Notes under the pieces: model-generated
What the model was told of the DNA's origin: nothing
Databases searched by the model: none
What the model saw: the letters and a program-made list of their open reading frames with translations, nothing else
Shown here: positions 1 through 64,000 of the stretch, one piece after another
Layout: the number at the start of each line of letters is the position of its first letter
Numbering within the stretch: position 1 is the first letter of the stretch
NCBI GenBank assembly: GCA_043800255.1
Contig: JAZDNF010000009.1
Span: 192,001-256,000 of the forward strand
Length of the DNA stretch: 64,000 nt
Direction of reading: 5' to 3'
From: Candidatus Altiarchaeota archaeon
Lineage (GTDB): Archaea > Altiarchaeota > Altiarchaeia > IMC4 > SCGC-AAA252-I15
Position numbers and translations under genes: made by a program

Positions 1-216
1 CTGGGAAGTCGAATTTGTAATCTGTTAGGCGCATAAGCTTTCCGAACATGCCATAGTATTTGCGGATGCGCATTTCCCCGATATTCTCGGAGGCTAGCAG
101 GTTGACGAACTCAGTTATTACGTCCTGTTTTTCTGGCTGATTTTTGGGTTTAGGTTGAACCGGTTCTTCTCATATCCTACCCCATATTTGCCCCGATATA
201 TTGAGTTAGCGTCCAT
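1..216 (-). pseudogene. N-terminus of a tyrosine recombinase/integrase-like gene, apparently frameshifted near 125-132; runs off the window edge
   Basis: ATG at 216 gives MDANSIYRGKYGVGYEKNRFNLNPKISQKNRT*. The -1 frame continues DVITEFVNLLASENIGEMRIRKYYGMFGKLMRLTDYKFDFP. Joined, this resembles the N-terminal domain of archaeal XerA-like integrases. No catalytic residues fall inside the window. Confidence 0.5.
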
Positions 217-430
217 TTTCCCTCAAACACCTGCAGGCATCATCCCAAGACAGCCCACAGCCCCTGATAAGCCGCCTGAACAACAATATATGCTCCGGGA
301 GGGCCTTCTCCAACAAAACCTCAAAATCCTCATCCACACAAACATACAGGAAGCCAAACCACTTGTCAGTATCGAACAACCCAGACGGCCCGAAATTAAG
401 CTCCCGGCTGCTAAACGCTAAACTAGCCAT
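206..430 (-). CDS. small hypothetical protein
   Basis: ORF MASLAFSSRELNFG...CLRENGR; its 3' end overlaps the ATG of the integrase-like gene. Confidence 0.35.
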   Translation of the reverse strand: MASLAFSSRELNFGPSGLFDTDKWFGFLYVCVDEDFEVLLEKALPEHILLFRRLIRGCGLSWDDACRCLRENGR

Positions 431-794
431 TATCCCACGTACACCACGTGAGGCACACAACTATAAAAACGACTAGGGTTCCGACAAGAAGAGTGAGATC
501 TTGATTTGTTTCCAGAGGAGTAGCTCGGCTTCAAATCCGATAGGGGATAATATCCATGGTTGCGACTTGTGGTATGGGCACGGGTATGTTATAGCCTATT
601 CTCTCTTTTCGTTGAGTAATACTAACCGAGAAGATAATTTATATGTCCCAGTACCATTTCTAGCTATATGGCCAAAAAAATAACCTTTTTAGCCAAAACA
701 AAAGTAAAGAAAAGAGTTTCTTTTAGGTCAGGTGGAAGAAAGATATCCTTTACTGCAAAATTGCCTTCTAGGAGGAGGAAAAGAGTTACATTTT

Positions 795-1391
795 ATGCAA
801 GATGATAAAATGACACTGAATGTTTATATAGACTCTGATGTTATGATCGCTTCAGAAATTAAAGATGAACAGAATCATGTAGAATCCAAAAAGTTTATGG
901 ATTATATTATAAAAAGTAGGGGGGAGGATATAAAATTTTTTACTTCCCAGTACACGTTCGTCGAGCTAGCTTCTGCAATGATTCGCAGAACAAAAAAATC
1001 GGATAAGGCATATTCACTACTATATCGTGTAAGAAACTCCTGGAAGAAATTTATTAATCCGTTACCACCCATGGAAAAAATGACCTCCTTCTCAAACTTA
1101 GTAGATAATCTCATAGAAACTGCGATTGGTTTTAAAACACCTGCAGGAGATACCATTCATGCCCATACCTTTGCTGAATATGAGATGGATTATCTTATAA
1201 CTTGGAATATAAAACACTTTGTTGGAATGAGAAGGAAAATAAAAAATATAAAACTTTTAACACCTACGAACGTCCTAAAAGAATTTGAGAAAATTCAGGA
1301 CGGGATACTTCCAAAAAAAGATAAGTATATCCTTAAGGAGACTCTAACAAGATTACTTGAGGAAAGGAATAAGTTAGTGCATCGTAAGTAA
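795..1391 (+). CDS. PIN-domain (VapC-like) protein
   Basis: Motifs VYIDSDV, TSQYTFVEL, GDTIH and LITWNIKHF give the acidic PIN pattern; start ATG 795 or 810. Confidence 0.75.
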   Translation: MQDDKMTLNVYIDSDVMIASEIKDEQNHVESKKFMDYIIKSRGEDIKFFTSQYTFVELASAMIRRTKKSDKAYSLLYRVRNSWKKFINPLPPMEKMTSFSNLVDNLIETAIGFKTPAGDTIHAHTFAEYEMDYLITWNIKHFVGMRRKIKNIKLLTPTNVLKEFEKIQDGILPKKDKYILKETLTRLLEERNKLVHRK

Positions 1392-1424
1392 TACTATAGG
1401 GTGTATACCCGGGGGGAACATTAG

Positions 1425-1919
1425 ATGATAAACTGGCAATACTATCCTAAGTCAGATGATATACCTGCAGCAGTAAAACGTGTTATCGACTGTTTTGAAA
1501 AGTCCAGAGAGAATATAGGGTCGCCAAAAAAGCACCTTCAAAGCAATGAAGTACTGGGCCACATACGAGACAATCTCATAGACATAGGGTTCAAGGTCGA
1601 AGGCCCGGAAAGGATAGTAGTACCTGTCCTCTTTGGCATGAACGGGAAGCTTGAGAAATCCTTCCAGGCAGACGCATACAACGAGAAAGACTCTATAGTC
1701 CTAGAGGTAGAGGCTGGGCGTGGCGTCCTTAACAACCAATTCCTTAAAGACCTCTTCCAGGCTTGCATGATGCACGATGTCAAATACCTGGCCGTAGCAG
1801 TGAGGAACAATTACAAGGGCAATAAGGACTTTGGGACAGTAATCGGTTTCTTTGACACACTCTACGCCAGTAGGAGGTTGACACTACCACTAAACGGGAT
1901 ATTAGTAATAGGGTACTAA
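1425..1919 (+). CDS. small restriction-endonuclease-like (PD-(D/E)xK-fold, E-x-E variant) protein
   Basis: FQADAY...VLEVEAGRG...FLKDL resembles BglII/BstYI-type active-site spacing; sits directly before vsr. Confidence 0.5.
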   Translation: MINWQYYPKSDDIPAAVKRVIDCFEKSRENIGSPKKHLQSNEVLGHIRDNLIDIGFKVEGPERIVVPVLFGMNGKLEKSFQADAYNEKDSIVLEVEAGRGVLNNQFLKDLFQACMMHDVKYLAVAVRNNYKGNKDFGTVIGFFDTLYASRRLTLPLNGILVIGY

Positions 1920-1961
1920 GCTGTAACACCACTCGATACAACAGTCCTTGGGGATGCTTAT

Positions 1962-2387
1962 ATGACGGCTAAGTTCACTAAACTATCGCCACCATCTAAG
2001 GCCACGACGAATGTCATGAAGGCCAACAGGCCGGAGGACACTCAACCTGAGCTTATCATGCGTCAGGCACTCCGTAAGGTCGGATTAGGTGGCTATCGGC
2101 TGCATTGGGACGTCCCTGGAAAGCCTGACATAGCCTACCCCGACAAGAAAATTGCTATCTTCGTCCACGGGTGCTTCTGGCATAGATGTCCCTACTGCAA
2201 GTACCCTATGCCAAAGACCAATAGGGCATACTGGGCATGGAAGTTCAGGAGGAACATAAAACGGGACAAGAGGAAGAAGGCCGAGCTTAAGAGATTAGGC
2301 TGGAGAGTATTGAATTTTTGGGAATGCAAGGTGAAGAAGAATACGGATAGATGTGTTGAGAGGGTGAGGGCTTCAATAATTAGATGA
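1962..2387 (+). CDS. vsr: very short patch repair endonuclease
   Basis: DTQPELIMR, PGKPDI, IFVHGCFWH and GWRVLNFWEC motifs; C5-MTase nearby. Confidence 0.93.
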   Translation: MTAKFTKLSPPSKATTNVMKANRPEDTQPELIMRQALRKVGLGGYRLHWDVPGKPDIAYPDKKIAIFVHGCFWHRCPYCKYPMPKTNRAYWAWKFRRNIKRDKRKKAELKRLGWRVLNFWECKVKKNTDRCVERVRASIIR

Positions 2388-2484
2388 CTCTAGGCCATAA
2401 ACGTACGTTTAATTACCACCCGGTCAGGGGGTTCTTTTAGTATATATTCCAGATATAACTATCGTATAGTTATGGGTGGTCATC

Positions 2485-3564
2485 ATGGTCAGCATTGAAG
2501 GTATTGAACCTGTAGAGCAACTTTTCCATAATGTTCGTATTAATGTTTATCCTAAAAAAGTTCGTTTTGAGGATATTAAGTTCTGGAAAGAGAACCTTAG
2601 GACACTTCTAGCTTTTGAACTGCTCGAAAAGGAGAGTAATAAGTCATTAGATGAGCTGACATTAAAAGAGATTACAGAATTTTTAGCTAAGAAAAGGGAA
2701 TTAGCGCTAGAGAAATTAGCTAAATCAATTGAAAGAAATGGAGTGCGTGTGCCGCTGATAATTCTACAAGATGGAACCTTGTTGGATGGGAACCGTAGGT
2801 ATTTTGCTTGTCAGCATTTACTACAAACAAGTGAGTCGAGACCATCTGCCTTAGATTCTATTCCCGTCTGGGTCATTAGAAACTCGGATATTGATGAACG
2901 AAAAAAACAGAAGATACTTGCGGAGGCAAACTTTTTACCAGAAGAGAAAGTCGAGTGGCCATTAGAGGTGAGAGCGAAAGTTATCTATGACTGTGTCACG
3001 TCATGTAAGCAGAGTGGAATGTCAAGGGAAGAGGTATACAAGGAGGTAACTGACCTGTATGGTGTTGATAAAGATACGGTGGACGCATATCTAGATGCAA
3101 TGAAGTTATCAAAGGAGTTCGTGAGGTCTGCGCCTCGAGCTAAAAGAGATTCATACCGAGAAATTGTTCAGGATAAGTTCGTGTATTTCTGGGAGTTCAG
3201 GAACAAGGCATTTACGAAGAAACTTAACTTGAACAAGAGAACGGAATTGCCTAAGGTTAAAAAGATATTTTATTCCATGGTGGCAAATGACCTTTTCAAA
3301 AACCTGAAGCAGGTAGAGCCGATGGCACGTGCCATTAGGGATAGGAGACAATGGGGGATATTACGTGATTCTAATGGTGCCAAGATAGACCAAGTAGAAG
3401 CGTTGTATAAGAGCGAAAAGGCCATTCGGTCTGCAGAAGACAAAATCAGAAACTTCAATAGCTGGTTGAATGAACTAAACACCAAGGCACTTTCTGAGGT
3501 TTCTATTACTCTGCTAAAGAAAACGATTGAAAAATGCCAGGGTATCTTAAAAAGAAGGGTATAA
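2485..3564 (+). CDS. ParB/Srx-like N-terminal domain protein with helical C-terminus
   Basis: LAKSIERNGVRVPLII...LLDGNRRY is the ParB/Srx signature; no adjacent parA. Confidence 0.75.
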   Translation: MVSIEGIEPVEQLFHNVRINVYPKKVRFEDIKFWKENLRTLLAFELLEKESNKSLDELTLKEITEFLAKKRELALEKLAKSIERNGVRVPLIILQDGTLLDGNRRYFACQHLLQTSESRPSALDSIPVWVIRNSDIDERKKQKILAEANFLPEEKVEWPLEVRAKVIYDCVTSCKQSGMSREEVYKEVTDLYGVDKDTVDAYLDAMKLSKEFVRSAPRAKRDSYREIVQDKFVYFWEFRNKAFTKKLNLNKRTELPKVKKIFYSMVANDLFKNLKQVEPMARAIRDRRQWGILRDSNGAKIDQVEALYKSEKAIRSAEDKIRNFNSWLNELNTKALSEVSITLLKKTIEKCQGILKRRV

Positions 3565-3567
3565 AGG

Positions 3568-4728
3568 ATGTCACCAAAAAGGATCCTAGTATTTGCTGGC
3601 ACGAAGTCTCAGACCGGCATTGCAACATTGAGGAGGTTCCCGGGTCTTGAACTTGAAGGAGTAAATGATTTTGATGATATTGCTAGGATGATAACAACAG
3701 AGCCAGCATTAGCAATATTGCCTCTTTGGAACTCCCATGAGGGGGAAATACCAAAGACAAACGTTTTGGATATGGTCTTTGAGAGAGACGTTAAGATCCA
3801 AGAGTTATGGTCTAAGGAGATAACGTTTGAGTTGATATGTAGGCCAGGAACGGCAGAGAAAAACATAAAAAAAGTCATCTCCGTTCGTGTTGCAAAAAGC
3901 CAATGTAGTGAATACCTTGCAGGCAAGGATTTTCAAGAGATGAAATCTACTGTAGAAGCATATAAAGAATTCGAAAAAAGCGAAAACTTTGATGCTGTTC
4001 TTTGCCCCCCAGACCTTTACGAACAAGGCAAGTTCATCCAATTGAGAAACGATGTTTCGAATCCTGCGAACTTCACTACCTTTGGGTTATTGGGTAATGT
4101 AAATTGGAAGCATTGGAGCGGCAAATCCTGGGCACCTTTACGAAGTTATGGGCTGCCTAAGTCATTTATACTCTCAGGGATTGAGATGTCAATCCCATCG
4201 CCTTCTGGACTTTCAGAGGATCAACAAGACTTATTTGACGATATGACCCTGGGAGTGAATCACTTAGATGAGATACCACGGATTATTTTTATTGCGAGAC
4301 GAGGGAGCAGTAGGTGCGGCTTGATATTAGAATCAAAAACGTATACTGACGTATTAATACCCTCTGGTGATAATGGCACTCTTACAGACATTCAAGTAAA
4401 AGAGGAGTTAGGCGAAACAAAAGATTCTTATGTCGGTAACATACTCAATTTTATGGAGGGTAAATTCCCGAACCTTCTAAAGCATGATTTCATTAAGCAT
4501 TTAGGCCACAACACTTGCCTATTTGCATGCCCAACCTTAAATGTTATAACCCATGGTTTTGAGGAAAACCTAACGGAGATGATAGTAAGGAGGACAATTA
4601 ATAAATATTTTGAATTAATAGACAACGGTGTGCCTTGTTCGGATGCTCAGAGGAGACTATTCGAGAAGTATAAACAGAATTACTACGATAAAGGTTTGGG
4701 CTTTATTAATTTCATCAAGGCATGCTAA
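3568..4728 (+). CDS. divergent prephenate dehydratase-fold protein with unknown C-terminal region
   Basis: PLWNSHEG (PDT PIENSxEG), KVISVRVAKSQC (SHPQALAQC), STVEA (STAxA) and NFTTF (NxTRF) occur in the right order and spacing; about 200 extra C-terminal residues. Confidence 0.65.
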   Translation: MSPKRILVFAGTKSQTGIATLRRFPGLELEGVNDFDDIARMITTEPALAILPLWNSHEGEIPKTNVLDMVFERDVKIQELWSKEITFELICRPGTAEKNIKKVISVRVAKSQCSEYLAGKDFQEMKSTVEAYKEFEKSENFDAVLCPPDLYEQGKFIQLRNDVSNPANFTTFGLLGNVNWKHWSGKSWAPLRSYGLPKSFILSGIEMSIPSPSGLSEDQQDLFDDMTLGVNHLDEIPRIIFIARRGSSRCGLILESKTYTDVLIPSGDNGTLTDIQVKEELGETKDSYVGNILNFMEGKFPNLLKHDFIKHLGHNTCLFACPTLNVITHGFEENLTEMIVRRTINKYFELIDNGVPCSDAQRRLFEKYKQNYYDKGLGFINFIKAC

Positions 4729-4766
4729 TGTTGTAAGTAAATCCGATGATCTTTTTATCGTTATGC

Positions 4767-5873
4767 TTACATGGAGTGGAGTATACTCTTCCCTATAGCA
4801 TTTGCCAATTTTACCGGGACAGCATTGCCTATTTGTTTGTATTTTTGGGTCAGGCTTCCCTTAAAAACCCATCCTGGGGGGAATCCTTGAACTAGCGCGC
4901 ATTCTCGGTAGGTAAGTGGGCGGGGCTTGTCGGGGTGACAGAGGTTTGTGGCTCGCCCTGAAGGTGTGGTCAGGATTGTTGGGGATGGCTTGTCCCAGGA
5001 TAGCCTGCGGCAGAAGCCGACCTTCCCGCCAGTTGCGTGCCAGCCCTTGCCCATGACCTTTTTTTGCAGCCTGACAGGCAACGCTTTCCAGTTTTCCCCT
5101 GGGCCGACGAGCCCTTTAGAGAATATCTCATGCCGAGTGTCATCATAAGGCAAGTAGTCCACATGTTCCCTTTCACGTAATCCTCGTAAACGCCTTATTG
5201 CTTTCTTAAGTGGCAGATGGTTGTTGTAGTATCTTGCCTTTGGCTTGGCTAGGTCATAGCCCTTCTTGGCCCCTACGATGAAGACACGTTTTCTTAATTG
5301 CGGCGCCCCATAGTCAGCAGCGTTCAACTCCCACATGTGTATCCGGTAGCTGTCCTTCCCTTTATTGCTGAGCGTAAGGTTGAACTCAGCCATGATGGCA
5401 TCCCATGCAGAGCCGAGGCGTTCGTCTTCTGAAAGCCCAGCGCCTTGAGTCCGACGTTTTTCGAGTGGCCTGTGCTTTTTCGCGGCGGATAATATGCCCC
5501 TCACGTTCTCAAAGATGAAGAACTCAGGCCTAATGCCCCAGACTATGTCCAAAAAGTTCTTGAACAACAGGCCCTCCTCGGAAGAGATTGACTGCCTCCG
5601 CCCGACAGTGCTGAATGGCTGGCAAGGGGGACCGCCAGAGACTACTGCGACTTGGCCTTTTTCCAGGCCAGCGATCGTAAGTATCTCCTTGACATTGACG
5701 CCTCTTATATCCTTATTGAGGATACAGTCCCGGAGGCCAGGCCTATTGGCAATGATTGTCTGTACAGCAGTCGGATCCTTCTCGACGCACGCCCGAACAT
5801 TGAAGCCGGCCTGTTCAAGCCCAAGGTCAAGGCCAAAAGCACCTGTAAACAGCGAGACTACCGTTGGTTCCAT
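4767..5873 (-). CDS. dcm: DNA (cytosine-5) methyltransferase
   Basis: Motif I SLFTGAFG, IV GGPPCQPFS, VI ENVRG, VIII PQLRKRVF, X QIGNAVP. Confidence 0.95.
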   Translation of the reverse strand: MEPTVVSLFTGAFGLDLGLEQAGFNVRACVEKDPTAVQTIIANRPGLRDCILNKDIRGVNVKEILTIAGLEKGQVAVVSGGPPCQPFSTVGRRQSISSEEGLLFKNFLDIVWGIRPEFFIFENVRGILSAAKKHRPLEKRRTQGAGLSEDERLGSAWDAIMAEFNLTLSNKGKDSYRIHMWELNAADYGAPQLRKRVFIVGAKKGYDLAKPKARYYNNHLPLKKAIRRLRGLREREHVDYLPYDDTRHEIFSKGLVGPGENWKALPVRLQKKVMGKGWHATGGKVGFCRRLSWDKPSPTILTTPSGRATNLCHPDKPRPLTYRECALVQGFPPGWVFKGSLTQKYKQIGNAVPVKLANAIGKSILHSM

Positions 5874-6037
5874 CAAAGCCACTTATTGAATGTTGAATAA
5901 TCAGCCAACTCATAACTAATTAGGTTATGGGTTATTTATACATATTAGGTCGGAGCTTTGATCTTATCACGTATTCTACGGCTCAATCTGTTTTGGGTTC
6001 GTAATCGACAAGTGGTTTGGCGTCTATATCCTTGTTT

Positions 6038-6556
6038 ATGAAGAAGGTTACTGGTGTTGGGTATGGGCGAGTTGATTTTGATAAGGTGGTGCATGCAAAA
6101 CGGGGTTTAAGCGAGGGGTACATTGATATCCTCTTGAGGAATGGCTATAGACAGATTCGGGATCCTGGGTTTTCTCAGGGTATGGGAACCGCTTATTATA
6201 TCATGAATTTGACTGATGAATCGGACGAGCATTTCATGTTATGTAACCTCCTGCTTGATGAAATCCGGAGGTATACTCCCAGGGCGGAGTATGCTCTTAC
6301 TATGTTGCCGGACATTACCTTCGGCTTGGATGATGGTCGCTGGGTGGCTGTGGAAATCGAAGACAAGCGGAAGAGCGAGGAAGAGCTAGCACCCAAGCTG
6401 ACTAAGATGAGCAACTATAACGATTTCTTCTATGTGGTCACGGACTGGGAGCTTCTGGAGCATTACAGGGAATACGGGCCAACCTTCACCAGAAGGTCTG
6501 TCCGGGACAAAATACGCTCATATTTTCGAGGCGAATCCCAGGCCCTAAATGAGTGA
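6038..6556 (+). CDS. PD-(D/E)xK-fold nuclease-like protein of the element
   Basis: ESDEH...LPDITF...VAVEIEDK motif. Confidence 0.5.
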   Translation: MKKVTGVGYGRVDFDKVVHAKRGLSEGYIDILLRNGYRQIRDPGFSQGMGTAYYIMNLTDESDEHFMLCNLLLDEIRRYTPRAEYALTMLPDITFGLDDGRWVAVEIEDKRKSEEELAPKLTKMSNYNDFFYVVTDWELLEHYREYGPTFTRRSVRDKIRSYFRGESQALNE

Positions 6557-6843
6557 TTAGGGAGTAAATCAAGCTCATTTTCAAACAAAAGCCAACCAAC
6601 GAGTAGATTCTATTCCCTAGAGCTACTCCAACTGCTTTATCAGCTAAACAAGAAGCAAAGCAAAGACTTCCCTGGAGGTATATGTCTACCCCTATCTGGC
6701 GGAGAGTCTATTCCCTACCAGGCTGTTTACTCGAAAACTGGTTCAGTGTCAAAAATACTGGGGCCCCGAAAATCAATAAGTTTTTAAGCTTATGTTCACA
6801 TGTTATACTACTTAATTATGTTAAGTATAAGAGGTGGTTATAA

Positions 6844-7062
6844 ATGAGTAACAAAAACTTGGAAAAAATAAGGGAGGTAGTCAGAACGGAGTGCAATGAG
6901 GAGGGATGCACTATTGGAGAGTTGGCACAAAGGGCAGGCGTTTCACGAAACACTGCACGAGCATATTCGGAAAGGCTGATCGGGGAAGGATACGTAAAAG
7001 TGAGGGAAGTAGGCCCAGCGAAGTTACTTAAATATAATCCCCACTCTGAGAGGGAAAGATAG
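6844..7062 (+). CDS. small winged-HTH DNA-binding protein
   Basis: TIGELAQRAGVSRNTARAY helix-turn-helix and wing VREVGPAKL; GAGGTG RBS upstream. Confidence 0.8.
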   Translation: MSNKNLEKIREVVRTECNEEGCTIGELAQRAGVSRNTARAYSERLIGEGYVKVREVGPAKLLKYNPHSERER

Positions 7063-7063
7063 A

Positions 7064-7216
7064 ATGGACGAGAAAAAAATCGAGCAACTATTTGATGCCG
7101 TATGCGGGAAAAAAAGAGATAGATGCACCTGTAAATTAGTAGGTGAAACAGGACAGGTTGACTTGATACCCATCGAGAGCACCAAGATAGTATGTGAGAG
7201 GATAATCTTCCCTTGA
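7064..7216 (+). CDS. 50-aa Cys-containing hypothetical protein (not in the ORF track)
   Basis: MDEKKIEQLFDAVCGKKRDRCTCKLVGETGQVDLIPIESTKIVCERIIFP; starts 1 nt after the HTH stop. Confidence 0.35.
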   Translation: MDEKKIEQLFDAVCGKKRDRCTCKLVGETGQVDLIPIESTKIVCERIIFP

Positions 7217-7509
7217 TGTTAAATTTCTCCGAGGCTTTGAAGCCTTAGACAGCGCGACATCAGGCCGCCACTCTTGTTCCCGTTGTACATTTGTTTGTTC
7301 TGGTGCAACCTAGCCTTTTGGTAGGGGGATCGGCTTTCAGGACATACCATCAAGCCCTAGATATAGCCCAGATATACTGTTGGCCCCCGTTCTTGGTTGT
7401 CTGTTGGTGGTTTCGATCGGGGCGATTACATAGTGATTGTTCAGTATTTTGAGCTTTTAGAGCGTATAATTCGTGCTGTCTAAACCTCTTGGGGGATTTG
7501 AACACTTTG

Positions 7510-7935
7510 TTAGCGTTTTTTGATGAATTCCTGCGGGGTTAATATCCGTATGCCTTTGTGTTCTTTGAGTTTTAACAGGTGCTGGTCGCCTGTGATTATA
7601 TAGTCTGCTTTTGCTTCGATCGCGCATTCAAGTATTCTGTTGTCTGCTGGATCCTCTCGGATTACTTCAAGTTTATGTCGTGGAGTAATCTTGACTGATA
7701 GCTCTTCGACTAATGCGATGAATCTTTTTCGTTCTGGTTCAGGGACCCTATCAGCTATCTTCTTGCGACATGTAACTCTTGTATATTCCCCTAGGATATC
7801 ATCCGATATATAGTTGATGATAATCCCTTCCGCAACGTTTTTAAGGATTCCTGATAGTTCACTACTTGGGTTGATTAGTGTTGATATAAGGATATTCGTG
7901 TCAAGTACGACCCTAATGGCCTTTGCGATAGGCAT
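7510..7935 (-). CDS. PIN-family toxin (VapC-like)
   Basis: VVLDTNILIS and DPADNRILECA..ADYIITGDQHLL. Confidence 0.9.
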   Translation of the reverse strand: MPIAKAIRVVLDTNILISTLINPSSELSGILKNVAEGIIINYISDDILGEYTRVTCRKKIADRVPEPERKRFIALVEELSVKITPRHKLEVIREDPADNRILECAIEAKADYIITGDQHLLKLKEHKGIRILTPQEFIKKR

Positions 7936-8188
7936 TTATCTCCTCCTCTATCTCCTTAGATGTTAGGCCTCCTGTTCTCCGTAATATCCTTTGTCGTATC
8001 CCAAGTAACTCGGATACCACCTTCTGTCTGTCGACCTTCTTTAGGATTATTGTCTCATCATCCACCGCGCCGACCATGAATAATGCGTCCTTTCCGACCT
8101 TCAGCCTATCTCTGATGGTTTGGGGGATGACTATCTGACCCCGGGTGGACATCTTGGCAGGCTCTACAGTGATATTCCCATAAGCCAT
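7913..8188 (-). CDS. AbrB/MazE/SpoVT-family antitoxin
   Basis: KMSTRGQIVIPQTIRDRL; overlaps and precedes the PIN toxin. Confidence 0.88.
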   Translation of the reverse strand: MAYGNITVEPAKMSTRGQIVIPQTIRDRLKVGKDALFMVGAVDDETIILKKVDRQKVVSELLGIRQRILRRTGGLTSKEIEEEINAYRKGH

Positions 8189-8298
8189 GTTATCACCTCA
8201 TATCTTACTAGTAAGTATTACTTAATAAATGCGTAACATACCCTCTAGAAGACTTCGAAGAACGACATTACGGTCCCCCGCCTAATCCAAACAGATAC

Positions 8299-8317
8299 TT
8301 CTAGTCCCGACCGGCGC
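8299..8317 (+). repeat. candidate att site: tRNA T-loop/acceptor 3'-end-like fragment (tRNA-Gly-like)
   Basis: TTCTAGTCCCGACCGGCGC resembles the ...TTCRAATCCCNNCCGGCGC end of archaeal GCGCCGG-starting tRNAs; no 5' half present; lies at the island boundary. Confidence 0.4.
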
Positions 8318-8341
8318 TCTAACAGCGATTCTGCCTTTGGT

Positions 8342-8467
8342 CTAAACAGTTAGTGGTATGCTTATGATGTTCCAGCCGAGGGCGAACTGTATCTGCACAT
8401 TGAGTAGTTGTATCTGCCCGCCTACGGTGTACGTTGAGAAGTGACTGATGTTCGCCCATATAAGCAA
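8342..8467 (-). pseudogene. orphan C-terminal fragment of a surface protein
   Basis: Frame reads LLIWANISHFSTYTVGGQIQLLNVQIQFALGWNIISIPLTV*, with an in-frame stop just upstream. Confidence 0.5.
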
Positions 8468-8490
8468 TTTGAAGAAATACTATTACGATC

Positions 8491-8982
8491 ATGGTTGAGG
8501 TAAAACTGCGGGACGGTTCTAGGGTGAGGTTGAGGCCCATCAGAAAGGATGACGTTGGGGGGATGGTAGACCTCTTCCACAGGTTCAGCGAGGAGACCAT
8601 ACAGCAGAGGTTCTTCGAGAGCATCGAGGACATGACAGAGGAGAAAGCCCAGTATTATGTGAACGTTGACTACAAGGACACGTATGCGCTGGTCGCGGAA
8701 CTGCCGAGGAAGAAGCAGCTGATTGGAGTCGCCCGCTACATGGGCTCAGACGGCGAGGCCGAGTTTGCCATAGTAATAGCTGACGAGTGGCAGAACAGAG
8801 GCCTTGGGACGATAATGTTCAAACACCTTATCAGGATTGCAAGAGAGAACGGGCTGAAAAAGCTCATAGGGATAGTCTACAAGAGCAACCCGAGGATGAT
8901 ACACATCATAGAAAAGACTGGATTGCATTTGACAGTCTCGGAGGCCGACCGGGATGCGCTGGAGTTCGAGCTGCGACTGTAG
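8491..8982 (+). CDS. GNAT N-acetyltransferase (Pat/acyl-CoA synthetase-associated type)
   Basis: LRDGSRVRLRPI, IGVARY and AEFAIVIADEWQNRGLG. Confidence 0.9.
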   Translation: MVEVKLRDGSRVRLRPIRKDDVGGMVDLFHRFSEETIQQRFFESIEDMTEEKAQYYVNVDYKDTYALVAELPRKKQLIGVARYMGSDGEAEFAIVIADEWQNRGLGTIMFKHLIRIARENGLKKLIGIVYKSNPRMIHIIEKTGLHLTVSEADRDALEFELRL

Positions 8983-8988
8983 CTGACT

Positions 8989-11238
8989 CTAGTACCCCTC
9001 CAGTTCGAAGGTTTCCAGCTGCAGCGAGTCCACGTGGATGTGAGTCACCATTATAATCTGCCAGTCAGCGCCCATCTTGTTCAACGCCTCGCCCAGGACT
9101 TCCCTGTGGTCCTGGTCTAATGACCCGAAGGGCTCGTCGAGTATCAGAAGCCGGACAGGTGAGAGCATCTCTATCAGGGCTATCCTGAAGGCCACAGCCA
9201 GCTGCACCTTCTCCCCCCCGGATAGCTGGTCGAGCGATAGTGTGCCTGTTGTAGAGTTCAACCGTAGGTTATAGTCCTTGTCGAATTCAACGTCCCGGTA
9301 CGCTGGATTCTGGTTTATCCTCTTGAAGAAGTAGGTCAGCATATCCCCCAGACTCGAAACGTACCTGTCTCTCAAGTATTTGGGCAAGCCCTTGTCGGTG
9401 TGGAAGACGTCCCTCGCCTTGACAAGAAGCTTTATCCTCCTGCCAACCCTGTCCCTGTCCTCCAGAACCTGCAGGTAGTCCGCTATCCTGTTCTCGAGTT
9501 CGTCGACCTTCCCCTTAGTCTCCCTCATCTGGTACTCCGTCTGGGTCAGCTCAGATTTTATGTTGGATTTTTCCTCTATAAGGGAGTCCTTCTCCCCCGA
9601 AAGGCCGATGAACTCCGAATCATCATAGCTTAATGCCGCAATCTTCCTGCTGATCTCCTCCTCCTCCGTCTTCAGCTTGGAAAGAATCTGCGATAGAGAG
9701 TCCCGCTTGGACAGCAGCTCCCTTTCGGCGGCGACCTCGTCCTCAAGGATGCTGATCTTGCCCTCTGCGCTCTGGAGTTTCATTATGTTCTCCTCGACCT
9801 CCCTCAGGCTCTCCTGAGCGTAGCCTTCAAGGCTGAGCCTGCCTCCCACTTCGACTGCCCTCCGCTTAAGGTCTTCCAGTTCCCGGGTCTTCTCCTTTAT
9901 GGATTTCCTCAGTTCGTTAGCCCTCGCCTCCGCATCCCTCATCCCGTCCAACTCATCCCGGAACTTTCCGACAACCTCCCGGACGCCCTTAAGCTTGGCC
10001 TTAAGGTTAGCGTGCCTGGAATCGAGTTTCCTTATGTGCAGGTCCGCAGTCTGCTTCTCGGAGAATATGTGAACCTCGGATATCTTCTGACCGCACCGCG
10101 GGCATTTGGTCGCCTCAGTAAGCTCGTCCAGGCTCTGGCGGTAGCTCTTCTGCTGTTCGAGCTCGTGAGAGCATCTGGTGACGTCAGCCTGCAGGTTCTC
10201 CAGGATAACGCTGTTTGCGTCGAATTCCTTCCTCAGGTCTTCCTCTCTGGCAAGGACATAATTTATCTTCTCAAGCTCATCTTTCATGGAATCGATGCTG
10301 CCAATATCTTCCATGCGCTCTCCCAGCCTCGAAAGCTCGCCCAAAAGCTCCCTGAAACCCAGATACTTCTTGAGCGAGGACGCCTCGCCCCTGAGGCGTG
10401 CGAGCTCGCTCTTTTTCGAACCGACTGCTGCAAGCTCCCTCTCAACGGACTCGGCATCCTTCTTAAACCCGGCCTTGGAAACGTCAAACCTCGCTGACCT
10501 CTCCTTCAGCGACTCCAACTCCCTCTTCAGATTGGCAAACTCGTCAAGCCTCTCCTGCTTTCTTGCCAGCTTTTCGGAGATTGACTCAAGCTTCGCGTTC
10601 AGATTTGTTAAGTCGTTGCCGAGCTCCGCTATAAGCGACTTTAAGTTGGTAATCTCAACCGTGTACTCCTGCTGCAAATTCTCAGGATACTTTGCAAGCT
10701 GCTCGTCGAAGACGGTAAACCTCGCCTTCTCCTCCTTTATCTTCTCACCAGCAGACTGCCACACTCTCTCGAACCTGTCCAGCCCGAAGAGGGAGTCGAG
10801 CTCCTGCTTCCCGCCCTTCTGCTTCAGCCTGTCGACTATGGAAGTCAGCCCCCCCTGGGGGATGTAGAGGAGCCTGTCAAGGACGTTCTCGCTGAGCATG
10901 CTGTCAAGCGCCTCCGAGACGCTTGAGGGGTTGTCAGCCACAACATTATCGTCGCAGGACAGCTGGGCCCTGGAGGACTTGTCAACGCTCAGGCTCTTGT
11001 CGATCAGGTAATTTTTACCGTCCTTGGCGAATTCCAGCAGAACCCTGCTCTCCCTCGTACCGTTCTTTACCTTGCCCTTGTATCCGAGAGCGCTTGAGGC
11101 GAACGCGAACCTGATGGCCTCCAGTATGCTGCTCTTGCCCGCACCGTTCCTGCCCTCTATCTGAAGGCTCCGGGTCAGGTCTATTTCAAGCCTGCTGTGG
11201 CAAGCCCAGTTCGTTATCGTAAGCCTCCTCAGGCGCAT
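8989..11238 (-). CDS. rad50: Rad50/SbcC-like SMC ATPase
   Basis: Walker A GRNGAGKSS, Q-loop YIPQG, coiled coil, zinc hook CPRCG, signature LSGGE, Walker B LILDEP, H-loop VTH. Confidence 0.82.
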   Translation of the reverse strand: MRLRRLTITNWACHSRLEIDLTRSLQIEGRNGAGKSSILEAIRFAFASSALGYKGKVKNGTRESRVLLEFAKDGKNYLIDKSLSVDKSSRAQLSCDDNVVADNPSSVSEALDSMLSENVLDRLLYIPQGGLTSIVDRLKQKGGKQELDSLFGLDRFERVWQSAGEKIKEEKARFTVFDEQLAKYPENLQQEYTVEITNLKSLIAELGNDLTNLNAKLESISEKLARKQERLDEFANLKRELESLKERSARFDVSKAGFKKDAESVERELAAVGSKKSELARLRGEASSLKKYLGFRELLGELSRLGERMEDIGSIDSMKDELEKINYVLAREEDLRKEFDANSVILENLQADVTRCSHELEQQKSYRQSLDELTEATKCPRCGQKISEVHIFSEKQTADLHIRKLDSRHANLKAKLKGVREVVGKFRDELDGMRDAEARANELRKSIKEKTRELEDLKRRAVEVGGRLSLEGYAQESLREVEENIMKLQSAEGKISILEDEVAAERELLSKRDSLSQILSKLKTEEEEISRKIAALSYDDSEFIGLSGEKDSLIEEKSNIKSELTQTEYQMRETKGKVDELENRIADYLQVLEDRDRVGRRIKLLVKARDVFHTDKGLPKYLRDRYVSSLGDMLTYFFKRINQNPAYRDVEFDKDYNLRLNSTTGTLSLDQLSGGEKVQLAVAFRIALIEMLSPVRLLILDEPFGSLDQDHREVLGEALNKMGADWQIIMVTHIHVDSLQLETFELEGY

Positions 11239-11356
11239 AGTCTAATAATACGATTAATGGAATAAATGGATTTTAAGCCGAACGCCAAGCCATGCAAGAC
11301 GATGTTCTGCGATCATTTCCTCGATTCTTATTAAGCGGATATGATAGTTAAATGTC

Positions 11357-12319
11357 ATGGGATACTCGGTCATAGGCTATGATGAGAAGGGTTCAAGCGA
11401 GCTGAAGAATGCGACTATAGAGGATGCGAGCAAGCTTTCCGGGAAATTCTGGATAGACTGGACGAACCCGAAGAGGGATAATCTGAAGGAACTGGAAAAA
11501 CACTTCGGATTCCACCACCTCACACTGGATGACTGCATTCACGCAGTCCAGAGGCCTAAGGTTGAAGAGTACAAGGACCATTTCTTCCTCATAGCGATAG
11601 CGGTCAACTACAGGAACAATAGCAAGGTCGAAGGCGAGCAGATCGGGTTCTTCATCGGCAAGAATTATCTGGTAACCGTACATAAGAATGAGCTACCGTT
11701 GATAGAGAACACAAAGAAGGCGTTGCTGGAAAACAACCAACTCATACTCAGCAGAGGCCCCCGCTTCCTCATGTACCGGATATTGGACACGATCGTGGAC
11801 GAGTACTTCACCGTATTAGACGACATCGAGGACGACATATCAAAAGTCGAGAACGAGATCGTAAAAAAACCGACCAAGGTCACAGTACAGAGGATATTCA
11901 AGCTGAGGAAGGACCTCCTGCTTCTCAGGAAAATCGTGTGGCCCCTGAGGGAAGTCGTAAACCTGCTGCGGAGCAGCGGCCTGCCTAACATAAGCGAGGA
12001 GACCATGCACTACTACAGGGACTTATATGACCACGTCATACAGGTCATAGACCTGATTGAGACGTACAGGGAACTCCTTATAGGCGCGTTGGACACCTAC
12101 CTGTCCTCGGTCTCGAACGCCCTCAACGAGGTCATGAAGGTGCTCACAGTCATAACCGCGCTGATACTAGTCCCGACTTGGATAGCCGCAATCTATGGCA
12201 TGAACTTCAAGTACATGCCGGAACTGCAGTGGAAGTTCGGTTATCCTTTCGCACTCCTCCTGATGCTGGCGTCGATGATAGTGATGTGGATATACTTCAG
12301 GCGCAGAGGATGGGCCTAG
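11357..12319 (+). CDS. corA: magnesium/cobalt transporter CorA
   Basis: QRPKVEEY, YGMNF signature, MPEL loop and two C-terminal TM helices. Confidence 0.95.
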   Translation: MGYSVIGYDEKGSSELKNATIEDASKLSGKFWIDWTNPKRDNLKELEKHFGFHHLTLDDCIHAVQRPKVEEYKDHFFLIAIAVNYRNNSKVEGEQIGFFIGKNYLVTVHKNELPLIENTKKALLENNQLILSRGPRFLMYRILDTIVDEYFTVLDDIEDDISKVENEIVKKPTKVTVQRIFKLRKDLLLLRKIVWPLREVVNLLRSSGLPNISEETMHYYRDLYDHVIQVIDLIETYRELLIGALDTYLSSVSNALNEVMKVLTVITALILVPTWIAAIYGMNFKYMPELQWKFGYPFALLLMLASMIVMWIYFRRRGWA

Positions 12320-12329
12320 GTTCTTATTC

Positions 12330-13055
12330 TTAAATCCAGAAGAATAGGATCTTCAGCAGTAGGTTGAATATTATCTTGATCCAGCCTATGTAAGGCAGTC
12401 GTATCCAGCCTCTCGCCGTCAGCTGCCTGTCGTTTACAGGATAGGATATCCCGCCCCTGAACCCGCACTGGTCCGTGCCGGGGTTATTGTCACCCTTGGT
12501 TATGTAGAAGTTAAAGTCACCGCCTTCGGGGTAATCAGGATATGCGCAGTCTCCGCCGCTCTGGCAGTCTCTCACCATGCCAACGTAGTCCCCGACGTCA
12601 TCAGGGCTGATGCAGTCCAACGTGCCGCTGACGTTGCCGACAGAGTAATCCTCTATTGAGACGACACCCACAACACGGTGTATTATAGGCTCCGTCGATG
12701 CGAACATGTTCAGATGATCAAGGTCTCTTTTATAGATTACAACATCCCCCAAGCGCGTCTCCGGGAAGACACCATACTTGCCGGGAGAGACCGTGAATAT
12801 CATGTCACCCCTTGCGAAGCCCTTCTGGAAGCGGAACGACTCCAGAGTATCGTTGCCTATGCCATGTCCTGCCAGCCAGATGCTCCACCCCTCATCCAAG
12901 TGCAGCATGCTGCCGCTCGTCACCACCACCAGAGGCACAAGGGTCTGGGAGCCGAAACCCAGTCTGAGGACGACTATTATGACGCTGATCGTCACCAGCA
13001 CCTCAAAGGTGTCCTTAACCCACAACATTACCTGCTTTTTCAGCTCATTTAGCAT
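12330..13055 (-). CDS. archaeal signal peptidase I (S26/Sec11-like)
   Basis: TM then VVTSGSM, GDVVIY, PIIHRV, TKGDNN and RLPYIGW. Confidence 0.88.
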   Translation of the reverse strand: MLNELKKQVMLWVKDTFEVLVTISVIIVVLRLGFGSQTLVPLVVVTSGSMLHLDEGWSIWLAGHGIGNDTLESFRFQKGFARGDMIFTVSPGKYGVFPETRLGDVVIYKRDLDHLNMFASTEPIIHRVVGVVSIEDYSVGNVSGTLDCISPDDVGDYVGMVRDCQSGGDCAYPDYPEGGDFNFYITKGDNNPGTDQCGFRGGISYPVNDRQLTARGWIRLPYIGWIKIIFNLLLKILFFWI

Positions 13056-13113
13056 GTCAGCAACCAGACGATTTAAATAATTGCAAACCAATGAATATAA
13101 AATCAACATTAAC

Positions 13114-14250
13114 ATGAAATTCGATGAAATACGGAAGGCTGAGGCGAGATACTACTCAGGCGTCTTCTCAAGGTTCCCTGTGGCAGTTGAAAAAGGCAGG
13201 GGGATGTACGTATGGGATACTGACGGCAGGAAGTACCTGGACATGTTCTCAGGCATCGCCGTTAACTCGGTCGGCCACTGCCACCCCAAAGTCGTTGACG
13301 CGATAAAAAAGCAGGCTGAGACCCTGATACACGTATCGAACTGGTACTACACTGTCCCGCAGGTTCAACTGGCTGAAAAGCTTGCTAAGCTCACAGGACA
13401 GGAGAAGGTCTTCCTTACGAACGACGGGACAAGCGCCGTCGAGACTGCGATAAAGCTGGCGAGGAAGGCTAAAGGCAAGCCGGGGATAATAGCGATGGAG
13501 AACGCGTTCCACGGCAGAACCCTCGGCTCATTGAGTTTAACCTGGGGGGAGAAGTACAAAACCCCATTCAAGCCTCTCCTCGACGATGTGAAGTTCGTCC
13601 CATACAATGACGCGTCAAAAGTGGAGGAGGCGATAACGGACAAGACGGCGGCAGTCATAGTGGAGCCTATACAAGGCGAGGCCGGGGTTCTCATGCCAGA
13701 CAAAGGATACCTGAAGGAGCTGCGGCAGGTTGCTTCAGATAATGACGTGCTCCTGATTGTTGACGAGGTTCAGACCGGCTTCGGCAGGACAGGCGTCATG
13801 TTCGCCCACCAGAGGGATGGCATCAAACCAGACATACTGTGCCTATCCAAGGCGATGGGCTCAGGCCTGCCAATCGGGGCGGCAGTCTACTCAGGCTTCG
13901 ACTTCGAGCCTGGAGAGCACGGGGGCACGCTCATCGGAAACCCGGTGACCTGCGCAGCAGCGCTTGCCACGATAGATGTGATAGAGAAGGAGAAGCTGGT
14001 TGAGAACTCGAAGAAGATGGGCGATGCAATCGTCAAAAGGCTGAATGAGAACGGAGTGGACTGCAGGGGTGCTGGGCTCATGATAGGAGTCCCCGTCAAA
14101 GATGGCAGAAAGGTCGTCTCAAGCCTCATAGGGGAGAGCGTGCTGGCTGTCTACTCCAAAGATACCCTGAGGCTCCTGCCCCCCCTTATAATTAATGACG
14201 GACATGTTGACGAGTTCATGAAAGCATTTAAGAAGGTGATGGAATGGTAG
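13114..14250 (+). CDS. argD: acetylornithine aminotransferase (class III PLP)
   Basis: FHGRT, EPIQGEAG, DEVQTGFGRTG, SKAMGSG and LRLLPPL. Confidence 0.85.
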   Translation: MKFDEIRKAEARYYSGVFSRFPVAVEKGRGMYVWDTDGRKYLDMFSGIAVNSVGHCHPKVVDAIKKQAETLIHVSNWYYTVPQVQLAEKLAKLTGQEKVFLTNDGTSAVETAIKLARKAKGKPGIIAMENAFHGRTLGSLSLTWGEKYKTPFKPLLDDVKFVPYNDASKVEEAITDKTAAVIVEPIQGEAGVLMPDKGYLKELRQVASDNDVLLIVDEVQTGFGRTGVMFAHQRDGIKPDILCLSKAMGSGLPIGAAVYSGFDFEPGEHGGTLIGNPVTCAAALATIDVIEKEKLVENSKKMGDAIVKRLNENGVDCRGAGLMIGVPVKDGRKVVSSLIGESVLAVYSKDTLRLLPPLIINDGHVDEFMKAFKKVMEW

Positions 14251-14438
14251 ACAAGAAATTGATCTTAAGCATATACGAACTGCTCCCGCTGACGGACTGC
14301 GGACAGTGCAGCCTGAAAACGTGTAGGGAGTTCGCCGAAAAGGTCGCGCTCGGCGAAAAGAACGCATACGATTGCATTCCGATAGCGGAGGAGAATGCCG
14401 AGAAGATCATCCTCATAATGGATGACTATTTCAGGTAG
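14244..14438 (+). CDS. small Fe-S-binding protein
   Basis: LPxTDCGQCxxxxCxxFA...C, a four-Cys putative Fe-S domain. Confidence 0.8.
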   Translation: MVDKKLILSIYELLPLTDCGQCSLKTCREFAEKVALGEKNAYDCIPIAEENAEKIILIMDDYFR

Positions 14439-14442
14439 CAGG

Positions 14443-14931
14443 ATGATACTTGGAAGAGCTGAGATTCTGAGATTGACTGAAGAGGATGGCCTGATAGAGA
14501 ACTTCGACGAGAAGTGCCTGGAGAGCGCGGGATACGACCTCAGAGTCGACAGGATATATACGCTGGACAAGGCCTCCTCGATAAAGGTTTCGGCCGTTAA
14601 TCCGCCGGAGATAACCGAGGCCGACTTCGGCCTTTACGAGCTGAAGCCTGGCCAGTACATCCTACTAGAAACCTACGAGAAGGTTAACATGCCATCAGAC
14701 ATTGTAGGCAGGATACTGCCCAGGTCAAGCGTGTTCAGGTGCGGCTGCATGCTGGCAACGGCAGTCGTAGACCCAGGCTTCCACGGCACGCTAACCCTAG
14801 GCCTCAAGAACGTGTCATCTGCAGTCTTCAAGCTGGAGAGAAAAGCGAGGGTGGCCCAGATACTATTTGAGGAAGTCCGAGGGCTGACGAAACCCTATTC
14901 AGGAAGATACCAGGGCGGAAAGGTTGTTTAA
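14443..14931 (+). CDS. dCTP deaminase / archaeal dUTPase family
   Basis: AGYDLR, PRSS, VDPGFHG, RVAQ and YSGRYQG. Confidence 0.88.
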   Translation: MILGRAEILRLTEEDGLIENFDEKCLESAGYDLRVDRIYTLDKASSIKVSAVNPPEITEADFGLYELKPGQYILLETYEKVNMPSDIVGRILPRSSVFRCGCMLATAVVDPGFHGTLTLGLKNVSSAVFKLERKARVAQILFEEVRGLTKPYSGRYQGGKVV

Positions 14932-14936
14932 ATTTT

Positions 14937-17777
14937 ATGAGTAATATACTATTGATGCATCCAACATCAATCAGATTATTCCTGCTGCTTGCCGTACTAG
15001 TATCTGCAGCAGCTTCTGCCCAGATGATATTTGTTGGCGTCGAGAACATACCCCCCACAGTAGGACCTGTCAACGCCAAACCTGTCACCCTTACCCCAAG
15101 CAAACAGGAGACTGTCAACTGTTGGGCTATTGTCACGGACATGAACGGTTACGGCGATTTAACCCGTTTTGAGGGAATCCTGTGGAATCCTGCCCGCACA
15201 GACAGACTGGGCAGAGACGACAACAGGACACATTATACAACAAGGACTGGAACAGGTAACTTACTTTCTCAGCTGTCCTCGAACGTGACGATAGGATTCC
15301 AGGTTCACTCACAATCCGAGCCTGGCGAATGGTACTGCGAGCTCATCGCATACGATAACTCCACGAGCGGCAGCAATGTCACAAACATGACAATATTCTC
15401 GCTTGACTGCAACAACAGCAGGAAAGACGCCGGAGAGGTTCTGACAGACTGCGGAGGGAGTGACTGTCAGCCGTGCCTCCAAGGGACTAACCTTCAGTTA
15501 ACCAGTCTCACGGGGGAGACGGTAACCGGTCTTATTATAGTCCGCTCGAACACGCCAGACAGCATAAGGATCTCGACTGTTGACGCGACAAGACTGCAGT
15601 CTGACGTGAACTCGATAAGCAGGAGCAAGATGAGCATAACACCGTATAACATAACGCTGGGGCCCTACCAGGCAGCTAACTTTAGCGTCAGGATAGAGGT
15701 ACCATCGAACATAACCCCCGGAGTCTTCACATCCAACATAAGCTTCAGGACAGACTCGCTCCCTGAGTTGAGGGCAACCTTAACGCTCAACGTGAACGCG
15801 CCAATGATAGCGCCGAGCGTTTCCAACGTCAGGATAAGCTATCCGATAGTGCTGGAAGAGGATGCGACGACCAGCGTATACTGCAACGGCTCTGTGACAG
15901 ATTATAACGGCTTCGGCAGCATAGGCTCGATTGACGCCATTTTCGGCGCAGCAGGACAGCAGGCTGGGCGAATCCAGCTGGCATCAGACGGCAGCATCAT
16001 CAGCTACGTTCCAAGCAGCGTTAACATAACACAGGCTTCGAACACGACAGGCCTCGCCACCTTCCGCTTTGAACTGGAGCCCAACACGATGACAGGCACG
16101 TGGAGGTGCACGATAACAGCGGAGGACAACACAGGCTTGACAGGTTCAAACTACTCTGATGCAGAAGTATACGGCCAATCATGCAGCAACGGCATAAGGG
16201 ACGCGGACGAGGAGCTCGCAGACTGCGGGGGCGGATGCCAGCCATGCCTACTAGGACAGGACGTATACGTTGAGACGAGACCTGGGAGGAACGTTCAGCC
16301 TATAACAGAGCTAACATCATACGCCTCCCAGCCAATTGAAATCATAGGGTACAGCATCAGCGACATGGTTTCGGACACGGGTGTCATACCTTCAGAGAAC
16401 ATAGGCGTGACACCCCCGTCACTTATTCTGAACCCATATGAAAGACGCGAGATAACAGTGAGTATCGCAATACCCCATGAGTTAAACAAAAGTTACTATA
16501 ATGGGACGATTTCAGCCAACACCGGAGTGGGAATCAGCGCGGATATGAGATCATACGTTAACATACGGAGCAGAGGGGAAGGGTGGATAAACGTCTTGAC
16601 AGACTACACCTGCATCCGATATCCAGCCTATTTGACGGTACTGGATGAGGACAGCCTCCAGCCGATCGAGAACTCCTCCATATCAGTCTACTTCGGAGGC
16701 AGCCTGTACGCCGCATTGAGCTCTGACTCTGACGGCGAGGCGAAGTTCATCCCGGAATTCGCCGGGACATACAACGTCACAGTCGAGAAAGAAAGATACA
16801 ACACTGAAGAGACACTGCTGCAGGTCACAGTCTGCGCTGAAAACGAGATGTGCAGTGACGGCATACAAAACCAGGGTGAAAGTGGGATAGACTGCGGGGG
16901 GCCGTGCCCTAACATATGCAGCTTCTGCGAGGACGGCATACTAGATGAAGGCGAAGTCGAAGTGGACTGCGGGGGACCGTGCCCGCCATGCCAGTGCCAG
17001 AACGGCTTGAAAGACGGGTGGGAGGAGGGGATAGACTGCGGAGGGCCGTGCGCCCCCTGCCCGGAGATACCGAGAGTCTCGAAACTTGTGATATCAGCCA
17101 ACAATTACGTGAAAAAGGGGGATATCCTCGACATAAGAGTCCATGACGACCTTGGCAACCCCGCAGATGCGATCGTGAGGATAAAGAAGAGGGACGGGAG
17201 CCAGATCAAGGTCAGAACCGACTCAGAGGGCAGATACCTAATGAGAGTCAACGATGTCGGAAGCATCTCGGGGAAATATGGATTTGACGACCGCTTTCAG
17301 GTTGTCGGAGAGTGGACAGTAACAGCCTACAGAGCAGGTTACCTGCCGGGAGAGCTAAGGGTTATAATACTCGACCCTGCTGCAGCTACGTCCTCGATCT
17401 TTTTAGCGGTCATCCTCGGAGGAGCGATTATTTTCCTGCTCAGGAGAAGGTCGAAGACGTTGGTCGACTATAAGGCAGCCATCTACTTGGTCAGGGAAGA
17501 CAGATTGCAGGATTATCGGAGACTGTACGTTACCGAGGACACCTTTGACAGGCTTCCCCCTGAGATACCGAAGAAGCGCTTCAGGAGGGTTCAGCTCAGC
17601 CTGGAGGACATCGAAAACGCGGAGAACGTCTCAGAGGAGTATGGGATGGACCTGGACATTGCGAAACTGCTGGTTGCAGCCGAAAAGGCAAAAGCCAGGG
17701 AAGTTCTTCTGGTCTCCGAACCGTCTGCTGGTGTAAAGCAGAAATTTCACAGAATAAAAATCAGAGTCCTGGAGTAG
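14937..17777 (+). CDS. large cell-surface protein with Ig-like domains, Cys-rich DCGGxC repeats, a TM helix and a cytoplasmic tail
   Basis: Signal peptide, five CxxGxxDxxExxxDCGGxC-type repeats, many N-x-S/T sequons, TM followed by RRR. Confidence 0.85.
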   Translation: MSNILLMHPTSIRLFLLLAVLVSAAASAQMIFVGVENIPPTVGPVNAKPVTLTPSKQETVNCWAIVTDMNGYGDLTRFEGILWNPARTDRLGRDDNRTHYTTRTGTGNLLSQLSSNVTIGFQVHSQSEPGEWYCELIAYDNSTSGSNVTNMTIFSLDCNNSRKDAGEVLTDCGGSDCQPCLQGTNLQLTSLTGETVTGLIIVRSNTPDSIRISTVDATRLQSDVNSISRSKMSITPYNITLGPYQAANFSVRIEVPSNITPGVFTSNISFRTDSLPELRATLTLNVNAPMIAPSVSNVRISYPIVLEEDATTSVYCNGSVTDYNGFGSIGSIDAIFGAAGQQAGRIQLASDGSIISYVPSSVNITQASNTTGLATFRFELEPNTMTGTWRCTITAEDNTGLTGSNYSDAEVYGQSCSNGIRDADEELADCGGGCQPCLLGQDVYVETRPGRNVQPITELTSYASQPIEIIGYSISDMVSDTGVIPSENIGVTPPSLILNPYERREITVSIAIPHELNKSYYNGTISANTGVGISADMRSYVNIRSRGEGWINVLTDYTCIRYPAYLTVLDEDSLQPIENSSISVYFGGSLYAALSSDSDGEAKFIPEFAGTYNVTVEKERYNTEETLLQVTVCAENEMCSDGIQNQGESGIDCGGPCPNICSFCEDGILDEGEVEVDCGGPCPPCQCQNGLKDGWEEGIDCGGPCAPCPEIPRVSKLVISANNYVKKGDILDIRVHDDLGNPADAIVRIKKRDGSQIKVRTDSEGRYLMRVNDVGSISGKYGFDDRFQVVGEWTVTAYRAGYLPGELRVIILDPAAATSSIFLAVILGGAIIFLLRRRSKTLVDYKAAIYLVREDRLQDYRRLYVTEDTFDRLPPEIPKKRFRRVQLSLEDIENAENVSEEYGMDLDIAKLLVAAEKAKAREVLLVSEPSAGVKQKFHRIKIRVLE

Positions 17778-17810
17778 CAGGTTAAATGAGAGTGATGTGA
17801 ATAATTAGCA

Positions 17811-18743
17811 ATGAAAGAGAAGAGGATACTGTTAGCCGAGATAGCTGCCTTACTCCTTTTGGCAATTTCCGTAACGGCAACCGGGGACGTCTCTCTGACT
17901 GTTGAGATAGAGAACATACCGCCAGAGGTAGGTAGGATAACAGTAAATGACCTGGTGCTTTCCGAAAACGGGACTAATAGGGTAACCTGTGATGCGCAGG
18001 TGAGCGACAAGAACGGTAACAGTGACATATTGGACGTTAAGAGCGTGCTCTGGCATTCAGCACTGTCGGTTGAGGATGGTTCAGACAACGACACCATACA
18101 CTACAGCCTTAACGAATCGGTCTCGTCTGTGGATTCCGCGCTGGCGAAGAATGTGACATTCGCCTATGACATAGGATTGACCGCAGAACCTGGAGAATGG
18201 CTGTGCAGGATAACAGCCTACGACAACCATACGGCAGGCAGCAATCACTCATTAGCCAATGTCTATCCAATAATATGCTCGAACGGGATGCTCGACCCGG
18301 AGGAGGTTGACGTGGACTGCGGGTGGCCTTGCCCGCCATGCCCGGTAACTTCGCCGATACCCCAGCTCAGGATCTCGACTGATAAGGTAGCGGTCGTTGG
18401 CGATATACTGGAGGTGAAGGTGACCGACGAGAGGAGCAGGCCTGTCAAGACGGAGATAACGATCATCATGTCAGACGGCAAGACGATCGACCTTCAGACA
18501 AACCCTGAGGGAAAAGCATACGTCAAGGTTGAAGAGGCCGGGGCTCTTAAGAAGACAAGATTCGAGGAGAACATTTTCATGCTTGGAAGGTGGAAGATCG
18601 AGGCGGAACGGAGGGACTACCTGCCAGTCGACCTTCAGATACTGGTGGTGAACCCCGTAAGCGTTTCCACGACAATCCTGACCGCGTTGATACTGGTTAT
18701 AATTGCCATCAGCGTGTATCATCCAAAGAAGAAAGCAGATTAG
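17811..18743 (+). CDS. shorter paralog of the preceding surface protein
   Basis: Shared ENIPP..V, EPGEWxC...AYDN, one DCGxPC repeat and a C-terminal TM. Confidence 0.85.
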   Translation: MKEKRILLAEIAALLLLAISVTATGDVSLTVEIENIPPEVGRITVNDLVLSENGTNRVTCDAQVSDKNGNSDILDVKSVLWHSALSVEDGSDNDTIHYSLNESVSSVDSALAKNVTFAYDIGLTAEPGEWLCRITAYDNHTAGSNHSLANVYPIICSNGMLDPEEVDVDCGWPCPPCPVTSPIPQLRISTDKVAVVGDILEVKVTDERSRPVKTEITIIMSDGKTIDLQTNPEGKAYVKVEEAGALKKTRFEENIFMLGRWKIEAERRDYLPVDLQILVVNPVSVSTTILTALILVIIAISVYHPKKKAD

Positions 18744-18755
18744 GGACAGTCCAGA

Positions 18756-19343
18756 ATGGTAGAACATATCGCATCGTCGAAACTTCCAACAGACTTCGGA
18801 GAGTTCGAGATTCATGCCTTCAGAGGCGTGAGCGGAGAGGAGGTAGTTGTCCTAACAAAGGGTGATGTCAGCGGCGACTCAGTGCTGCTGAGGATACATT
18901 CCGCGTGCATGACCGGCGACGTCTTCCACTCGAGGAGATGCGACTGCAGGCAGCAGCTCGAAAAGAGCATGAACCTCATGGAAAAGGATGGCAGGGGCAT
19001 TATAATCTACTTGCCTGGCCATGAGGGGAGGGGCATCGGAATCCTCAACAAGATCAGGGCATACAGGCTGCAGGATGGGGGGCTGGACACCGTGGAGGCG
19101 AACAGGAGGCTGGGTTTCGACGCCGACCTCAGGGATTTCTCATCGATTCCCGGTGTCCTCAAGCACTTCGGCGTTAAATCTGTGAGACTGCTGACCAACA
19201 ACCCGAAGAAGATAAAAGGCTTGGACGACTCAGCCATCAGGATAACCAGGGAGAGTTTGGAGGTCAAGCCTAACAAAACCAACAGGAAGTACCTTAAGGC
19301 CAAAAGGGACAGGATGGGCCACATGCTGTCAGAAGAACGATGA
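18756..19343 (+). CDS. ribA: GTP cyclohydrolase II
   Basis: RIHSACMTGDVFHSRRCDC, EGRGIG and LLTNNPKK. Confidence 0.95.
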   Translation: MVEHIASSKLPTDFGEFEIHAFRGVSGEEVVVLTKGDVSGDSVLLRIHSACMTGDVFHSRRCDCRQQLEKSMNLMEKDGRGIIIYLPGHEGRGIGILNKIRAYRLQDGGLDTVEANRRLGFDADLRDFSSIPGVLKHFGVKSVRLLTNNPKKIKGLDDSAIRITRESLEVKPNKTNRKYLKAKRDRMGHMLSEER

Positions 19344-20416
19344 AAGACGAACAATTTATGAGAAGAGCCCTGGAGCTGGCCTCAAAGAGCAATCCCAGCC
19401 CGAATCCCAGGGTCGGCTGCGTTATCGTGAGAGACGGCAGAATCGTAGGCGAGGGCTTCCACAGGAGGGCCGGCAGCCACCATGCCGAGGTAAACGCCTT
19501 GAGAGAGGCTGGCAGGAAGGCGATAGGAGCAACCATGTACGTGACCTTGGAGCCCTGCTGTTTTTTTGGTAGGACGCCGCCCTGTACGGACGCCGTTATC
19601 TCATCCGGAGTGAAAAAGGTCGTGGTCGCCATGAGTGACCCTAATCCCAGAGTTAATGGCAGAGGCATCCGCCTCCTGAGGAAGAGCGGCCTGAATGTTG
19701 ACGTCGGCCTCCTGGAGGACGACGCCAGGATGTTGAACCAAGCTTACATAAAGCACATAACGCAGGGGATGCCGTATGTCATCCTGAAGTCTGCGATGAC
19801 GTTGGACGGAAAAATCGCATCAAAGACCGGAGACTCCAAGTGGGTTAGCTCAGAGGCGTCGAGGAAGCTCGTGCATGAGCTTCGCGGCAATGTTGACGCA
19901 GTGGTCGTCGGCGTCAATACCATCCTGAAGGACAACCCAACGCTCACCTCCCACAGAAGAGGCAGAAGGAATCCTCTGAAGGTCGTCATGGATGGCAGAT
20001 TGAGAACTCCGCTGGACTCCAAAGTCGTCGGCGTTGGAACCTTGATCGCAACCTCGAAAAGATTTGACAGGCTGAGGAGGAAAGCTCTGGAGAGTAGAGG
20101 CGTCGAAGTGGTCGTGCTCGACGACGGCAGGGGAGGCGTCAGCTTCAGGAAGCTTCTGAAGTTCCTGAGCAGGAGGGATGTCATGTCATTGCTTGTCGAG
20201 GGCGGCGGCGAGTTGAACTGGTCTGCGCTGTCTTCCAAGGACGTTGACAGGGTTCTGTTTTTCATAGCTCCTAAGATCGTAGGTGGGAGGGATGCTGTAA
20301 CACCAGTGGAAGGCGAAGGTGTAAGGATTATGCGCAAGGCGTTCATGATTCATGACTTGTCTGTGACTCAAATAGGGGAGGATGTAAGGATTGATGGCCT
20401 TGTCTGCAGGTACTAG
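19340..20416 (+). CDS. ribD: bifunctional pyrimidine deaminase/reductase
   Basis: PNPRVG, HAE, TLEPC..PPC, TLDGKIA and VEGGG. Confidence 0.95.
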   Translation: MKDEQFMRRALELASKSNPSPNPRVGCVIVRDGRIVGEGFHRRAGSHHAEVNALREAGRKAIGATMYVTLEPCCFFGRTPPCTDAVISSGVKKVVVAMSDPNPRVNGRGIRLLRKSGLNVDVGLLEDDARMLNQAYIKHITQGMPYVILKSAMTLDGKIASKTGDSKWVSSEASRKLVHELRGNVDAVVVGVNTILKDNPTLTSHRRGRRNPLKVVMDGRLRTPLDSKVVGVGTLIATSKRFDRLRRKALESRGVEVVVLDDGRGGVSFRKLLKFLSRRDVMSLLVEGGGELNWSALSSKDVDRVLFFIAPKIVGGRDAVTPVEGEGVRIMRKAFMIHDLSVTQIGEDVRIDGLVCRY

Positions 20417-20483
20417 CCTCTACAGGGGTATTTTTATAATTCAGGGACAGTATCGTGATAATTTCATGCATTTCTACGTTTCT

Positions 20484-20563
20484 TGTCGAATTTTGTCGTG
20501 AATCTGTCACGACTGAAAACGTAACCTTTTTATACTAGTCATGACTAAGTCATAACTGTCATG
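20484..20563 (+). promoter_or_regulatory. TATA box flanked by phased (T/A)GTC(A/G) repeats
   Basis: TGTCG 20484 and 20494, TGTCA 20505, TTTTTATA 20527-20534, AGTCA 20537 and 20548, TGTCA 20557. Confidence 0.5.
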
Positions 20564-21016
20564 AAAGGCTCCATCAACAATCACGTGCAAGAGTTCGACG
20601 AACTCGTAGGAGACCTATCAGAATCGATACGCAACATCTCAGATCCCATGGCAGTAGGAGCCATGCTATACTCCATAGCCCAGGAAAAGAAAAGCTCAAA
20701 CCTCGTCATAAGGGACATAAACGCAAAATTCGACCAGATGATACAAAAGCTGGAAGAGATATCAGAGAAGATAGGAAAAATCAGTGACACCTTCTCAAAG
20801 AGCGACGCAAACGACGTGGAACTGTCAGAGAGAGACCAGGAAGTCCTGGACTTCATAAAAGAGAGCGAAAGAGTGTGCGCAGACGACGTCCAAGGGAAAT
20901 TCCAGTACAGGGGAAGGAACGCCGCCTCCGCAAGACTCAGCAAACTCTTCAAGGAACAAAAGGTCAAAAAGATATACGTAGGCAGGAAAGTCTACTACAC
21001 CATAAAATCAGGCTGA
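20561..21016 (+). CDS. coiled-coil + C-terminal winged-HTH protein
   Basis: LSERDQEVLDFI...NAASARLSKL...VGRKVYY. Confidence 0.75.
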   Translation: MKGSINNHVQEFDELVGDLSESIRNISDPMAVGAMLYSIAQEKKSSNLVIRDINAKFDQMIQKLEEISEKIGKISDTFSKSDANDVELSERDQEVLDFIKESERVCADDVQGKFQYRGRNAASARLSKLFKEQKVKKIYVGRKVYYTIKSG

Positions 21017-21040
21017 TATCACATCACCCCAACCACCCCC

Positions 21041-21139
21041 CCACCCTCGGTCCTGAAAAATGACCGAGGGTGGTCATGCTCGCATCATAGGTAATTCAGC
21101 CAAAAACCACCCCAAATCGGCCCCCGAAAGGGGGCCGAT
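21041..21139. terminator. two perfect GC-rich hairpins between convergent genes
   Basis: CCACCCTCGGTC/GACCGAGGGTGG (21041-21073) and ATCGGCCCCC-GAAA-GGGGGCCGAT (21116-21139). Confidence 0.5.
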
Positions 21140-21154
21140 CTACAATTCTAAGAA

Positions 21155-22117
21155 TCAGACTACGTTTCTGGCAAACCACTCGGCGTCAAATGCTTTTAGG
21201 TCAGAGTACGACTGACCTATGCCGACGAAGAGTATTGGCTTCCTTATCTCAGAGGTTATGGATATGGCAGAACCTCCCTTGGCATCGGCATCCATCTTAG
21301 ACAGTATTATGCCATCAACGCCGACCATTTCATTGAATTGCCTGGCCTGCTCCAGCGCGTCATTCCCTGTCAGCGCGTCTCCCACGAAAACTTTAAGATT
21401 AGGCTTGTTAACTCTCACGATCTTCCGGAGCTCGTCCATGAGGTTGACGTTGGTCTGCATCCTGCCAGCCGAATCCGCGAGGACGACGTCAACGCCCCTT
21501 GCGCGGGCGTGCGCGACTGCGTCGAATACGACTGCTGCCGAATCAGCCCCCCTCTCGTGCGAGATTACCTTGATGCCAAGAGCATCGGCGTGCCGTTTTA
21601 TCTGCTCTATCGCACCGGCCCGGAACGTGTCGCCTGCGGCCAAAACGACGCTGAAGCCGTTGTCCATCAGGTATCTGGCGAACTTCGCCATAGTAGTAGT
21701 CTTGCCTGTGCCGTTCACTCCCAGAAACAGTATCAGGTAGGGTTTCTCAGAATTCCGGATCGTCTGGACGATGTCAACGCTGCCGCCCGACAGTAGGATA
21801 TCCGCCAGTATGCCCCTGAGAGTGTCCTTGAGGAAGCTGTCGAGTTTGCCGGTCTCAACTTCGGAGTCGACCAGCTTCTCCTTCAGCATTCGACCTATCC
21901 GCTCAGCGGTCTCGGCGGCGACGTCGCTCTGCATGAGGTCAATCTGCAAATCCCACAGCAGGTTGTCAAGGTCTGACTCCGTCAGCCTCACCTTCCCGGA
22001 GACGAGGGATTTTACCCTGCTGGTGGCGGTGATTTTCTTCTGCGGATGCGATTCCTCACACTGCTCCTCAGTCCTTCGTATGAAAGAGTCAAATCTCTTC
22101 CTCAGGGATTCGAACAT
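21155..22117 (-). CDS. ftsY: SRP receptor FtsY
   Basis: GVNGTGKTT, DTFRAGA, DSAGR, DALTGND and DAKGG. Confidence 0.96.
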   Translation of the reverse strand: MFESLRKRFDSFIRRTEEQCEESHPQKKITATSRVKSLVSGKVRLTESDLDNLLWDLQIDLMQSDVAAETAERIGRMLKEKLVDSEVETGKLDSFLKDTLRGILADILLSGGSVDIVQTIRNSEKPYLILFLGVNGTGKTTTMAKFARYLMDNGFSVVLAAGDTFRAGAIEQIKRHADALGIKVISHERGADSAAVVFDAVAHARARGVDVVLADSAGRMQTNVNLMDELRKIVRVNKPNLKVFVGDALTGNDALEQARQFNEMVGVDGIILSKMDADAKGGSAISITSEIRKPILFVGIGQSYSDLKAFDAEWFARNVV

Positions 22118-22127
22118 TTTTAGAAGA

Positions 22128-22556
22128 CTAGCCTCGCATGCCCTGCATCAGGGTCTCAGCCTCCTGGTTGAGACCGCTTATCCTTCTGCTGAGCTCGACA
22201 GCCGATTTCTGGAGGCCTTCCAATGAGCCTGTCAGGCTCTTCACCCGCCCTTCCAATATTTCTTTCGCTTCGCTGACTGATTTCTCCAAGGAGATGTCGC
22301 CTCCGACGCCTACCAGAATCTTCTGATTGTCGGCAAGCTTCGCCTTGACGTATGAGCCGCTCCCTATCGGGACTATCAGCTCCGACCCGACCTTGTTCTG
22401 GGATATCCCCTCGATAGCCAGCATCGTGGACTTCAAGTCCATGACGGTAACGTCTATCATCTGTATCTGCTTGTTGAGAGCCTCAAGCTGCTGCCGTCCA
22501 TACTCCAACTGCCCTACTATTTCCTGCAACCTTTCCTGCCTGTTTTCGCCTGCCAT
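22128..22556 (-). CDS. pfdA: prefoldin subunit alpha
   Basis: Coiled coils around ELIVPIGSGSYVKA...VGVG..EKS. Confidence 0.92.
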   Translation of the reverse strand: MAGENRQERLQEIVGQLEYGRQQLEALNKQIQMIDVTVMDLKSTMLAIEGISQNKVGSELIVPIGSGSYVKAKLADNQKILVGVGGDISLEKSVSEAKEILEGRVKSLTGSLEGLQKSAVELSRRISGLNQEAETLMQGMRG

Positions 22557-22557
22557 C

Positions 22558-23229
22558 TTAATCGTTCCTCATTATGTCGTGTTCCTTTCCCTTTCCGACT
22601 ATGACAATCTCGGGCTGCCTTATGGAGAATATGCCGTTCTCCAGCACGCCGGGGATGTTGTTGAGCTCCGTCTCAAGGGCGAGGGGGTCCGAAAAATCAA
22701 GACCCTTCACGTCGATTATTACATTGCCGTTGTCGGTCTTGAATCCCTTCCTGATCTCCGCGCCCTCCCCTATCTCCAGCAGCTCGTTCAGGACATAGTT
22801 CTGGGCGAAGGGTATTACCTCTATAGGAAGCGGGAAAGTCCCGATTTTCTTCACAAGCTTTGACTCGTCGACTATCACCACGTATTTTAGGGCGGCTGAT
22901 GCTACGATCTTCTCCCTTGTGAGCGCCCCGCCACCCCCTTTTATGAGGTTGAACTTCTTGTCAACCTCATCGGCGCCGTCGACGCAGAGGTCAAGTATGT
23001 TCTTGTCGTTCAGCTCGGCAGTCGGGATTCCGAGGGATTTGGCCAGCTTCTTTGTCCTCTCCGATGTTGGTATTCCGAGCACTGACAGGCCCTTTTTGAC
23101 CTCCTTAGCCAAGGCCTCGATGAAGCATTCTGCCGTTGAGCCAGTGCCGAGGCCGACGGTCATGCCGTCCTCCACGTACTTCAAAGCCGCTGTCGCAGCG
23201 GTCTTTTTTGATATTTCGGCTGATGCCAT
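22558..23229 (-). CDS. rpiA: ribose-5-phosphate isomerase A
   Basis: GLGTGST, DGADE and KGGGGALTREK. Confidence 0.96.
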   Translation of the reverse strand: MASAEISKKTAATAALKYVEDGMTVGLGTGSTAECFIEALAKEVKKGLSVLGIPTSERTKKLAKSLGIPTAELNDKNILDLCVDGADEVDKKFNLIKGGGGALTREKIVASAALKYVVIVDESKLVKKIGTFPLPIEVIPFAQNYVLNELLEIGEGAEIRKGFKTDNGNVIIDVKGLDFSDPLALETELNNIPGVLENGIFSIRQPEIVIVGKGKEHDIMRND

Positions 23230-23254
23230 CCTAAAGTTATTGTATTAGTTTAAA

Positions 23255-25126
23255 TTATCCTACGAATTTCGGCCGCCTTGAGATTAGCGTCGACAGCGGC
23301 AGGCTCCTATATGGTTTGCCAGTGTTGAATCCTTGAATCTCTTGGGTGATATCCTCCAGTTTCTCCTGCTTCTGCTCGCCTGTCTCTCTAATTCTGACGC
23401 TTAATCTGCCGCTCTTTTTCTCGTTCTCGCCGTAGACTATTATCCTCGGAACCCACTCCTTCTCCGCGTCCCTTATCTTCCTGCCGATGGACTCGTTCCT
23501 ATCGTCGACGTCGGCCCGTATCTTGTCCTCGGAGAGCTTCTCAGCGATGCCAACAGCATCAGCAGCATAGTCTTCGGAGACGGGAATCACCCGCACTTGA
23601 GTTGGCGAAAGCCATACTGGCAGCATCGGCTTCTCACCCTTCTTCATCGTCAATGCCGCTTTCTCCAGCAGAGCGTATATTATCCGCTCTATCGCCCCTG
23701 ATGGGGAGCAGTGCAGTATGATTGGATGCTTTTCCTTCCCGTCGGCGTCCGTGAATTTTATGTCGTACCTTTCGCCGTTCTCGACGTCAATCTGGTCGGT
23801 GCTCAGGCAGGACGCCTTGTCCAACGCGTCAACGAAGTTGAGCTCGTACTTCAGCACGAAGTAGAATATCCTCTCATCCCAGATTTCGACGAGCGCCGGC
23901 TTCCCGATGGTCTTCACGATGTGCTGGACGAACTCCTTATGCTCGTCGTAGAACTGCCTGGTGACCCTGACCGCAGGCTCTATGTCGTCTAATGTAAGGC
24001 CTACGCCCCTTATCACGTTGATGCACAGGTCCAGCCTCTTCTTGTACTCTTCCATCGCCTGCTCCTGGCCGGAGCATATCGCGTGGACGTCGGGCATCGT
24101 GAACGCCCTCAGCCTCCTCAACCCGGTCAGCTCGCCGCTCTTCTCCCTCCTGAAACTGTACCGGGTCATCTCATACAGTTTCAACGGCAGGTTCCGGTAT
24201 GAGAGCGTCGCATCGTGCGCCATCAGGAACTGCCCGAAGCAGGCCGCGAACCTGAGGAAATAGTTCTTGTCGTCCGACTGTATCGTGTACTGTCGCGCCG
24301 GGAACCTGTTCAGATATTTCGACAGCGTAGGATGCTCGAAGTCGTACATTATGGGAGTCTCAACCTCCGTCCCCCCGTATTCAAGTATCTGCTCGGTCAC
24401 GTACTGCTCGAGCAATGCCTTGACCATCCTCCCTTTGGGGTAGTATCTCATGTTCCCTGGGTCGCTGGCAGGCTCATAATCGACAAGCTCGAGATGCCGC
24501 ATCAGTTCAATGTGAGGAGGAACCTTATCGACAGCCCGTGACTTGGCCTCCTCGTAGACTGCGAACTTCTTCAGGTTCTCATGGCCTTTGTAGTCGAATT
24601 TGCCGATGTCGTGGAGTTTCCCGTCAGAGGTCATGATATGCCAGCTGCTCTTTATCTTATCCTCCTTCTTCAGCGCCTCGGACTCATCTGCTTTTTTCTC
24701 CTTCATGCCTGCAGGCAGGATAGTCCTTGACAGTTCCGAGAGGGGATGGCCCTTGCATTTCAGTTCGAAGCTCTTGTACCATCCGAAGGGCGCCTTGATT
24801 ACGTTATAATCGCCTCTCAGCAGCTCATACGCTTTCTCGAGCATCTCCTGCGCCACCTTGGGGCTGCTCAGGTCGGAGCTCAGGTGAGCGTATGGGTACA
24901 GTACTATGGATTCCGCACCCACTTTTCCGTAATTCTCCCTGACGTCTTTGACAAGCTGCTCCACCACAGAATCAGGGTCCTTCTCGTCGGCCTTCTCCCC
25001 GGCCACGAAGACGACGAGGACGTTCTCCGCCCTGCCAGTCTTGTCCTTGACCTCCTCGGCCGACTTTATCGCCTTCCTCTTGGCCTCGAACTCCAGATAG
25101 TCGGAGTGTATGAGCAGGACGCGCAT
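23255..25126 (-). CDS. thrS: threonyl-tRNA synthetase, archaeal type
   Basis: N-terminal MRVLLIHSD editing domain, YPYAHLS, GHPLSELSR and LRFAACFGQF. Confidence 0.97.
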   Translation of the reverse strand: MRVLLIHSDYLEFEAKRKAIKSAEEVKDKTGRAENVLVVFVAGEKADEKDPDSVVEQLVKDVRENYGKVGAESIVLYPYAHLSSDLSSPKVAQEMLEKAYELLRGDYNVIKAPFGWYKSFELKCKGHPLSELSRTILPAGMKEKKADESEALKKEDKIKSSWHIMTSDGKLHDIGKFDYKGHENLKKFAVYEEAKSRAVDKVPPHIELMRHLELVDYEPASDPGNMRYYPKGRMVKALLEQYVTEQILEYGGTEVETPIMYDFEHPTLSKYLNRFPARQYTIQSDDKNYFLRFAACFGQFLMAHDATLSYRNLPLKLYEMTRYSFRREKSGELTGLRRLRAFTMPDVHAICSGQEQAMEEYKKRLDLCINVIRGVGLTLDDIEPAVRVTRQFYDEHKEFVQHIVKTIGKPALVEIWDERIFYFVLKYELNFVDALDKASCLSTDQIDVENGERYDIKFTDADGKEKHPIILHCSPSGAIERIIYALLEKAALTMKKGEKPMLPVWLSPTQVRVIPVSEDYAADAVGIAEKLSEDKIRADVDDRNESIGRKIRDAEKEWVPRIIVYGENEKKSGRLSVRIRETGEQKQEKLEDITQEIQGFNTGKPYRSLPLSTLISRRPKFVG

Positions 25127-25160
25127 GGTAAAGAATGGTGAGAATAATATATTAAAGTAA

Positions 25161-26186
25161 CTACCCGGTTTCAGGCAACCTCATGATAAGGCTCATGTCA
25201 TCTCCGTAGTGGTCTCTCCTCTGCCGCTCTTTTTCTATCCCCAGAACCAGGTTAACTGCGATTGTCTGGGGGTCATGGACTCCTTTTTCTTCGATCATTT
25301 TCCTGAGATAAGTTGATAACACGATTCGTGATTTCTTCAGGAACATGTCCGATAAAGCCCTGCTCACGCCATCGCTCATGAGCGCTATGGAATCCGTTTT
25401 TGGATCGAACCCGTCAACCACTTTCACCCGGCTGGGGATGTTTATCTTTTTAGGCGCGTTTCCCAGAACATTCTCTCCGAATGTTACTTTTTGATCGTCT
25501 GCCAACAACCTTCCCTCTATTTTATTCCGGAAGACGTATGCTCTTGAGTCGCCGATGCTGCCAACTGCGAGATCGTCTCCTACAAGCGCAACCGTCACTG
25601 TACTCGCAGGCCCTTTTGAGATTTCATGAGCTTTTTTAGAATCCTTAACCCCCTCGATAAGCATATCCAACTGCTCCTCTTCCGACAGCTCATCAGGAGG
25701 TTTCCAACCGTGGGCTTTCTTGTAGTATTTCCTCAACTCGTCGTTGGCCCAGCCTAGGGCATCAACTATTAGTGACTTTGGGTCACGGTACCCTGAAGCC
25801 TTTTCCCTGATAAAAGCGTCCAGAAATTCGGCAGATTTCAAGCTGGCCTCCGCTGAGTTAGCCCTCCCGCCCAAACCGTCAAACACCGCCAGAAGGTCGT
25901 ATTTTCTTTTATTTCCCAAGGTCACGTCCTGCCGGACCAGTATCGCATCTTCACATTCGGTGCCTTCCAGCTTATGCCTGCCCCCCTGTCTGACCACGAC
26001 CCCGATATTCTTCCTCAATGATGGAACATTTGTTAACGCCCTCCCCTCTTCGATTATCCCATGTCTCTCGAGATCCTTAATCGAAGACCTGACAGCATCA
26101 CCTTTCCCTCCCATAACAGGCGGCAGCTGTCCTGTTGGAGATTCTTGAGGCCGGATCACCCGCTTCTCGGATCGTTCTTCTAACAT
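25161..26186 (-). CDS. PP2C/PPM-family protein phosphatase
   Basis: CEDA, VFDGLGG, IGDSRAY, MSDGV and GDDMS. Confidence 0.85.
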   Translation of the reverse strand: MLEERSEKRVIRPQESPTGQLPPVMGGKGDAVRSSIKDLERHGIIEEGRALTNVPSLRKNIGVVVRQGGRHKLEGTECEDAILVRQDVTLGNKRKYDLLAVFDGLGGRANSAEASLKSAEFLDAFIREKASGYRDPKSLIVDALGWANDELRKYYKKAHGWKPPDELSEEEQLDMLIEGVKDSKKAHEISKGPASTVTVALVGDDLAVGSIGDSRAYVFRNKIEGRLLADDQKVTFGENVLGNAPKKINIPSRVKVVDGFDPKTDSIALMSDGVSRALSDMFLKKSRIVLSTYLRKMIEEKGVHDPQTIAVNLVLGIEKERQRRDHYGDDMSLIMRLPETG

Positions 26187-26235
26187 ACTCTTTTATTCTA
26201 CACAAGATTCGAATAAATATCGTGGGAAGCCGGGC

Positions 26236-27378
26236 TCAAGTTAGGAATGGCCTTTTGACGATTACGCTCATGTCGTCTCCGTATATCTCTCCCTGTTTCG
26301 CGTATGAACTCCCAGTTATTTCGATTGAAGCTCGCCTGGCTGCATCGACTAGTGCATCTGCCATGCCTTGCGCGTTCTTGAGATGTGGTCTGATGATGTA
26401 GCTTAGACTTTCTGCTTGGGCGTCTTCCGAATCCTCGCCCTTAAGCTCATCCCTGTACGCCTGCACGGCTCTGTGCACGTCAAACGCGCCTTTTTCGTTC
26501 CATCCTGCTATGTAATTGCTAATGCCGTCGCTGCAGACTATAAGGGTATGCTTCTTTGCGTCATACCGTTCAGGTATATTCTGCCCAGGCTTTTCCTCTC
26601 GTAAAGATGCTAGCTGCCGGTCAACATCGTAGACCCTGAAATAATCCTCATCCACCCGCCCCATCATATGCCATACCTGGCTCCGCTCACCCTGGTCTGA
26701 GGTGATCTGGAAGGCTCTCCCGTTTTCATCAACAAGGTACAGTCTGCTGTCGCCGACATGGGCTACCATAGCCTTTCCAGTCTTGCCTAGGAGCAATGCC
26801 GTGAAAGTCGTGCCAGGTTTCTCATTCCCCTTCTCTTTCCCGTTTTCTGCAACATTGTCATTAGCGTACCTCATCGCATCCTTGATCATTTTGTCCACGC
26901 GGACAACATTCCTGCCACCAGGATTCTTTTCAACATATCTCCTAGCAGCTTCCGGCTTGCTCATCGTGTCTCTCATGAACTCGTAGAATGAAAGCGCGGC
27001 GATGCTGCTGTCTTCACCTGCCGTCCGGCTTTCGCCTAATCCGTCGGCAATAATAGACAATGAGCCCAGATCAGGCCTCCGGTAGTATAATGCAAAGTCC
27101 TCATCCCCCTTATCCTTGAATTCATGTCTCTCGCCCACCCTAGTGGAGATTCCCGTCCTCATGCGATTCAACTTGCCGTCAGGGGTGATAACAGCGTATC
27201 TATCCCGCTCAACCTTCCCCGACTTTTCCAGGTAGTCAACAATAGTTCTCTCTTCTTCAGGATGCTGCCTTTTTTTGAAAATCCGGAAAAACCTGCCCCA
27301 ACCGAATTCTCGCGGGTCTTCTATCTCGCCTCCAGGCTGCCCGGTAGTAAGTCTGGCTTTGTCCTTTCCCCTTATCAT
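26236..27378 (-). CDS. PP2C/PPM-family protein phosphatase
   Basis: DEDF, IADGLG, GTT, HVGDSRLY, CSDGI and GDDMS. Confidence 0.85.
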   Translation of the reverse strand: MIRGKDKARLTTGQPGGEIEDPREFGWGRFFRIFKKRQHPEEERTIVDYLEKSGKVERDRYAVITPDGKLNRMRTGISTRVGERHEFKDKGDEDFALYYRRPDLGSLSIIADGLGESRTAGEDSSIAALSFYEFMRDTMSKPEAARRYVEKNPGGRNVVRVDKMIKDAMRYANDNVAENGKEKGNEKPGTTFTALLLGKTGKAMVAHVGDSRLYLVDENGRAFQITSDQGERSQVWHMMGRVDEDYFRVYDVDRQLASLREEKPGQNIPERYDAKKHTLIVCSDGISNYIAGWNEKGAFDVHRAVQAYRDELKGEDSEDAQAESLSYIIRPHLKNAQGMADALVDAARRASIEITGSSYAKQGEIYGDDMSVIVKRPFLT

Positions 27379-27440
27379 AGATAATTTTAGCCAAAACTCG
27401 GAAATAAATGCCATTATTCACATTCCTAATCGAGGTCAGC

Positions 27441-28202
27441 ATGTTGAAACTGATTGCATATTCGGAAAAGGACGTCGCAGGGTCGAACATCGCCAAGCTT
27501 TTGGAGGAGAAGATGGACGGTCTGAAGGGCGTCCGCCTCCAAGCTTACCCTGATTCCCTCCTCTATGTGACTGAAACACCAGATGATGCTGGCCTGTTGA
27601 TTGTGGCCTCACGCCACCGCTCAGAATCTGGCATGCCAACCCTGACATGCCATGTGACCGGGAACTTCGGCAGGGCGGAGCTGGGAGGGGAAGACATGAG
27701 CCTGGCTTTCGCTCCAGCACTCCATCTGAGGAAGGCGCTGATGAGCCTGCAGGAGCATGGGATGGGGCTTGACTATACGGTGAGTTTGGAGGTCACCCAC
27801 CACGGCCCGACTTCCCTGAGATGCCCCCTAATCTTCGTCGAAGTCGGCTCCTGTGAGAAGCAGTGGAATGACATGATAGCGTGCGAGGCGGCTGCGAAGA
27901 CGATTCATGACCTTGTTGCCGAAGAGCCTGAGGAGACGGCTGTTGCCATCGGCTTCGGGGGGCCCCACTATGCCCCCAATTTCTCGAAGATTATGGAGAA
28001 GGTAGCGTTCGGGCACATCATGGCAAAATATTCGATAGGCAGCCTCAGCAAGACCATGGTGGAACAGATGATGGAGAAGACGATACCCAAGCCAGAACTG
28101 GCAGTCCTCGACTGGAAGGGCTTGAAAGGCGAGGAGAAAAAACAGGTTGTGGGCATCCTGGAAGAGATCGGAGTAGAATGGAAGAAGACGTCGGACTACT
28201 AG
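27441..28202 (+). CDS. dtdA: D-aminoacyl-tRNA deacylase (archaeal DtdA)
   Basis: SRHRS, HVTGN, EVTHHGPT, FVEVGS and GFGGPHYAP. Confidence 0.92.
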   Translation: MLKLIAYSEKDVAGSNIAKLLEEKMDGLKGVRLQAYPDSLLYVTETPDDAGLLIVASRHRSESGMPTLTCHVTGNFGRAELGGEDMSLAFAPALHLRKALMSLQEHGMGLDYTVSLEVTHHGPTSLRCPLIFVEVGSCEKQWNDMIACEAAAKTIHDLVAEEPEETAVAIGFGGPHYAPNFSKIMEKVAFGHIMAKYSIGSLSKTMVEQMMEKTIPKPELAVLDWKGLKGEEKKQVVGILEEIGVEWKKTSDY

Positions 28203-28771
28203 GCAGAGTAAGGGGGCTCCCATGGACTTGGATCCTCATCGGCATCATGATCGGCGTCGTGTTAGGCGTGATGGTGACCAACACCGCCAGGCTGAATGTC
28301 TGTCCCCTGAAGAACTGCGTCAATGAAGCGGAGATCATCCCGGTCTCGGACAGAGGCTACTTCCAGCAGGCTATTGAGGTGTTGGAGGGCGCGCAGGAGT
28401 CCATCCACATCGTCACATTCGAGCTCAAATATTATCCCAACTACCCTGACAGCTCACAGAACCGGATTATAGAGGCCTTAATAGATGCGAAGAAGAGGGG
28501 AGTTGACGTCCGCATCGTCGTCGACGATTATTCGAAGGAGAACAACGCCTTCGGAATCCTGGAGGAGAATGGCGTCGAAGTGAGGATGGACCCGGATGAT
28601 GTGACAACCCATGCGAAGCTGATAATAGTGGACGGCGAGACGGTCATGATAGGCAGCACCAACTTCTCATACTACGGATTGGAAAAGAACAACGAAGCCA
28701 ACCTGATAGTGAAAAGCAGGAAGGCGGCAGACTACTATGAAGCATACTTCGAGCGACTGTGGAGAGGTTGA
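28178..28771 (+). CDS. membrane-anchored phospholipase D/Nuc-family protein
   Basis: N-terminal TM; single HAKLIIVD...GSTN HKD motif. Confidence 0.88.
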   Translation: MEEDVGLLGRVRGLPWTWILIGIMIGVVLGVMVTNTARLNVCPLKNCVNEAEIIPVSDRGYFQQAIEVLEGAQESIHIVTFELKYYPNYPDSSQNRIIEALIDAKKRGVDVRIVVDDYSKENNAFGILEENGVEVRMDPDDVTTHAKLIIVDGETVMIGSTNFSYYGLEKNNEANLIVKSRKAADYYEAYFERLWRG

Positions 28772-28777
28772 TTCAGG

Positions 28778-30328
28778 CTATGCCGTCCGCCTGCGCTCGT
28801 AGGATGTGAATCTTGCCTTGGATGACAGTTCGTATTCTTTTTGTGCCGCCTTCCAGCTCTGCCGGTCGGATGCTGGTTTCGGCTTGTCCTTTGAGAGGCT
28901 CACGGTGTCGTATCTCCTTTGGAGGATGGTCTTAAGCTGCTCGTAGCCTTCTCGTATGTTCTCAAAGCCTTCGGCCTGCTGGATGCCCCAGGGCCTGAAG
29001 TTCTTCTCAAGGATGAGAGAGTCGAATTTTCCGGCCAGTTCAGAATGGCCGTGAGCTCCTGCGACGACGCCTCTCCTTGCGATGTCTATGATGTCTGCGG
29101 GAGTCAGCTTTATGTCAGCAGCTCTTGACGAGTATCTGGCGTACTCATGTTCTGATATCCTGCCGATATACTCTCTGAACTTCTTTTTGTCGCCGCTCAG
29201 CTCGAAACCTATCTTATCAGCAACCACTTCGTCCAGCACGGCCCAGACGCTGTCGACCGCCTGCCTCGCGTCGAAGCGCCCTGGACTCGGATAGGCGAAC
29301 ATCCTCTGCAGGTCTGTCGGGACGTCATTGATGGTGACGTCATCATAGCCTGCAAGATAGGGATGCTTCCCGAACTTCCCTTCCATCTTCTGTATCAGCC
29401 CGTAAGTGCTCACAACATGCGCCATCTCATGCGCGAATATCTCCTTAGGATACTGTGCCATGAACTGCGGCTGAACCTGCGTCAGCAGGCTCACATAGAG
29501 CGCTGGTTTCCCAGTCTCCGACATGAAATATAAGCCAGCCGACTCTTGGGGGTTGAACGATAGCTTCACCTGGGCTATCCTGAACTCCTCCCCTGTGATG
29601 CCCTTCATCTTTTTTTCTATTGGCGTCATGCTTTCCCTGATGCCTGACAGCAGGCTGCCAAGAAGCCGATCGTCGTAGCCGTTTACCTGCGCAGCAGTCC
29701 ACGCGTTCTCCAACTCAGGACTCCACTGTCCGCCAACGGCTTTCCTGAAATCGAAACCGCCCTTAGGCTGCCGGACAATTGATGTGACGTCCAATTCAGG
29801 GGCTTTGACGACTGATAACATCATTGGCCTGCCCTTTTCGCGGTCCGCGAAAAACCTTATCCCGTTGCCGTCCTTCCGGTAGAGAGTGAAACACCGGCCT
29901 GACCTGAAGTTGGGGCTTGAGTTGTCAGGCTCTATTATGTCGAAATCTGCTCTCGCGTCAGAGTACTCGCTTCTCAGCTTTTCTCTCAGCTTCGGATTAT
30001 GTTCTGTGACCTTGTCGACGATGCGCCATATCTCGCCAACGGAAGCCTCAGGCCTCTGAGCATGCTCCAGTTTGGCAGGTATCTCCATCACAGGCGGCGT
30101 CAGATCCCCGACCTCCTTTTTGAGCGTGAAATGGGAGTGAACTGCCATGGCGGCCAGCATGCCGAGGCTGAATATCCCAGCCCCGATCTCAGCCCGGTTG
30201 GTTTTGATAAAATCCCCGATGGACCTTCCCACACCCCCATAACCCTTCATGTATCTTTCAACGGCTTTCGGGTCGTTCCAATCGATTTTTGTGGAATCCG
30301 GTCTCTTGAGTCTCTCCTTCTGGCTCAT
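28778..30328 (-). CDS. orphan TM-anchored protein with HExxH zincin motif
   Basis: Hydrophobic segment near residues 48-65; FAHEMAH and a downstream LDEVVAD. Confidence 0.6.
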   Translation of the reverse strand: MSQKERLKRPDSTKIDWNDPKAVERYMKGYGGVGRSIGDFIKTNRAEIGAGIFSLGMLAAMAVHSHFTLKKEVGDLTPPVMEIPAKLEHAQRPEASVGEIWRIVDKVTEHNPKLREKLRSEYSDARADFDIIEPDNSSPNFRSGRCFTLYRKDGNGIRFFADREKGRPMMLSVVKAPELDVTSIVRQPKGGFDFRKAVGGQWSPELENAWTAAQVNGYDDRLLGSLLSGIRESMTPIEKKMKGITGEEFRIAQVKLSFNPQESAGLYFMSETGKPALYVSLLTQVQPQFMAQYPKEIFAHEMAHVVSTYGLIQKMEGKFGKHPYLAGYDDVTINDVPTDLQRMFAYPSPGRFDARQAVDSVWAVLDEVVADKIGFELSGDKKKFREYIGRISEHEYARYSSRAADIKLTPADIIDIARRGVVAGAHGHSELAGKFDSLILEKNFRPWGIQQAEGFENIREGYEQLKTILQRRYDTVSLSKDKPKPASDRQSWKAAQKEYELSSKARFTSYERRRTA

Positions 30329-30393
30329 CTTTGATAATAGGGAATCCTAAGGTAAAATAATGAGAACGCTGTTATAGTATTATAGGATTTCCG

Positions 30394-30783
30394 ATGAACC
30401 ATAGAGAGATAATTAATAGGGAACCGGCCAACGATGGCCTGCCCGGCCCAAAGCAGACGCTGACCTACGGGCAGCTGAAGAAACTCCCGCCGCAGGAAAT
30501 CCAGGATAGGATAGACGAGCAGGTGGTTAAGATAGGCACCGACGGCGCAGGATACATTGGAAACCGGCTCGCACCCCCTCTCGCATTATTAGTTCTGAAA
30601 AGGTTACACCACGATGATTTTGACAAGCTGGGAGGGGGAATCCGAAGAGAGGAGAGGGAGAAGTACGAAAGCAAACCTGAAACTTACTGGAGAGTAAAAG
30701 GTACTGAAGAAATCGAAGAACACATTCATGGCTGGGTCAAAGACAAGCTTAAGATAACCGACGAGACCGTGGTCTCACTCTGA
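30394..30783 (+). CDS. hypothetical protein
   Basis: 129-aa ORF filling the gap between genes, TATA-like sequence upstream. Confidence 0.55.
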   Translation: MNHREIINREPANDGLPGPKQTLTYGQLKKLPPQEIQDRIDEQVVKIGTDGAGYIGNRLAPPLALLVLKRLHHDDFDKLGGGIRREEREKYESKPETYWRVKGTEEIEEHIHGWVKDKLKITDETVVSL

Positions 30784-32268
30784 TGTGAACTCTACTGCTG
30801 TGAACACCGGACCCTTCAAGGATATTGTCTTGTTTTTGGACTCTATGAAGCGCCTAGCCTGCTCTCCCACGTTGACGTTAACGTCCGCAGACCCCTTCGC
30901 CATCTTAACCTGATAGAAGCCTTCCCTCTCGCCAGCTTTCACAGCCTCCTCAACCATAGAGGCGAAATAATTCGAAATCGCGTCCAGGAACGTGAAATCC
31001 AATTTCAATCCCTTCTCTTTCACTACGGCGACGTTCTTCTTCAGCTTGGACACATCATCAGGCAGGCCGTAGACTCCGCCATCGTGGACGTATACCTGGT
31101 TCAAAGCCGCAGGTCCCAGGAGTCGGGTGTTATCCTCCTTCTCGACCACATTCACCCTTATCTTTTTCCCGAGGAAGCTGCCCTCGAATGCCGTGTAAGA
31201 GCACGGCGAATTCGCATTAGCGTGTTCTGAGGCAATCTGCCTTATTTTTTCGGCAAGCTTTTTCCCTTCAACGGTTACAGGCATCCTGTCGATAGTAATC
31301 TGCTCTGCGATTTCCTTGTCAGACAGCTCAAGAGCCTGATAGAATTGGGGGTAGAGTAACTCCCGCACGTCCTTCAGATTGTTTTTTACCATGAGTATCC
31401 TCTCCAACCCGAAACCGAGGTTGAACACGTCATAGTCTATGCCATACTTTTTGAGGGACTCCCTGTTGTAGAGGCCTATGTCTGCAACTTCTATGCTCCC
31501 AGAGTAGACCTCATATTCCGTGCCAGGCGCATAATAGTTGGAGGTGGCCTTCTTCTGCACGAACCTGACGTCGCCGAATTCCAGTTTGTTGAGAATCTCC
31601 TCGGTGATTTTCTTGCCCTCCTCAAGGTCAAATTTTCGGTCCACGATGACCATGCTCCCCCCATAGTGTGCCCTCAGGTGGGTGGCGTCCACCTTCTGCT
31701 CCCGCCTGAACCGCAGGCCGATTGAGAACAACTTCATAGGCAGGTTCCGCGAGCCCCTCAAAGCGGCAATAGTGGGGAACCACGCGCCAGTCATGTGACT
31801 CCTCAAAGTCATCTTCTCAGGGACAGGCTTCAGGCTCCTGAACTCAGGGAACAGGTCTATAATCTTCGCAGCCTCGTCTGTCTTGATTTTCAGGCGGCCG
31901 ACCATCGTCTCTAATAGGTTATCGCCTTCGACGGCGCCCTCCCGGTACTCCCTCAGGATTTGCTTAAGGGTTTCTACGTCAATGGATGCGCTCACCTTCC
32001 TCAAATCCGAAATCTTGTCCTGGCTGAGCCCAATGTCAGGCCTTGGCAACCCTGCCAGATAGTAGACTCTGTCCAGTATCACAGGAGCCTCGGAACCGTA
32101 CTGCTTGTAGACGTCATCCTCCGGCAGGAACACGGGATTCTCGACCTCATCGAAGCCCAGGCCGACGAAGACCTCCCTCACCTTCTGCACAAGGTCGTGT
32201 ATAGGGTGAGTGCTGCCCTTAGAGCCATTAACCTTCTCCCGGCCTCCGGAAACGCTCTTTGCAGCCAT
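30775..32268 (-). CDS. sepS: O-phosphoseryl-tRNA(Cys) synthetase
   Basis: YLAGLPRPDIG, TLRSHMT, FRREQ, NLGFGLER and LLGPAALN. Confidence 0.94.
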   Translation of the reverse strand: MAAKSVSGGREKVNGSKGSTHPIHDLVQKVREVFVGLGFDEVENPVFLPEDDVYKQYGSEAPVILDRVYYLAGLPRPDIGLSQDKISDLRKVSASIDVETLKQILREYREGAVEGDNLLETMVGRLKIKTDEAAKIIDLFPEFRSLKPVPEKMTLRSHMTGAWFPTIAALRGSRNLPMKLFSIGLRFRREQKVDATHLRAHYGGSMVIVDRKFDLEEGKKITEEILNKLEFGDVRFVQKKATSNYYAPGTEYEVYSGSIEVADIGLYNRESLKKYGIDYDVFNLGFGLERILMVKNNLKDVRELLYPQFYQALELSDKEIAEQITIDRMPVTVEGKKLAEKIRQIASEHANANSPCSYTAFEGSFLGKKIRVNVVEKEDNTRLLGPAALNQVYVHDGGVYGLPDDVSKLKKNVAVVKEKGLKLDFTFLDAISNYFASMVEEAVKAGEREGFYQVKMAKGSADVNVNVGEQARRFIESKNKTISLKGPVFTAVEFTSE

Positions 32269-32310
32269 GACTAATAGTATATAATTTCTGACTCCTTAAA
32301 TTAAGTACCC

Positions 32311-33525
32311 ATGAACGTGGAAAAGCAGAATGACAAGAGGCCGGAGGCTAACATACCGCTGAGGCAGGTAAGCAAGGACAAGAAATTGATAAGGTACATG
32401 TCAGCAGATGCTTTTTTCGCGCCGGAGAGCTCCTTCAAAGCCGGGGAATACTGTGTTGACAACTGCGTAATGGTCGCCCCCTACGCCAAAATCAGGGGAG
32501 GCATCGTGGATATCGGAGACTACAGCAACATACAGGACCACGTCATCGTCGGCTCGGACAGCACAGAGACTGCTGTGATAGGGAAGAACGTCTCGCTTGC
32601 ACATCAGGCCAAGATCCTAGGAACGCACATACACATAGGAGACGGGACGCTCATAGACATGAAGGCCGAACTCGACGAGGCAACGGTCGGCAACAATTGC
32701 GTCATAGAGCCGGGGGCGGTTCTCAGGGGAGTATACATCGAGGACGGGATGTACGTGAAAGCCAAGACCAATATTGACGGCGACATGGGTCTCAGAGATG
32801 CTATCAGGAAAGGACTGGCAGGGTTCATCAGAGACGAGCCAGACTACCCCTACAAGAACCTGAACGCGCGCGTAGTCCACGTCAACAAGGAACTGGCGAG
32901 AGGATACAACAGACTGAAAGAGGAGGGAGCTGACCTCTCGACGCCCGTGCTCCAGAACCCTAAAGTAGGATGGACCACGCACAGGGTGAGCATGCCAGTG
33001 GCGAAGGCGGTCGCTGAACGTGGAGTGAAGATAATAGGGCCTGCCATGCTGGAAGGCGATGTCGAGTTCGGAGAAGGCTCTGTCATCAGGGTTGACGAGG
33101 GAGGGATAGAGGAGGGCACGCCCATATCGATAGGAGACGGGACTGTAACAGGCAGGAACTTTGTGGCTCATGCGCTGGAGACAAGCAAAAAAGGCAATCT
33201 TATCGAGAAGAACACAGTCGAAGTGGGCGGCAGGAGATACTCCATATTCATCGGCGAGGACGTTACAATGAGGGATGACGTCCAAATCCATGGGCCGGCC
33301 GCCGTCTTATACGGATGCGAGTTAGGGCATAACGTCCTCATCTTCAAAGGCTTCCTGGAGGAGGGCGTCAGAGTCGGCAGGGACTCATTGATCATGGCAA
33401 GGGTCGGAAAGAACAGCGTCATAGGTGATGACGTTTTTGTCGGAGTTGATGTCCCCCTCGCCACCAAAATACCTTCAGGAGCCAGGATAAGAACAGTTAA
33501 GGACTTGGAAAAACTCAGAGGCTGA
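32311..33525 (+). CDS. tandem (two-domain) gamma-class carbonic anhydrase-like LbH protein
   Basis: Hexapeptide repeats; Cam motifs SNIQD, SLAHQ and VNKELARGY in domain 1; IRVDEG, HALET and IHGPAAV in domain 2. Confidence 0.85.
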   Translation: MNVEKQNDKRPEANIPLRQVSKDKKLIRYMSADAFFAPESSFKAGEYCVDNCVMVAPYAKIRGGIVDIGDYSNIQDHVIVGSDSTETAVIGKNVSLAHQAKILGTHIHIGDGTLIDMKAELDEATVGNNCVIEPGAVLRGVYIEDGMYVKAKTNIDGDMGLRDAIRKGLAGFIRDEPDYPYKNLNARVVHVNKELARGYNRLKEEGADLSTPVLQNPKVGWTTHRVSMPVAKAVAERGVKIIGPAMLEGDVEFGEGSVIRVDEGGIEEGTPISIGDGTVTGRNFVAHALETSKKGNLIEKNTVEVGGRRYSIFIGEDVTMRDDVQIHGPAAVLYGCELGHNVLIFKGFLEEGVRVGRDSLIMARVGKNSVIGDDVFVGVDVPLATKIPSGARIRTVKDLEKLRG

Positions 33526-34675
33526 GCTTCTTGTCGCACATGGGCGTCAGCGTCCTGACAAGCTCGTCCGCCTCCTTCTTCTCCGTTGCGAGTATGACGC
33601 CTCCCATGTTGTCAAGCCTCATCTTGTTTATCATGAAATGTATGAACTCCTTGACCGATTTGTCGTTGTTGTATATCAGAAGGCTTGACACGGAATCCAG
33701 GAGCACGAACTTCGGCGGCGGCATCCTCACCAGGACCTTGTCGGCGTACATGCCTATCTCCTCCAGGGACGAGGGATTCTCGACGAAGACCGTGTTCCCC
33801 TCCTTGGATGCTGACTTGCCTGCCATGTGGGATATGCAGTCGATGAAGACGATATTGTCAGTGGGGATGCCGTTGTTTTTCATGATCTTCGATATCTGCT
33901 CGAACGGGCTGCTCAGGCTGATGTAGATTCCGTTCTCCTTCCGGTCAACCAGCAGTATCTTGAGCAGCGCAGGTATTACCGTGCTCATATCATCCGACTT
34001 CGAGGACACGAGGACTATGGACTCGTTGGGTAGGCCGCTGAAGCCGGCTGAGACGTTCTCATACATCATCTGAGCCGACTCAGTTACGGTTGCCTCGCCC
34101 TCAACCGGAGCTCCGACAGACTGTTCAGCGCCGGTTTTCGTCATCTCGGTCCTCAAGCTCTCAACCGTCTGGATGAACTTTGTCACATCCGAAGTCAGGG
34201 GAGTGGATATCTTGATGGGGCTCTTGTCCCTGAGGGTTATCTTGAGCACTCCCTTGGTGGACTGTATGAACTTAAGGAGGTTCTGCAAGCCGTAGCCGAC
34301 CACGACCAGGATGGCTAAAAGCACTATCTCGTCAAAGGGCGGGCTGGGAAGCTCAGGCAGGTAGTTTCCTGCGAAATTCTTCAGTATGTCCACGAGGACG
34401 GTCTTGCCTGCAAGAGGCGACAGCGTGTAAAGGTAGCCGGCAATGGCTATGAATATCACCCCCCGTATGAAACGGTTCCAGTTGTAGGGAGTGTAATGTC
34501 CGAGAGAGAATATGTCAGAGTATCTGACCTCCGAGAACGATTTGGGAAACTTTTTCAGGCAGATGAGCCTCTTGTTTGTCGCGGCGATGTCATAGCCGCT
34601 GAATGAGAACTCAGATATGATGCGCTCCCCCTTTGACAGGAAATCGCTCCACTTTCCCTTTGCGTTTCCGTTCAT
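33515..34675 (-). CDS. membrane protein with C-terminal inactive KaiC/RecA-like domain
   Basis: Two TM segments; GIYISL, FIDCIS, NPSSL and LDSVSSLLIYN, but no Walker A. Confidence 0.75.
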   Translation of the reverse strand: MNGNAKGKWSDFLSKGERIISEFSFSGYDIAATNKRLICLKKFPKSFSEVRYSDIFSLGHYTPYNWNRFIRGVIFIAIAGYLYTLSPLAGKTVLVDILKNFAGNYLPELPSPPFDEIVLLAILVVVGYGLQNLLKFIQSTKGVLKITLRDKSPIKISTPLTSDVTKFIQTVESLRTEMTKTGAEQSVGAPVEGEATVTESAQMMYENVSAGFSGLPNESIVLVSSKSDDMSTVIPALLKILLVDRKENGIYISLSSPFEQISKIMKNNGIPTDNIVFIDCISHMAGKSASKEGNTVFVENPSSLEEIGMYADKVLVRMPPPKFVLLDSVSSLLIYNNDKSVKEFIHFMINKMRLDNMGGVILATEKKEADELVRTLTPMCDKKLSL

Positions 34676-34681
34676 CTTTAC

Positions 34682-35395
34682 CTATTCCACCCCGGCCTTA
34701 AAGAAAGGTATGAGGTTTATCCCATCAGAGGTTATCTTCATGATGTGCTTGTTCCTCGAATGGTTGAGGCCTCTCATCTTGATGACCTGGAACGACCTTA
34801 TCAGGTCTCCCTTGCGCTCGAACTCCGAGAGGAAGAAGAGGCCGTCGGCGATGAACTCCTCAACCCCGAACACGGAGTACATGAACTTCTGGGGGGGTAT
34901 CTCCGAGATGATGAATATCGTGCAATCCAGGAGGGATAGCCTAATCCCGAGCTCGAAGATGAAGTCCCTTATCTTCTTGTCGTCTTTGATGGCCTGCGCG
35001 ATTGACGTGATAGAGTCCAACACCACCCTCTTCGAGGAGGTCTCCTCTACCATGGAGCATATCATCGTTATTATGCCGTTGACGTTCTGGAGCTCCAGGC
35101 CCTTCAGCCGTGAGTCCTCGTTTATGTCCAGAACCCGTATCTTGTTGGTGTCGACGAACTTCGGCTCATAGAACTTGAAGCCGCTGATGTTCTTGAGGAA
35201 CTTTTCCTTGGACTCTGAAAGCGAGATGTAGAGGCCGTTCTCGTTCTTCTTCGCACCCCTGAACAGGAATTCGGTGCCCAGTATCGTCTTCCCGGTCCCG
35301 CTGCTGCCGGAGATCATGACGATATGGCCGCGAGGGATTCCGCCCCCGAGAATAGCGTCCAGACCCTGTATGCCAGTTTCAACAAAATCAGCCAT
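34682..35395 (-). CDS. single-domain KaiC-like (RAD55) ATPase
   Basis: ETGIQGLD, GSSGTGKT, VVLDS and IKMRG. Confidence 0.9.
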   Translation of the reverse strand: MADFVETGIQGLDAILGGGIPRGHIVMISGSSGTGKTILGTEFLFRGAKKNENGLYISLSESKEKFLKNISGFKFYEPKFVDTNKIRVLDINEDSRLKGLELQNVNGIITMICSMVEETSSKRVVLDSITSIAQAIKDDKKIRDFIFELGIRLSLLDCTIFIISEIPPQKFMYSVFGVEEFIADGLFFLSEFERKGDLIRSFQVIKMRGLNHSRNKHIMKITSDGINLIPFFKAGVE

Positions 35396-35457
35396 GTTAG
35401 AGTACGGTTATACATCTGCTTCTACTTTTAAATATATTCCATAAGAATACTAGTATC

Positions 35458-36180
35458 ATGGAACTGGAATTCGGCGACAGAACTTTCGAGCCTAACACCC
35501 GGACGCTGAATGACATGCTTCCGGTGCTCTTGGACAGGATAAAACTGGGGAAATCGGAGGAAATCCTCTATTATATGTTCACCGACGTCAGCAGGAACGA
35601 GGCCGAGCACAGGAGGATGGTGGAAGCCAGCCTGAAGTATGACATAACCGTAATCCTCCCAAAGAACCTGGGGAGGGAGTACGTAAAGACCCTGGGGCAC
35701 TATCATCCGCAGATCCTAGGCACAGACCTGAGTTACCCTGAACTATATCAGGTGTTAGAAGGCGAAGCCCATTTCATACTACAGAGGCTTGAGAAGGGCA
35801 TAGTAGCCGACGCCGTTGCAGTTAAGGCATTGAGGGGGCAGTGCGTTCTGATTCCTCCGAACTACGGGCACGTCACAGTCAACCCCACAGGCCGCCAGAT
35901 CAGGATAGCTAACTGGGTCTTCAGGGACTTCGCATCGGTCTACAAGGATTACAAGGACAAACACGGCGCAGCCTACTATGAGCTGTCTGACGGAAAGTTC
36001 GTAGAGAACGAATCTTATACCAGACTGCCCAAGCTAAGGTTCTCGGAACCTGTTGACAAGAAGCTCTTAGGGCTGGGGAAGGACGATGACATGTACGTCC
36101 TCGTCGAAGACCTTAGAAGGCTGGAGTTCCTGAAGAAGCCTCAAGACTATGGGGAACTCTTCGAGAAGACGTTGAATTAG
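35458..36180 (+). CDS. cupin-type glucose-6-phosphate isomerase
   Basis: YDITV, KTLGHYH, ELYQVLEG and IPPNYGHVTVN. Confidence 0.88.
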   Translation: MELEFGDRTFEPNTRTLNDMLPVLLDRIKLGKSEEILYYMFTDVSRNEAEHRRMVEASLKYDITVILPKNLGREYVKTLGHYHPQILGTDLSYPELYQVLEGEAHFILQRLEKGIVADAVAVKALRGQCVLIPPNYGHVTVNPTGRQIRIANWVFRDFASVYKDYKDKHGAAYYELSDGKFVENESYTRLPKLRFSEPVDKKLLGLGKDDDMYVLVEDLRRLEFLKKPQDYGELFEKTLN

Positions 36181-36183
36181 AGA

Positions 36184-37593
36184 TCAGCCTTTGGTCACGC
36201 CCAGCGGCACGACCCTCGCAACCGCCTCAGATATGCCTGAAAGCTCGACGCTTTTCACGACCTCTGTGATGTCCTTATAGGCTTCGGGAACCTCTTCTGC
36301 TAGGACCTTCGGAGATGTCGCCCGTATTATCGTGCCCTTGGACTCCAGCATCCTCCTGATCTGGTCTCCTCTGAAGGAGTGCAGGGCCTTGGCTCTGGAC
36401 ATCACCCTGCCTGCACCGTGGCAGACGCTGCCAAATGTCTCCTTCATCGCCGTCTCGGTGCCGACCAGAACATATGATGCCCTTCCCATGTCGCCTGGCA
36501 CGATGACAGGCTGGCCCACGTCACGGTAGGACTTGGGTATCTCAGGCCTGCCGGCTGGGAAAGCCCGGGTCGCGCCCTTCCTGTGGACGCACACCTTTCC
36601 AAAACCATCATGCTCTTCGAATTTAGCGATATTGTGGCAGACATCGTATACGACGCTGACCTCGCAGCCCTTGAAAATTTTCTCCAGCGTCTCCCTAACC
36701 CACTGCGTTATAACCTGCCTGTTGGCGAATGCGTAATTGACGGCGCAGTACATTGCAGCCACATAATCCTTAGCCTCCTTGGACTTAAGGGGCGCGCAGG
36801 CGAGCTCGGCGTCAGGCAGCCGTATTCCATACTTTCTGGACGCCTCCAGCATGACCTTTATGTAATCGTCTGCCACCTGGTAACCGAGGCCTCTGCTCCC
36901 GCAGTGGACCATAAGCGTTATCTGACCCTCCGAGTCCAGACCGAACTTTTTTGCAACGTCTGGCTTGAGTATCTGGTCCACCCTCTGCACCTCGAGGAAA
37001 TGGTTCCCTGAGCCCAGGGTTCCGAGCTGGGGCTTGCCTCTCTGCCTCGCCCTCATGCTTACTTTGCTTATGTCAGCACCCTGGATGCAGCCGTTCTCCT
37101 CTATGTATTTGAGGTCTTCCTCGAGGCCGTGGCCTTCCTCCACAGCCCACTTCGCCCCGTAAGTGCACGCCCTCTCAAGGACCTTATCCTCCACCCTGAG
37201 CTTCGACTTCGAACCCAAACCGGAGGGGATGTTAGTGAACAGGCTCTCCACAAGCTCCTTCAGCCTGGGCTTGACGTCCTCATAGGTGAGGTTCGTCCTC
37301 AACAGCCTGACGCCGCAGTTGATGTCATAGCCGACTCCGCCGGGGCTTATTATCCCATCCTCAAGGCTGAACGCCGCCACCCCGCCGATTGGAAAACCGT
37401 AGCCGTAGTGGGCGTCGGGCATCGCCATGCTCGCCTCCAGTATGCCAGGCAATCGCCCGACGTTCGCAACCTGTTTGAACACGCCCTCCTCAATCTCGTT
37501 GAAAAGTTTTTCAGTGGCATAGACTCTGCCTGGGACGCTCATCCCCTCCTCCCTGAACTCCCACACGCCGGGCCTGACAGTTTTGGCTTTCAT
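36184..37593 (-). CDS. rtcB: RNA-splicing ligase RtcB
   Basis: PDAHYGYGFPIG, DINCG, GSGNHF, HN, HRKGAT and HGAGR. Confidence 0.96.
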   Translation of the reverse strand: MKAKTVRPGVWEFREEGMSVPGRVYATEKLFNEIEEGVFKQVANVGRLPGILEASMAMPDAHYGYGFPIGGVAAFSLEDGIISPGGVGYDINCGVRLLRTNLTYEDVKPRLKELVESLFTNIPSGLGSKSKLRVEDKVLERACTYGAKWAVEEGHGLEEDLKYIEENGCIQGADISKVSMRARQRGKPQLGTLGSGNHFLEVQRVDQILKPDVAKKFGLDSEGQITLMVHCGSRGLGYQVADDYIKVMLEASRKYGIRLPDAELACAPLKSKEAKDYVAAMYCAVNYAFANRQVITQWVRETLEKIFKGCEVSVVYDVCHNIAKFEEHDGFGKVCVHRKGATRAFPAGRPEIPKSYRDVGQPVIVPGDMGRASYVLVGTETAMKETFGSVCHGAGRVMSRAKALHSFRGDQIRRMLESKGTIIRATSPKVLAEEVPEAYKDITEVVKSVELSGISEAVARVVPLGVTKG

Positions 37594-38521
37594 CTAGTCT
37601 TTCCGCCCATTCTGCCAGGCTTCTCCAGTATGCCTGGCATCGTGGCAGAGTCGGGCCTCCCGGCCTTTTCACCCCAGTCGATTATCTCCTTGGCCGCGGC
37701 TGCAAACCATGAGGAATATTGTATTCTCATTTTGTCGTCTATGAATGTCTCTATCCTGTTGTTCACATTTCCGAGCTGTTTCTCGGTCAGTTCACCGGGA
37801 TCAAAGCCATTTTTTTCATGTTGCGCATATATCTCAAAAACTCAGACGCATGCTCATGAAAATTTTTACCATCAAAACCCTCTCTCTTAAAATTCCAACG
37901 GTAGTATACTGTTTTCTCAAGCTTTTCCTGCGAAGATTCAACTTGCATGTAGCTTTCTGGCATTCTCATTTCGTCGATTTTACAGGGCATTCCAAGCGCC
38001 TGCCTATCAGCCAGCATATGGACGACCTCTCCAGGCCTGTACAGCGGATTATTTCCTTGGGCATACTTCTCGTTTGTTGATATCAGAATCCGCATTCTAG
38101 TCTCCCTCTCCAACTTATCTCTTACAGACTCCGTTCCTCCGCCCAGATCCCTGTCTCTCGGTACCTGTTTGGCTAACAGGAGCTGGATATCGCCTCCAGC
38201 TTCTTTGAATTCAGACAACACTTTGAGTGCGCCAACGTATGCACGCCCTTTCATCAGCTCTTCCAGTGCTTTTTCTACCAGCTCCCTATCGCCTTCTTCT
38301 ATTCGTGGATTCATGCCAAGAACTTTCATGCTCAAAAGAGTTGGCACAAAGAAGCCGGATACGACTGCAATAGGCTCAATATGCCCTGTCACATTCCCCC
38401 GGGATTTATCATTAGCATCGACCAACCAGCTCTCTCTGTCGCGCAGCGTTTTCAGATTCCTCTCGAATCTCTGCCGCTCGGTCTCCTTTGGGACTGGCTT
38501 CCGTTCTTTCTCGATGTTCAT
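37590..38521 (-). CDS. orphan hypothetical protein, apparently split by a frameshift in an A7 run at 37810-37816
   Basis: ORF 38521-37787 continues in the -1 frame (NGFDPGELTEKQ...GGKTR*) to a TGA overlapping the rtcB ATG. Confidence 0.6.
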
Positions 38522-38560
38522 CTCAGGTATATATTCTTTCCATGCCGTGATTATTATATC

Positions 38561-39298
38561 ATGGCAAGGGACGCGTTAAAGGTGAGGCCCAGAGCAGCCG
38601 CCCAGGTTAAGGAGGATATGAACCCAGGAGCCAGGCTGAGCAGCATAGCGCCGCTCAAAGTCGGCGAAATCCCCAGGATAGAGGAGGACAGGAGGATGAC
38701 GCTGCTGCATGAGGCAGCTCTCCTGGAGAACCAGCTGAGGGATGAACTGGATAGGACGGGGATGAGACCTGATGAGAAGATAAAACTGCTGGAGGGGATG
38801 ACAGAGCTCACCCTCAGGAAAGCGGGAGTAGACCTCAAACAGGGCCAGCCTAACGACGAGAAGACCATCAGCCAGATAAGGGAGGACGTCTTCCAGAACG
38901 CTGCTGAAGTCTACAGGTCAGCCGATGAACTGTACAGTCCAGTGCTTGAGCGCATCAGGGAGATGGATGAGCTAACCGCAGAAAACATTTCCAGGATATT
39001 ATACACTGAACGCCTGAGAAGGCATGAGATGATCGAGGAAAAGAAGGCTGATGATAAGGCAGGCGGCGAAAGAATCAGGGAGGCAAGAGACGACACCATA
39101 GCTGATGAGATGATAGACTCAACCTTGAACATAGTCTCAGAAGGCCTTGATGGATTGAATCCTGAAGCGAGGGATTTCGCAAGAAGGGAAACGAATAAGA
39201 GGGTGAAGGAGTCACGGCAGAAGGGTGACAGGGTAACGCCTGAGACCATCTACGGCCTCTGGAGAACGATAGCAGCTGAGGCGAAAAAGGCTGCCTGA
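38561..39298 (+). CDS. charged helical hypothetical protein
   Basis: ATG after a TTATTATA box; host-like codon use; ends 5 nt before the SLT gene. Confidence 0.7.
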   Translation: MARDALKVRPRAAAQVKEDMNPGARLSSIAPLKVGEIPRIEEDRRMTLLHEAALLENQLRDELDRTGMRPDEKIKLLEGMTELTLRKAGVDLKQGQPNDEKTISQIREDVFQNAAEVYRSADELYSPVLERIREMDELTAENISRILYTERLRRHEMIEEKKADDKAGGERIREARDDTIADEMIDSTLNIVSEGLDGLNPEARDFARRETNKRVKESRQKGDRVTPETIYGLWRTIAAEAKKAA

Positions 39299-39303
39299 AC
39301 GAG

Positions 39304-40776
39304 ATGAACATACTGAAGAGAGCGCCCAAGGCTGACGTTGAACCGCTGGAAGACGTCAAAGCCCCGAACGGCCTCAGATTGCCCGAGCTTCTGCGCAGAA
39401 GGCTGAAAGAGCTTGAAGACGAACCTGGAGAGGGGGACACGCTCCTCGATATCGTATCACAGTCCAAAAGGGAGGGTGAGATTAACAGCAGGCGCGACCT
39501 GCTGAAAAAAGAATTCAGAGGCCTGGGCCTCAGCGAGAGAGAAGCATTCGACCTGTCGATAACATCGCTGAAAATCAGCCTGCTGATGGAGAGGCTAGGA
39601 TTAAGGCGTCTCGATTTCATGAAGCTGACAAAGGAGGAGCTCGACATTTTGGAGAAGAATCCGGGCCAGGGGGATAGACTGCTGAAAGACGCTCTGAAGT
39701 CCGATAGAAAAGCCGAAGTGTCAGGCAGGCGGGAGAGGATAGAACACAATCTCATGTCGCTGGGTTTCAGCCCCAGGGAAGCACCAACCCTGGCTGAGAG
39801 GAACGTCAAGATAAGCCTCATAATGGAAAAGAATCTGGGAGAACTGGAGAAGGCATCAGGCAGGGACGGGGAGGAGATGCTCGACAAGCTGCCGAAGAGC
39901 TCGGTTAATCGCATGGAGGAACGCAGGGACGGGATAAAGGCGTCACTGTCCCTTCTGGGATTTGACAGGCAGACCATCATGGACCTGTCGTTCACCACCA
40001 TGAAGACCGAACTGCTCACAGAGTACATGGAACTGAAACACGAGCAGAGGAGGAAGCTGCTGGGTTACGCCGCAACAGGAGCTGTCGCAGGCGTTGGGGC
40101 CCTCCTCTTTTCGAAGTATATGCGAGAGGAAGAATCAGAGCCTGCTAAACCGACTAAGATGGAAGCCAAGGAAACGTCTGAGCCAAAGGTCAAACCTTAC
40201 TGGGGCCAGACCAAGTACACTGAAGAGGAAGTTTGGAGCGGCTTCGAAAAAGAGCGGGAATTCATCGAAACATTCTGCAGGAAGAATCAAGTCAACCCGG
40301 TCTCGCTGATGAAATACGCTAAGGATTTTAAAGTTGACCCGCTCCTGGTGCTGGCGACTATGAGAACGGAATCGAACTTCAAACCTGATGCGATATCAAA
40401 GGCGGGGGCCAGGGGTATCATGCAGGTCATGGACGCTACAGCAAAGGAGTGGTGGACGAAACACGGCTACAATGTCGAAGAACTTGACCCGCACAATCAG
40501 GACCACTGCATGCGCATCGGCGCCGGAACACTGAGCTGGGCTCTCCAGGACATAAGATGGATAGAAGAGCTGCCTGACGAGCGCGAGAGACTGAGGTTTG
40601 CGCTTGCAGTGTACAACGCAGGCTATGGTAACGTCAGAGAGGCCGTCAATAATGCGGGAGGCAGAGTAGATTATGCTGCTGCACATAGGTACTTCCCAAA
40701 GCAGGAGACAAAAGACTACGTCCCAAAGGTGCTTGGATTCTACGACAGATACAGAAGAGAGGCTGGAATGGCTTAG
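39304..40776 (+). CDS. membrane-anchored lytic transglycosylase (SLT domain) with N-terminal helical repeats
   Basis: RTESNF (catalytic Glu), SKAGARGIMQVM, ALAVYNAGYG and ETKDYV; TM segment around residues 253-270. Confidence 0.9.
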   Translation: MNILKRAPKADVEPLEDVKAPNGLRLPELLRRRLKELEDEPGEGDTLLDIVSQSKREGEINSRRDLLKKEFRGLGLSEREAFDLSITSLKISLLMERLGLRRLDFMKLTKEELDILEKNPGQGDRLLKDALKSDRKAEVSGRRERIEHNLMSLGFSPREAPTLAERNVKISLIMEKNLGELEKASGRDGEEMLDKLPKSSVNRMEERRDGIKASLSLLGFDRQTIMDLSFTTMKTELLTEYMELKHEQRRKLLGYAATGAVAGVGALLFSKYMREEESEPAKPTKMEAKETSEPKVKPYWGQTKYTEEEVWSGFEKEREFIETFCRKNQVNPVSLMKYAKDFKVDPLLVLATMRTESNFKPDAISKAGARGIMQVMDATAKEWWTKHGYNVEELDPHNQDHCMRIGAGTLSWALQDIRWIEELPDERERLRFALAVYNAGYGNVREAVNNAGGRVDYAAAHRYFPKQETKDYVPKVLGFYDRYRREAGMA

Positions 40777-41357
40777 CGGACGTCCGCCCGCATGTTCTTC
40801 TCAAGCTTCTTCAGTTTCGCATTCCCTTTCTCGAACTTGCTGTTTGCGGTTTTCAGAAGAAACCGTAGATAGCCTTCAGGCGCCAGCATGGAACCGTCAA
40901 CCATAACAGGCGCCTGGATTTTCTCTGTGGAACATATCTCGACCATAAACCGCCCCTCCTTCAGGCTTTGAACCCCGACCCTCTTGAAACCAGATTGCTT
41001 CCCAATCTTTAGGAGCAGACGCGCGCCATCCAACGTCCTGCAGACAACGTGGATGACAGCAGGCTCGTATATGAACCATACAACGCCTTTCTCTGACTTC
41101 AGCGCGCTCCTGACTTCTCCAACTTTCACCTTCCTGTGCCACTTCCCCAGCAGCCTGTCCTTCTCCTTAGAGCCAGCATCCTCCAACAGGGTTATCCTGC
41201 CCGCACAGCTTGAGGTGGTATAGAAGTCGTCAAGCGCGTTCACGTAATCCAGGAGGGGAATCAGAGCCTTGTCCACGTCCCCCTCGTGGAGCGCTGCCTT
41301 GTACTCTGACAGCGCATGCTCCTTCTGCATGAGAAAGCTTCTGCTATTTTTATCCAC
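40773..41357 (-). CDS. taw3: tRNA wyosine methyltransferase Taw3/TYW3
   Basis: GDVD, YTTSSCAGRI, GKWH and GFKRVG. Confidence 0.9.
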   Translation of the reverse strand: MDKNSRSFLMQKEHALSEYKAALHEGDVDKALIPLLDYVNALDDFYTTSSCAGRITLLEDAGSKEKDRLLGKWHRKVKVGEVRSALKSEKGVVWFIYEPAVIHVVCRTLDGARLLLKIGKQSGFKRVGVQSLKEGRFMVEICSTEKIQAPVMVDGSMLAPEGYLRFLLKTANSKFEKGNAKLKKLEKNMRADVR

Positions 41358-41374
41358 GATATCATATTTTGTAC

Positions 41375-42247
41375 ATGGAGGGTAAAGAGTTCGAGCGGAA
41401 AGCGTCCGTAATAATAGTCCTCACCATAGTGGCTTTCGCAGTTGGCTACTATGTCATCAACCCGGACACGAGCTACAAGCATAATGAGAGGATTGCCGGC
41501 GTGAGCGTGAAATCTAACATCCCCCTGGAAGACCTCTCAGGATGGGATGACATCGGCCTCCTGAAATCCGACGACCTCGCCATACTGGCCTGCAACTTCG
41601 AGCTCTCGGCAGTCTCTGGAACGCCCGTCTCAAGGGAGTATATTGTAAACGTCGAGAAGGGCGAGCAGGGAGTCTACGTCGAGAACAGGGCAAACGCTTA
41701 CATCAGAGGCATGAACTCTTCAGAACTCCTAGACGCATGCCACGTGTTCGCATGCCTGATAAGCAACGTCTCATGCTCTGACAAATTCCTGGACATAGAC
41801 ACCATATTCTGGAACACGAACGCCATCAACGTAATAATAGACGGCAACATCAGCGGACCGGGCACGAGAGCATACGCTGAACTCCTGGGGCCGATAGCCT
41901 TCTACCAGGCCCAGCATGCTGACATCAACAGGGATGGGATATTCCAGAATGAGGAAATCCTAGAAAACGACGTCTTCATAATCGCGTACATAAGGGAGGG
42001 CGACGTCTGCGCGATACAGCCGATGACCAACGCAATCCAGAAGGTGAACGCATCAAACGAGACTGTCGACTGCGACCTCGTCAAACCCGCGATTGTCCTG
42101 GAGGAGTCGCCAGCGAACGAGATACGAATCATAGGAGACAATACAGTATACCTGTACGGCAATGCAGAGAGACTGCACGCTGAGGCGATAATAATCGGGG
42201 ACATAATAGCGCCAGCCTGGAACCTCAGATTCCACGGGGTAGAATAG
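41375..42247 (+). CDS. membrane-anchored extracellular hypothetical protein
   Basis: N-terminal TM, paired Cys, N-glycosylation sequons. Confidence 0.7.
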   Translation: MEGKEFERKASVIIVLTIVAFAVGYYVINPDTSYKHNERIAGVSVKSNIPLEDLSGWDDIGLLKSDDLAILACNFELSAVSGTPVSREYIVNVEKGEQGVYVENRANAYIRGMNSSELLDACHVFACLISNVSCSDKFLDIDTIFWNTNAINVIIDGNISGPGTRAYAELLGPIAFYQAQHADINRDGIFQNEEILENDVFIIAYIREGDVCAIQPMTNAIQKVNASNETVDCDLVKPAIVLEESPANEIRIIGDNTVYLYGNAERLHAEAIIIGDIIAPAWNLRFHGVE

Positions 42248-42250
42248 AGC

Positions 42251-42445
42251 CTACTTGAATTTTTTCTTTGATGAGGGTTTCCCCTCGATACCCCAGTGCT
42301 CTCTTGGAACCTCGTTCAGGAGGACGAAAACAGCCTTCGCCGGTGCGCCGGTCGTCTTGCAGACGGCCTCAGTAACGTCCCCTATGAGAGCCTCCTTCTG
42401 CTCGAATGTGAGGCCCTCCCACAGGTCTATCTTCACTATTGGCAT
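42251..42445 (-). CDS. 4-oxalocrotonate tautomerase family
   Basis: Pro-1 (MPIVKI), EQKEALI and HWGIEG. Confidence 0.9.
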   Translation of the reverse strand: MPIVKIDLWEGLTFEQKEALIGDVTEAVCKTTGAPAKAVFVLLNEVPREHWGIEGKPSSKKKFK

Positions 42446-42489
42446 GAAAGTTCACCTGTTATTTTATTCCGCCGCCATAGTTAAATAGG

Positions 42490-43458
42490 ATGGGAGTAAA
42501 TCTCAGGGACATAATACCCCAGAGGAGCCTCGAGTTCGAAGAGCTTAGGGGGAAGGTCATCGCAGTAGACGCATTGAACAGCCTCTACCAGTTTCTGGCG
42601 TCCATACGGCAGGCTGACGGCACGCCGCTAATGGACTCAAACGGGAATGTGACTTCCCACCTGTCAGGCCTCTTCTACAGGACAGGCAGGCTGCTCAAGC
42701 TCGGGATCAAACCGATTTACGTCTTCGACGGGAAGCCGCCTTCCATAAAGAGGGGGGAAATAGACAGGAGAATGCAGTTGAAGAGGGAGGCTCAGATGGA
42801 GTGGGAGAGGGCCAAGGTCGAGGGTAGGATCGAAGACGCGAAGAAGTTCGCTAAGAGGACCTCGAAACTGACAGATGAGATGAAGGAGGACTCGAAGAAG
42901 CTTCTGGGATGCATGGGAGTCCCCTACGTTCAGGCGCCCTCCGAGGGGGAGGCGCAATGCGCTCACATGGTCACACGGGGAGATGCCTGGGGTGTCGGCA
43001 GCCAGGACTATGATTCCATACTCTTGGGCGCTCCGAAGCTGGTGAAGGGCCTGACCCTGAGCGGGACCCTGGAGCTTTCCCTCATCGAGCTGGAGGATGC
43101 GCTGAAGCAGAACGGGATAACGAGGGAACAGCTTATAGACGTCGCGATACTCGTGGGGACGGACTTCAACGACGGCGTCAGGGGCATCGGCCCCAAGAAG
43201 GGCCTCAAGATGGTGAAAGAGGGCAGGTTGGGGGAACTCGACCTTGACTTTGACATCGACGTCGTCAGAAAAATCTTCCTCAATCCTGATATTTCAGACG
43301 ACTACAGTATAGAGTGGAACAGCGTTGACGTCGACGGACTTGTGAGGATACTGTCCGAGAAGCATGACTTCTCCGAGGAGAGGGTCAGAAAAACCGCGAA
43401 TGAGATGACAGAATCGAGAAAGGAGATGTCCCAGCAAAACCTTGACAAATGGTTCTAA
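42490..43458 (+). CDS. fen: flap endonuclease 1
   Basis: YQFLASIRQ, VFDG, EGEAQ, SQDYD, GTDFN and C-terminal PIP box QQNLDKWF. Confidence 0.97.
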   Translation: MGVNLRDIIPQRSLEFEELRGKVIAVDALNSLYQFLASIRQADGTPLMDSNGNVTSHLSGLFYRTGRLLKLGIKPIYVFDGKPPSIKRGEIDRRMQLKREAQMEWERAKVEGRIEDAKKFAKRTSKLTDEMKEDSKKLLGCMGVPYVQAPSEGEAQCAHMVTRGDAWGVGSQDYDSILLGAPKLVKGLTLSGTLELSLIELEDALKQNGITREQLIDVAILVGTDFNDGVRGIGPKKGLKMVKEGRLGELDLDFDIDVVRKIFLNPDISDDYSIEWNSVDVDGLVRILSEKHDFSEERVRKTANEMTESRKEMSQQNLDKWF

Positions 43459-44216
43459 TCCTTAGGCAGAACCGTTACGTTGACGCTCTCGTTGCCTAAG
43501 CTGTCTCTGATGCTCTTCTCCAGGCTCTTCCGCCTGCTCTCGGCCATGTCAACGTCCTTGTAACACTGATTTCTGACGTCGGAGTCGGAGATGAGATTGC
43601 ACACTTGCGGGTCAAACTTCTTGGGTGCAACGACCAGATAGCATTGGTCTATCACGCGGGTGGAGTTTATCTTCCCGCAGTCGAGGACCTTCTGGTAGCA
43701 CCAGTCCCTGCCGTTCTGGTTCTCTATCAGGGCGCAATAATTGGAGTCCGTGTTTATTATCGCCAGGCATCTGAACTTGGAGCTGTTGGCGTTGATGCTC
43801 TCGCATGTCTCGTTCCTCTTCTCATAGATGGCTGCCGAGAAGTAGCACTCGTCCCTCTTGACCTCCTCGGATATCCTCAGGCAGATTCTCGAGTTCTTCA
43901 GCTTCTGCGCCAGGAACTTGAAGCACTCGTCAGCCTCGTACGTGTTCTTCACCTGAGTGCACGTTGACGGGTTGTCAGTTACGAACGCGACCTCCCTGAT
44001 GCAGTTGTCCCTCCACAGGTCTACCGACACATCATCGCATACGCTCACGTTGCCGGTTTCAGAGGCATAGTCTATCAGGCACTTGTCCTTGTCAGGCTGG
44101 CCGAGGGTCTCACACGGTTTCAGCGTTGTTGTGGTCGACGCCGGCGTGCCTTCGTTGCAGCCTGCGGTCAGCACGACACCAACCATGATGATGACAAGAC
44201 ATGTGTTAAATTTCAT
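43455..44216 (-). CDS. Cys-rich repeat lipoprotein-like surface protein
   Basis: LTAGC lipobox-like motif, Thr linker, repeated C..I....RDxCY units. Confidence 0.8.
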   Translation of the reverse strand: MKFNTCLVIIMVGVVLTAGCNEGTPASTTTTLKPCETLGQPDKDKCLIDYASETGNVSVCDDVSVDLWRDNCIREVAFVTDNPSTCTQVKNTYEADECFKFLAQKLKNSRICLRISEEVKRDECYFSAAIYEKRNETCESINANSSKFRCLAIINTDSNYCALIENQNGRDWCYQKVLDCGKINSTRVIDQCYLVVAPKKFDPQVCNLISDSDVRNQCYKDVDMAESRRKSLEKSIRDSLGNESVNVTVLPKD

Positions 44217-44253
44217 CCTAAGAATATTGCAAAATCAGCATAAAAGCAAAAAA

Positions 44254-44703
44254 CTAGCCTCCCCTGCAGAAGTTCAAGGCGAACTCCCCGCAGCCCTCCC
44301 TGCCGCTTGCAACGGACGGCGCGCAGTTCGGGTCGACGCATATCCCACCAGAGTTTCGTACTAGGCCCTTCTGGCATTCTCCGCTGTTGCGGCAGGCTTC
44401 CTCGCCCAAGCCGCCGCAGACTGTCGTCGTCGGCCTCACTGACGTCGTAGTGGGGACTGACGTCATCACATACACTGTTGAAGTTGACACTATAGAAGTC
44501 GATGTCGATGTCACGCTGGTTGACGTAGTGTACGTCCTAACCTGGGATTGGGGGTCGTTCTCGGCCTTGGATGCGACATAGGCTGCGACGCTGACCGCCA
44601 CTCCAACGCTGCCCATCAGGAATACAACCAGCAGGATCAGTATCAGGGTGACATTCCCGCTCTTTTGCTCTTTCTTGGTCTTCTTTTTAGCCTGCAGGGT
44701 CAT
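44254..44703 (-). CDS. TM-anchored Thr/Ser-rich protein with Cys-rich tip
   Basis: Basic N-terminus, TM, TTSTS linker, six Cys. Confidence 0.7.
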   Translation of the reverse strand: MTLQAKKKTKKEQKSGNVTLILILLVVFLMGSVGVAVSVAAYVASKAENDPQSQVRTYTTSTSVTSTSTSIVSTSTVYVMTSVPTTTSVRPTTTVCGGLGEEACRNSGECQKGLVRNSGGICVDPNCAPSVASGREGCGEFALNFCRGG

Positions 44704-44763
44704 GACGGAGTATATTATACACTGGATTTATATAAAAAGTGGGGTGACCTGGAGGAAAGCGCC

Positions 44764-44994
44764 TTACAGCTTAAGAGCCGCTTTTATGGCTTTCTCGTCG
44801 AATCCGACGATGATCTTGCCGCCGATTTCGAAGACTGGCACGCCCATCTGGCCTGACTTTTTGACCATCTCCCTGGCCTTCTCCTGGTTGGAGCCGACGT
44901 CTATGTCCTCGAATTTGACGTTGTTCGCCTTCAGAAACTCCTTCGCCTTTTTGCACCACGGGCATGTCGGCGTCGAGTACACTTTAACGTCCAT
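44764..44994 (-). CDS. glutaredoxin-like (NrdH/YruB) protein
   Basis: YSTPTCPWC, GQMGVPV and IVGFD. Confidence 0.92.
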   Translation of the reverse strand: MDVKVYSTPTCPWCKKAKEFLKANNVKFEDIDVGSNQEKAREMVKKSGQMGVPVFEIGGKIIVGFDEKAIKAALKL

Positions 44995-45045
44995 CGTCCA
45001 ATAATACGAACACTGGTATAAAAATCGTGAAACCGAATATTGAAC

Positions 45046-46122
45046 ATGATCCTGTCGATTGCCGCTTTCCTTGCAGGCCTGATACTCCTCGTGAAAGGCA
45101 GCGACTTTCTGGTGGAGTCTGCGACGAGGATAGCGCACTATCTTGGCGTGTCTGACCTGGTCATAGGTCTGACATTGGTTGCTGTCGGAACCTCGCTGCC
45201 GGAGCTGGGCTCCTCTATCGCAGCTGTGTTGAAAGGCAACCCAGGCATAGCGACAGGCAACATTGTTGGAAGCAACATAGCTAATATTGGTCTGATCTTG
45301 GGCCTGACCGCTTCGCTCAGAGGATTGAGCATACGGCCTGAAATGTTCAAGCGCGACGGCATTATAATGGTAGGCATTACAGTATTGTTTTTGGTCTTCG
45401 CGCTTGATGGCACCATTAATACGGTGGAGGGGATGATGCTGCTCCTGATGTTTTCAGCATACACTCTCTTCCTTTTCGAGTATAAACCCAGGTTCGAGAG
45501 ATTTTATAGATTCAAGAAATATTTTGGAGAATATTTCAAATTCAAAAACCTGTCGCACCGTATGAGGATCATCGACAGAATCAGTGACAGGATCCCAGAC
45601 GACCTGATCAGGGGGGTGTTGAATCCTAGGACATACCACAGGGTTACCATGAGAGTGTTGAGGAATGTGAAGGAGGGCATCGTAAGAGAGCTTTGTATTA
45701 TGATGATAGGCAGTCTGGCGGTGTTGATTGGTGCAGATTATCTGGTAAACGGTGCTGTGGAGATTGCCAACTACTTTGGAGTTCCAGACGTGATAATTGG
45801 GCTTACAATCGTCGCGATGGGGACTTCACTCCCGGAGCTTATGGTCTCGCTGAGTTCAGTGAAGAAGGGGTATGATAACCTTCTTGTGGGTAACCTGATA
45901 GGGAGCAACATAGGGAACATGACGTTGATAGGCGGCCTGTCAGCCGTCCTCGCGGGCTTGCCTATCGACAACCTGACGATGCGTTACACGCTGCCCGCAA
46001 TGCTGGCTTTTGCCGTTGTGTGCGTAGTATTCCTGAGAAGCGGCGAGAGGGTAACGAGAGTTGAAGGTGCCCTGCTGCTGGTAGGGTATGCTGTCTTTAT
46101 GGGTTCTGTTTTGTCTGCGTGA
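45046..46122 (+). CDS. Ca2+/Na+ antiporter (CaCA, YrbG-like)
   Basis: Two GTSLPE alpha-repeats, each followed by GN..GSNI. Confidence 0.93.
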   Translation: MILSIAAFLAGLILLVKGSDFLVESATRIAHYLGVSDLVIGLTLVAVGTSLPELGSSIAAVLKGNPGIATGNIVGSNIANIGLILGLTASLRGLSIRPEMFKRDGIIMVGITVLFLVFALDGTINTVEGMMLLLMFSAYTLFLFEYKPRFERFYRFKKYFGEYFKFKNLSHRMRIIDRISDRIPDDLIRGVLNPRTYHRVTMRVLRNVKEGIVRELCIMMIGSLAVLIGADYLVNGAVEIANYFGVPDVIIGLTIVAMGTSLPELMVSLSSVKKGYDNLLVGNLIGSNIGNMTLIGGLSAVLAGLPIDNLTMRYTLPAMLAFAVVCVVFLRSGERVTRVEGALLLVGYAVFMGSVLSA

Positions 46123-47362
46123 ACCTGTGGATTATGAGGCCTGAGAGCGCCTTGGGATAGAAGTAGGTTGACTTCTGGGGCATCCTCTCCCCTTTGTCAG
46201 CGACCTTCCTGATTTCGTTCATCTTTGTCGGCCTCAAAAAGAAGGCGACCTCGTAATCGCCTCCATCAACGTGCTTGAATGCCTTCCGTGTGTCCTTCGC
46301 GAACGCTATCCTCCTCTCGCTCTCGCTGTCAGACCGTATCCCGAACGCCTTGTCGATGATCAGCCGGTTGAATACTGTGACATCAAGCTGGTTCCACTCC
46401 TCTGATCTGTCCTTGACGAACGCCTTCTTCAGCGGTTCTGGTTTAGGCTTTAGTATGCTGTAGCCTTTATCGTGGTACATGCCGTAGACGTTATCAGCCT
46501 TCTCGTTCTCCAGCCGCTGGAAGAACTTGCCGGCATCGCATGCTTCCATCGTAAAATACGTGGACAGTTTCTGCATCTGCTCCTCGGTCACTTCCCGTAT
46601 CACCCTGTGCGCAGGCAGCACAGTAAGGTCGTCGTCCATGTTCAGGAGGAGCATCATGATATAGCCATCTGAGCTCTCAGGATGCCTTTCATAGTATCTG
46701 AGCGCTGTGGTGTACCTGTGGTGGCCGTCTGCGATGTATATTCTCTTGTCTTTGAGAAAGTCTTTGAGCCTTTTGATCCTGGCATCATCATCCACCTTCC
46801 AGAGGGTGTGTTCGACGCCGTCGCCGTCCTTCACCTTAATGAAAGGCTCTCCCACACTCTCCTGCAGCATCCTCTTTGTCTTGAGTTCTGGGTCGGAGTA
46901 GGCTGACATTATGGGGCTCGTGTCAGCATGGCACGCTTTTATCAGATTGTACCTGTCTTCCATCTGCTTGGGCAGCGTCTTCTCGTGGGGGAGCACTATC
47001 TTCTTCTCGAACGGCTCCAGCTTCACAAGCGCTATGAAGCCGAGGTTGCTCTTCCTTTTGCCGTTGGCTAGAGCGTATTCCATCTCGTAGGCGTAGAATG
47101 ACCGCTTGTCATCCTCCATCAGTATTGCGTCAGCAATCAGCTTTCTCATGAAGTCGGCTGCCCTGGTGTACCTGTTGTCTTTGCCGCTGTCGCCTTTGAG
47201 GACCTTTCCCAGTATCAGGCGGATGACGTTGTATTCCGAACTCCGGTAGTATTCTTCCTGGCCTTCGGGAGATATGACGTCATGTGGCGGCGCAATGACC
47301 TTCTCCAGTTCGACCTTCTCTGGGTTGTAGTACCATCCTTTGAATGGTTTCACGTCAGCCAT
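46097..47362 (-). CDS. DUF1015-family protein
   Basis: APPHDVI, PHEKT, IADGHHRY and MPQKSTYFYPK. Confidence 0.88.
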   Translation of the reverse strand: MADVKPFKGWYYNPEKVELEKVIAPPHDVISPEGQEEYYRSSEYNVIRLILGKVLKGDSGKDNRYTRAADFMRKLIADAILMEDDKRSFYAYEMEYALANGKRKSNLGFIALVKLEPFEKKIVLPHEKTLPKQMEDRYNLIKACHADTSPIMSAYSDPELKTKRMLQESVGEPFIKVKDGDGVEHTLWKVDDDARIKRLKDFLKDKRIYIADGHHRYTTALRYYERHPESSDGYIMMLLLNMDDDLTVLPAHRVIREVTEEQMQKLSTYFTMEACDAGKFFQRLENEKADNVYGMYHDKGYSILKPKPEPLKKAFVKDRSEEWNQLDVTVFNRLIIDKAFGIRSDSESERRIAFAKDTRKAFKHVDGGDYEVAFFLRPTKMNEIRKVADKGERMPQKSTYFYPKALSGLIIHRFTQTKQNP

Positions 47363-47407
47363 GAAGTTAAAAACATAGAACAACAGAATAAATACTATAC
47401 CAGAAAG

Positions 47408-47884
47408 ATGAGGGATGTCAGGGTTTTCAAAGTGGGGGAGAAGAACTCCCTGTGCAGCTGGCACAGGATACGGAATCCGCTGAGGGTGACCTTCAACTTT
47501 ATCGTCATATCCATTGCCCGGATACTGCCCAGCCTGACGCTCAAGAGGACGCTCCTAAGGCTTACGGGCATGAGAATAGGAAAGGACGTCTCAATCGGCC
47601 TTTACGCGATGTTCGACATATTCTTCCCGGAGTTGATAACCTTGGGCGACAACAGCGTGCTGGGTTACAATTGCACCATATTATGCCATGAGTTCCTCGT
47701 CGATGAGTACCGTATCGGAGAGGTCGTCATCGGCAGGAACGTGATGGTCGGCGCCAACACCACAGTCCTGCCTGGAGTAACCGTCGGAGACGGCGCAGTA
47801 GTATCGGCCTGCTCCCTCGTCAACAAGGACGTCGAAGCAGGCGACTCTGTAGGAGGAGTTCCTATCCAGATGATAAGGAGATGA
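47408..47884 (+). CDS. hexapeptide-repeat acyltransferase
   Basis: ILCHEF, VIGRNVMVGAN and VGGVP. Confidence 0.85.
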   Translation: MRDVRVFKVGEKNSLCSWHRIRNPLRVTFNFIVISIARILPSLTLKRTLLRLTGMRIGKDVSIGLYAMFDIFFPELITLGDNSVLGYNCTILCHEFLVDEYRIGEVVIGRNVMVGANTTVLPGVTVGDGAVVSACSLVNKDVEAGDSVGGVPIQMIRR

Positions 47885-48462
47885 TAAAATTCAACAAGAC
47901 CCTGTTCTGGCTGATTGTGTGCGCTAACCTTGGGGGCGCCCTCTTCGGGTTCACAGCCTACTATGGGGGCCAGCTTAAGGACACACCAACGTTGCTACGA
48001 ATTTTCGTTCCAGACTGCCCTTTCTACGCCCTCCTCTTCGGCATATGCTTGGGACTGCTCCACTTCCGCGTGAAGAACGACCTGCTCTACTATCTCATAT
48101 CAGTTGGCGCAGTAAAGTACGGCTTCTGGACCGTCTTCGTGCTCATCAGGTATTCCGACTTCTACTTTCAACCTGGTCTGAAGCTCATGTACGCCCTGAT
48201 ATTCTTGGGGCACATCGGCTTGTTCCTGGAGCCGGTAATGCTCTTAGGGAGGGTCAAAGTGGGGTGGCATTTCATATTCCCAGCCCTGCTCTGGTATCTG
48301 CTGAACGATTATGTCGACTATGTTTTTGGAACCTATCCGCCGCTTCCGTCAGACAGCCTCGCGTTCATGTTTCCCGCGTCAGCGCTCATGTCAGTTTTCT
48401 TCTCGCTTGCAGTCTACATAATCTACGGCAGATTCAGGGAGAAGGCTGTCAGCTGGGATTGA
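47881..48462 (+). CDS. DUF1405-like membrane protein
   Basis: VPDCP, VKYGFWT and NDYVDY; multiple TMs. Confidence 0.8.
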   Translation: MIKFNKTLFWLIVCANLGGALFGFTAYYGGQLKDTPTLLRIFVPDCPFYALLFGICLGLLHFRVKNDLLYYLISVGAVKYGFWTVFVLIRYSDFYFQPGLKLMYALIFLGHIGLFLEPVMLLGRVKVGWHFIFPALLWYLLNDYVDYVFGTYPPLPSDSLAFMFPASALMSVFFSLAVYIIYGRFREKAVSWD

Positions 48463-48463
48463 C

Positions 48464-49420
48464 TCACTTGAAGTGGTCGTATCCGCCGCCCAATGGGATT
48501 ATCCTCTTGTCGAGTATGAGCAGCTTCTCCTTCTTGGAGGTTATCCTCCCGATCACGGTTATCGGCAGCTTCGCCTTAATCTTCTTCAGGTCTTCCTCTG
48601 GGATTGTGAACACGAGCTCGAAGTCTTCTCCGCCTCTGAGGGCGTACTCCACCGGGTCAGCTCCAAGCTGGGAGGCCGCCTCGACCGTCTTCTCTGAGAC
48701 GGGAATCTTCTCCTTGTAGACTTCAACCCCCACTTTGCTCTCATCGCATATGTGCCCCAAATCGGGGGCGAGGCCGTCTGAGACGTCTATCATCGCGTTG
48801 CAGTATTTTGATATCTCTCTAGCCTCGTCCAGCCTTGCCTTCGGCTCCAGATGGGCCAGAGTGTATCCTTTTTTGCCGGCCTTGAGAAGCTCTAAGCCTG
48901 CTGTCGACTTCCCGAGGTCTCCTGTGACGCATACAAGGTCTCCGGCTTTGGCGTCAGACCTCAACGAGAGTCTGCTCTTCTCGACTTCGCCGGTCATTGT
49001 AATGTTAATCACGACCTTTTCGCCGTGTGTGGTGTCCCCCCCTATTATCCTGACGCCATATTTCTTGCACACCCAGTTCATCCCCTTGTACAGTTCGTCC
49101 ACGAATTCGACCGTCGTCTGTGGCGTGAGGCACAATGATATCAGCATGTACTTCGGCAGCCCGCCCATGGCAGCTATGTCCGACACGTTCACCTCGACCG
49201 CCTTCATGCCAACCTGGTAGGGAGTGTGCCATCTCAATGAGAAGTGGTCTTCTTCTACGAGCATGTCAGTCGTCAGCAGCAGATATTTTGCACCCCTGCC
49301 TTTCAGCACCGCGCAGTCGTCGCCTACGCCCACGACGACATTATCGTCGGTGAACCTCCGCGTCTCCCGGTCAATCAGCTTGAATTCGCCGCCGATGTCC
49401 CTGATCTTCAGCTTATCCAC
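48464..49420 (-). CDS. thiL: thiamine-monophosphate kinase
   Basis: GEF, GDDCA, NVSDIAAMGG, GGDT, DVSDGL and GGEDFEL; GTG start assumed. Confidence 0.94.
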   Translation of the reverse strand: MDKLKIRDIGGEFKLIDRETRRFTDDNVVVGVGDDCAVLKGRGAKYLLLTTDMLVEEDHFSLRWHTPYQVGMKAVEVNVSDIAAMGGLPKYMLISLCLTPQTTVEFVDELYKGMNWVCKKYGVRIIGGDTTHGEKVVINITMTGEVEKSRLSLRSDAKAGDLVCVTGDLGKSTAGLELLKAGKKGYTLAHLEPKARLDEAREISKYCNAMIDVSDGLAPDLGHICDESKVGVEVYKEKIPVSEKTVEAASQLGADPVEYALRGGEDFELVFTIPEEDLKKIKAKLPITVIGRITSKKEKLLILDKRIIPLGGGYDHFK

Positions 49421-50364
49421 CTCTTCGTCTTGAACTCGTAGCCTTCCCTCCTCCCTTTGGAAAGCCACTCTACTATTTCTATGTTCTGCGTATTAAGCTT
49501 ACCGTCCAGGAGGTTCAGAATCTTCTCGAAGTTTTTTCCCCTGACATCGTATGCTTCGACGCCCATGATCCTGGTAGTGCCTTTCAACCTGACAATCTGG
49601 CCTTGGGGGAATTTGCCGGTCTGCTGAGCCTCAATCAGCCATCCCATGACCGTGTCCTCCGCGTCCTCCGGGATGAAGCCGCTCTCATACCCTAATGCCT
49701 TTGAGAATGCGTTCACAATCTTTTCAGCGCCCTCGCTGGCGCTGCTTACCCTCAGTCTCTTCCAGTCCCAATCAAGTATTATCTCAGACGAGCTTAGAGC
49801 ATAGCTGACAGTTCTGACATCCTCCCTGAAGACTCCTCTCCCTGTGTGCCTGACGACGAGCAGAATATTATCCCCGCCCTTTTGGACGTCAGCCAGGAAC
49901 GCGTCCCTCCTGAACTCCCTGAGCAGCGCGGTCTTGAGCGCGTTTTTCATCTTCTCCATCGGCTTCCTCTCGAACCTCGCCTTCTCCTTCCGCTCCCAGA
50001 ACTTCCATTTTCTGGTGTTCTCCGCCCTGGCGAGCGTGTGCGCCCTTGCCAGGGCTTCAGGCTTCCTCAGCCATATCTTCAATGCTATGGCCTCCCTGCC
50101 GTCGCCTGAGCGGACCATCACGCCAACCTCGGACGCTAGCCCCTCCAGCCGCCTCAGGGTGAGTCCCTCCCTGAGGTACAATACGTTCACAAGCTCCTCG
50201 CACAGTTTCGGCTTTAACAGGATATGCTCAACCAGCTGCTCCCGGCTCTTTGTGGGAATGCTTATCCTCTTCCCCTGGAGGAAGCGTTCCAAATCCATGA
50301 GCCGGTAGATTTCAAGCCTTCTCCTGACCTCGCTCCGCGGCAGGTCCAACGACAATTCCATCAT
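49408..50364 (-). CDS. hypothetical protein
   Basis: 318-aa basic ORF overlapping the thiL start; no motif recognised. Confidence 0.6.
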   Translation of the reverse strand: MMELSLDLPRSEVRRRLEIYRLMDLERFLQGKRISIPTKSREQLVEHILLKPKLCEELVNVLYLREGLTLRRLEGLASEVGVMVRSGDGREAIALKIWLRKPEALARAHTLARAENTRKWKFWERKEKARFERKPMEKMKNALKTALLREFRRDAFLADVQKGGDNILLVVRHTGRGVFREDVRTVSYALSSSEIILDWDWKRLRVSSASEGAEKIVNAFSKALGYESGFIPEDAEDTVMGWLIEAQQTGKFPQGQIVRLKGTTRIMGVEAYDVRGKNFEKILNLLDGKLNTQNIEIVEWLSKGRREGYEFKTKRWIS

Positions 50365-50404
50365 AAGAAATTCTCTTTTAATTTCTTAAAAGCAATAAAA
50401 GAAC

Positions 50405-51040
50405 GTGGACAAGTACACGAAGCCTAACCTGGGGAGCTCATGCCTGCTCACAATCGACGTCCAAAACGATTTCTCCCTCCCAGGGGCAGTCTGCGAGATA
50501 AAGGGTACGTATGATGTCATCCCGAACATCGTCAGGCTGCTGGAGGCTTACAGGCTGGCGGGGAAGCCGATAATACACGTTGTCAGGTTATACAAGGGAG
50601 AGGGGAGCAACGTCGACCCCTGCAGGAGGGCGAAAGTGGAGGAGGGTTTGAACGTTGTCAGGCCTGGCAGCGTCGGCGCTGAATTGGCAGACGCGCTGAA
50701 GCCGTCTCCTGACGTCAGACTGGACGCAGATAAACTGTTGGAGGGGAGGGTCCAAGAGATTGCAGAAAATGAGTTCATAATCTACAAGCCCAGGTGGGGT
50801 GCGTTCTATAATACGCCGCTGGAGAAGAAGCTGCGGGAGCTTGATGTCGACACCCTCGTATTCTGCGGATGCAATTTCCCGAACTGCCCGAGGACTTCCA
50901 TCTACGAGGCCAGCGAGCGGGACTTCAGGCTGGTACTCATCGGAGACGCCGTCTCGCAGCTTTATGACAGGGGAGTTGAGGAGCTGAAAAGAATCGGCGT
51001 GGAAGTGCTGAACACCAAAGAATTTCTGCGGATGCTCTAG
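50405..51040 (+). CDS. isochorismatase-family cysteine hydrolase
   Basis: IDVQNDF, KPRWGAF and GCNFPNCPRTS. Confidence 0.9.
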   Translation: MDKYTKPNLGSSCLLTIDVQNDFSLPGAVCEIKGTYDVIPNIVRLLEAYRLAGKPIIHVVRLYKGEGSNVDPCRRAKVEEGLNVVRPGSVGAELADALKPSPDVRLDADKLLEGRVQEIAENEFIIYKPRWGAFYNTPLEKKLRELDVDTLVFCGCNFPNCPRTSIYEASERDFRLVLIGDAVSQLYDRGVEELKRIGVEVLNTKEFLRML

Positions 51041-51044
51041 CAGC

Positions 51045-52253
51045 TCAGTCTTTCTGTTTCAGTATCGCGATGGTGTAGTCTTTGTTCAGGTGTTCTGTCG
51101 TCGTTTTTTTGAGGTCTTCGAGTGTGACTTCCCTCACTTTTTTGACGTAGTCTTCTGTCGTTTCGAGTTGTGCTGCTGTGTTCAAGTATCTGAGGGTGCT
51201 TGCCCTTCGCAGGGTGTCCTCGTTCTGCAGCAGGAATGAGCCTTGCACGTAGTCTTTAGCGCTTTCCAGCTGTTTTTCGTTCACTGTCTTGATTCTCTCA
51301 AGGCATTCCCGGATTACAGTCTCGACCTCCGGGAGATTGGCCTTCTGGGTGCTGACGTTTGAGAAGAATATGCCGTAGTTCACTCCAGCACTGTGTTCGA
51401 CTCCGACGTCGTATGCGAGGCCTCTTTTGGTTCTCAGTTCGTCCATGAGCCAGCCGCTCATCCCCCTGCCGAGGATAGCCTCCACCAGGTCGAGGGCGTA
51501 GGAATCTGGGTCGGAGCGCGGGACGGTGTCGTATCCGAATATCATGTACGATTGTCCGGTGTCCTTCTCCTCAACGAGCCGGTAGGGTCTCCTCGCTTTC
51601 ACGGGTTTGACGGATTCGCTCCTGCCGGTTCCTGGCTGCATCCGCTCATATGCTTTTCTGACGACAGGCAGCGGGTCTCCGACGTCGCCGACTACTGACA
51701 CTACCATATTCTCGGGGACGTAATGTTTTTGATAGTATCCGATGATATCCTCCCGTGTTATGCCGGATACCGTTTCGATGCTTCCGACAGGCGGGCTCCC
51801 CAGCTGATGATCGGGGTACAATGCCTTCTTGAAGAGCAGTAGCTGGTAGAACCGGGGGTTGTCATGTATCAGCTTTATCTCGTCCAGTATCACGTGGCGT
51901 TCTTTTTCAAACGTCTCCTCCTTTAGGAGGGGGTTTGTCATCAGGTCGGAGAGGACGTCCACTGCGAGGGTGAAATACTTTTTCGGTATTTTCACGAAGT
52001 AGGATGTCGATTCGTAGGATGTTTCGGCGTTCAGCTCGCCTCCGACGCTCTCTATCTCATAGGATATCCTCCTGGCGTCAGGCCTCTTTTTGGTGCCCTC
52101 GAAGAGCATGTGCTCTATGTAGTGGGAGATTCCTGACAGCGCCTTCGGCTCGTTTATGGATCCAACAGAAACCGACGCCTCAACCGAGACGGAGTCAGTA
52201 TTGCGCTTATCGTATAAGACGGTCAGCCCGTTTTCAAGTATGTTCTTCTCCAT
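51045..52253 (-). CDS. M16 (pitrilysin-like) zinc peptidase
   Basis: HYIEH inverted zinc motif, NAETS and LRTKRGLAY. Confidence 0.92.
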   Translation of the reverse strand: MEKNILENGLTVLYDKRNTDSVSVEASVSVGSINEPKALSGISHYIEHMLFEGTKKRPDARRISYEIESVGGELNAETSYESTSYFVKIPKKYFTLAVDVLSDLMTNPLLKEETFEKERHVILDEIKLIHDNPRFYQLLLFKKALYPDHQLGSPPVGSIETVSGITREDIIGYYQKHYVPENMVVSVVGDVGDPLPVVRKAYERMQPGTGRSESVKPVKARRPYRLVEEKDTGQSYMIFGYDTVPRSDPDSYALDLVEAILGRGMSGWLMDELRTKRGLAYDVGVEHSAGVNYGIFFSNVSTQKANLPEVETVIRECLERIKTVNEKQLESAKDYVQGSFLLQNEDTLRRASTLRYLNTAAQLETTEDYVKKVREVTLEDLKKTTTEHLNKDYTIAILKQKD

Positions 52254-52293
52254 CTGATGTAGCTTTTTAAAATATTATCATATAAGTTAATCT

Positions 52294-52521
52294 ATGGATT
52301 TAAGCCTGCTTTTTGGCGTTGAGTTCACGCTCGAGTTGTTCATCATCATCCTGGAGCTGGTTGTCCTGATAGTGATCCTAGCGCATCTTAAGATGATGAA
52401 GAACGAGAACAAGCTGCTTCATGAGGCGGTCAAACTGCTTAAACAGGACATAAAAGAACTGCATGAGGCCCACAAGGAGCTGCACAAGAAAGTGGACAGA
52501 ATCCACAACAAGATGAAGTAG
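52294..52521 (+). CDS. small TM + coiled-coil protein
   Basis: Hydrophobic N-half and His/Lys heptads. Confidence 0.65.
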   Translation: MDLSLLFGVEFTLELFIIILELVVLIVILAHLKMMKNENKLLHEAVKLLKQDIKELHEAHKELHKKVDRIHNKMK

Positions 52522-52617
52522 GTGTCATAAGACGTTATTCCGGCCCTAACTCTTATCCCCTCCCTGCGAACAAGCTTCTGACAGCCATTCTTTTTCTGTG
52601 ATGCATTATATTAAATT

Positions 52618-54579
52618 ATGGTCAGAGAGAGGATACGAGGGAGTAAGCTCACACCCCCAACACTCGATTCCAGTGAACTGATGCCGGTCAGAGGGGGTAA
52701 GGACACTACAAAATCACATAAGGGGCTCCTGTTAGACTTCGTCGGAGAATGCTCCTGGCACCCTGAGGAGAAGGAGAGGCTCATCGCAGTGTTGGATGAT
52801 GATGCCCTGAATTCAAAGGACGTTCCCAGATTCCTAGACCAAGCTAACCGAACCATAGGCTACTACAAGAAGGGGATAGACTATCTCACCAGACAGGCTG
52901 GAGAGGAGGAGATTATAGACTTGGATTTGATGAGATTGGGATTTGCGCACTCCCTGAACGGAACACTCCGGGATTTCAAATTCTACTCCGATGCTGAGAA
53001 AAAAACACTAAGGCCTGAATTGCAGATGATGAAGTCACTTCTTGAGAAAGCCCATCCAGGACGGAGTCAGGATTACGTAAACAATTGGATCGGAGGGATT
53101 GATCTGACCCATAATGGGCTGCCATACGAACCGGGTGTGGAAAGGCATGGCGAGCTTAGGTGGCGTTATGTAACAAGATTGGACGCCGCCGCGAGCGTTC
53201 TGTTGGACGACACGATACTCGACCGTCTCATAAAGACGGATGAGATAAAGGAGGGCCATGATAGCCCACCCCATAATCTCAGAAAGGAAATTACAGAATG
53301 CATATACCGGACTATGAAACCCGAAGATTCCCAGAAGGTGAAGGAGTTGGCACAGCGGGAGAAACAATTGTCAGATAAAATCAAGAGCGACCCGAGTGAT
53401 GATCTATTGGGGCAGATAAGGGAGGCTGAAAAGCTCAGAACCCAGATAACCGCGAAAGCGGACAACGAGAGAGAGGAAAAGCTGAAAGAACTTAGGAAGT
53501 CGATTATCGAAAATTATCAGAGCGTGTTAGAGCTTCCGAAAGATTTCAGCGATAACCCTGAGAAGAAGGAGGAGTACGCAGAGTACGTAACTGATAGGGT
53601 CATAACAAGGGTGAGGAACCTGAACAAGATGCGCCGCATGATGCGCGACCTAAAGGATTGCATCAACGAATCGCCTGACCTCACAAAGGAGGAGGAGCTG
53701 AGCAGAATCAAAACAGACGTTTCGCGTATAATACAGGTTGAGGCGGACTCCAGGAAGAGCATTGAAGGCAAACTCGATGTGCACAATATCGCACCAGCCG
53801 AGTCCAGGACCATACTAATGGAGGTCCGCACAAAGATAGGGAACATGGAGGACTCCAGGTCAAAGGAAAGGAAGCCCGGCTCTTATGACAACATCCGCAC
53901 TCACACTTCCGATGACATGTTCAAGTGGCTTGAGGGTTTAGGAGCCTCTGACGAATGCTTGAGCGTCGGCTACCTCTGGCATGAGAGCCACTCTTGCACG
54001 CCCGAGATGCTATTCTCGGCGACTACAACAACGCTCCTGCTCGAAGGCCAGCAGAGGGGGGTTGAGGCCAGCCTCACAGGCCGGCTTATGCCTGCCATAG
54101 TCGAAGGAAAAATTGAGCCAGTGCTGTTCAGGCAGAAGATGCGCGCGAAGACAGACGACAACCACCGTTACTTCCTGAACGACGCCTTTATCAAGTATGC
54201 CATACTCTCAGGGGCGACGAAGATAGCAGCCCATTCTGGAACAATAGGCGACCCTTTCTCGCTGAAGTTCAATCACAACCTCTTTGAAAAGCCTTTTGTC
54301 GTAGAATATGATGGCGCATCAGGGGAGAAAATCAGGGAGAGAGTGACCTTGACAACCCGCCAGGAGAGGAAAACCACGCTGAAGTTCATAGAGCCTGTGG
54401 GTAGGGCGTCTGAGGGCGTTCTTCACACACACGAGAAAAAGGAGAGATACACCAAAAAGGAGACCATCGAGGGCGTGGAAACCGGCGTCTTCAGCTACCC
54501 GGATGACCTACAACCGGAGAAGGGCAGATATAAGCAGAACATGTGGATTGTAGACATCAGCAGGGAGAGGATACAGTAG
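52618..54579 (+). CDS. large orphan hypothetical protein
   Basis: 653-aa ORF with coiled-coil middle, TATA-like sequence upstream, T-run after the stop. Confidence 0.7.
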   Translation: MVRERIRGSKLTPPTLDSSELMPVRGGKDTTKSHKGLLLDFVGECSWHPEEKERLIAVLDDDALNSKDVPRFLDQANRTIGYYKKGIDYLTRQAGEEEIIDLDLMRLGFAHSLNGTLRDFKFYSDAEKKTLRPELQMMKSLLEKAHPGRSQDYVNNWIGGIDLTHNGLPYEPGVERHGELRWRYVTRLDAAASVLLDDTILDRLIKTDEIKEGHDSPPHNLRKEITECIYRTMKPEDSQKVKELAQREKQLSDKIKSDPSDDLLGQIREAEKLRTQITAKADNEREEKLKELRKSIIENYQSVLELPKDFSDNPEKKEEYAEYVTDRVITRVRNLNKMRRMMRDLKDCINESPDLTKEEELSRIKTDVSRIIQVEADSRKSIEGKLDVHNIAPAESRTILMEVRTKIGNMEDSRSKERKPGSYDNIRTHTSDDMFKWLEGLGASDECLSVGYLWHESHSCTPEMLFSATTTTLLLEGQQRGVEASLTGRLMPAIVEGKIEPVLFRQKMRAKTDDNHRYFLNDAFIKYAILSGATKIAAHSGTIGDPFSLKFNHNLFEKPFVVEYDGASGEKIRERVTLTTRQERKTTLKFIEPVGRASEGVLHTHEKKERYTKKETIEGVETGVFSYPDDLQPEKGRYKQNMWIVDISRERIQ

Positions 54580-54615
54580 GATTTTTTTATTAACCGCTAT
54601 TAGTAATTTAATACT

Positions 54616-55446
54616 ATGAGAGGTTGGTGGGTTGTTTTTTTGGTCTTTTTTGCCGCTGCAGCTGACTCGCAGGTTTTCGGAGAGGGTAATGTTATCGTCT
54701 CCGATAATGGCGATGCCCTAGTACTATTGGACTTGTTCGGCAACGGGACTGTGAACGTTCCCACGCCCCTTGATGTAGAGTCTCCTAAGGTGAGAGGGGC
54801 CTTGTATGTCAGCGCATCCAACGGCATAGACGTCTCATTTGACGGCGAGGCTACCGTCGCTTATATGACGCAGCTTCTCACGTCAAAGGACGGTGATGTC
54901 TGGAGTTTCTGGGCGGAGTTGCCTGAGATTCCCATAGGAGTCACGGTCTCATTCCCTGCTAATGCTAGGGTCATCTCAACAGAGCCAACGGCCTTCGTAG
55001 AGCAGGGTGACGATTCAGTGAACGTCATGTGGATTAGCATATCGTCTGAGAACATCTCGGCAGATTACAAGCTCTCGTTCGATGAGCCTGTAACTGCCGC
55101 AGCGCAGCCAGATAGAGGGGGAGTGAATCCTTTCTTGTATGCTGCAGCCCTGTTTGCATTTATCTTTATCTACCTTTACATGAGCCGGCGGAAGTCGGGC
55201 ATAGTACTGTCAAAAGGCAAGAGGAATGTGATGAAAACGCTGACCGGGAACGAGTACAAGATCGTCACATTGTTGCTTGAGAGCAGGGAGGGTCTGAAGA
55301 GGTCAGAGTTGGAGAGGAAGTCAGGCATCGCCAAGTCCTCGCTGGCTTCCGCCCTGTACAATCTGGAGCAGAAGAACATATTAGGAGTTGATAAGACGGA
55401 GGAAATGCACTATGTGGAACTCACAGAGTGGTTCAAGAGCCTCTAG
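54616..55446 (+). CDS. membrane-anchored regulator: extracellular beta domain, TM, C-terminal winged HTH (COG2512-like)
   Basis: Signal peptide; TM; LTGNEYKIV...LKRSELERKSGIAKSSLASALYNLEQKNI. Confidence 0.82.
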   Translation: MRGWWVVFLVFFAAAADSQVFGEGNVIVSDNGDALVLLDLFGNGTVNVPTPLDVESPKVRGALYVSASNGIDVSFDGEATVAYMTQLLTSKDGDVWSFWAELPEIPIGVTVSFPANARVISTEPTAFVEQGDDSVNVMWISISSENISADYKLSFDEPVTAAAQPDRGGVNPFLYAAALFAFIFIYLYMSRRKSGIVLSKGKRNVMKTLTGNEYKIVTLLLESREGLKRSELERKSGIAKSSLASALYNLEQKNILGVDKTEEMHYVELTEWFKSL

Positions 55447-55493
55447 TTCAGGCCTGTTCAGGTTTGTTCGCACTCCTCTTTATATGGAGTTCA
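55446..55493 (+). promoter_or_regulatory. promoter with 10-bp-phased GTTCR direct repeats around a TATA box
   Basis: GTTCA 55446 and 55456, GTTCG 55466, TTTATA 55479, GTTCA 55489. Confidence 0.6.
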
Positions 55494-55518
55494 TGCGATA
55501 TTCATTCGGTGATAGGAT

Positions 55519-56487
55519 ATGAAATTTAAGAACATTATGATTTTGCTGGCTGTGACAGTGTTACTGTCCACCATATCGTACGCGAAAGATGATAACAATC
55601 TGGGGAAAATGACCGGCATCGGGCCAAAATTAGACGATGACGACGATGATTCAGATAAACCCGTTAGAGAGGATATGCGGGAAAAGGATAAAAGCATGTC
55701 AGACGAGGAGGATGAGTACGACGATGACATGCGGGGTATAGACGATGACGAGAATGAGACGGACGATGATGACGAGAACGACTCAGATGACGATGCATTA
55801 GAACTGGACGACGAGAACGAGACAGACCACCGCAGACTGGAGGAGAAGAAGGGACAATCCAAGAACAAAACACGTTACCGTGAAGGAGAAAACGAAACCG
55901 ATGATAATGAGGGGGATGAATCCATGGGCCAGATTATTTCCTCCATGAATCAGGCGAGGAGGGAGCAGTTCCGTCTCATGAAGGAGGAGATGAGGCAGAT
56001 CGGCTATCATGGGCCGGTGGACGATTTCGCGGTGGCTTTCAACAGGCAACTTAATCAGCTTCGGTTACAAGTGAGGGAGCGCATCAACTCCTCTGAGGAT
56101 TCGAACCTCACCGCATCAGTTATGCGAGAGGTCGCCCGCAGGGAGCTGGCTCGCATCAGGGAGGAGAAGCTGGCCGGCTTGAATGTCAGCGACAATGATA
56201 CCTTGGAGGCGCTACAAAACATATCAGATTCGGAGGAGAACTTCACAGACGAGATTCATAGCATGAACCACCGGTTCAGGTTCATGGTGAATGAGGTTGC
56301 ATGGAACGGCACAGTCGAGGAGAAGCAGCAGCTGAGGGAGAGAATCAGGAACTATGCGCAGGAGCGGAAAACAACCATCAGACTGCTGAGAGACGCCCTC
56401 AAGTTCAGGTATGAGACCGCCAGAGACCTGCTGAAGGAGAACAGGACGTTGGACGAAATACTGGAAAACCTGTCAGAGTCGGACTAG
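55519..56487 (+). CDS. secreted Asp/Glu-rich protein
   Basis: Signal peptide, DDENET acidic repeats, helical C-terminus. Confidence 0.8.
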   Translation: MKFKNIMILLAVTVLLSTISYAKDDNNLGKMTGIGPKLDDDDDDSDKPVREDMREKDKSMSDEEDEYDDDMRGIDDDENETDDDDENDSDDDALELDDENETDHRRLEEKKGQSKNKTRYREGENETDDNEGDESMGQIISSMNQARREQFRLMKEEMRQIGYHGPVDDFAVAFNRQLNQLRLQVRERINSSEDSNLTASVMREVARRELARIREEKLAGLNVSDNDTLEALQNISDSEENFTDEIHSMNHRFRFMVNEVAWNGTVEEKQQLRERIRNYAQERKTTIRLLRDALKFRYETARDLLKENRTLDEILENLSESD

Positions 56488-56549
56488 TCCGATGGTTTCG
56501 GTTCCAGTCAGGTTGTCCATTTTTTTACATGTAATCCCCTAAGGGTTAT

Positions 56550-58151
56550 ATGCGAATCAGTTATCGCACTGGAGGGGGCAGCGGAAGCCAGCCTGAAAAG
56601 GTAAACGTCCCAGCAGACTATGATTCAATCCTTAGACGGGTTAATGAACGTATTCTGGGCCCGTCAAATGTTCAAACGTTTTTCAAACAATACTATCAGA
56701 CTGCTCCCAGCAGGGTTGACGTGCTCTACGGTTTAATGCGCAAAGCGGATGGGACCAACACGAGCGGACCTGAGAGGAAGCCGCTGAACATTGGAATCGC
56801 ATTATTGGAAGGCCGCCCGAGTTGGAGGTCCAATGTAGACGCCAACGGCGCGAAAAAGCTGCTTGAGAAGGTGGCGCAGAGGTTTGACCTGGTTAATCTC
56901 AAAGATAATGGCTACAGCATTGATGAAATAAAGGCTGTGGAAGCAGTTGTCGCGTCCGAGTTGGGCGTTGACGCAATGCAGGACACTCAGAGATGCGGTC
57001 TCCCTTCGCCTATGGGTTTAATCCAACCAGTGCAAGAACATGCAGCAAAGAAGAGAGTTGATCTATCCAGGAACTCCCGCCCCAGGGTATCGCGCCCGGT
57101 AGTCTCAAAGGAGCCTACAGATTATGAAGCCGTTGCCGATGCAGTGTCAAAGCGCGTTATCAGCCCGTCTGATGTCACCCACTTCTTTAGGGAGCATTTC
57201 AACACCGCCCCCGGCAGGGATGAAATCAATGACAGGTTTCTCAGCCAGGAGGGCAGGGCCCGCAGGAAGCCGGTGAGTATCGCGATGGCTCTGATCAAAG
57301 CCCATCCCAGATGGGCTGCCGGCAAGAAGCCGGAGGAGATGAAGAGCGTCCTGGAGAACATGTCATGGATGACCGACCTCGTCGACATTCGGGATGAGAA
57401 GTGCACAGTCGATGAGGTGAAGGCCGTCGAAGCCGCGCTCCTGTCTGAGTTGGGCGACGTCGATTCTGCGCAGATTGTCGATGATAGGCCTTCCATAAAA
57501 CCTGTCGAAGGTTTCAGCAGGCCTGAACTGAGTGAGAGGCGGCAGCTTCTGGCTGTGAGCAGGTCGCATGGTCTGACCAAAATGGTAGGCGACGGGTTTT
57601 TCATGTTTAAGAGGGCGAGTATGATGGCCAACCCAGAGGATGCTGCCAACAAGCTGGTGAATGACATACTGAACCCGTCCATACTGGACATGGTTCCAGG
57701 AATCTCTGATGTCTTTTTCAAATCCAACGATGAGAGTAAAGAGTCCGCGAGGGCGCGCATCAGCGAGGCAGGCATCCGAACGTTCAAAGCTTTTGCCCCC
57801 CAGGTAAGGGTCGCGATACTGGACGCCATAGAGTCCGATATTGACACGAGGATGAGGGATGAGACGAGGAATGACGCGATCCAGGTGTGCGCTAACATGC
57901 TCGACGAGCTGCCTCCGAGGGCCTGCGCGGAGACGTTCACGGAGATGGAGGCTGTGAAGGGTTCGCTGATGCTGGAAGTCATGAAACCTGAAAACGCGGC
58001 GAAAGCGGTTGAAAGACTTCTGAAAAGCGACAACCCGGCCTTCGTTCACAAGGGCTTCAGCCTGATGAACTACCTGCACAAGGATTCTGGAGACAAGATC
58101 AGAAAGAGGTTGAGCAGGGCTTCGCAGAATCAATTAGATGGTGAAACCTAA
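56550..58151 (+). CDS. orphan protein with two copies of a ~115-aa domain
   Basis: DY...PS.V..FF.....TAP.R...RKP..I..AL...P.W...DLV..D....DE.KAVEA...SELG occurs twice. Confidence 0.75.
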   Translation: MRISYRTGGGSGSQPEKVNVPADYDSILRRVNERILGPSNVQTFFKQYYQTAPSRVDVLYGLMRKADGTNTSGPERKPLNIGIALLEGRPSWRSNVDANGAKKLLEKVAQRFDLVNLKDNGYSIDEIKAVEAVVASELGVDAMQDTQRCGLPSPMGLIQPVQEHAAKKRVDLSRNSRPRVSRPVVSKEPTDYEAVADAVSKRVISPSDVTHFFREHFNTAPGRDEINDRFLSQEGRARRKPVSIAMALIKAHPRWAAGKKPEEMKSVLENMSWMTDLVDIRDEKCTVDEVKAVEAALLSELGDVDSAQIVDDRPSIKPVEGFSRPELSERRQLLAVSRSHGLTKMVGDGFFMFKRASMMANPEDAANKLVNDILNPSILDMVPGISDVFFKSNDESKESARARISEAGIRTFKAFAPQVRVAILDAIESDIDTRMRDETRNDAIQVCANMLDELPPRACAETFTEMEAVKGSLMLEVMKPENAAKAVERLLKSDNPAFVHKGFSLMNYLHKDSGDKIRKRLSRASQNQLDGET

Positions 58152-58174
58152 CTTACGAGAACCCTGCAGATGAG

Positions 58175-58230
58175 GTTTCAGTTTATGTTACAGCTGTTTC
58201 AACAGAGGATAACGTCTGTTTCAACTATGT
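58175..58230 (+). promoter_or_regulatory. GTTTCA triad operator/promoter, copy 1
   Basis: GTTTCA at 58175, 58196 and 58218; 58195-58230 is identical to 61959-61994. Confidence 0.7.
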
Positions 58231-58267
58231 ATTTTTATCAGTAAATTGAATATTCTGAGGTGAGTTT

Positions 58268-58549
58268 ATGGTAAATGAGACTATTGCAGAAGTTGGAGGA
58301 CGAGTTGCCAGGAACATGACATTTCGCGGCGAACCGTCAGGCTGGAGGGAGCCAGTATTAGGGTTCATTCCAGCGCCACTGTTGTGGAATATCATCGTTG
58401 TCGGCGTTGTTGCCTTGATATTCTGGTGGCTTCTCCGGGGCTCGCAGAAGCACGGTGATACTCCCATGGATCTGCTTAAGAAGAGGTATGTGTCAGGCGA
58501 GATAGACAGGAAGACGTATCTGCAGATGAAGGAAGACATAAAAGATTGA
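58268..58549 (+). CDS. SHOCT-domain membrane protein
   Basis: TM then LLKKRYVSGEIDRKTY. Confidence 0.85.
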   Translation: MVNETIAEVGGRVARNMTFRGEPSGWREPVLGFIPAPLLWNIIVVGVVALIFWWLLRGSQKHGDTPMDLLKKRYVSGEIDRKTYLQMKEDIKD

Positions 58550-58551
58550 GG

Positions 58552-58962
58552 ATGGAAGTTTCCGAGACTCGGCTTGCGGTCGCCATTAGTTCAGTGTTCC
58601 TACTGGGTATACTGCTTTCCATCCTCAACGGCTATTATGTCGAGGATACTGGTTCTCCGATACCGCTCCTGACGTATGGTGTGGCTGCTGGCGGGATGGT
58701 GGTCGGAGCCCTTATCATACTGTTGTTCCAGTGGAGGATAAGTCAGGCGCAGATTGCGAGCATACTGAAGATACTGCCTGACGATGAGAGAGCAATCGTC
58801 GAACTGCTCCTCAAAGAGAGGAAGATGGAACAGACCTATCTTGTGGCAGAGAGCGGGCTGTCGAAGGTCAAAGTCTCCAGAGTATTGATGAAACTCGAAC
58901 AGAGGAGGATAATCGAAAAAAAGCCTCTGGGGAATACCAACCTTATTAAACTCACAATCTAG
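58552..58962 (+). CDS. two-TM protein with C-terminal winged HTH (COG2512-like regulator)
   Basis: LPDDERAIV...QTYLVAESGLSKVKVSRVLMKLEQRRIIEKKPLGNTN. Confidence 0.85.
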   Translation: MEVSETRLAVAISSVFLLGILLSILNGYYVEDTGSPIPLLTYGVAAGGMVVGALIILLFQWRISQAQIASILKILPDDERAIVELLLKERKMEQTYLVAESGLSKVKVSRVLMKLEQRRIIEKKPLGNTNLIKLTI

Positions 58963-58970
58963 ATTGTTAC

Positions 58971-59774
58971 ATGGAAAATTCAGCTGATGCCGCTATTTCT
59001 GTCAGTAATCTAACGAAAAAGTTCGGAGAACTTGTTGCAGTAGACGATATCTCTTTCGAAGTCAAGGCTGGCGACGTCTTCGCGTTCCTGGGGCCGAACG
59101 GCGCAGGCAAGTCTACCACGATTAAGATGCTGACGACGCTGTTGAATCCCACATCAGGCACCATGCGCGTCAACGGCTTCGACTGCCGCGTCCATAACAT
59201 AGAAGTCCGAAAATCCTTCGGCATCGTGTTCCAGGACCAGAGCATCGACGAGGAGCTGACAGCCTATGAGAACATGGAATTCCACGGGGTCATATATGGG
59301 GTGCCGAAGGGTCTGCGCGGGGAGCGGATTAGGAAGGCGCTGGAAATGGTGGAATTGTGGGACAGGCGGGATGATTTGGTGAAAAAGTATTCTGGGGGCA
59401 TGAAGAGGAGGCTGGAGATCGCACGGGGGCTCATACATCATCCGAAGATACTGTTCCTGGACGAGCCTACCCTGGGTTTGGACCCGCAGACTAGGAATAG
59501 GATATGGGAGCACATTAGGCAATTGAACGACGAGGAGGGTATGACGATATTCTTCACCACCCATTACATGACGGAGGCTGAGAACGTCGCCGACGATGTC
59601 GCGATAATAGACTATGGTAGGATTATCGGCAGGGGTTCCGTCGATGAGATTAAAAAATTGACTGGAACATCATCATTGGAGGATGCCTTCCTCAATCTGA
59701 CCGGACTGTCTATAAGGGAGGAGAACGCGTCGTCTCTTGACAGGATGCGCAGGATGAGGGGCATGGGAAGATGA
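58971..59774 (+). CDS. ABC-2 exporter ATP-binding subunit (DrrA-like)
   Basis: GPNGAGKST, YSGGM and LFLDEPT. Confidence 0.93.
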   Translation: MENSADAAISVSNLTKKFGELVAVDDISFEVKAGDVFAFLGPNGAGKSTTIKMLTTLLNPTSGTMRVNGFDCRVHNIEVRKSFGIVFQDQSIDEELTAYENMEFHGVIYGVPKGLRGERIRKALEMVELWDRRDDLVKKYSGGMKRRLEIARGLIHHPKILFLDEPTLGLDPQTRNRIWEHIRQLNDEEGMTIFFTTHYMTEAENVADDVAIIDYGRIIGRGSVDEIKKLTGTSSLEDAFLNLTGLSIREENASSLDRMRRMRGMGR

Positions 59775-60520
59775 TAGAAGTCATATATGTCATGTGGTTG
59801 AGGCAGTTGAAGAGGTACTGGCGTTCCAAGTCGAGGCTGATAGGCTCGCTGGGGCAGTCTGTTCTCTTTCTGGTCGCGTTGGGCTTCGGCTTCAACCCCG
59901 TGTTCGAGAGGGCCGGCGGGGGCAATTACATCCAGTTCCTGTCCCCGGGGATTATCGCGATGAGCATCCTATTCACTTCCATGTTCACAGGCATAGAGGT
60001 CGTCTGGGACAGGAAGTTCGGCTTCCTGAAGGAGACCCTCGTCGCCCCGATTTCGAGGACGCATATCATGTTGGGGAGGACTTTGGGCGGCGCGACAATC
60101 GCGGTGGCGCAGGGCCTCGTAGTCTTCCTGTTGACATTGCTTGTCGGCTTCAGGCCTTCGGACATGGCTTCGATAGTCCCCGCCATCCTGTTCATGTCAT
60201 TGATAGCCTTGCTGATGACCGCCTTGGGCACCGCGATAGCGTCCAGGATCGATGACATGCACGCCTTCCCGATGGTAATGAATTTCCTTATTATGCCGAT
60301 GTTCTTCCTGTCGGGGGCCTTGTTCCCCTTGGAGGATCTGCCTCCCACCCTCGACCTGCTCGTAAAGCTCAATCCACTATCCTATGGCGTGGACGGCCTG
60401 AGGGGCACATTGACGGGGCAGAGCGGATTCAGCCTCCCGCTTGACCTGACAGTGCTGGCCGTCCTGACTTTAGTCGTGAACTTTGTTGGAGGCTACCTCT
60501 TCTCAAAAATCGAGCTCTGA
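59771..60520 (+). CDS. ABC-2 exporter permease (DrrB-like)
   Basis: Six TMs, FLSGALFP and NPLSYGVDGLR. Confidence 0.92.
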   Translation: MIEVIYVMWLRQLKRYWRSKSRLIGSLGQSVLFLVALGFGFNPVFERAGGGNYIQFLSPGIIAMSILFTSMFTGIEVVWDRKFGFLKETLVAPISRTHIMLGRTLGGATIAVAQGLVVFLLTLLVGFRPSDMASIVPAILFMSLIALLMTALGTAIASRIDDMHAFPMVMNFLIMPMFFLSGALFPLEDLPPTLDLLVKLNPLSYGVDGLRGTLTGQSGFSLPLDLTVLAVLTLVVNFVGGYLFSKIEL

Positions 60521-60528
60521 GAGGGATA

Positions 60529-60813
60529 TCACTCGTTTACTTCCTCTTTGACCTCTTCTTTCCCTGCAGCCAATCCTTCAACCTGCTGTTTGTCCCTGTT
60601 CAGTAGCAGAGTCTGGAATTCTCCAACATGCGTCTTCTCCTCTTTAGCAACATCTAGGAGAATCGCTCTTATGTTCCCGTCCTGTGCCAGCGCAGCCATC
60701 TGCTCGTACAGGTTCACCGCATCCAACTCCGCTATTATAGCGGTTCTCAGTATCTGCCTGTCAACATCCTCCTTATCAACATCCCCAAGGATTACAGGTA
60801 TCTTAGACAACAT
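60529..60813 (-). CDS. short ferritin-like/rubrerythrin-family protein
   Basis: AELDAVNLYEQ and EEKTHVGEF diiron motifs; GGAGGTG RBS. Confidence 0.88.
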   Translation of the reverse strand: MLSKIPVILGDVDKEDVDRQILRTAIIAELDAVNLYEQMAALAQDGNIRAILLDVAKEEKTHVGEFQTLLLNRDKQQVEGLAAGKEEVKEEVNE

Positions 60814-60878
60814 ATCAATCACCTCCAAACACCTATTGTGACTGCTGATAAAAATAGCTTCTGCACATTTATCAGCTT

Positions 60879-61091
60879 CTATATCAGAAGAGGGATGATT
60901 AGTAGGTTCCAGCCGGCGGCAAGACTTGTCTCGTATTCGACGGTGGGGGTTATTCCCTTTACCGCCGAATAGGAGAGGTTGCTCACACGGATTACGCTGC
61001 CGTCGTCTATGCAGGTTATGCCCGACGAGGTGACGCCTGTGCTGTTGCCGAGGCATGACGCGAAGTCTGTTTCCACTGTGGCGTTGCACAA
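60879..61091 (-). pseudogene. orphan C-terminal fragment of a surface protein
   Basis: No signal peptide; ends SLAAGWNLLIIPLLI*. Confidence 0.45.
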
Positions 61092-61182
61092 GAGGAACGG
61101 CGGCGGAAGAGACAGGAACGGCCGAGTCTCACTCGCCGCGCTAAACGGGAAATAATCAGGGCCCCCAGTGATTTTCCGCCGT

Positions 61183-61231
61183 GTTTCAGTTTTTCTTTCG
61201 GGTGTTTCACCCGATCATAATGTCTGTTTCA
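61183..61231 (+). promoter_or_regulatory. GTTTCA triad operator/promoter, copy 2
   Basis: GTTTCA at 61183, 61204 and 61226. Confidence 0.7.
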
Positions 61232-61260
61232 CCCTAGAGTGTAGGGAGGTGATTTACGAG

Positions 61261-61728
61261 ATGGAAAGGAAGATTGGGATTGTTGCCTTGATGGCCTTGC
61301 TGGCTTTTGGGCTGGTCGTGGCCGTCAACGCGACAGACGATGCGGAAGATGCTGGCAAGAGAGGTTTCCTCCACCGCGGACCCTGCATGGGAGAAAAGCA
61401 GGGCATGAACGCTACCGCGCTCTTAGAAGGCCTCGGATTGTCTGAGAATGCAACGCCTGATGAGGTGAGGGAGGCGCTCTGGCAGAAGAGGCTTGAAGGG
61501 TTAGGCCTTGGTGAGGAGTCTACTGTGGGCGAGTTCCACGCTGCCGTGAAAGCCGAAATGCAGGAGAGGCGTCAGGAGATGCTGGAGAAACTTGGGCTAG
61601 GCGAAGACGCCACACCCGAGGAAATCCGGGAAGCTAGGAAAGCCTACTGCAAGGAAAACCCGGATGACTGCCCGAAAAGGATGAGAGGAGGCTTCGGACG
61701 CGGCATGATGGAAGGTTTTAGGATGTAG
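61261..61728 (+). CDS. secreted helical-repeat protein
   Basis: GGAGGTG RBS, signal peptide, three LGL.E.AT..E repeats, Gly/Met/Arg tail. Confidence 0.8.
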   Translation: MERKIGIVALMALLAFGLVVAVNATDDAEDAGKRGFLHRGPCMGEKQGMNATALLEGLGLSENATPDEVREALWQKRLEGLGLGEESTVGEFHAAVKAEMQERRQEMLEKLGLGEDATPEEIREARKAYCKENPDDCPKRMRGGFGRGMMEGFRM

Positions 61729-61938
61729 GTAACCTCGTGGGCGTTTCCAGCGCCATCTGGCGGCACAAAAACCAATGGGATTGATTTAGCGCGCCAGGCT
61801 GGAAACCCCACAACATGTTAACATGGATTATGAGACGATAACCCTGTGGGGTTTGATACTGTATGGGGTCTGGATATTCGTTGATTACAGGATTAGGAGA
61901 TTAGGTATACAACGCAGAAGTAACGTCTAAAGTGAGGT

Positions 61939-61994
61939 GTTTCAGTTTCTGTTACAAGTGTTTCAACAGAGGATAACGTCTGTTTCAACTATGT
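61939..61994 (+). promoter_or_regulatory. GTTTCA triad operator/promoter, copy 3
   Basis: GTTTCA at 61939, 61960 and 61982. Confidence 0.7.
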
Positions 61995-62015
61995 TCTTAG
62001 AAAGGAGGTGCTATT

Positions 62016-62438
62016 TTGGAAAAGAAATTGATAACTCTATTGGGCGTTTTTGTCCTAGTGGCAGGATGCCTTAACCTTGATGATAAAAGCCAAGATGAGC
62101 CTGAAGCGGAGGTGAACGCATTAAGAGAGCACGTCCAGGAGGTCGTTAGAGAGCAACTGAAACCGGAGGAGAATAATCTGCCGGATAATGCCACCCAGGA
62201 GAGGATAATAGAAACCATGCGCGAACGCAGGGGAAACATCAGCCTAGAAAATGGCACCGCCTGGAGGGACATGGGAGGGAGTGTGTTTGAAGGGCGAAAC
62301 CTCACGGACGAGGAAAAGCAGAAACTTATAGAAGAGTTCATGAACAAGGATAATAAAAGTCAAGGTATGCGCGGCAGTCATGAACGACCTGAGGGTATGC
62401 CAGGTCCGATGTCTGATAAAATAATGAAGGAGGAATAA
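62016..62438 (+). CDS. lipoprotein-like protein
   Basis: TTG start with AGGAGGTG RBS; LVAGC lipobox-like motif. Confidence 0.75.
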   Translation: MEKKLITLLGVFVLVAGCLNLDDKSQDEPEAEVNALREHVQEVVREQLKPEENNLPDNATQERIIETMRERRGNISLENGTAWRDMGGSVFEGRNLTDEEKQKLIEEFMNKDNKSQGMRGSHERPEGMPGPMSDKIMKEE

Positions 62439-62439
62439 G

Positions 62440-64000
62440 ATGAAGAGGAACGGTTTAGTAATGGCATTGATCGTCTTTTGTATTGTATTATCAGTCAGCG
62501 TATCGGCTGCAACAACGTCTACGAGCTCTTCCACATCCATCGAGCCGACGAACATTGTCGTGGATTTTGACTCGACGTCTTTTGACTCGAGCCTGAGCCC
62601 GGGCGACAGCGGGATAATGAACCTGGTCATAAAGAACACAGGAGGATACAGGGCCGATACCTTGCAGGTCTACATTCCGAGCTCGGCGACAGTTAACGCC
62701 GACAAAAGATTTTATGTGGGCCGGCTGGATGCCGGAGGGTCGAAGACCCTCCCTGTCGTGATAAGGGTAGAAAATAATGCGAAGACAGGATTGACTGCGG
62801 TCAACATTCACATAACATATAACGGCTATAAGGCAGATGGAAGTCAGGAGAACAACCTGCTTACAAAATGGGATGTTCCGCTGAGAATCTACGGAAAACC
62901 ATTATTCCAGCTGACTCCGACGAAGACTACATATTATAAGGACAACCTTGATGAGCTGACCCTTGAGGGGACATTGCTAGCATCGGTGAAGGACTTGGAG
63001 TCCACGTTATCATCAAGCTGTCTTACGATCATAGGCTCGTCAAAGAAATACCTGGGCAACCTCAAGGCCAATGAAAAGTTCAACATATCCTACCAGATCA
63101 AGCCATCTGCAGAGGGGGCCTGCACTGCATCAACGTGGATTGAGTACACTGACGAGTCCGGGAGCACGGCGTCGAGGAACATAACAGTCGGGTTGAACAT
63201 CGAAAGCGCTGGTGTGGATTTCAAAGTTTTGAACGTCAGCTACAAGCCAACCGGGCCTGGAGAGACCGTAAACGTTAAGGTGGCGCTGAAGAACGTCGGG
63301 GAAGCGGACGCCAAGGACACCACCTTGAGCCTCACCCTATCCGAGCCATTCGTTCCAGTGGATACTGCAGAAAAATATGTCGGCACCGTGGAAGGCGGCG
63401 AAACCTTTGAAACAGGATTCGACATAGCTGTCGCATGGGACGCAGAGATACAACCCTACTCGATACCTTTGAACATAACCTACAAGGTCGGCGGCACCTC
63501 ATACAGCGTGAAAAAAGACATCGGCATAGACGTTTCAGGGCAGATAATCCTTGAGGTCATAAACGTCCAACAGGCAACCAGGTCGCTTCAGATAGAGGTT
63601 GCGAACATTGGCACAAGGACCGCGGAAGGCGTGAAGGCCATACTCACAACCCAGGAAACGGAGAACAGAACATTTGCCCGCCAGCAGACAACGGGAGCTG
63701 GCACCCAGCAGAGACAGACAGCAAATCCGCTGAACATGCTGACTGGGCGAGGAGTGCGTACAGGAGGCCAGCAGCAGGCGCAGAACCGTTCCACAATCTC
63801 CCAGACTGGCGGAACCCAGCAGATGGTGGAGTACAAGTCTGACATCAAGCCGACAAAGCAGACGACCTTCACTTTTGAGACCACAGTCTCAGGACCGATA
63901 ACCCTGACGCTTGAGTACACTGGCTTGAACAATGAGAGGGTGACGCAGACAGAAGTCTTGTCCGTCGGCGGGACGATGTCTGCCGGCACTTTTACAGGCG
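62440..64000 (+). CDS. COG1361 S-layer-like/Ig-repeat surface protein, truncated by the window end (not in the ORF track)
   Basis: MKRNGLVMALIVFCIVLSVSVSA signal; repeated PG...L.IKNTG / LKNVG / ANIG units. Confidence 0.82.
   Translation, partial: MKRNGLVMALIVFCIVLSVSVSAATTSTSSSTSIEPTNIVVDFDSTSFDSSLSPGDSGIMNLVIKNTGGYRADTLQVYIPSSATVNADKRFYVGRLDAGGSKTLPVVIRVENNAKTGLTAVNIHITYNGYKADGSQENNLLTKWDVPLRIYGKPLFQLTPTKTTYYKDNLDELTLEGTLLASVKDLESTLSSSCLTIIGSSKKYLGNLKANEKFNISYQIKPSAEGACTASTWIEYTDESGSTASRNITVGLNIESAGVDFKVLNVSYKPTGPGETVNVKVALKNVGEADAKDTTLSLTLSEPFVPVDTAEKYVGTVEGGETFETGFDIAVAWDAEIQPYSIPLNITYKVGGTSYSVKKDIGIDVSGQIILEVINVQQATRSLQIEVANIGTRTAEGVKAILTTQETENRTFARQQTTGAGTQQRQTANPLNMLTGRGVRTGGQQQAQNRSTISQTGGTQQMVEYKSDIKPTKQTTFTFETTVSGPITLTLEYTGLNNERVTQTEVLSVGGTMSAGTFTG

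Follow-up and report, generated by a model that had tools for sequence, protein, structure and literature searches.

A C5-methyltransferase with a coupled ParB-like/PDT-ACT-like gene pair: a mobile cassette that probably represents a so far undescribed system of conflict or control linked to methylation

Introduction

Type II m5C restriction-modification (R-M) systems, represented by SinI (GGWCC), Eco47II (GGNCC) and the Dcm-Vsr association, are among the described systems closest to the locus analyzed here. In such systems a Vsr or a Mig-type glycosylase accompanies the methylase. Like them, the cassette that we describe includes an autonomous, canonical C5-methyltransferase (MTase), often with a Vsr or HhH-GPD repair gene alongside; SinI or Eco47II restriction endonucleases (REases) are encoded at some of its loci, and GGWCC is enriched upstream of its MTase genes. 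In contrast, what constantly accompanies the MTase is not a REase but two proteins, one of the ParB fold and one of the prephenate dehydratase (PDT)/ACT fold.

The Dpd 7-deazaguanine system comprises DpdA, the ParB-like ATPase DpdB and DpdC, the SNF2-like DpdE belonging to its restriction arm. In the cassette too, a ParB-like protein, a putative NTPase, is encoded beside a DNA-modifying enzyme and a third enzyme of small-molecule type. However, the cassette lacks a TGT/DpdA, it modifies by means of a C5-MTase, and no Dpd model matches its ParB-like or PDT-like protein. The CTP-dependent clamps KorB and BisD, which have the separate partners KorA and BisC, resemble it in their clamp-type fold with a helical DNA-binding-like domain, in the obligate adjacent partner gene and in their mobile-element setting. 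They differ in that the partner in the cassette has a PDT/ACT fold, the link is to a methyltransferase rather than to a regulon, and GERR reads GNRR in the ParB-like protein, with Asn instead of Glu. Type IV enzymes (GmrSD, SspE, DUF262) employ an NTPase of the ParB/Srx superfamily in a conflict system, as the cassette would do; unlike in them, there is no fused DUF1524/HNH nuclease, the ParB-like and PDT-like proteins have no PADLOC match, and the module is accompanied by a methylase and is not aimed at modified DNA.

Results and Discussion

Organization of the locus

The module spans positions 1425-5882 of the window (the whole stretch of 64,000 nucleotides that was analyzed) and lies in a low-GC island of an archaeal genome, adjoining an integrase gene. 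It consists of a BglII-like ORF (ORF 1425), vsr, the genes of the ParB-like and PDT+ACT-fold proteins, and a convergent C5-MTase gene (Table 1). The ORFs, the 3-nt gap, the AT-richness of the pair and its location between vsr and a convergent dcm, all reported in the initial annotation, were borne out; GC content is 0.38-0.42 over 2501-4500, whereas most bins beyond about 8.5 kb reach roughly 0.5 or higher. The proposal that the module belongs to an integrated element is upheld in part: a tyrosine integrase gene (PF00589, 67.7 bits; minus strand, G000:C7:191021-192073) ends at window base 73, and the ParB-like gene was found in 0/40 relatives searched, but a search for att direct repeats flanking the island gave nothing convincing. 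ORF 6017 had no match in a PDB sequence search.

Table 1. Positions of the module components and associated palindromes in the window
Feature	Position	Strand	Size or evidence	Remarks
BglII/BamHI-like PD-(D/E)xK candidate	1425..1919	+	164 aa	optional accessory, outside core
Vsr T:G mismatch endonuclease	1962..2387	+	TIGR00632, Pfam Vsr, PADLOC Vsr	frequent accessory
Perfect palindrome	2455..2473	.	8+3+8, ATAACTAT-CGT-ATAGTTAT	candidate operator or loading site
ParB/Srx-fold protein	2485..3564	+	359 aa	
PDT+ACT-fold protein	3568..4728	+	386 aa	start 3 nt past the ParB-like stop
C5 cytosine DNA methyltransferase, 'short type'	4767..5882	-	371 aa	convergent with the ParB-PDT pair
Imperfect palindrome ATAAC-TAATTAG-GTTAT	5912..5928	.		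some 30 nt ahead of the dcm start (minus strand)

When the module was compared with PADLOC-DB v2.0.0 (GmrSD, Dnd, Ssp, Dpd, DISARM, BREX and MADS included), no family was obtained for the ParB-like or the PDT-like protein at E ≤ 0.1, the matches being confined to the MTase and Vsr. The locus fits no PADLOC system, which agrees with the earlier remark that the gene combination was not recognized from described systems. In the literature searched as full text, which includes 10.1101/2025.10.10.680097, no paper was found that ties a PDT-like protein, in defence or in DNA modification, to ParB-like proteins or C5-MTases; supplementary gene-neighbourhood tables may list such an association. The cassette is a concrete and testable candidate system, missing from both PADLOC and the searched literature.

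The ParB-like protein

The ATG start of the ParB-like protein matches that of a 359-aa database entry (P0001). Its layout comprises an N-terminal beta hairpin, a ParB N-domain with the sequence GNRRYFA and an HTH-like helical domain, after which a long C-terminal part is helical as well. The DGNRR motif that had been pointed out earlier is present, within a segment (LLDGNRRYFAC) invariant in 16/16 aligned homologs. GNRRYFA corresponds to the Box II arginine motif GxxRxxA, and 95% or more of the 54 sequences compared keep residues G102, N103, R104, R105, F107 and A108; the equivalents of Boxes I and III (N37/R39 and E147/N149) are assigned by eye only. Scores stay below the Pfam ParB_N gathering score (PF02195; 15.1 vs 26.3 bits, E 0.024) and the TIGR00180 cut-off (15.9 vs 58.45 bits). 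In three dimensions, the protein shows the ParB N-domain fold with the adjoining helical domain. The nearest folds are those of the clamp-type proteins ParB, KorB and pNOB8, with an HTH-like helical domain, and the Foldseek matches include KorB-KorA co-crystal entries (8qa9). The analogy with GmrSD and SspE drawn in the initial annotation is weak, considering both this proximity to clamp-type folds and the lack of fusion to an HNH/DUF1524 nuclease.

A BFVD fold search returned just generic phage ParB-like proteins, and tblastn against plasmid and phage collections gave 0 matches. Two other candidate relationships were discarded. Designed alphaRep/HEAT repeats, retrieved with a profile against PDB sequences, matched in one helix only (VEPMIRSIRDE), which we took as a repeat artefact. 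Identity with DndB was rejected as well: the motif is DGNRR, and not the DGQHR of DndB, and no dnd genes occur among the conserved neighbours.

The PDT-like protein

The downstream protein passes the Pfam PDT cut-off (PF00800) and has the PDT+ACT fold. It resembles PheA-type PDTs and their repurposed homolog GqqA in this and in keeping the N, Q and T residues of the pocket: N55, S56, Q112, T170 and F172 are conserved in 95% or more of the 59 sequences compared, and the canonical PDT encoded separately in the same genome shares them. TRF is the active-site motif of PDT, and ESRP a motif of the ACT domain; both are kept in the canonical PDT of the host. In contrast, the PDT-like protein has T170-T171-F172 (T(T/S)F across the family), which suggests a changed substrate, and IEMSIPS at the ESRP place. 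It also scores far below the NCBIfam equivalog cut-offs (NF008865, 43.1 vs 219 bits; NF008866, 35 vs 359 bits). The initial annotation had considered that a metabolic PDT fold may have been recruited. This is clearly so, the genome retaining its separate canonical enzyme.

A further difference from PheA and GqqA is a C-terminal extension of about 95 aa with conserved D307, H311, C317, C321, H329 and E337. This His/Cys domain is novel: ESM Atlas gave nothing usable for residues 185-386, a profile of 46 C-terminal segments, run against PDB sequences, matched only a TAF5 N-terminal domain (E 0.01), and Pfam recognized no family in more than two of the 46 segments. A His-Me/HNH reading of D307/H311/H329/E337 is speculation. 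Neither in the PDT-like nor in the ParB-like protein was a nuclease or other recognized effector domain found with Pfam, NCBIfam, PADLOC, Atlas and a PDB profile.

Conservation of the cassette

With the ParB-like protein as query, 14/14 testable genome loci (L003-L015 and L017; L016 was left out because a contig end cuts it) carry a PDT-like gene directly downstream and an adjacent Dcm homolog. With the PDT-like protein as query, a ParB-like gene lies directly upstream at 47 of the 49 testable unique metagenome loci. These counts, like all locus counts given here, rest on tblastn; they uphold the co-occurrence of the two genes with each other and with MTases on which the initial annotation had made its proposal depend. 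Dcm is present at 40/61 unique metagenome loci, and at 9/11 where at least 2.5 kb is available on both sides.

The distance between the ParB-like stop and the PDT-like start ranges from -37 to +19 nt (46 pairs), and Spearman correlation of pairwise identities is 0.86 for ParB-PDT and 0.25 for ParB-Dcm. The ParB-like and PDT-like proteins co-evolve as a unit, the MTase being exchanged between types. Dcm either precedes the pair, with the same orientation, or follows it convergently, so that the linkage outlives rearrangement. The invariant core of this horizontally mobile cassette is the C5-MTase plus the translationally coupled ParB-like/PDT-ACT-like pair. About 75 distinct loci were identified, in an archaeon and at least eight bacterial phyla; at E ≤ 1e-30, PDT-like representatives are only 36 among 1.84 billion. 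Several loci have defence-type neighbours (Type IIG and Type III R-M, Mrr, HNH, PLD, GHKL ATPase, PIN), and many cassettes stand alone amid housekeeping genes with no REase (for instance L012, L015, L034 and L043).

It could be argued that the pair regulates the island as a transcription clamp, the ParB-like protein corresponding to KorB or BisD, the PDT/ACT-like protein to KorA or BisC, and the MTase being regulated cargo. The KorB-KorA match, the adjoining integrase, the palindromes at both promoters and the BisD-BisC precedent (10.1101/2024.09.16.613209) are in line with this. We give it little credence, since many cassettes lie amid housekeeping genes without other mobile-element genes, the link is specific to C5-MTases (14/14 genome loci) and not to integrases or transfer genes, and the conserved PDT catalytic-type residues would be left unexplained.

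Some loci depart from the common arrangement. L054 has the pair with no Dcm within about 4.7 kb, and on the phage-like contig L091 a close ParB-like gene comes after vsr, with no PDT-like gene. At L004 the ParB and PDT genes are intact and Dcm is frameshifted, being split into two frames, a possible MAG assembly error. The intact genes of L004, and genes of L010, L058 and L078, proved open by tblastn and a stop-codon check.

The methyltransferase and associated elements

The C5-MTase (PF00145, 201.9 bits) is the sole PF00145 gene of the genome; FxGxG, PCQ, ENV, QxRxR and GNAVP are visible in its translation, and it is 62-63% identical to the MTases of L003 and L023. Vsr scores 119.9 bits with TIGR00632 (cut-off 97.85), 64.8 bits with Pfam Vsr and 70.8 bits with PADLOC Vsr. 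A Vsr homolog occurs at 27/61 unique metagenome loci and 5/14 genome loci, and either Vsr or an HhH-GPD glycosylase is a frequent companion of the cassette, an indication that the host genome carries genuine m5C.

These companions bear on a possible DNA hypermodification, in which the PDT-like protein would convert a prephenate-like compound into an altered cofactor, or use it in making one, Dcm would transfer this cofactor and the ParB-like protein would serve as NTPase helper. Carboxy-SAM-type chemistry, as in CmoA, would be an example. The strong conservation of PDT catalytic-type residues, the replaced arginine of TRF and the novel His/Cys domain would suit such a scheme. It is nevertheless very improbable, as the MTase motifs are canonical, GNAVP included, the MTase and those linked to SinI and Eco47II are interchangeable, and Vsr and HhH-GPD indicate ordinary m5C-to-T damage.

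GGWCC is located at most 100 nt upstream of 16/43 Dcm genes, versus about 7% expected, which suggests methylation-sensitive control; at many loci the MTase is probably of the GGWCC type, as far as can be inferred. In the window, the perfect palindrome ends 11 nt before the ParB-like ATG, and ATAACN{5,11}GTTAT, a pattern picked post hoc, has 2 matches in 64 kb (expected 0.15), at the two palindromes of Table 1. The ATAAC-N-GTTAT palindrome was not found at modules of other loci, and at 15 of these the regions upstream of ParB and of Dcm were seen to have no operator in common.

Restriction endonucleases at cassette loci

ORF 1425 had been described as a small REase-like gene. ESM Atlas lends this some substance, with feature scores of 0.95-0.97 and a TM of 0.95 to a cluster labelled 'Restriction endonuclease BglII family', PF26497 and Halo_RE; Pfam, NCBIfam, PADLOC and PDB sequence searches yielded no match. 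Homologs with 57-58% identity adjoin the module at L033 and L037 only (three loci with the window) and none was detected among the 19 genome loci fetched, and ORF 1425 does not belong to the conserved core.

A classical REase adjoins the MTase at a minority of cassettes, at least six distinct loci, five of which rest on family hits: SinI at L050 (Pfam) and L069 (by BLAST clustering with the SinI gene only), Eco47II at L016 (Pfam) and at L045 and L079 (BLAST clustering), and REase_II at L009 (PADLOC). Most cassettes have no recognizable nuclease. As a candidate cognate REase alongside the MTase, the window offers ORF 1425, BglII-like by the Atlas lead only, and the other loci SinI, Eco47II or REase_II. 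The suggestion that the pair itself sits in the place of the restriction component is not borne out by these data, there being no nuclease domain detected in either protein, a classical REase at these six or more loci and a BglII-like gene at three.

Could the locus be a classical Type II R-M system (BglII-like ORF 1425, Dcm and Vsr) in which the ParB-PDT pair is an inserted, unrelated passenger? The BglII-like look of ORF 1425 and its homologs beside the module at L033 and L037 would fit. The synteny data largely refute this explanation, which we hold for scarcely probable: the pair is tied to Dcm at 14/14 genome loci, an ORF 1425 homolog occurs at 0/19, and Dcm/Vsr and ParB genes overlap or abut at many loci.

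Possible role of the ParB-like/PDT-like pair

Together, the three genes of the cassette probably form a conflict or control system that is linked to methylation and has not been described. Our preferred reading, with a probability of roughly 0.4, is an R-M-like conflict module of which ParB and PDT constitute the non-methylase arm. The MTase would mark self DNA. The ParB-like protein, which has an HTH-like domain and may be a clamp or switch on DNA gated by NTP, would engage unmarked DNA, directly or via the MTase. Its obligate PDT/ACT-like partner, with a PDT-like ligand pocket and the His/Cys domain, would supply an effector or gating activity, a slot that an SNF2 helicase or HerA-like ATPase would fill in relatives. 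The output may be non-nucleolytic (clamp-spreading silencing, a metabolic effect) or depend on a cryptic nuclease site. If the cassette is defensive, methylation-based immunity would gain an arm other than a nuclease, and the fold of a shikimate-pathway enzyme would prove to have been drawn into DNA conflict.

In favour of the conflict reading we counted the synteny, the patchy distribution, the integrase, the defence-type neighbours, the absence from PADLOC, the pairing with SNF2 and the conserved ParB/PDT residues; against it, the lack of a nuclease domain, the pair without Dcm at L054 and the vsr plus ParB-like gene without PDT-like gene at L091. Three further points weigh on it. Because a classical REase or a BglII-like gene is already present at the loci mentioned above, the pair would there be redundant as a second 'R' arm. 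The intact pair with a broken Dcm at L004 is not what one would expect of genes that are toxic when methylation is missing, and the weak ParB-Dcm co-evolution speaks against a tight, specific MTase-effector complex.

The main rival, possible if on balance unlikely, is that the pair is an accessory of modification: the ParB-like protein, with a ligand-sensing PDT/ACT-like partner, would load on DNA and activate, target or throttle the C5-MTase or control its expression, restriction being left to separate REases. The ParB-like proteins DpdB and DndB are located beside DNA-modifying enzymes and act on the modification side (PMC12839542 and PMC10853773), and the same is stated for the ParB-like 5mYOX activator of phage T-dioxygenases (PMC13229309). 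Most of the documented ParB-like proteins whose genes adjoin those of DNA-modifying enzymes work in this way, which counts against the conflict reading. Only an m5C MTase, of one type or another, is constantly associated with the pair, with REases optional and no nuclease domain found in the pair; on a phage-like contig a close ParB-like gene adjoins vsr and a Dam-like MTase; and the palindromes of like pattern at the promoters of parB and dcm in the window, the GGWCC sites upstream of Dcm genes and the retention of the pair at L004 despite the broken MTase also argue for this role. On the other hand, Type II C5-MTases such as M.SinI act alone, which leaves unexplained why some 750 aa of helper protein should be needed. 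Conservation of the palindrome does not extend to other loci, the SNF2 and HerA-like partners in relatives resemble restriction-type motors, and the patchy cross-domain spread and defence-island neighbours speak for a conflict system more than for an epigenetic helper. If the pair is a modification helper, the steering of DNA-modifying enzymes by ParB-like clamps, as with DpdB and the 5mYOX activator, would extend to ordinary C5-methyltransferases.

Distant relatives and partner exchange

A PDB sequence search with the 395-aa protein of L021 gave no match. Distant relatives of the ParB-like protein pair with SNF2, Dcm and HhH-GPD, and in some a HerA-like ATPase takes the partner slot. Returning to the preferred conflict reading, a metabolic, non-nucleolytic form of 'restriction' can be envisaged, in which the ParB-like clamp would sense the absence of m5C on DNA that is incoming or newly unmethylated and switch on the PDT-derived enzyme, which would consume or produce a small metabolite, so that the cell or the invader would be arrested, SNF2 or HerA motors holding the same slot in sister systems; we consider it distinctly unlikely. 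The sister loci with ParB-like, SNF2 and Dcm genes suggest a wider, unrecognized family of MTase-linked ParB modules. The SNF2 partners score best against DpdE models, and one protein of 883 aa is a fusion of a distant ParB-like relative and SNF2.

An intact, low-GC locus in an archaeal genome

The initial annotation had described a ParB/Srx-motif gene and a gene for a protein of prephenate dehydratase (PDT) fold lying beside dcm and vsr. The locus is real, with five intact ORFs within window positions 1425-5882 and the PDT-like start 3 nt past the ParB-like stop. GC content is 0.38-0.42 over the ParB-like and PDT-like genes versus about 0.5 or higher for most bins past ~8.5 kb, and the gene of a 350-aa tyrosine integrase (PF00589 67.7 bits) extends to window base 73. 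The ParB-like gene was found in 0 of the 40 relatives searched (completeness 57-97%). The intact ORFs, the low GC, the adjoining integrase and this absence confirm the observation, and the cassette looks acquired. The search for an att repeat around the low-GC island found none. The host is an archaeon, with a gene for ribosomal protein S6e, which among the 14 control genomes matched only in the 4 archaea. The genome also encodes a separate canonical PDT (188.7 bits), and no C5-MTase was found in it besides that of the window, the translation of which shows FxGxG, PCQ, ENV, QxRxR and GNAVP.

Features of the cassette locus (window positions) and of the sister module described below
Feature	Position	Strand	Evidence
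164-aa protein	1425-1919	+	BglII/BamHI-like by ESM Atlas lead only
Vsr	1962-2387	+	TIGR00632 119.9 bits
ParB-like, 359 aa	2485-3564	+	motif LLDGNRRYFAC
PDT-like, 386 aa	3568-4728	+	Pfam PDT residues 18-177, 67.7 bits vs cut-off 25.2
C5 methyltransferase, convergent with the pair	4767-5882	-	PF00145 201.9 bits
ParB-like/SNF2 sister module	L018:6393-12170; L020:6649-13577; L021:5622-12675; L007:371-5035

Several other genes lie around the island. The window corresponds to G000:C7:192001-256000; just before its start, G000:C7:189655-192073 (L022:3655-6073) carries the integrase and a 443-aa family-less protein at a GC of 0.38-0.39. A 219-aa ORF (732-1391, +) upstream of the BglII-like ORF has weak PIN-like similarity (E 0.05-0.07), and a PIN_12 protein is encoded upstream of Dcm at locus L023. 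On the far side, a PIN_3 toxin gene (82 bits) and an overlapping MazE/AbrB-like antitoxin gene form a VapBC-type pair (7510-8188, -); just beyond the island, an SMC/Rad50/SbcC-like ATPase of 749 aa, with an extended coiled coil (8989-11238, -), is probably housekeeping. Divergent from dcm, a 179-aa ORF (6017-6556, +) shows a PD...EIEDK pattern by eye. Of the 60 other genomes in the phylum sample, 43 contain relatives of it, mostly within open frames of ~760-800 aa, many of the matches carrying one or two internal stops, and a second copy is present in the host genome (G000:C5:71370-71843). Being so common across the phylum sample, it is regarded as a lineage-typical domain outside the cassette. 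No homolog of ORFs 732, 6017 or 6844 was found at other modules.

The trio recurs and the pair is inherited together

Searching one genome per species with the ParB-like protein yielded 19 loci, 15 of them close (37-56% identity); one of the latter (L016) was left out, as a contig end cuts it. All 14 close genome loci with downstream room carry the PDT-like gene right after the ParB-like gene and a Dcm homolog adjacent. An independent query of metagenomes with the PDT-like protein gave 68 loci, 61 of them unique; where there is room, 47 of 49 have the ParB-like gene immediately upstream (exceptions L075 and L082). The synteny of ParB-like, PDT-like and C5-MTase genes hence recurs, as the proposal of a module had implied. 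Dcm is present in 40 of the 61 unique metagenome loci, and in 9 of the 11 that have 2.5 kb or more on each side (exceptions L054 and L082); 27 of the 61 have Vsr, and an HhH-GPD glycosylase cluster occurs in 10 loci, among them module loci L023, L024, L026, L027, L043 and L009. The taxa in the record titles include Margulisiibacteriota, Verrucomicrobiota, Actinomycetota (Bifidobacteriaceae), Nitrospirae, Lentisphaerota, Kiritimatiellales, beta- and zeta-proteobacteria and Fibrobacterota; a tblastn search of plasmid and phage collections with the ParB-like protein found no homolog. The core of the cassette is a conserved, mobile trio.

Dcm is found upstream in the same orientation at some loci and downstream and convergent at others, and therefore the linkage survives rearrangement. 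The distance from the ParB-like stop to the PDT-like start ranges from -37 to +19 nt (46 pairs). Pairwise identities over 33 loci correlate with a rho of 0.86 for ParB versus PDT and 0.25 for ParB versus Dcm; shared descent inflates both values, and the contrast persisting despite it shows a co-inherited ParB-like/PDT-like unit for which the MTase is exchanged. The MTase types include a short form (371-387 aa; window, L003, L023, L068, L071), 58-63% identical to the window enzyme, a form of ~430-450 aa, 40-46% identical to it, and MTases with their own REase. As T:G repair genes accompany the module MTase and SinI- and Eco47II-linked MTases can take its place, it is an ordinary m5C enzyme. At L004:6199-7276 the Dcm homolog is split over two frames, with open Vsr, ParB-like and PDT-like genes next to it; this is either real MTase decay or an assembly error.

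A clamp-type ParB fold and a modified PDT fold

The ParB_N match of the ParB-like protein, whose family counts 299 database matches, is weak (15.1 bits, under cut-off). Its alignment-based model, a confident one (pLDDT 90.8), gave as best Foldseek matches ParB-CDP (6sdk, E 2e-5), M. xanthus ParB, KorB-KorA (8qa9), Spo0J and Noc. On account of these matches, the predicted structure is a clamp-type ParB fold followed by an HTH-like domain of helices and then a long, helical tail, rather than a DUF262/GmrS type; the analogy with GmrS drawn in the initial annotation is weak. Across 54 homologs, G102, N103, R104, R105, F107 and A108 are at least 95% conserved, as is the block K143-N149 except A148 (85-95%). 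By eye, N37/R39 would correspond to Box I and E147/N149 to Box III.

The PDT-like model has a pLDDT of 91.5. The protein has N55, S56, G59, Q112, T170 and F172 in common with the canonical host PDT, compared with which TTF replaces TRF and the ESRP motif of the ACT domain is missing. Of 59 family members, at least 95% keep these pocket residues, and the conserved N/Q/T positions presumably correspond to the catalytic residues of the E. coli P-protein. Residues 292-386 form an additional domain with conserved D307, H311, C317, C321, H329 and E337, for which Atlas, Pfam and a PDB sequence profile yielded no family or solved relative. Members of the family are rare: of 1.84 billion representatives, all scanned, 36 matched with E<=1e-30 and 56 with E<=1e-10, and PDTs of canonical length entered only from about E 1e-7. 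As for recognised systems, neither protein of the pair matched PADLOC v2.0.0, and in full-text searches of the literature we found no description of PDT-like proteins with ParB-like proteins or C5-MTases.

Relatives with motor-type partners

Distant ParB-like proteins (25-34% identity), encoded at L018, L020 and L021 and as an additional copy at L007, have an SNF2 helicase of ~570 aa downstream in place of a PDT-like protein, and these loci again carry a C5-MTase and an HhH-GPD glycosylase. The SNF2 proteins score highest against the DpdE, ZorD and DrmD models. The sole longer homolog found, P0254 (883 aa), fuses a ParB-like part (10-344) to an SNF2 part (486-855), a fusion to be read with caution as it is known from a single contig. 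A sigma-70-like gene often lies upstream of this sister module (L018, L019). A 395-aa protein of L021 (10799-11986) shows by eye a C-terminal D...ExK...QxxxY, PD-(D/E)xK-like, a pattern that no match in a PDB sequence search supported. The phage-like contig L091, which has a terminase, carries at 134-8746 vsr and, after it, a ParB-like gene of the close kind (52% identity), a short ORF of 83 aa, a 582-aa HerA/DUF87-like ATPase and a Dam-like MTase; neither a PDT-like nor a C5-MTase gene was found in this 28-kb fragment (61% complete).

Neighbouring genes and the role of the pair

A minority of loci have classical REases adjoining the MTase: SinI in L050 (262 bits), with a cluster mate in L069; Eco47II in L016 (185 bits), L045 and L079; PADLOC REase_II in L009 (373 bits); and HNH genes in L008, L031 and L050. 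Homologs of ORF 1425 (57-58%) adjoin the module at L033 and L037; the BglII/BamHI-like assignment of this small gene remains an ESM Atlas lead. Several loci have defence-type surroundings (Type IIG and Type III R-M, Mrr, PLD, GHKL ATPase with DUF2971, PIN). At L012 (hydantoinase), L015 (DUF362), L034 (His biosynthesis) and L043 (MoCF), by contrast, the flanking genes are of housekeeping type and no nuclease is seen.

Our best guess for the cassette, with a probability of about 40%, is an R-M-like conflict module, the ParB-like and PDT-like proteins of which would act as the non-methylase arm. The patchy cross-domain spread, the cassettes standing alone with no REase, the defence-type neighbours and the motor-type partners of the sister systems argue for it. 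Against it, no nuclease was detected in either protein, a classical REase is already present at at least six loci, with the BglII-like gene at three more, the L004 MTase is split while its ParB and PDT genes are open, and L054 has the pair without a nearby MTase. The earlier idea of the pair as a restriction component thus retains its recurrent link to a C5-MTase and is weakened by the failure to detect a nuclease and by the REases already in place. The main rival, in our view less likely, is that the pair would assist or regulate modification, the PDT/ACT part serving as ligand sensor. Three further alternatives are improbable: a transcription clamp of a mobile element, a classical Type II R-M system with the pair as an unrelated passenger, and DNA hypermodification. 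DpdB and DndB, ParB-like proteins beside DNA-modifying enzymes, assist or regulate modification (PMC12839542, PMC10853773), as does the 5mYOX activator, also ParB-like (PMC13229309); most ParB-like proteins known beside DNA-modifying enzymes serve modification in this way, which counts against the R-M-like reading. The module is of a methylation-linked kind, and a bolder reading as a metabolic effector is improbable.

Candidate control sites

The pattern ATAAC-N(5-11)-GTTAT, picked post hoc, has only two matches in the 64 kb (2455-2473 and 5912-5928), just upstream of the ParB-like and dcm starts and each downstream of an AT-rich TATA-like stretch; it is absent at other modules. The window dcm has no GGWCC within 100 nt upstream. 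Elsewhere, 16 of 43 module-linked Dcm ORFs have GGWCC in the 100 nt ahead of them, versus about 7% expected (L003, L007, L012-L014, L023, L043, L051, L057, L060, L066, L068, L070, L075, L078, L088), mostly 28-37 nt from the called start, which suggests that module MTases recognise GGWCC and sense their own promoter.

Follow-up and report, generated by a model that had tools for sequence, protein, structure and literature searches.

Among the known systems closest to the protein reported here is Cam, the carbonic anhydrase (CA) of Methanosarcina thermophila (1thj, 1qrg), a left-handed beta-helix that assembles as a homotrimer with three identical active sites. In Cam, His81 and His122 are contributed by one monomer and His117 by its neighbour, Asn73, Gln75 and Asn202 form a hydrogen-bond network, and Glu62 and Glu84 take part in proton transfer; the same source, in its available sections, adds that for many proteins of the gamma-CA family CA activity has not been demonstrated (PMC4519908). 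A second point of reference is plant mitochondrial complex I, in which gamma-CA1 and gamma-CA2, with gamma-CAL2, are three separate polypeptides forming a closed trimer anchored to the complex. According to the available sections of PMC8290278, the one competent site in Arabidopsis combines H130, N99, Q101, D102 and Y207 of gamma-CA1 with H107, H135 and R86 of gamma-CA2, so that the full histidine set occurs at one interface only and the other sites are dead, with CA1 and CA2 each largely complete. This residue list indicates that the Asn/Gln/Asp group and the C-terminal helix residue go with the His117-type ligand, and the arginine with the other two histidines. That a heteromeric gamma-CA can have a single competent site is already known from this system (PMC8290278).

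Here we describe an archaeal protein of 404 aa that, judged from its sequence, consists of two Cam-type gamma-CA domains, each retaining just one half of the metal site, opposite to the half kept by the other. As in the plant trimer, one partner supplies the His117-type ligand, the Asn/Gln/Asp group and the C-terminal residue, and the other supplies two histidines and an arginine; unlike in the plant trimer, the partners are fused domains whose losses are strictly reciprocal, and a third member is apparently absent. A full-text literature search returned no published description of a tandem, duplicated, two-domain or monomeric gamma-CA of such architecture, and the main text of a 2026 survey, as far as it is available, does not mention fused, tandem or multidomain gamma-CAs, 'duplicated' there referring to gene copy number (PMC13098186).

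Domain architecture and division of the metal site

The gene lies in a 64,000-nucleotide window (the whole stretch of DNA analysed) of a Candidatus Altiarchaeota genome of 1.75 Mb that is 93% complete, and in the ORF list of the window it is an intact plus-strand frame with an ATG start (32311-33525, 404 aa). It looks monocistronic. Its neighbours are a divergent O-phosphoseryl-tRNA synthetase (SepRS) gene and two convergent KaiC-like genes. Only 42 bp separate it from the divergent SepRS gene, and a TATA-like box within this spacer suggests a leaderless or near-leaderless transcript; the short spacer and the box, about 30 nt before the ATG, make the annotated start plausible. The features of the locus are as follows.

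32278..32285, + strand: putative TATA-like box, ~30 nt 5' of the ATG, read from the sequence
32311..33525 (stop codon included), + strand: gene of the two-domain Cam-type gamma-carbonic-anhydrase homologue, 404 aa (ORF list; PDB, Pfam and NCBIfam matches)
32389..32778, + strand: left-handed beta-helix core of domain 1, the 'His117-face' (B-type), about residues 27-156 (AF2 strands 27-156; VIA-align; Cam HMM span 30-200)
32527..32538, + strand: N73-I-Q75-D76 of domain 1, equivalents of Cam Asn73/Gln75/Asp76 (Q and D invariant in 21/21 homologues)
32602..32604, + strand: codon of H98, Cam His117 equivalent and proposed third metal ligand (His in 21/21 homologues and 78/79 loci; predicted contact with H287 and H327)
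32872..32922, + strand: residues 188-204, forming the C-terminal helix of domain 1, in which H190-V-N192 holds the Cam Tyr200/Asn202 equivalents (AF2 helices 188-191 and 197-204; N192 invariant; HMM coverage; predicted interface 191-203)
32929..33006, + strand: residues 207-232, the linker plus an N-terminal extension of domain 2 resembling that of Cam, with W221 as Cam Trp19 equivalent (alignment to Cam 9-37)
33004..33522, + strand: left-handed beta-helix of domain 2, the 'His81/His122-face' (A-type), residues 232-404, without the Asn202 helix (PDB match, AF2, HMM)
33088..33099, + strand: R260-V-D262-E263, Cam Arg59/Asp61/Glu62 equivalents (Cam and homologue alignments)
33169..33180, + strand: H287-A-L-E290, corresponding to Cam His81 and Glu84, after which comes a long loop like that of Cam (Cam and homologue alignments)
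33289..33291, + strand: codon of H327, Cam His122 equivalent (Cam alignment, conservation, predicted contact)

Upon comparison with family models, Pfam returned hexapeptide repeats (Hexapep, E 1.7e-15), and the top NCBIfam model was NF040597, the Cam-type carbonic anhydrase equivalog (E 7.1e-47, 160 bits over three stretches, below the curated cut-off of 380 bits). Against PDB chains, phmmer gave a whole-protein E-value of 1.7e-26 to 1thj_A and two complementary stretches. Residues 93-201 align with Cam 112-211 (1qrf_A, E 2.5e-12), covering its second half and C-terminal helix, and residues 212-332 align with Cam 10-127 (E 2e-12), covering its N-terminal extension and first half. Each domain thus matches Cam at a stretch E-value near 1e-12, and the whole-protein E-values, to 1thj_A and to NF040597, put the resemblance far beyond chance. 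The highest-ranked PDB match of the protein was 9lin, named 'dGCA1'. In VIA-align, domain 1 matched CcmM (3kwc_A, Z 16.5, 180 aligned) and Cam (1qq0_A, Z 14.9, 165 aligned), for which we quote Z and aligned length, the rmsd column (~11-12 A) looking unreliable and domain 2 being barely covered. The fold is a left-handed parallel beta-helix, assigned for domain 2 purely through its alignment to Cam 10-127. Foldseek against the PDB returned beta-solenoid noise only (best TM 0.17-0.24). An identity as a hexapeptide acyltransferase of the LpxA/LpxD/GlmU type was considered and rejected, with all NCBIfam scores of such models far below their family cut-offs (LpxD, 43.8 against 207 bits).

The alignment to 1qrf_A places His81, Glu84, His117 and His122 of Cam at H287, E290, D322 and H327 of domain 2. 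In domain 1, His117 corresponds to H98, in the motif SLAHQ, and His122 to L103; the helix motif VNKELARGY begins at residue 191. Domain 1 therefore retains the His117 side (N73, Q75, D76, H98, N192) and has neither His81 nor His122, as the initial annotation had proposed, and domain 2 retains the His81/His122 side and has lost the NxQD motif and His117. All 13 residue assignments made in that annotation (N73, Q75, D76, G81, H98, L103, R260, D262, E263, H287, E290, D322 and H327) proved correct, and its account of how the Cam ligands are split between monomers agrees with the available sections of PMC4519908. A 5-residue insertion directly follows R260-V-D262-E263 and is found in only 2/21 rows of the homologue alignment.

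Three histidine ligands drawn from two adjacent beta-helices in a 2 + 1 arrangement thus exist only as a composite of H287 and H327 with H98, whose contact is predicted. The catalytic set is likewise distributed, with E263 and E290 in domain 2 and N73, Q75 and N192 in domain 1 (Glu62, Glu84, Asn73, Gln75 and Asn202 of Cam). Since the full ligand set is absent from either domain alone, three equivalent active sites, as in the Cam homotrimer, are impossible by sequence, and since the residues are divided between two fused, non-identical domains, there can be at most one site per chain. The same consideration removes a stack of a domain-1 trimer on a domain-2 trimer, in which no complete site would form, yet the complementary halves are invariant. 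This division matches exactly the face split described for Cam and for Arabidopsis complex I in the available sections of PMC4519908 and PMC8290278.

In comparison with Cam, the protein shares the left-handed beta-helix, equivalents of His81, His117, His122, Arg59, Asp61, Glu62, Glu84, Asn73, Gln75, Asp76, Asn202 and Trp19, and the loop after Glu84. It differs in that Cam is a homotrimer with identical sites whereas here the residues are split over two fused domains, in the missing Asn202 helix of domain 2, in having no visible signal peptide, and in its sub-cut-off NCBIfam score.

Reciprocal loss across homologues and the origin of the domain types

We define the two-domain 'split-site' gamma-CA family, to which the 404-aa protein conforms, as proteins combining in one chain a B-type domain (NxQD, His117 and the Asn202 helix, without His81/His122) and an A-type domain (RxDE, His81 and His122, without His117 or the Asn202 helix). 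An exhaustive HMMER search of 1.84 billion representatives yielded 332 proteins at E <= 0.001, of which 52 reach E <= 1e-10 and 4 reach E <= 1e-30. In a word-index search, the only full-length match was the protein itself, alongside one 439-aa two-domain protein, single-domain Cams dominating the results. A Cam-domain HMM was built from eight single-domain matches, and every domain was scored at eleven Cam positions. We found 23 two-domain proteins in the query order (B then A), including a giant ORF of the relative G039, and three in the reverse order (P0010, P0013, P0036). HMM coverage indicates that A-type domains regularly stop before the Asn202 helix and B-type domains retain it. Since the same architecture recurs in over 100 independent sequences, an assembly or fusion artefact was rejected.

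A MAFFT alignment of 21 B-A proteins, which share 22-33% identity with the query at a mean column identity of 16% (P0158, P0027, P0010, P0013 and P0036 are family members outside it), contains only seven invariant columns, Q75, D76, H98, N192, G243, H287 and H327, and six of these seven are metal-site residues. The H327 column is His in 21/21 in this alignment; in the hmmalign output, six A-type domains were misaligned at the His122 position. R260 and D262 are each conserved in 20/21 rows and E263 in 19/21, and the W221 column is aromatic in 16/21. Conversely, the lost positions are nearly empty of the Cam residue, with His at the domain-1 His81 position in 0/21 and at the domain-1 His122 position in 1/21, and with His at the domain-2 His117 position in 1/21 and Gln at the domain-2 Gln75 position in 0/21.

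We further scanned one genome per species with an alignment of the closer subclade, which gave 112 relatives, of which 79 loci were kept. These come from Rubrobacter, Solirubrobacter, Thermoleophilia, Chloroflexota, Deinococcus, Burkholderiales and many cyanobacteria. The H98 and H327 equivalents are His in 78/79 loci each, the H287 equivalent is His in 79/79 and the N192 equivalent is Asn in 79/79; His is found at the domain-1 His81 and His122 positions in 0/79 and at the domain-2 His117 position in 4/79. The loss of site residues is, on this sequence record, strictly reciprocal and not random. Random loss among homologues was the outcome that the initial annotation had named as speaking against its reading, and with strictly reciprocal loss in both the 21 homologues and the 79 loci that objection falls.

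To place the domains relative to one another, we inferred a maximum-likelihood tree from 71 domains. Of these, 26 are A-type and 26 B-type, 10 come from single-domain proteins and 9 from three triple-domain proteins; a fragment of 19 columns was left out. All 26 A-type domains lie on one side of a branch with SH-aLRT 99, a grouping which shared gaps (A-type domains having no helix) may help to pull together, and all 26 B-type domains lie on one side of another branch with SH-aLRT 89, both groups having been defined beforehand by position and pattern. The query domains are placed within their respective groups. The three swapped-order proteins fall inside both the A and the B group, and sub-clades of the two groups mirror each other. 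This topology fits a single ancient duplication and subfunctionalisation, after which the two types diverged together and the domain order was now and then permuted. What the sequences show, then, is that the site pattern is complementary and conserved and that the two domain types have a single origin, and the duplication followed by reciprocal degeneration that had been suggested for this gene gains support from the invariant complementary columns and from the A/B splits of the tree.

Fused Cam-type domains also occur as triplets, and the proteins P0011 (824 aa) and P0012 (828 aa) resemble the query in carrying them in tandem in one chain. They differ in having three domains with nearly all scored residues, the third domain of P0012 not being aligned over the C-terminal helix; such chains would give a three-site pseudo-trimer. 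In the tree, their domains group with single-domain Cams and not with the A or B types.

Predicted pairing of the domains and the third position

Structural models of the single chain are compact. The AF2 monomer, computed from the 21-row alignment, is of moderate quality (mean pLDDT 70.5, pTM 0.77, with pLDDT < 50 at residues 157-182, 264-269 and 291-300), and the ESM Atlas model has a pTM of 0.86; a 352-aa Planctomycetota cluster superposes on the latter over residues 35-392. We then modelled a complex of two separate chains, residues 1-206 and residues 207-404, together with a zinc ion. The predicted complex scored 0.79 (runs 0.79, 0.87 and 0.76), against 0.06 for the best of three controls; in the benchmark the 0.79 mark is reached by 116/157 solved complexes and 2/215 mismatched pairs, a calibration that excludes riding ligands and user-supplied alignments, both of which were used here, and the high score may reflect memory, since the Cam trimer is solved in the PDB. 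The runs share at least 41% of contacts, and the partner pLDDT is at least 80.

In the predicted complex, H98 is brought against H287 and H327. The lowest-error predicted contacts include 98-287, 98-327, 98-285, 98-325, 76-285 and 76-258, and of the two possible Cam-like packings the prediction took the one that completes the site. The convergence of the three histidines that had been expected for this protein is thus borne out in the model, possibly with the memory of the Cam trimer noted above. On the domain-1 side, the predicted interface comprises the edge 37-39, 56-58, 76-77, 98-99, 117-118, 134-135 and 150-152 together with helix 191-203; on the domain-2 side, it comprises the flat face 256-263, 283-287, 323-327, 341-345 and onwards. 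Residues 207-219 also fall within it. A single composite site at the domain 1/2 interface, as the initial annotation had envisaged, is in keeping with the invariant residues, the published face split and this predicted contact.

We consider that the protein is probably a self-contained, single-chain, single-site Cam-type gamma-carbonic anhydrase whose two side-by-side left-handed beta-helix domains would pack as two neighbours of the Cam trimer. Domain 2 would give the flat face, with ligands H287 and H327, the R260/D262 pair and the proton-transfer glutamates E263 and E290; domain 1 would give the edge, with H98 as third ligand, the N73/Q75/D76 hydrogen-bond network and the helix carrying N192. 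One complete metal site per chain would result, at an intramolecular interface, and the remaining two would-be sites would be dead. We consider it very unlikely that the composite sites are instead intermolecular, with domain 1 of each molecule meeting domain 2 of a different one in a swapped dimer or a chain of molecules. The sequence pattern alone does not separate intramolecular from intermolecular pairing, and the opposite domain order exists (P0010, P0013, P0036); against this, residues 205-206 are predicted to contact 207 and 209-210, which would enable a single chain to form the pair, and both monomer models are compact, with the pTM values given above.

The initial annotation had suggested that the third position was possibly freed for a partner, a reading in which the two-domain unit represents two thirds of a trimer whose gap has to be filled by a third beta-helix subunit or another partner. 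In its favour, the solved gamma-CAs matched here (Cam, CcmM and complex I gamma-CA) are trimers or trimeric assemblies, as described in the available sections of PMC4519908 and PMC8290278, and single-chain triple-domain relatives exist (P0011, P0012, P0015).

The columns of the predicted interface were located in the opposite domain and across the family, and used surfaces were compared with unused ones. Contact columns that are hydrophobic in Cam stay so where the surface is used and are exchanged where it is not, as in the following columns.

F345 column: F in 10/10 single-domain Cams; used surface (A-type), F in 21/25 aligned; unused surface (B-type), D7 E4 Q3 I3
L343 column: L/F in single-domain Cams; used surface (A-type), V/I/F/L; unused surface (B-type), R6 E5 V5 K3
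M117 column: M9 F1 in single-domain Cams; used surface (B-type), F17 M4; unused surface (A-type), D12 E6

Charged residues make up 42% and hydrophobic residues 21% of the unused A-type edge, against 10-15% charged and 40-48% hydrophobic for the used edges. Among the 79 loci, the F345 equivalent is F in 76/77 against N/R/T/E at its domain-1 counterpart, the L343 equivalent is I/V in 76/77 against 78% charged, the M117 equivalent is F in 77/78 against D in 70/77, and the A151 equivalent is 94% hydrophobic against 71% charged. On both unused surfaces, then, charged residues have replaced the hydrophobic contact residues of the family. On the unused domain-1 face, the K60 and I79 equivalents are still 80-86% hydrophobic in the bacterial subclade, a point for the partner reading, so that the polarity argument rests mainly on two positions per surface.

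Candidate partner genes were searched for at several levels. No other gamma-CA-like gene was found in the 93%-complete genome, whose other beta-helix or hexapeptide genes resemble acetyltransferases by sequence. Around the bacterial homologues, 60/63 readable loci have no second beta-helix ORF within ~4 kb (the survey covers 63/79 loci, the central gene having been missed by the ORF caller in 16 high-GC loci), and no conserved neighbour was found, the commonest neighbour cluster occurring in 11/79 loci. Additionally, the module is used as a cassette, in the chemoreceptors P0130 and P0158 (with 4HB_MCP, HAMP and MCPsignal domains), in the FG-GAP proteins P0160 and P0072 and in a giant ORF (L019), contexts with which a dedicated third subunit is hard to reconcile. 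With the key contact columns charged on both unused surfaces, no partner gene, no extra ORF or conserved neighbour and fusion into large proteins, we judge the two-thirds-of-a-trimer reading quite unlikely. The interpretation offered in the initial annotation is thus supported as to duplication, reciprocal degeneration and a composite site, and is not supported as to the freed third position. The charged unused surfaces and the missing third-subunit gene are instead read as marks of a self-contained single-site enzyme, in which polar dead-site surfaces would make a third subunit unnecessary; that the domain pair is self-contained and not awaiting a partner is a conclusion we draw with moderate confidence. 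Beta-helix pairs lacking a third member are known in dynactin p25/p27 and in eIF2B gamma/epsilon, to entries of which VIA-align gave fold matches.

Function in the archaeon and significance for the family

Catalysis, a monomeric state and a physiological role are what we infer for the 404-aa protein, and the first of these has a competitor of its own. The composite site could bind metal, or bicarbonate/CO2, without CA function; the protein could then serve in sensing or scaffolding or be some other hydrolase, as has been proposed for many gamma-CA-like proteins. Much of the gamma-CA family lacks proof of activity (PMC4519908, available sections), relatives are fused to chemotaxis receptors, one of which (the chemoreceptor fusion P0158) is without two of the ligands, the NF040597 score lies under its cut-off, and at the Glu84 position 59 of the 79 bacterial-subclade loci have Lys and 12 have Glu. 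Opposed to this, the query retains equivalents of all reported Cam catalytic residues (the three histidines, E62, E84, N73, Q75, N202 and W19) and the Cam-like loop after E290, and with E290 and this long loop it is a more Cam-like form than the bacterial subclade. We regard a site without CA function as unlikely for this protein.

Under the reading as a single-chain carbonic anhydrase, the protein would be cytoplasmic in this archaeon and would presumably interconvert CO2 and bicarbonate for metabolism. Read by eye, its N-terminus is not hydrophobic and no signal peptide is visible. Several homologues, also read by eye, begin with a lipoprotein-like or signal-like sequence, unlike the 404-aa protein. 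Searches of the 93%-complete genome for beta-class (PF00484) and alpha-class (PF00194) carbonic anhydrases gave no match, and with no other gamma-CA-like gene there the 404-aa protein is the only recognisable carbonic anhydrase candidate of the archaeon at this completeness. McrA was likewise not found in the 93%-complete genome. Among 60 other genomes of the phylum searched, the module was present only in G039, indicating that the gene is patchy in the lineage.

Split-site proteins are missed by current annotation, with sub-cut-off NCBIfam scores and with source labels such as "hypothetical protein", generic carbonic anhydrase/acetyltransferase or N-acyltransferase, and the family is common in named bacteria, as the 112 relatives and 79 retained loci indicate. 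A broader proposal, which we hold tentatively as a real possibility, is that this is the first gamma-class CA freed of the obligate trimer, an autonomous one-site catalytic or CO2/bicarbonate-binding cassette found widely among desiccation-tolerant bacteria and cyanobacteria, which chemoreceptors and giant surface proteins have taken up as an input module. Overall, the family offers a clean natural case of duplication and complementary loss within an active site shared between subunits. Under the proposed reading, an obligate homotrimer has been turned into a one-chain, one-site enzyme, which would be the smallest self-sufficient gamma-CA unit, useful for engineering and for the question of why beta-helix enzymes are trimers.

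Flanks of the carbonic anhydrase gene and the remaining window

The two-domain carbonic anhydrase gene is divergently arranged with the O-phosphoseryl-tRNA synthetase (SepRS) gene and converges with a gene pair on the minus strand.

Features of the window
32269-32310: gap between the divergent starts of the SepRS and carbonic anhydrase genes
32311-33525, plus strand: 404-aa carbonic anhydrase homologue
33515-35395, minus strand: gene for a 237-aa KaiC-like ATPase, then gene for a 386-aa protein
28778-30328, minus strand: 516-aa ORF
30394-30783, plus strand: 129-aa ORF

The gap is just 42 bp long and contains A/T-rich TATA-like boxes for each direction, and both transcripts are probably leaderless. 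At its other end, around the stop codon, the carbonic anhydrase gene shares a convergent 11-base overlap with the 3' end of the gene for the 386-aa protein, which has a hydrophobic N-terminal half and a C-terminal domain with weak KaiC/DUF7504 similarity. The 516-aa and 129-aa ORFs were without any Pfam match at E <= 0.001. Across the window, GC content is 41-46% in positions 1-8000 versus 50-54% in the remainder, and this first segment may be foreign or RNA-gene DNA.

The bacterial subclade

The 79 bacterial loci of two-domain relatives cluster in soil-crust taxa and in taxa that withstand desiccation or radiation, including Rubrobacter, Deinococcus, Chroococcidiopsis, Scytonema, Microcoleus and Thermomicrobiales. 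The equivalent of Glu84, a Cam proton-transfer residue, is a lysine in 59 of these 79 loci. In one Thermomicrobiales MAG (L099, 1624-4712, plus strand), two two-domain paralogues adjoin each other, with overlapping ORF calls.

Permuted, embedded and tandem domain arrangements

The query carries its B-type domain (His117 side) before its A-type domain (His81/His122 side), and this module is also found within a giant ORF of a relative from the query's taxonomic order (L019, G039:C76:195-4232). It occupies about residues 484-846 of an open frame of 2020 aa, of which 1346 aa are visible in the locus, with both ends open. Outside the module, the sequence is charged and helical-looking. Other arrangements emerged among the proteins recovered with the 404-aa query.

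Domain arrangements of the recovered proteins
P0010, 439 aa; P0013, 368 aa; P0036, 402 aa: permuted, A-type first, B-type second
P0011, 824 aa; P0012, 828 aa: three tandem gamma-carbonic anhydrase domains in one chain
P0015, 819 aa: the same, all three degenerate
P0077, 826 aa: the same, all three CamH-like

Despite the permutation, the domains of P0010, P0013 and P0036 still cluster by type in the domain tree, A with A and B with B. Nearly all scored Cam residues are present in each of the three domains of P0011 and P0012, the C-terminal helix of the third P0012 domain lying outside the alignment, and for this reason both proteins would, judging from their sequences, be single-chain pseudo-trimers.

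Chemoreceptor fusions

In P0130 (1084 aa) and P0158 (1288 aa), the two-domain module lies N-terminal to a methyl-accepting chemotaxis protein with 4HB_MCP, HAMP and MCPsignal domains. The composite site, built from both half-sites, is retained in P0130; two ligands are missing from P0158. Fusions of this type may act as CO2/bicarbonate sensors.
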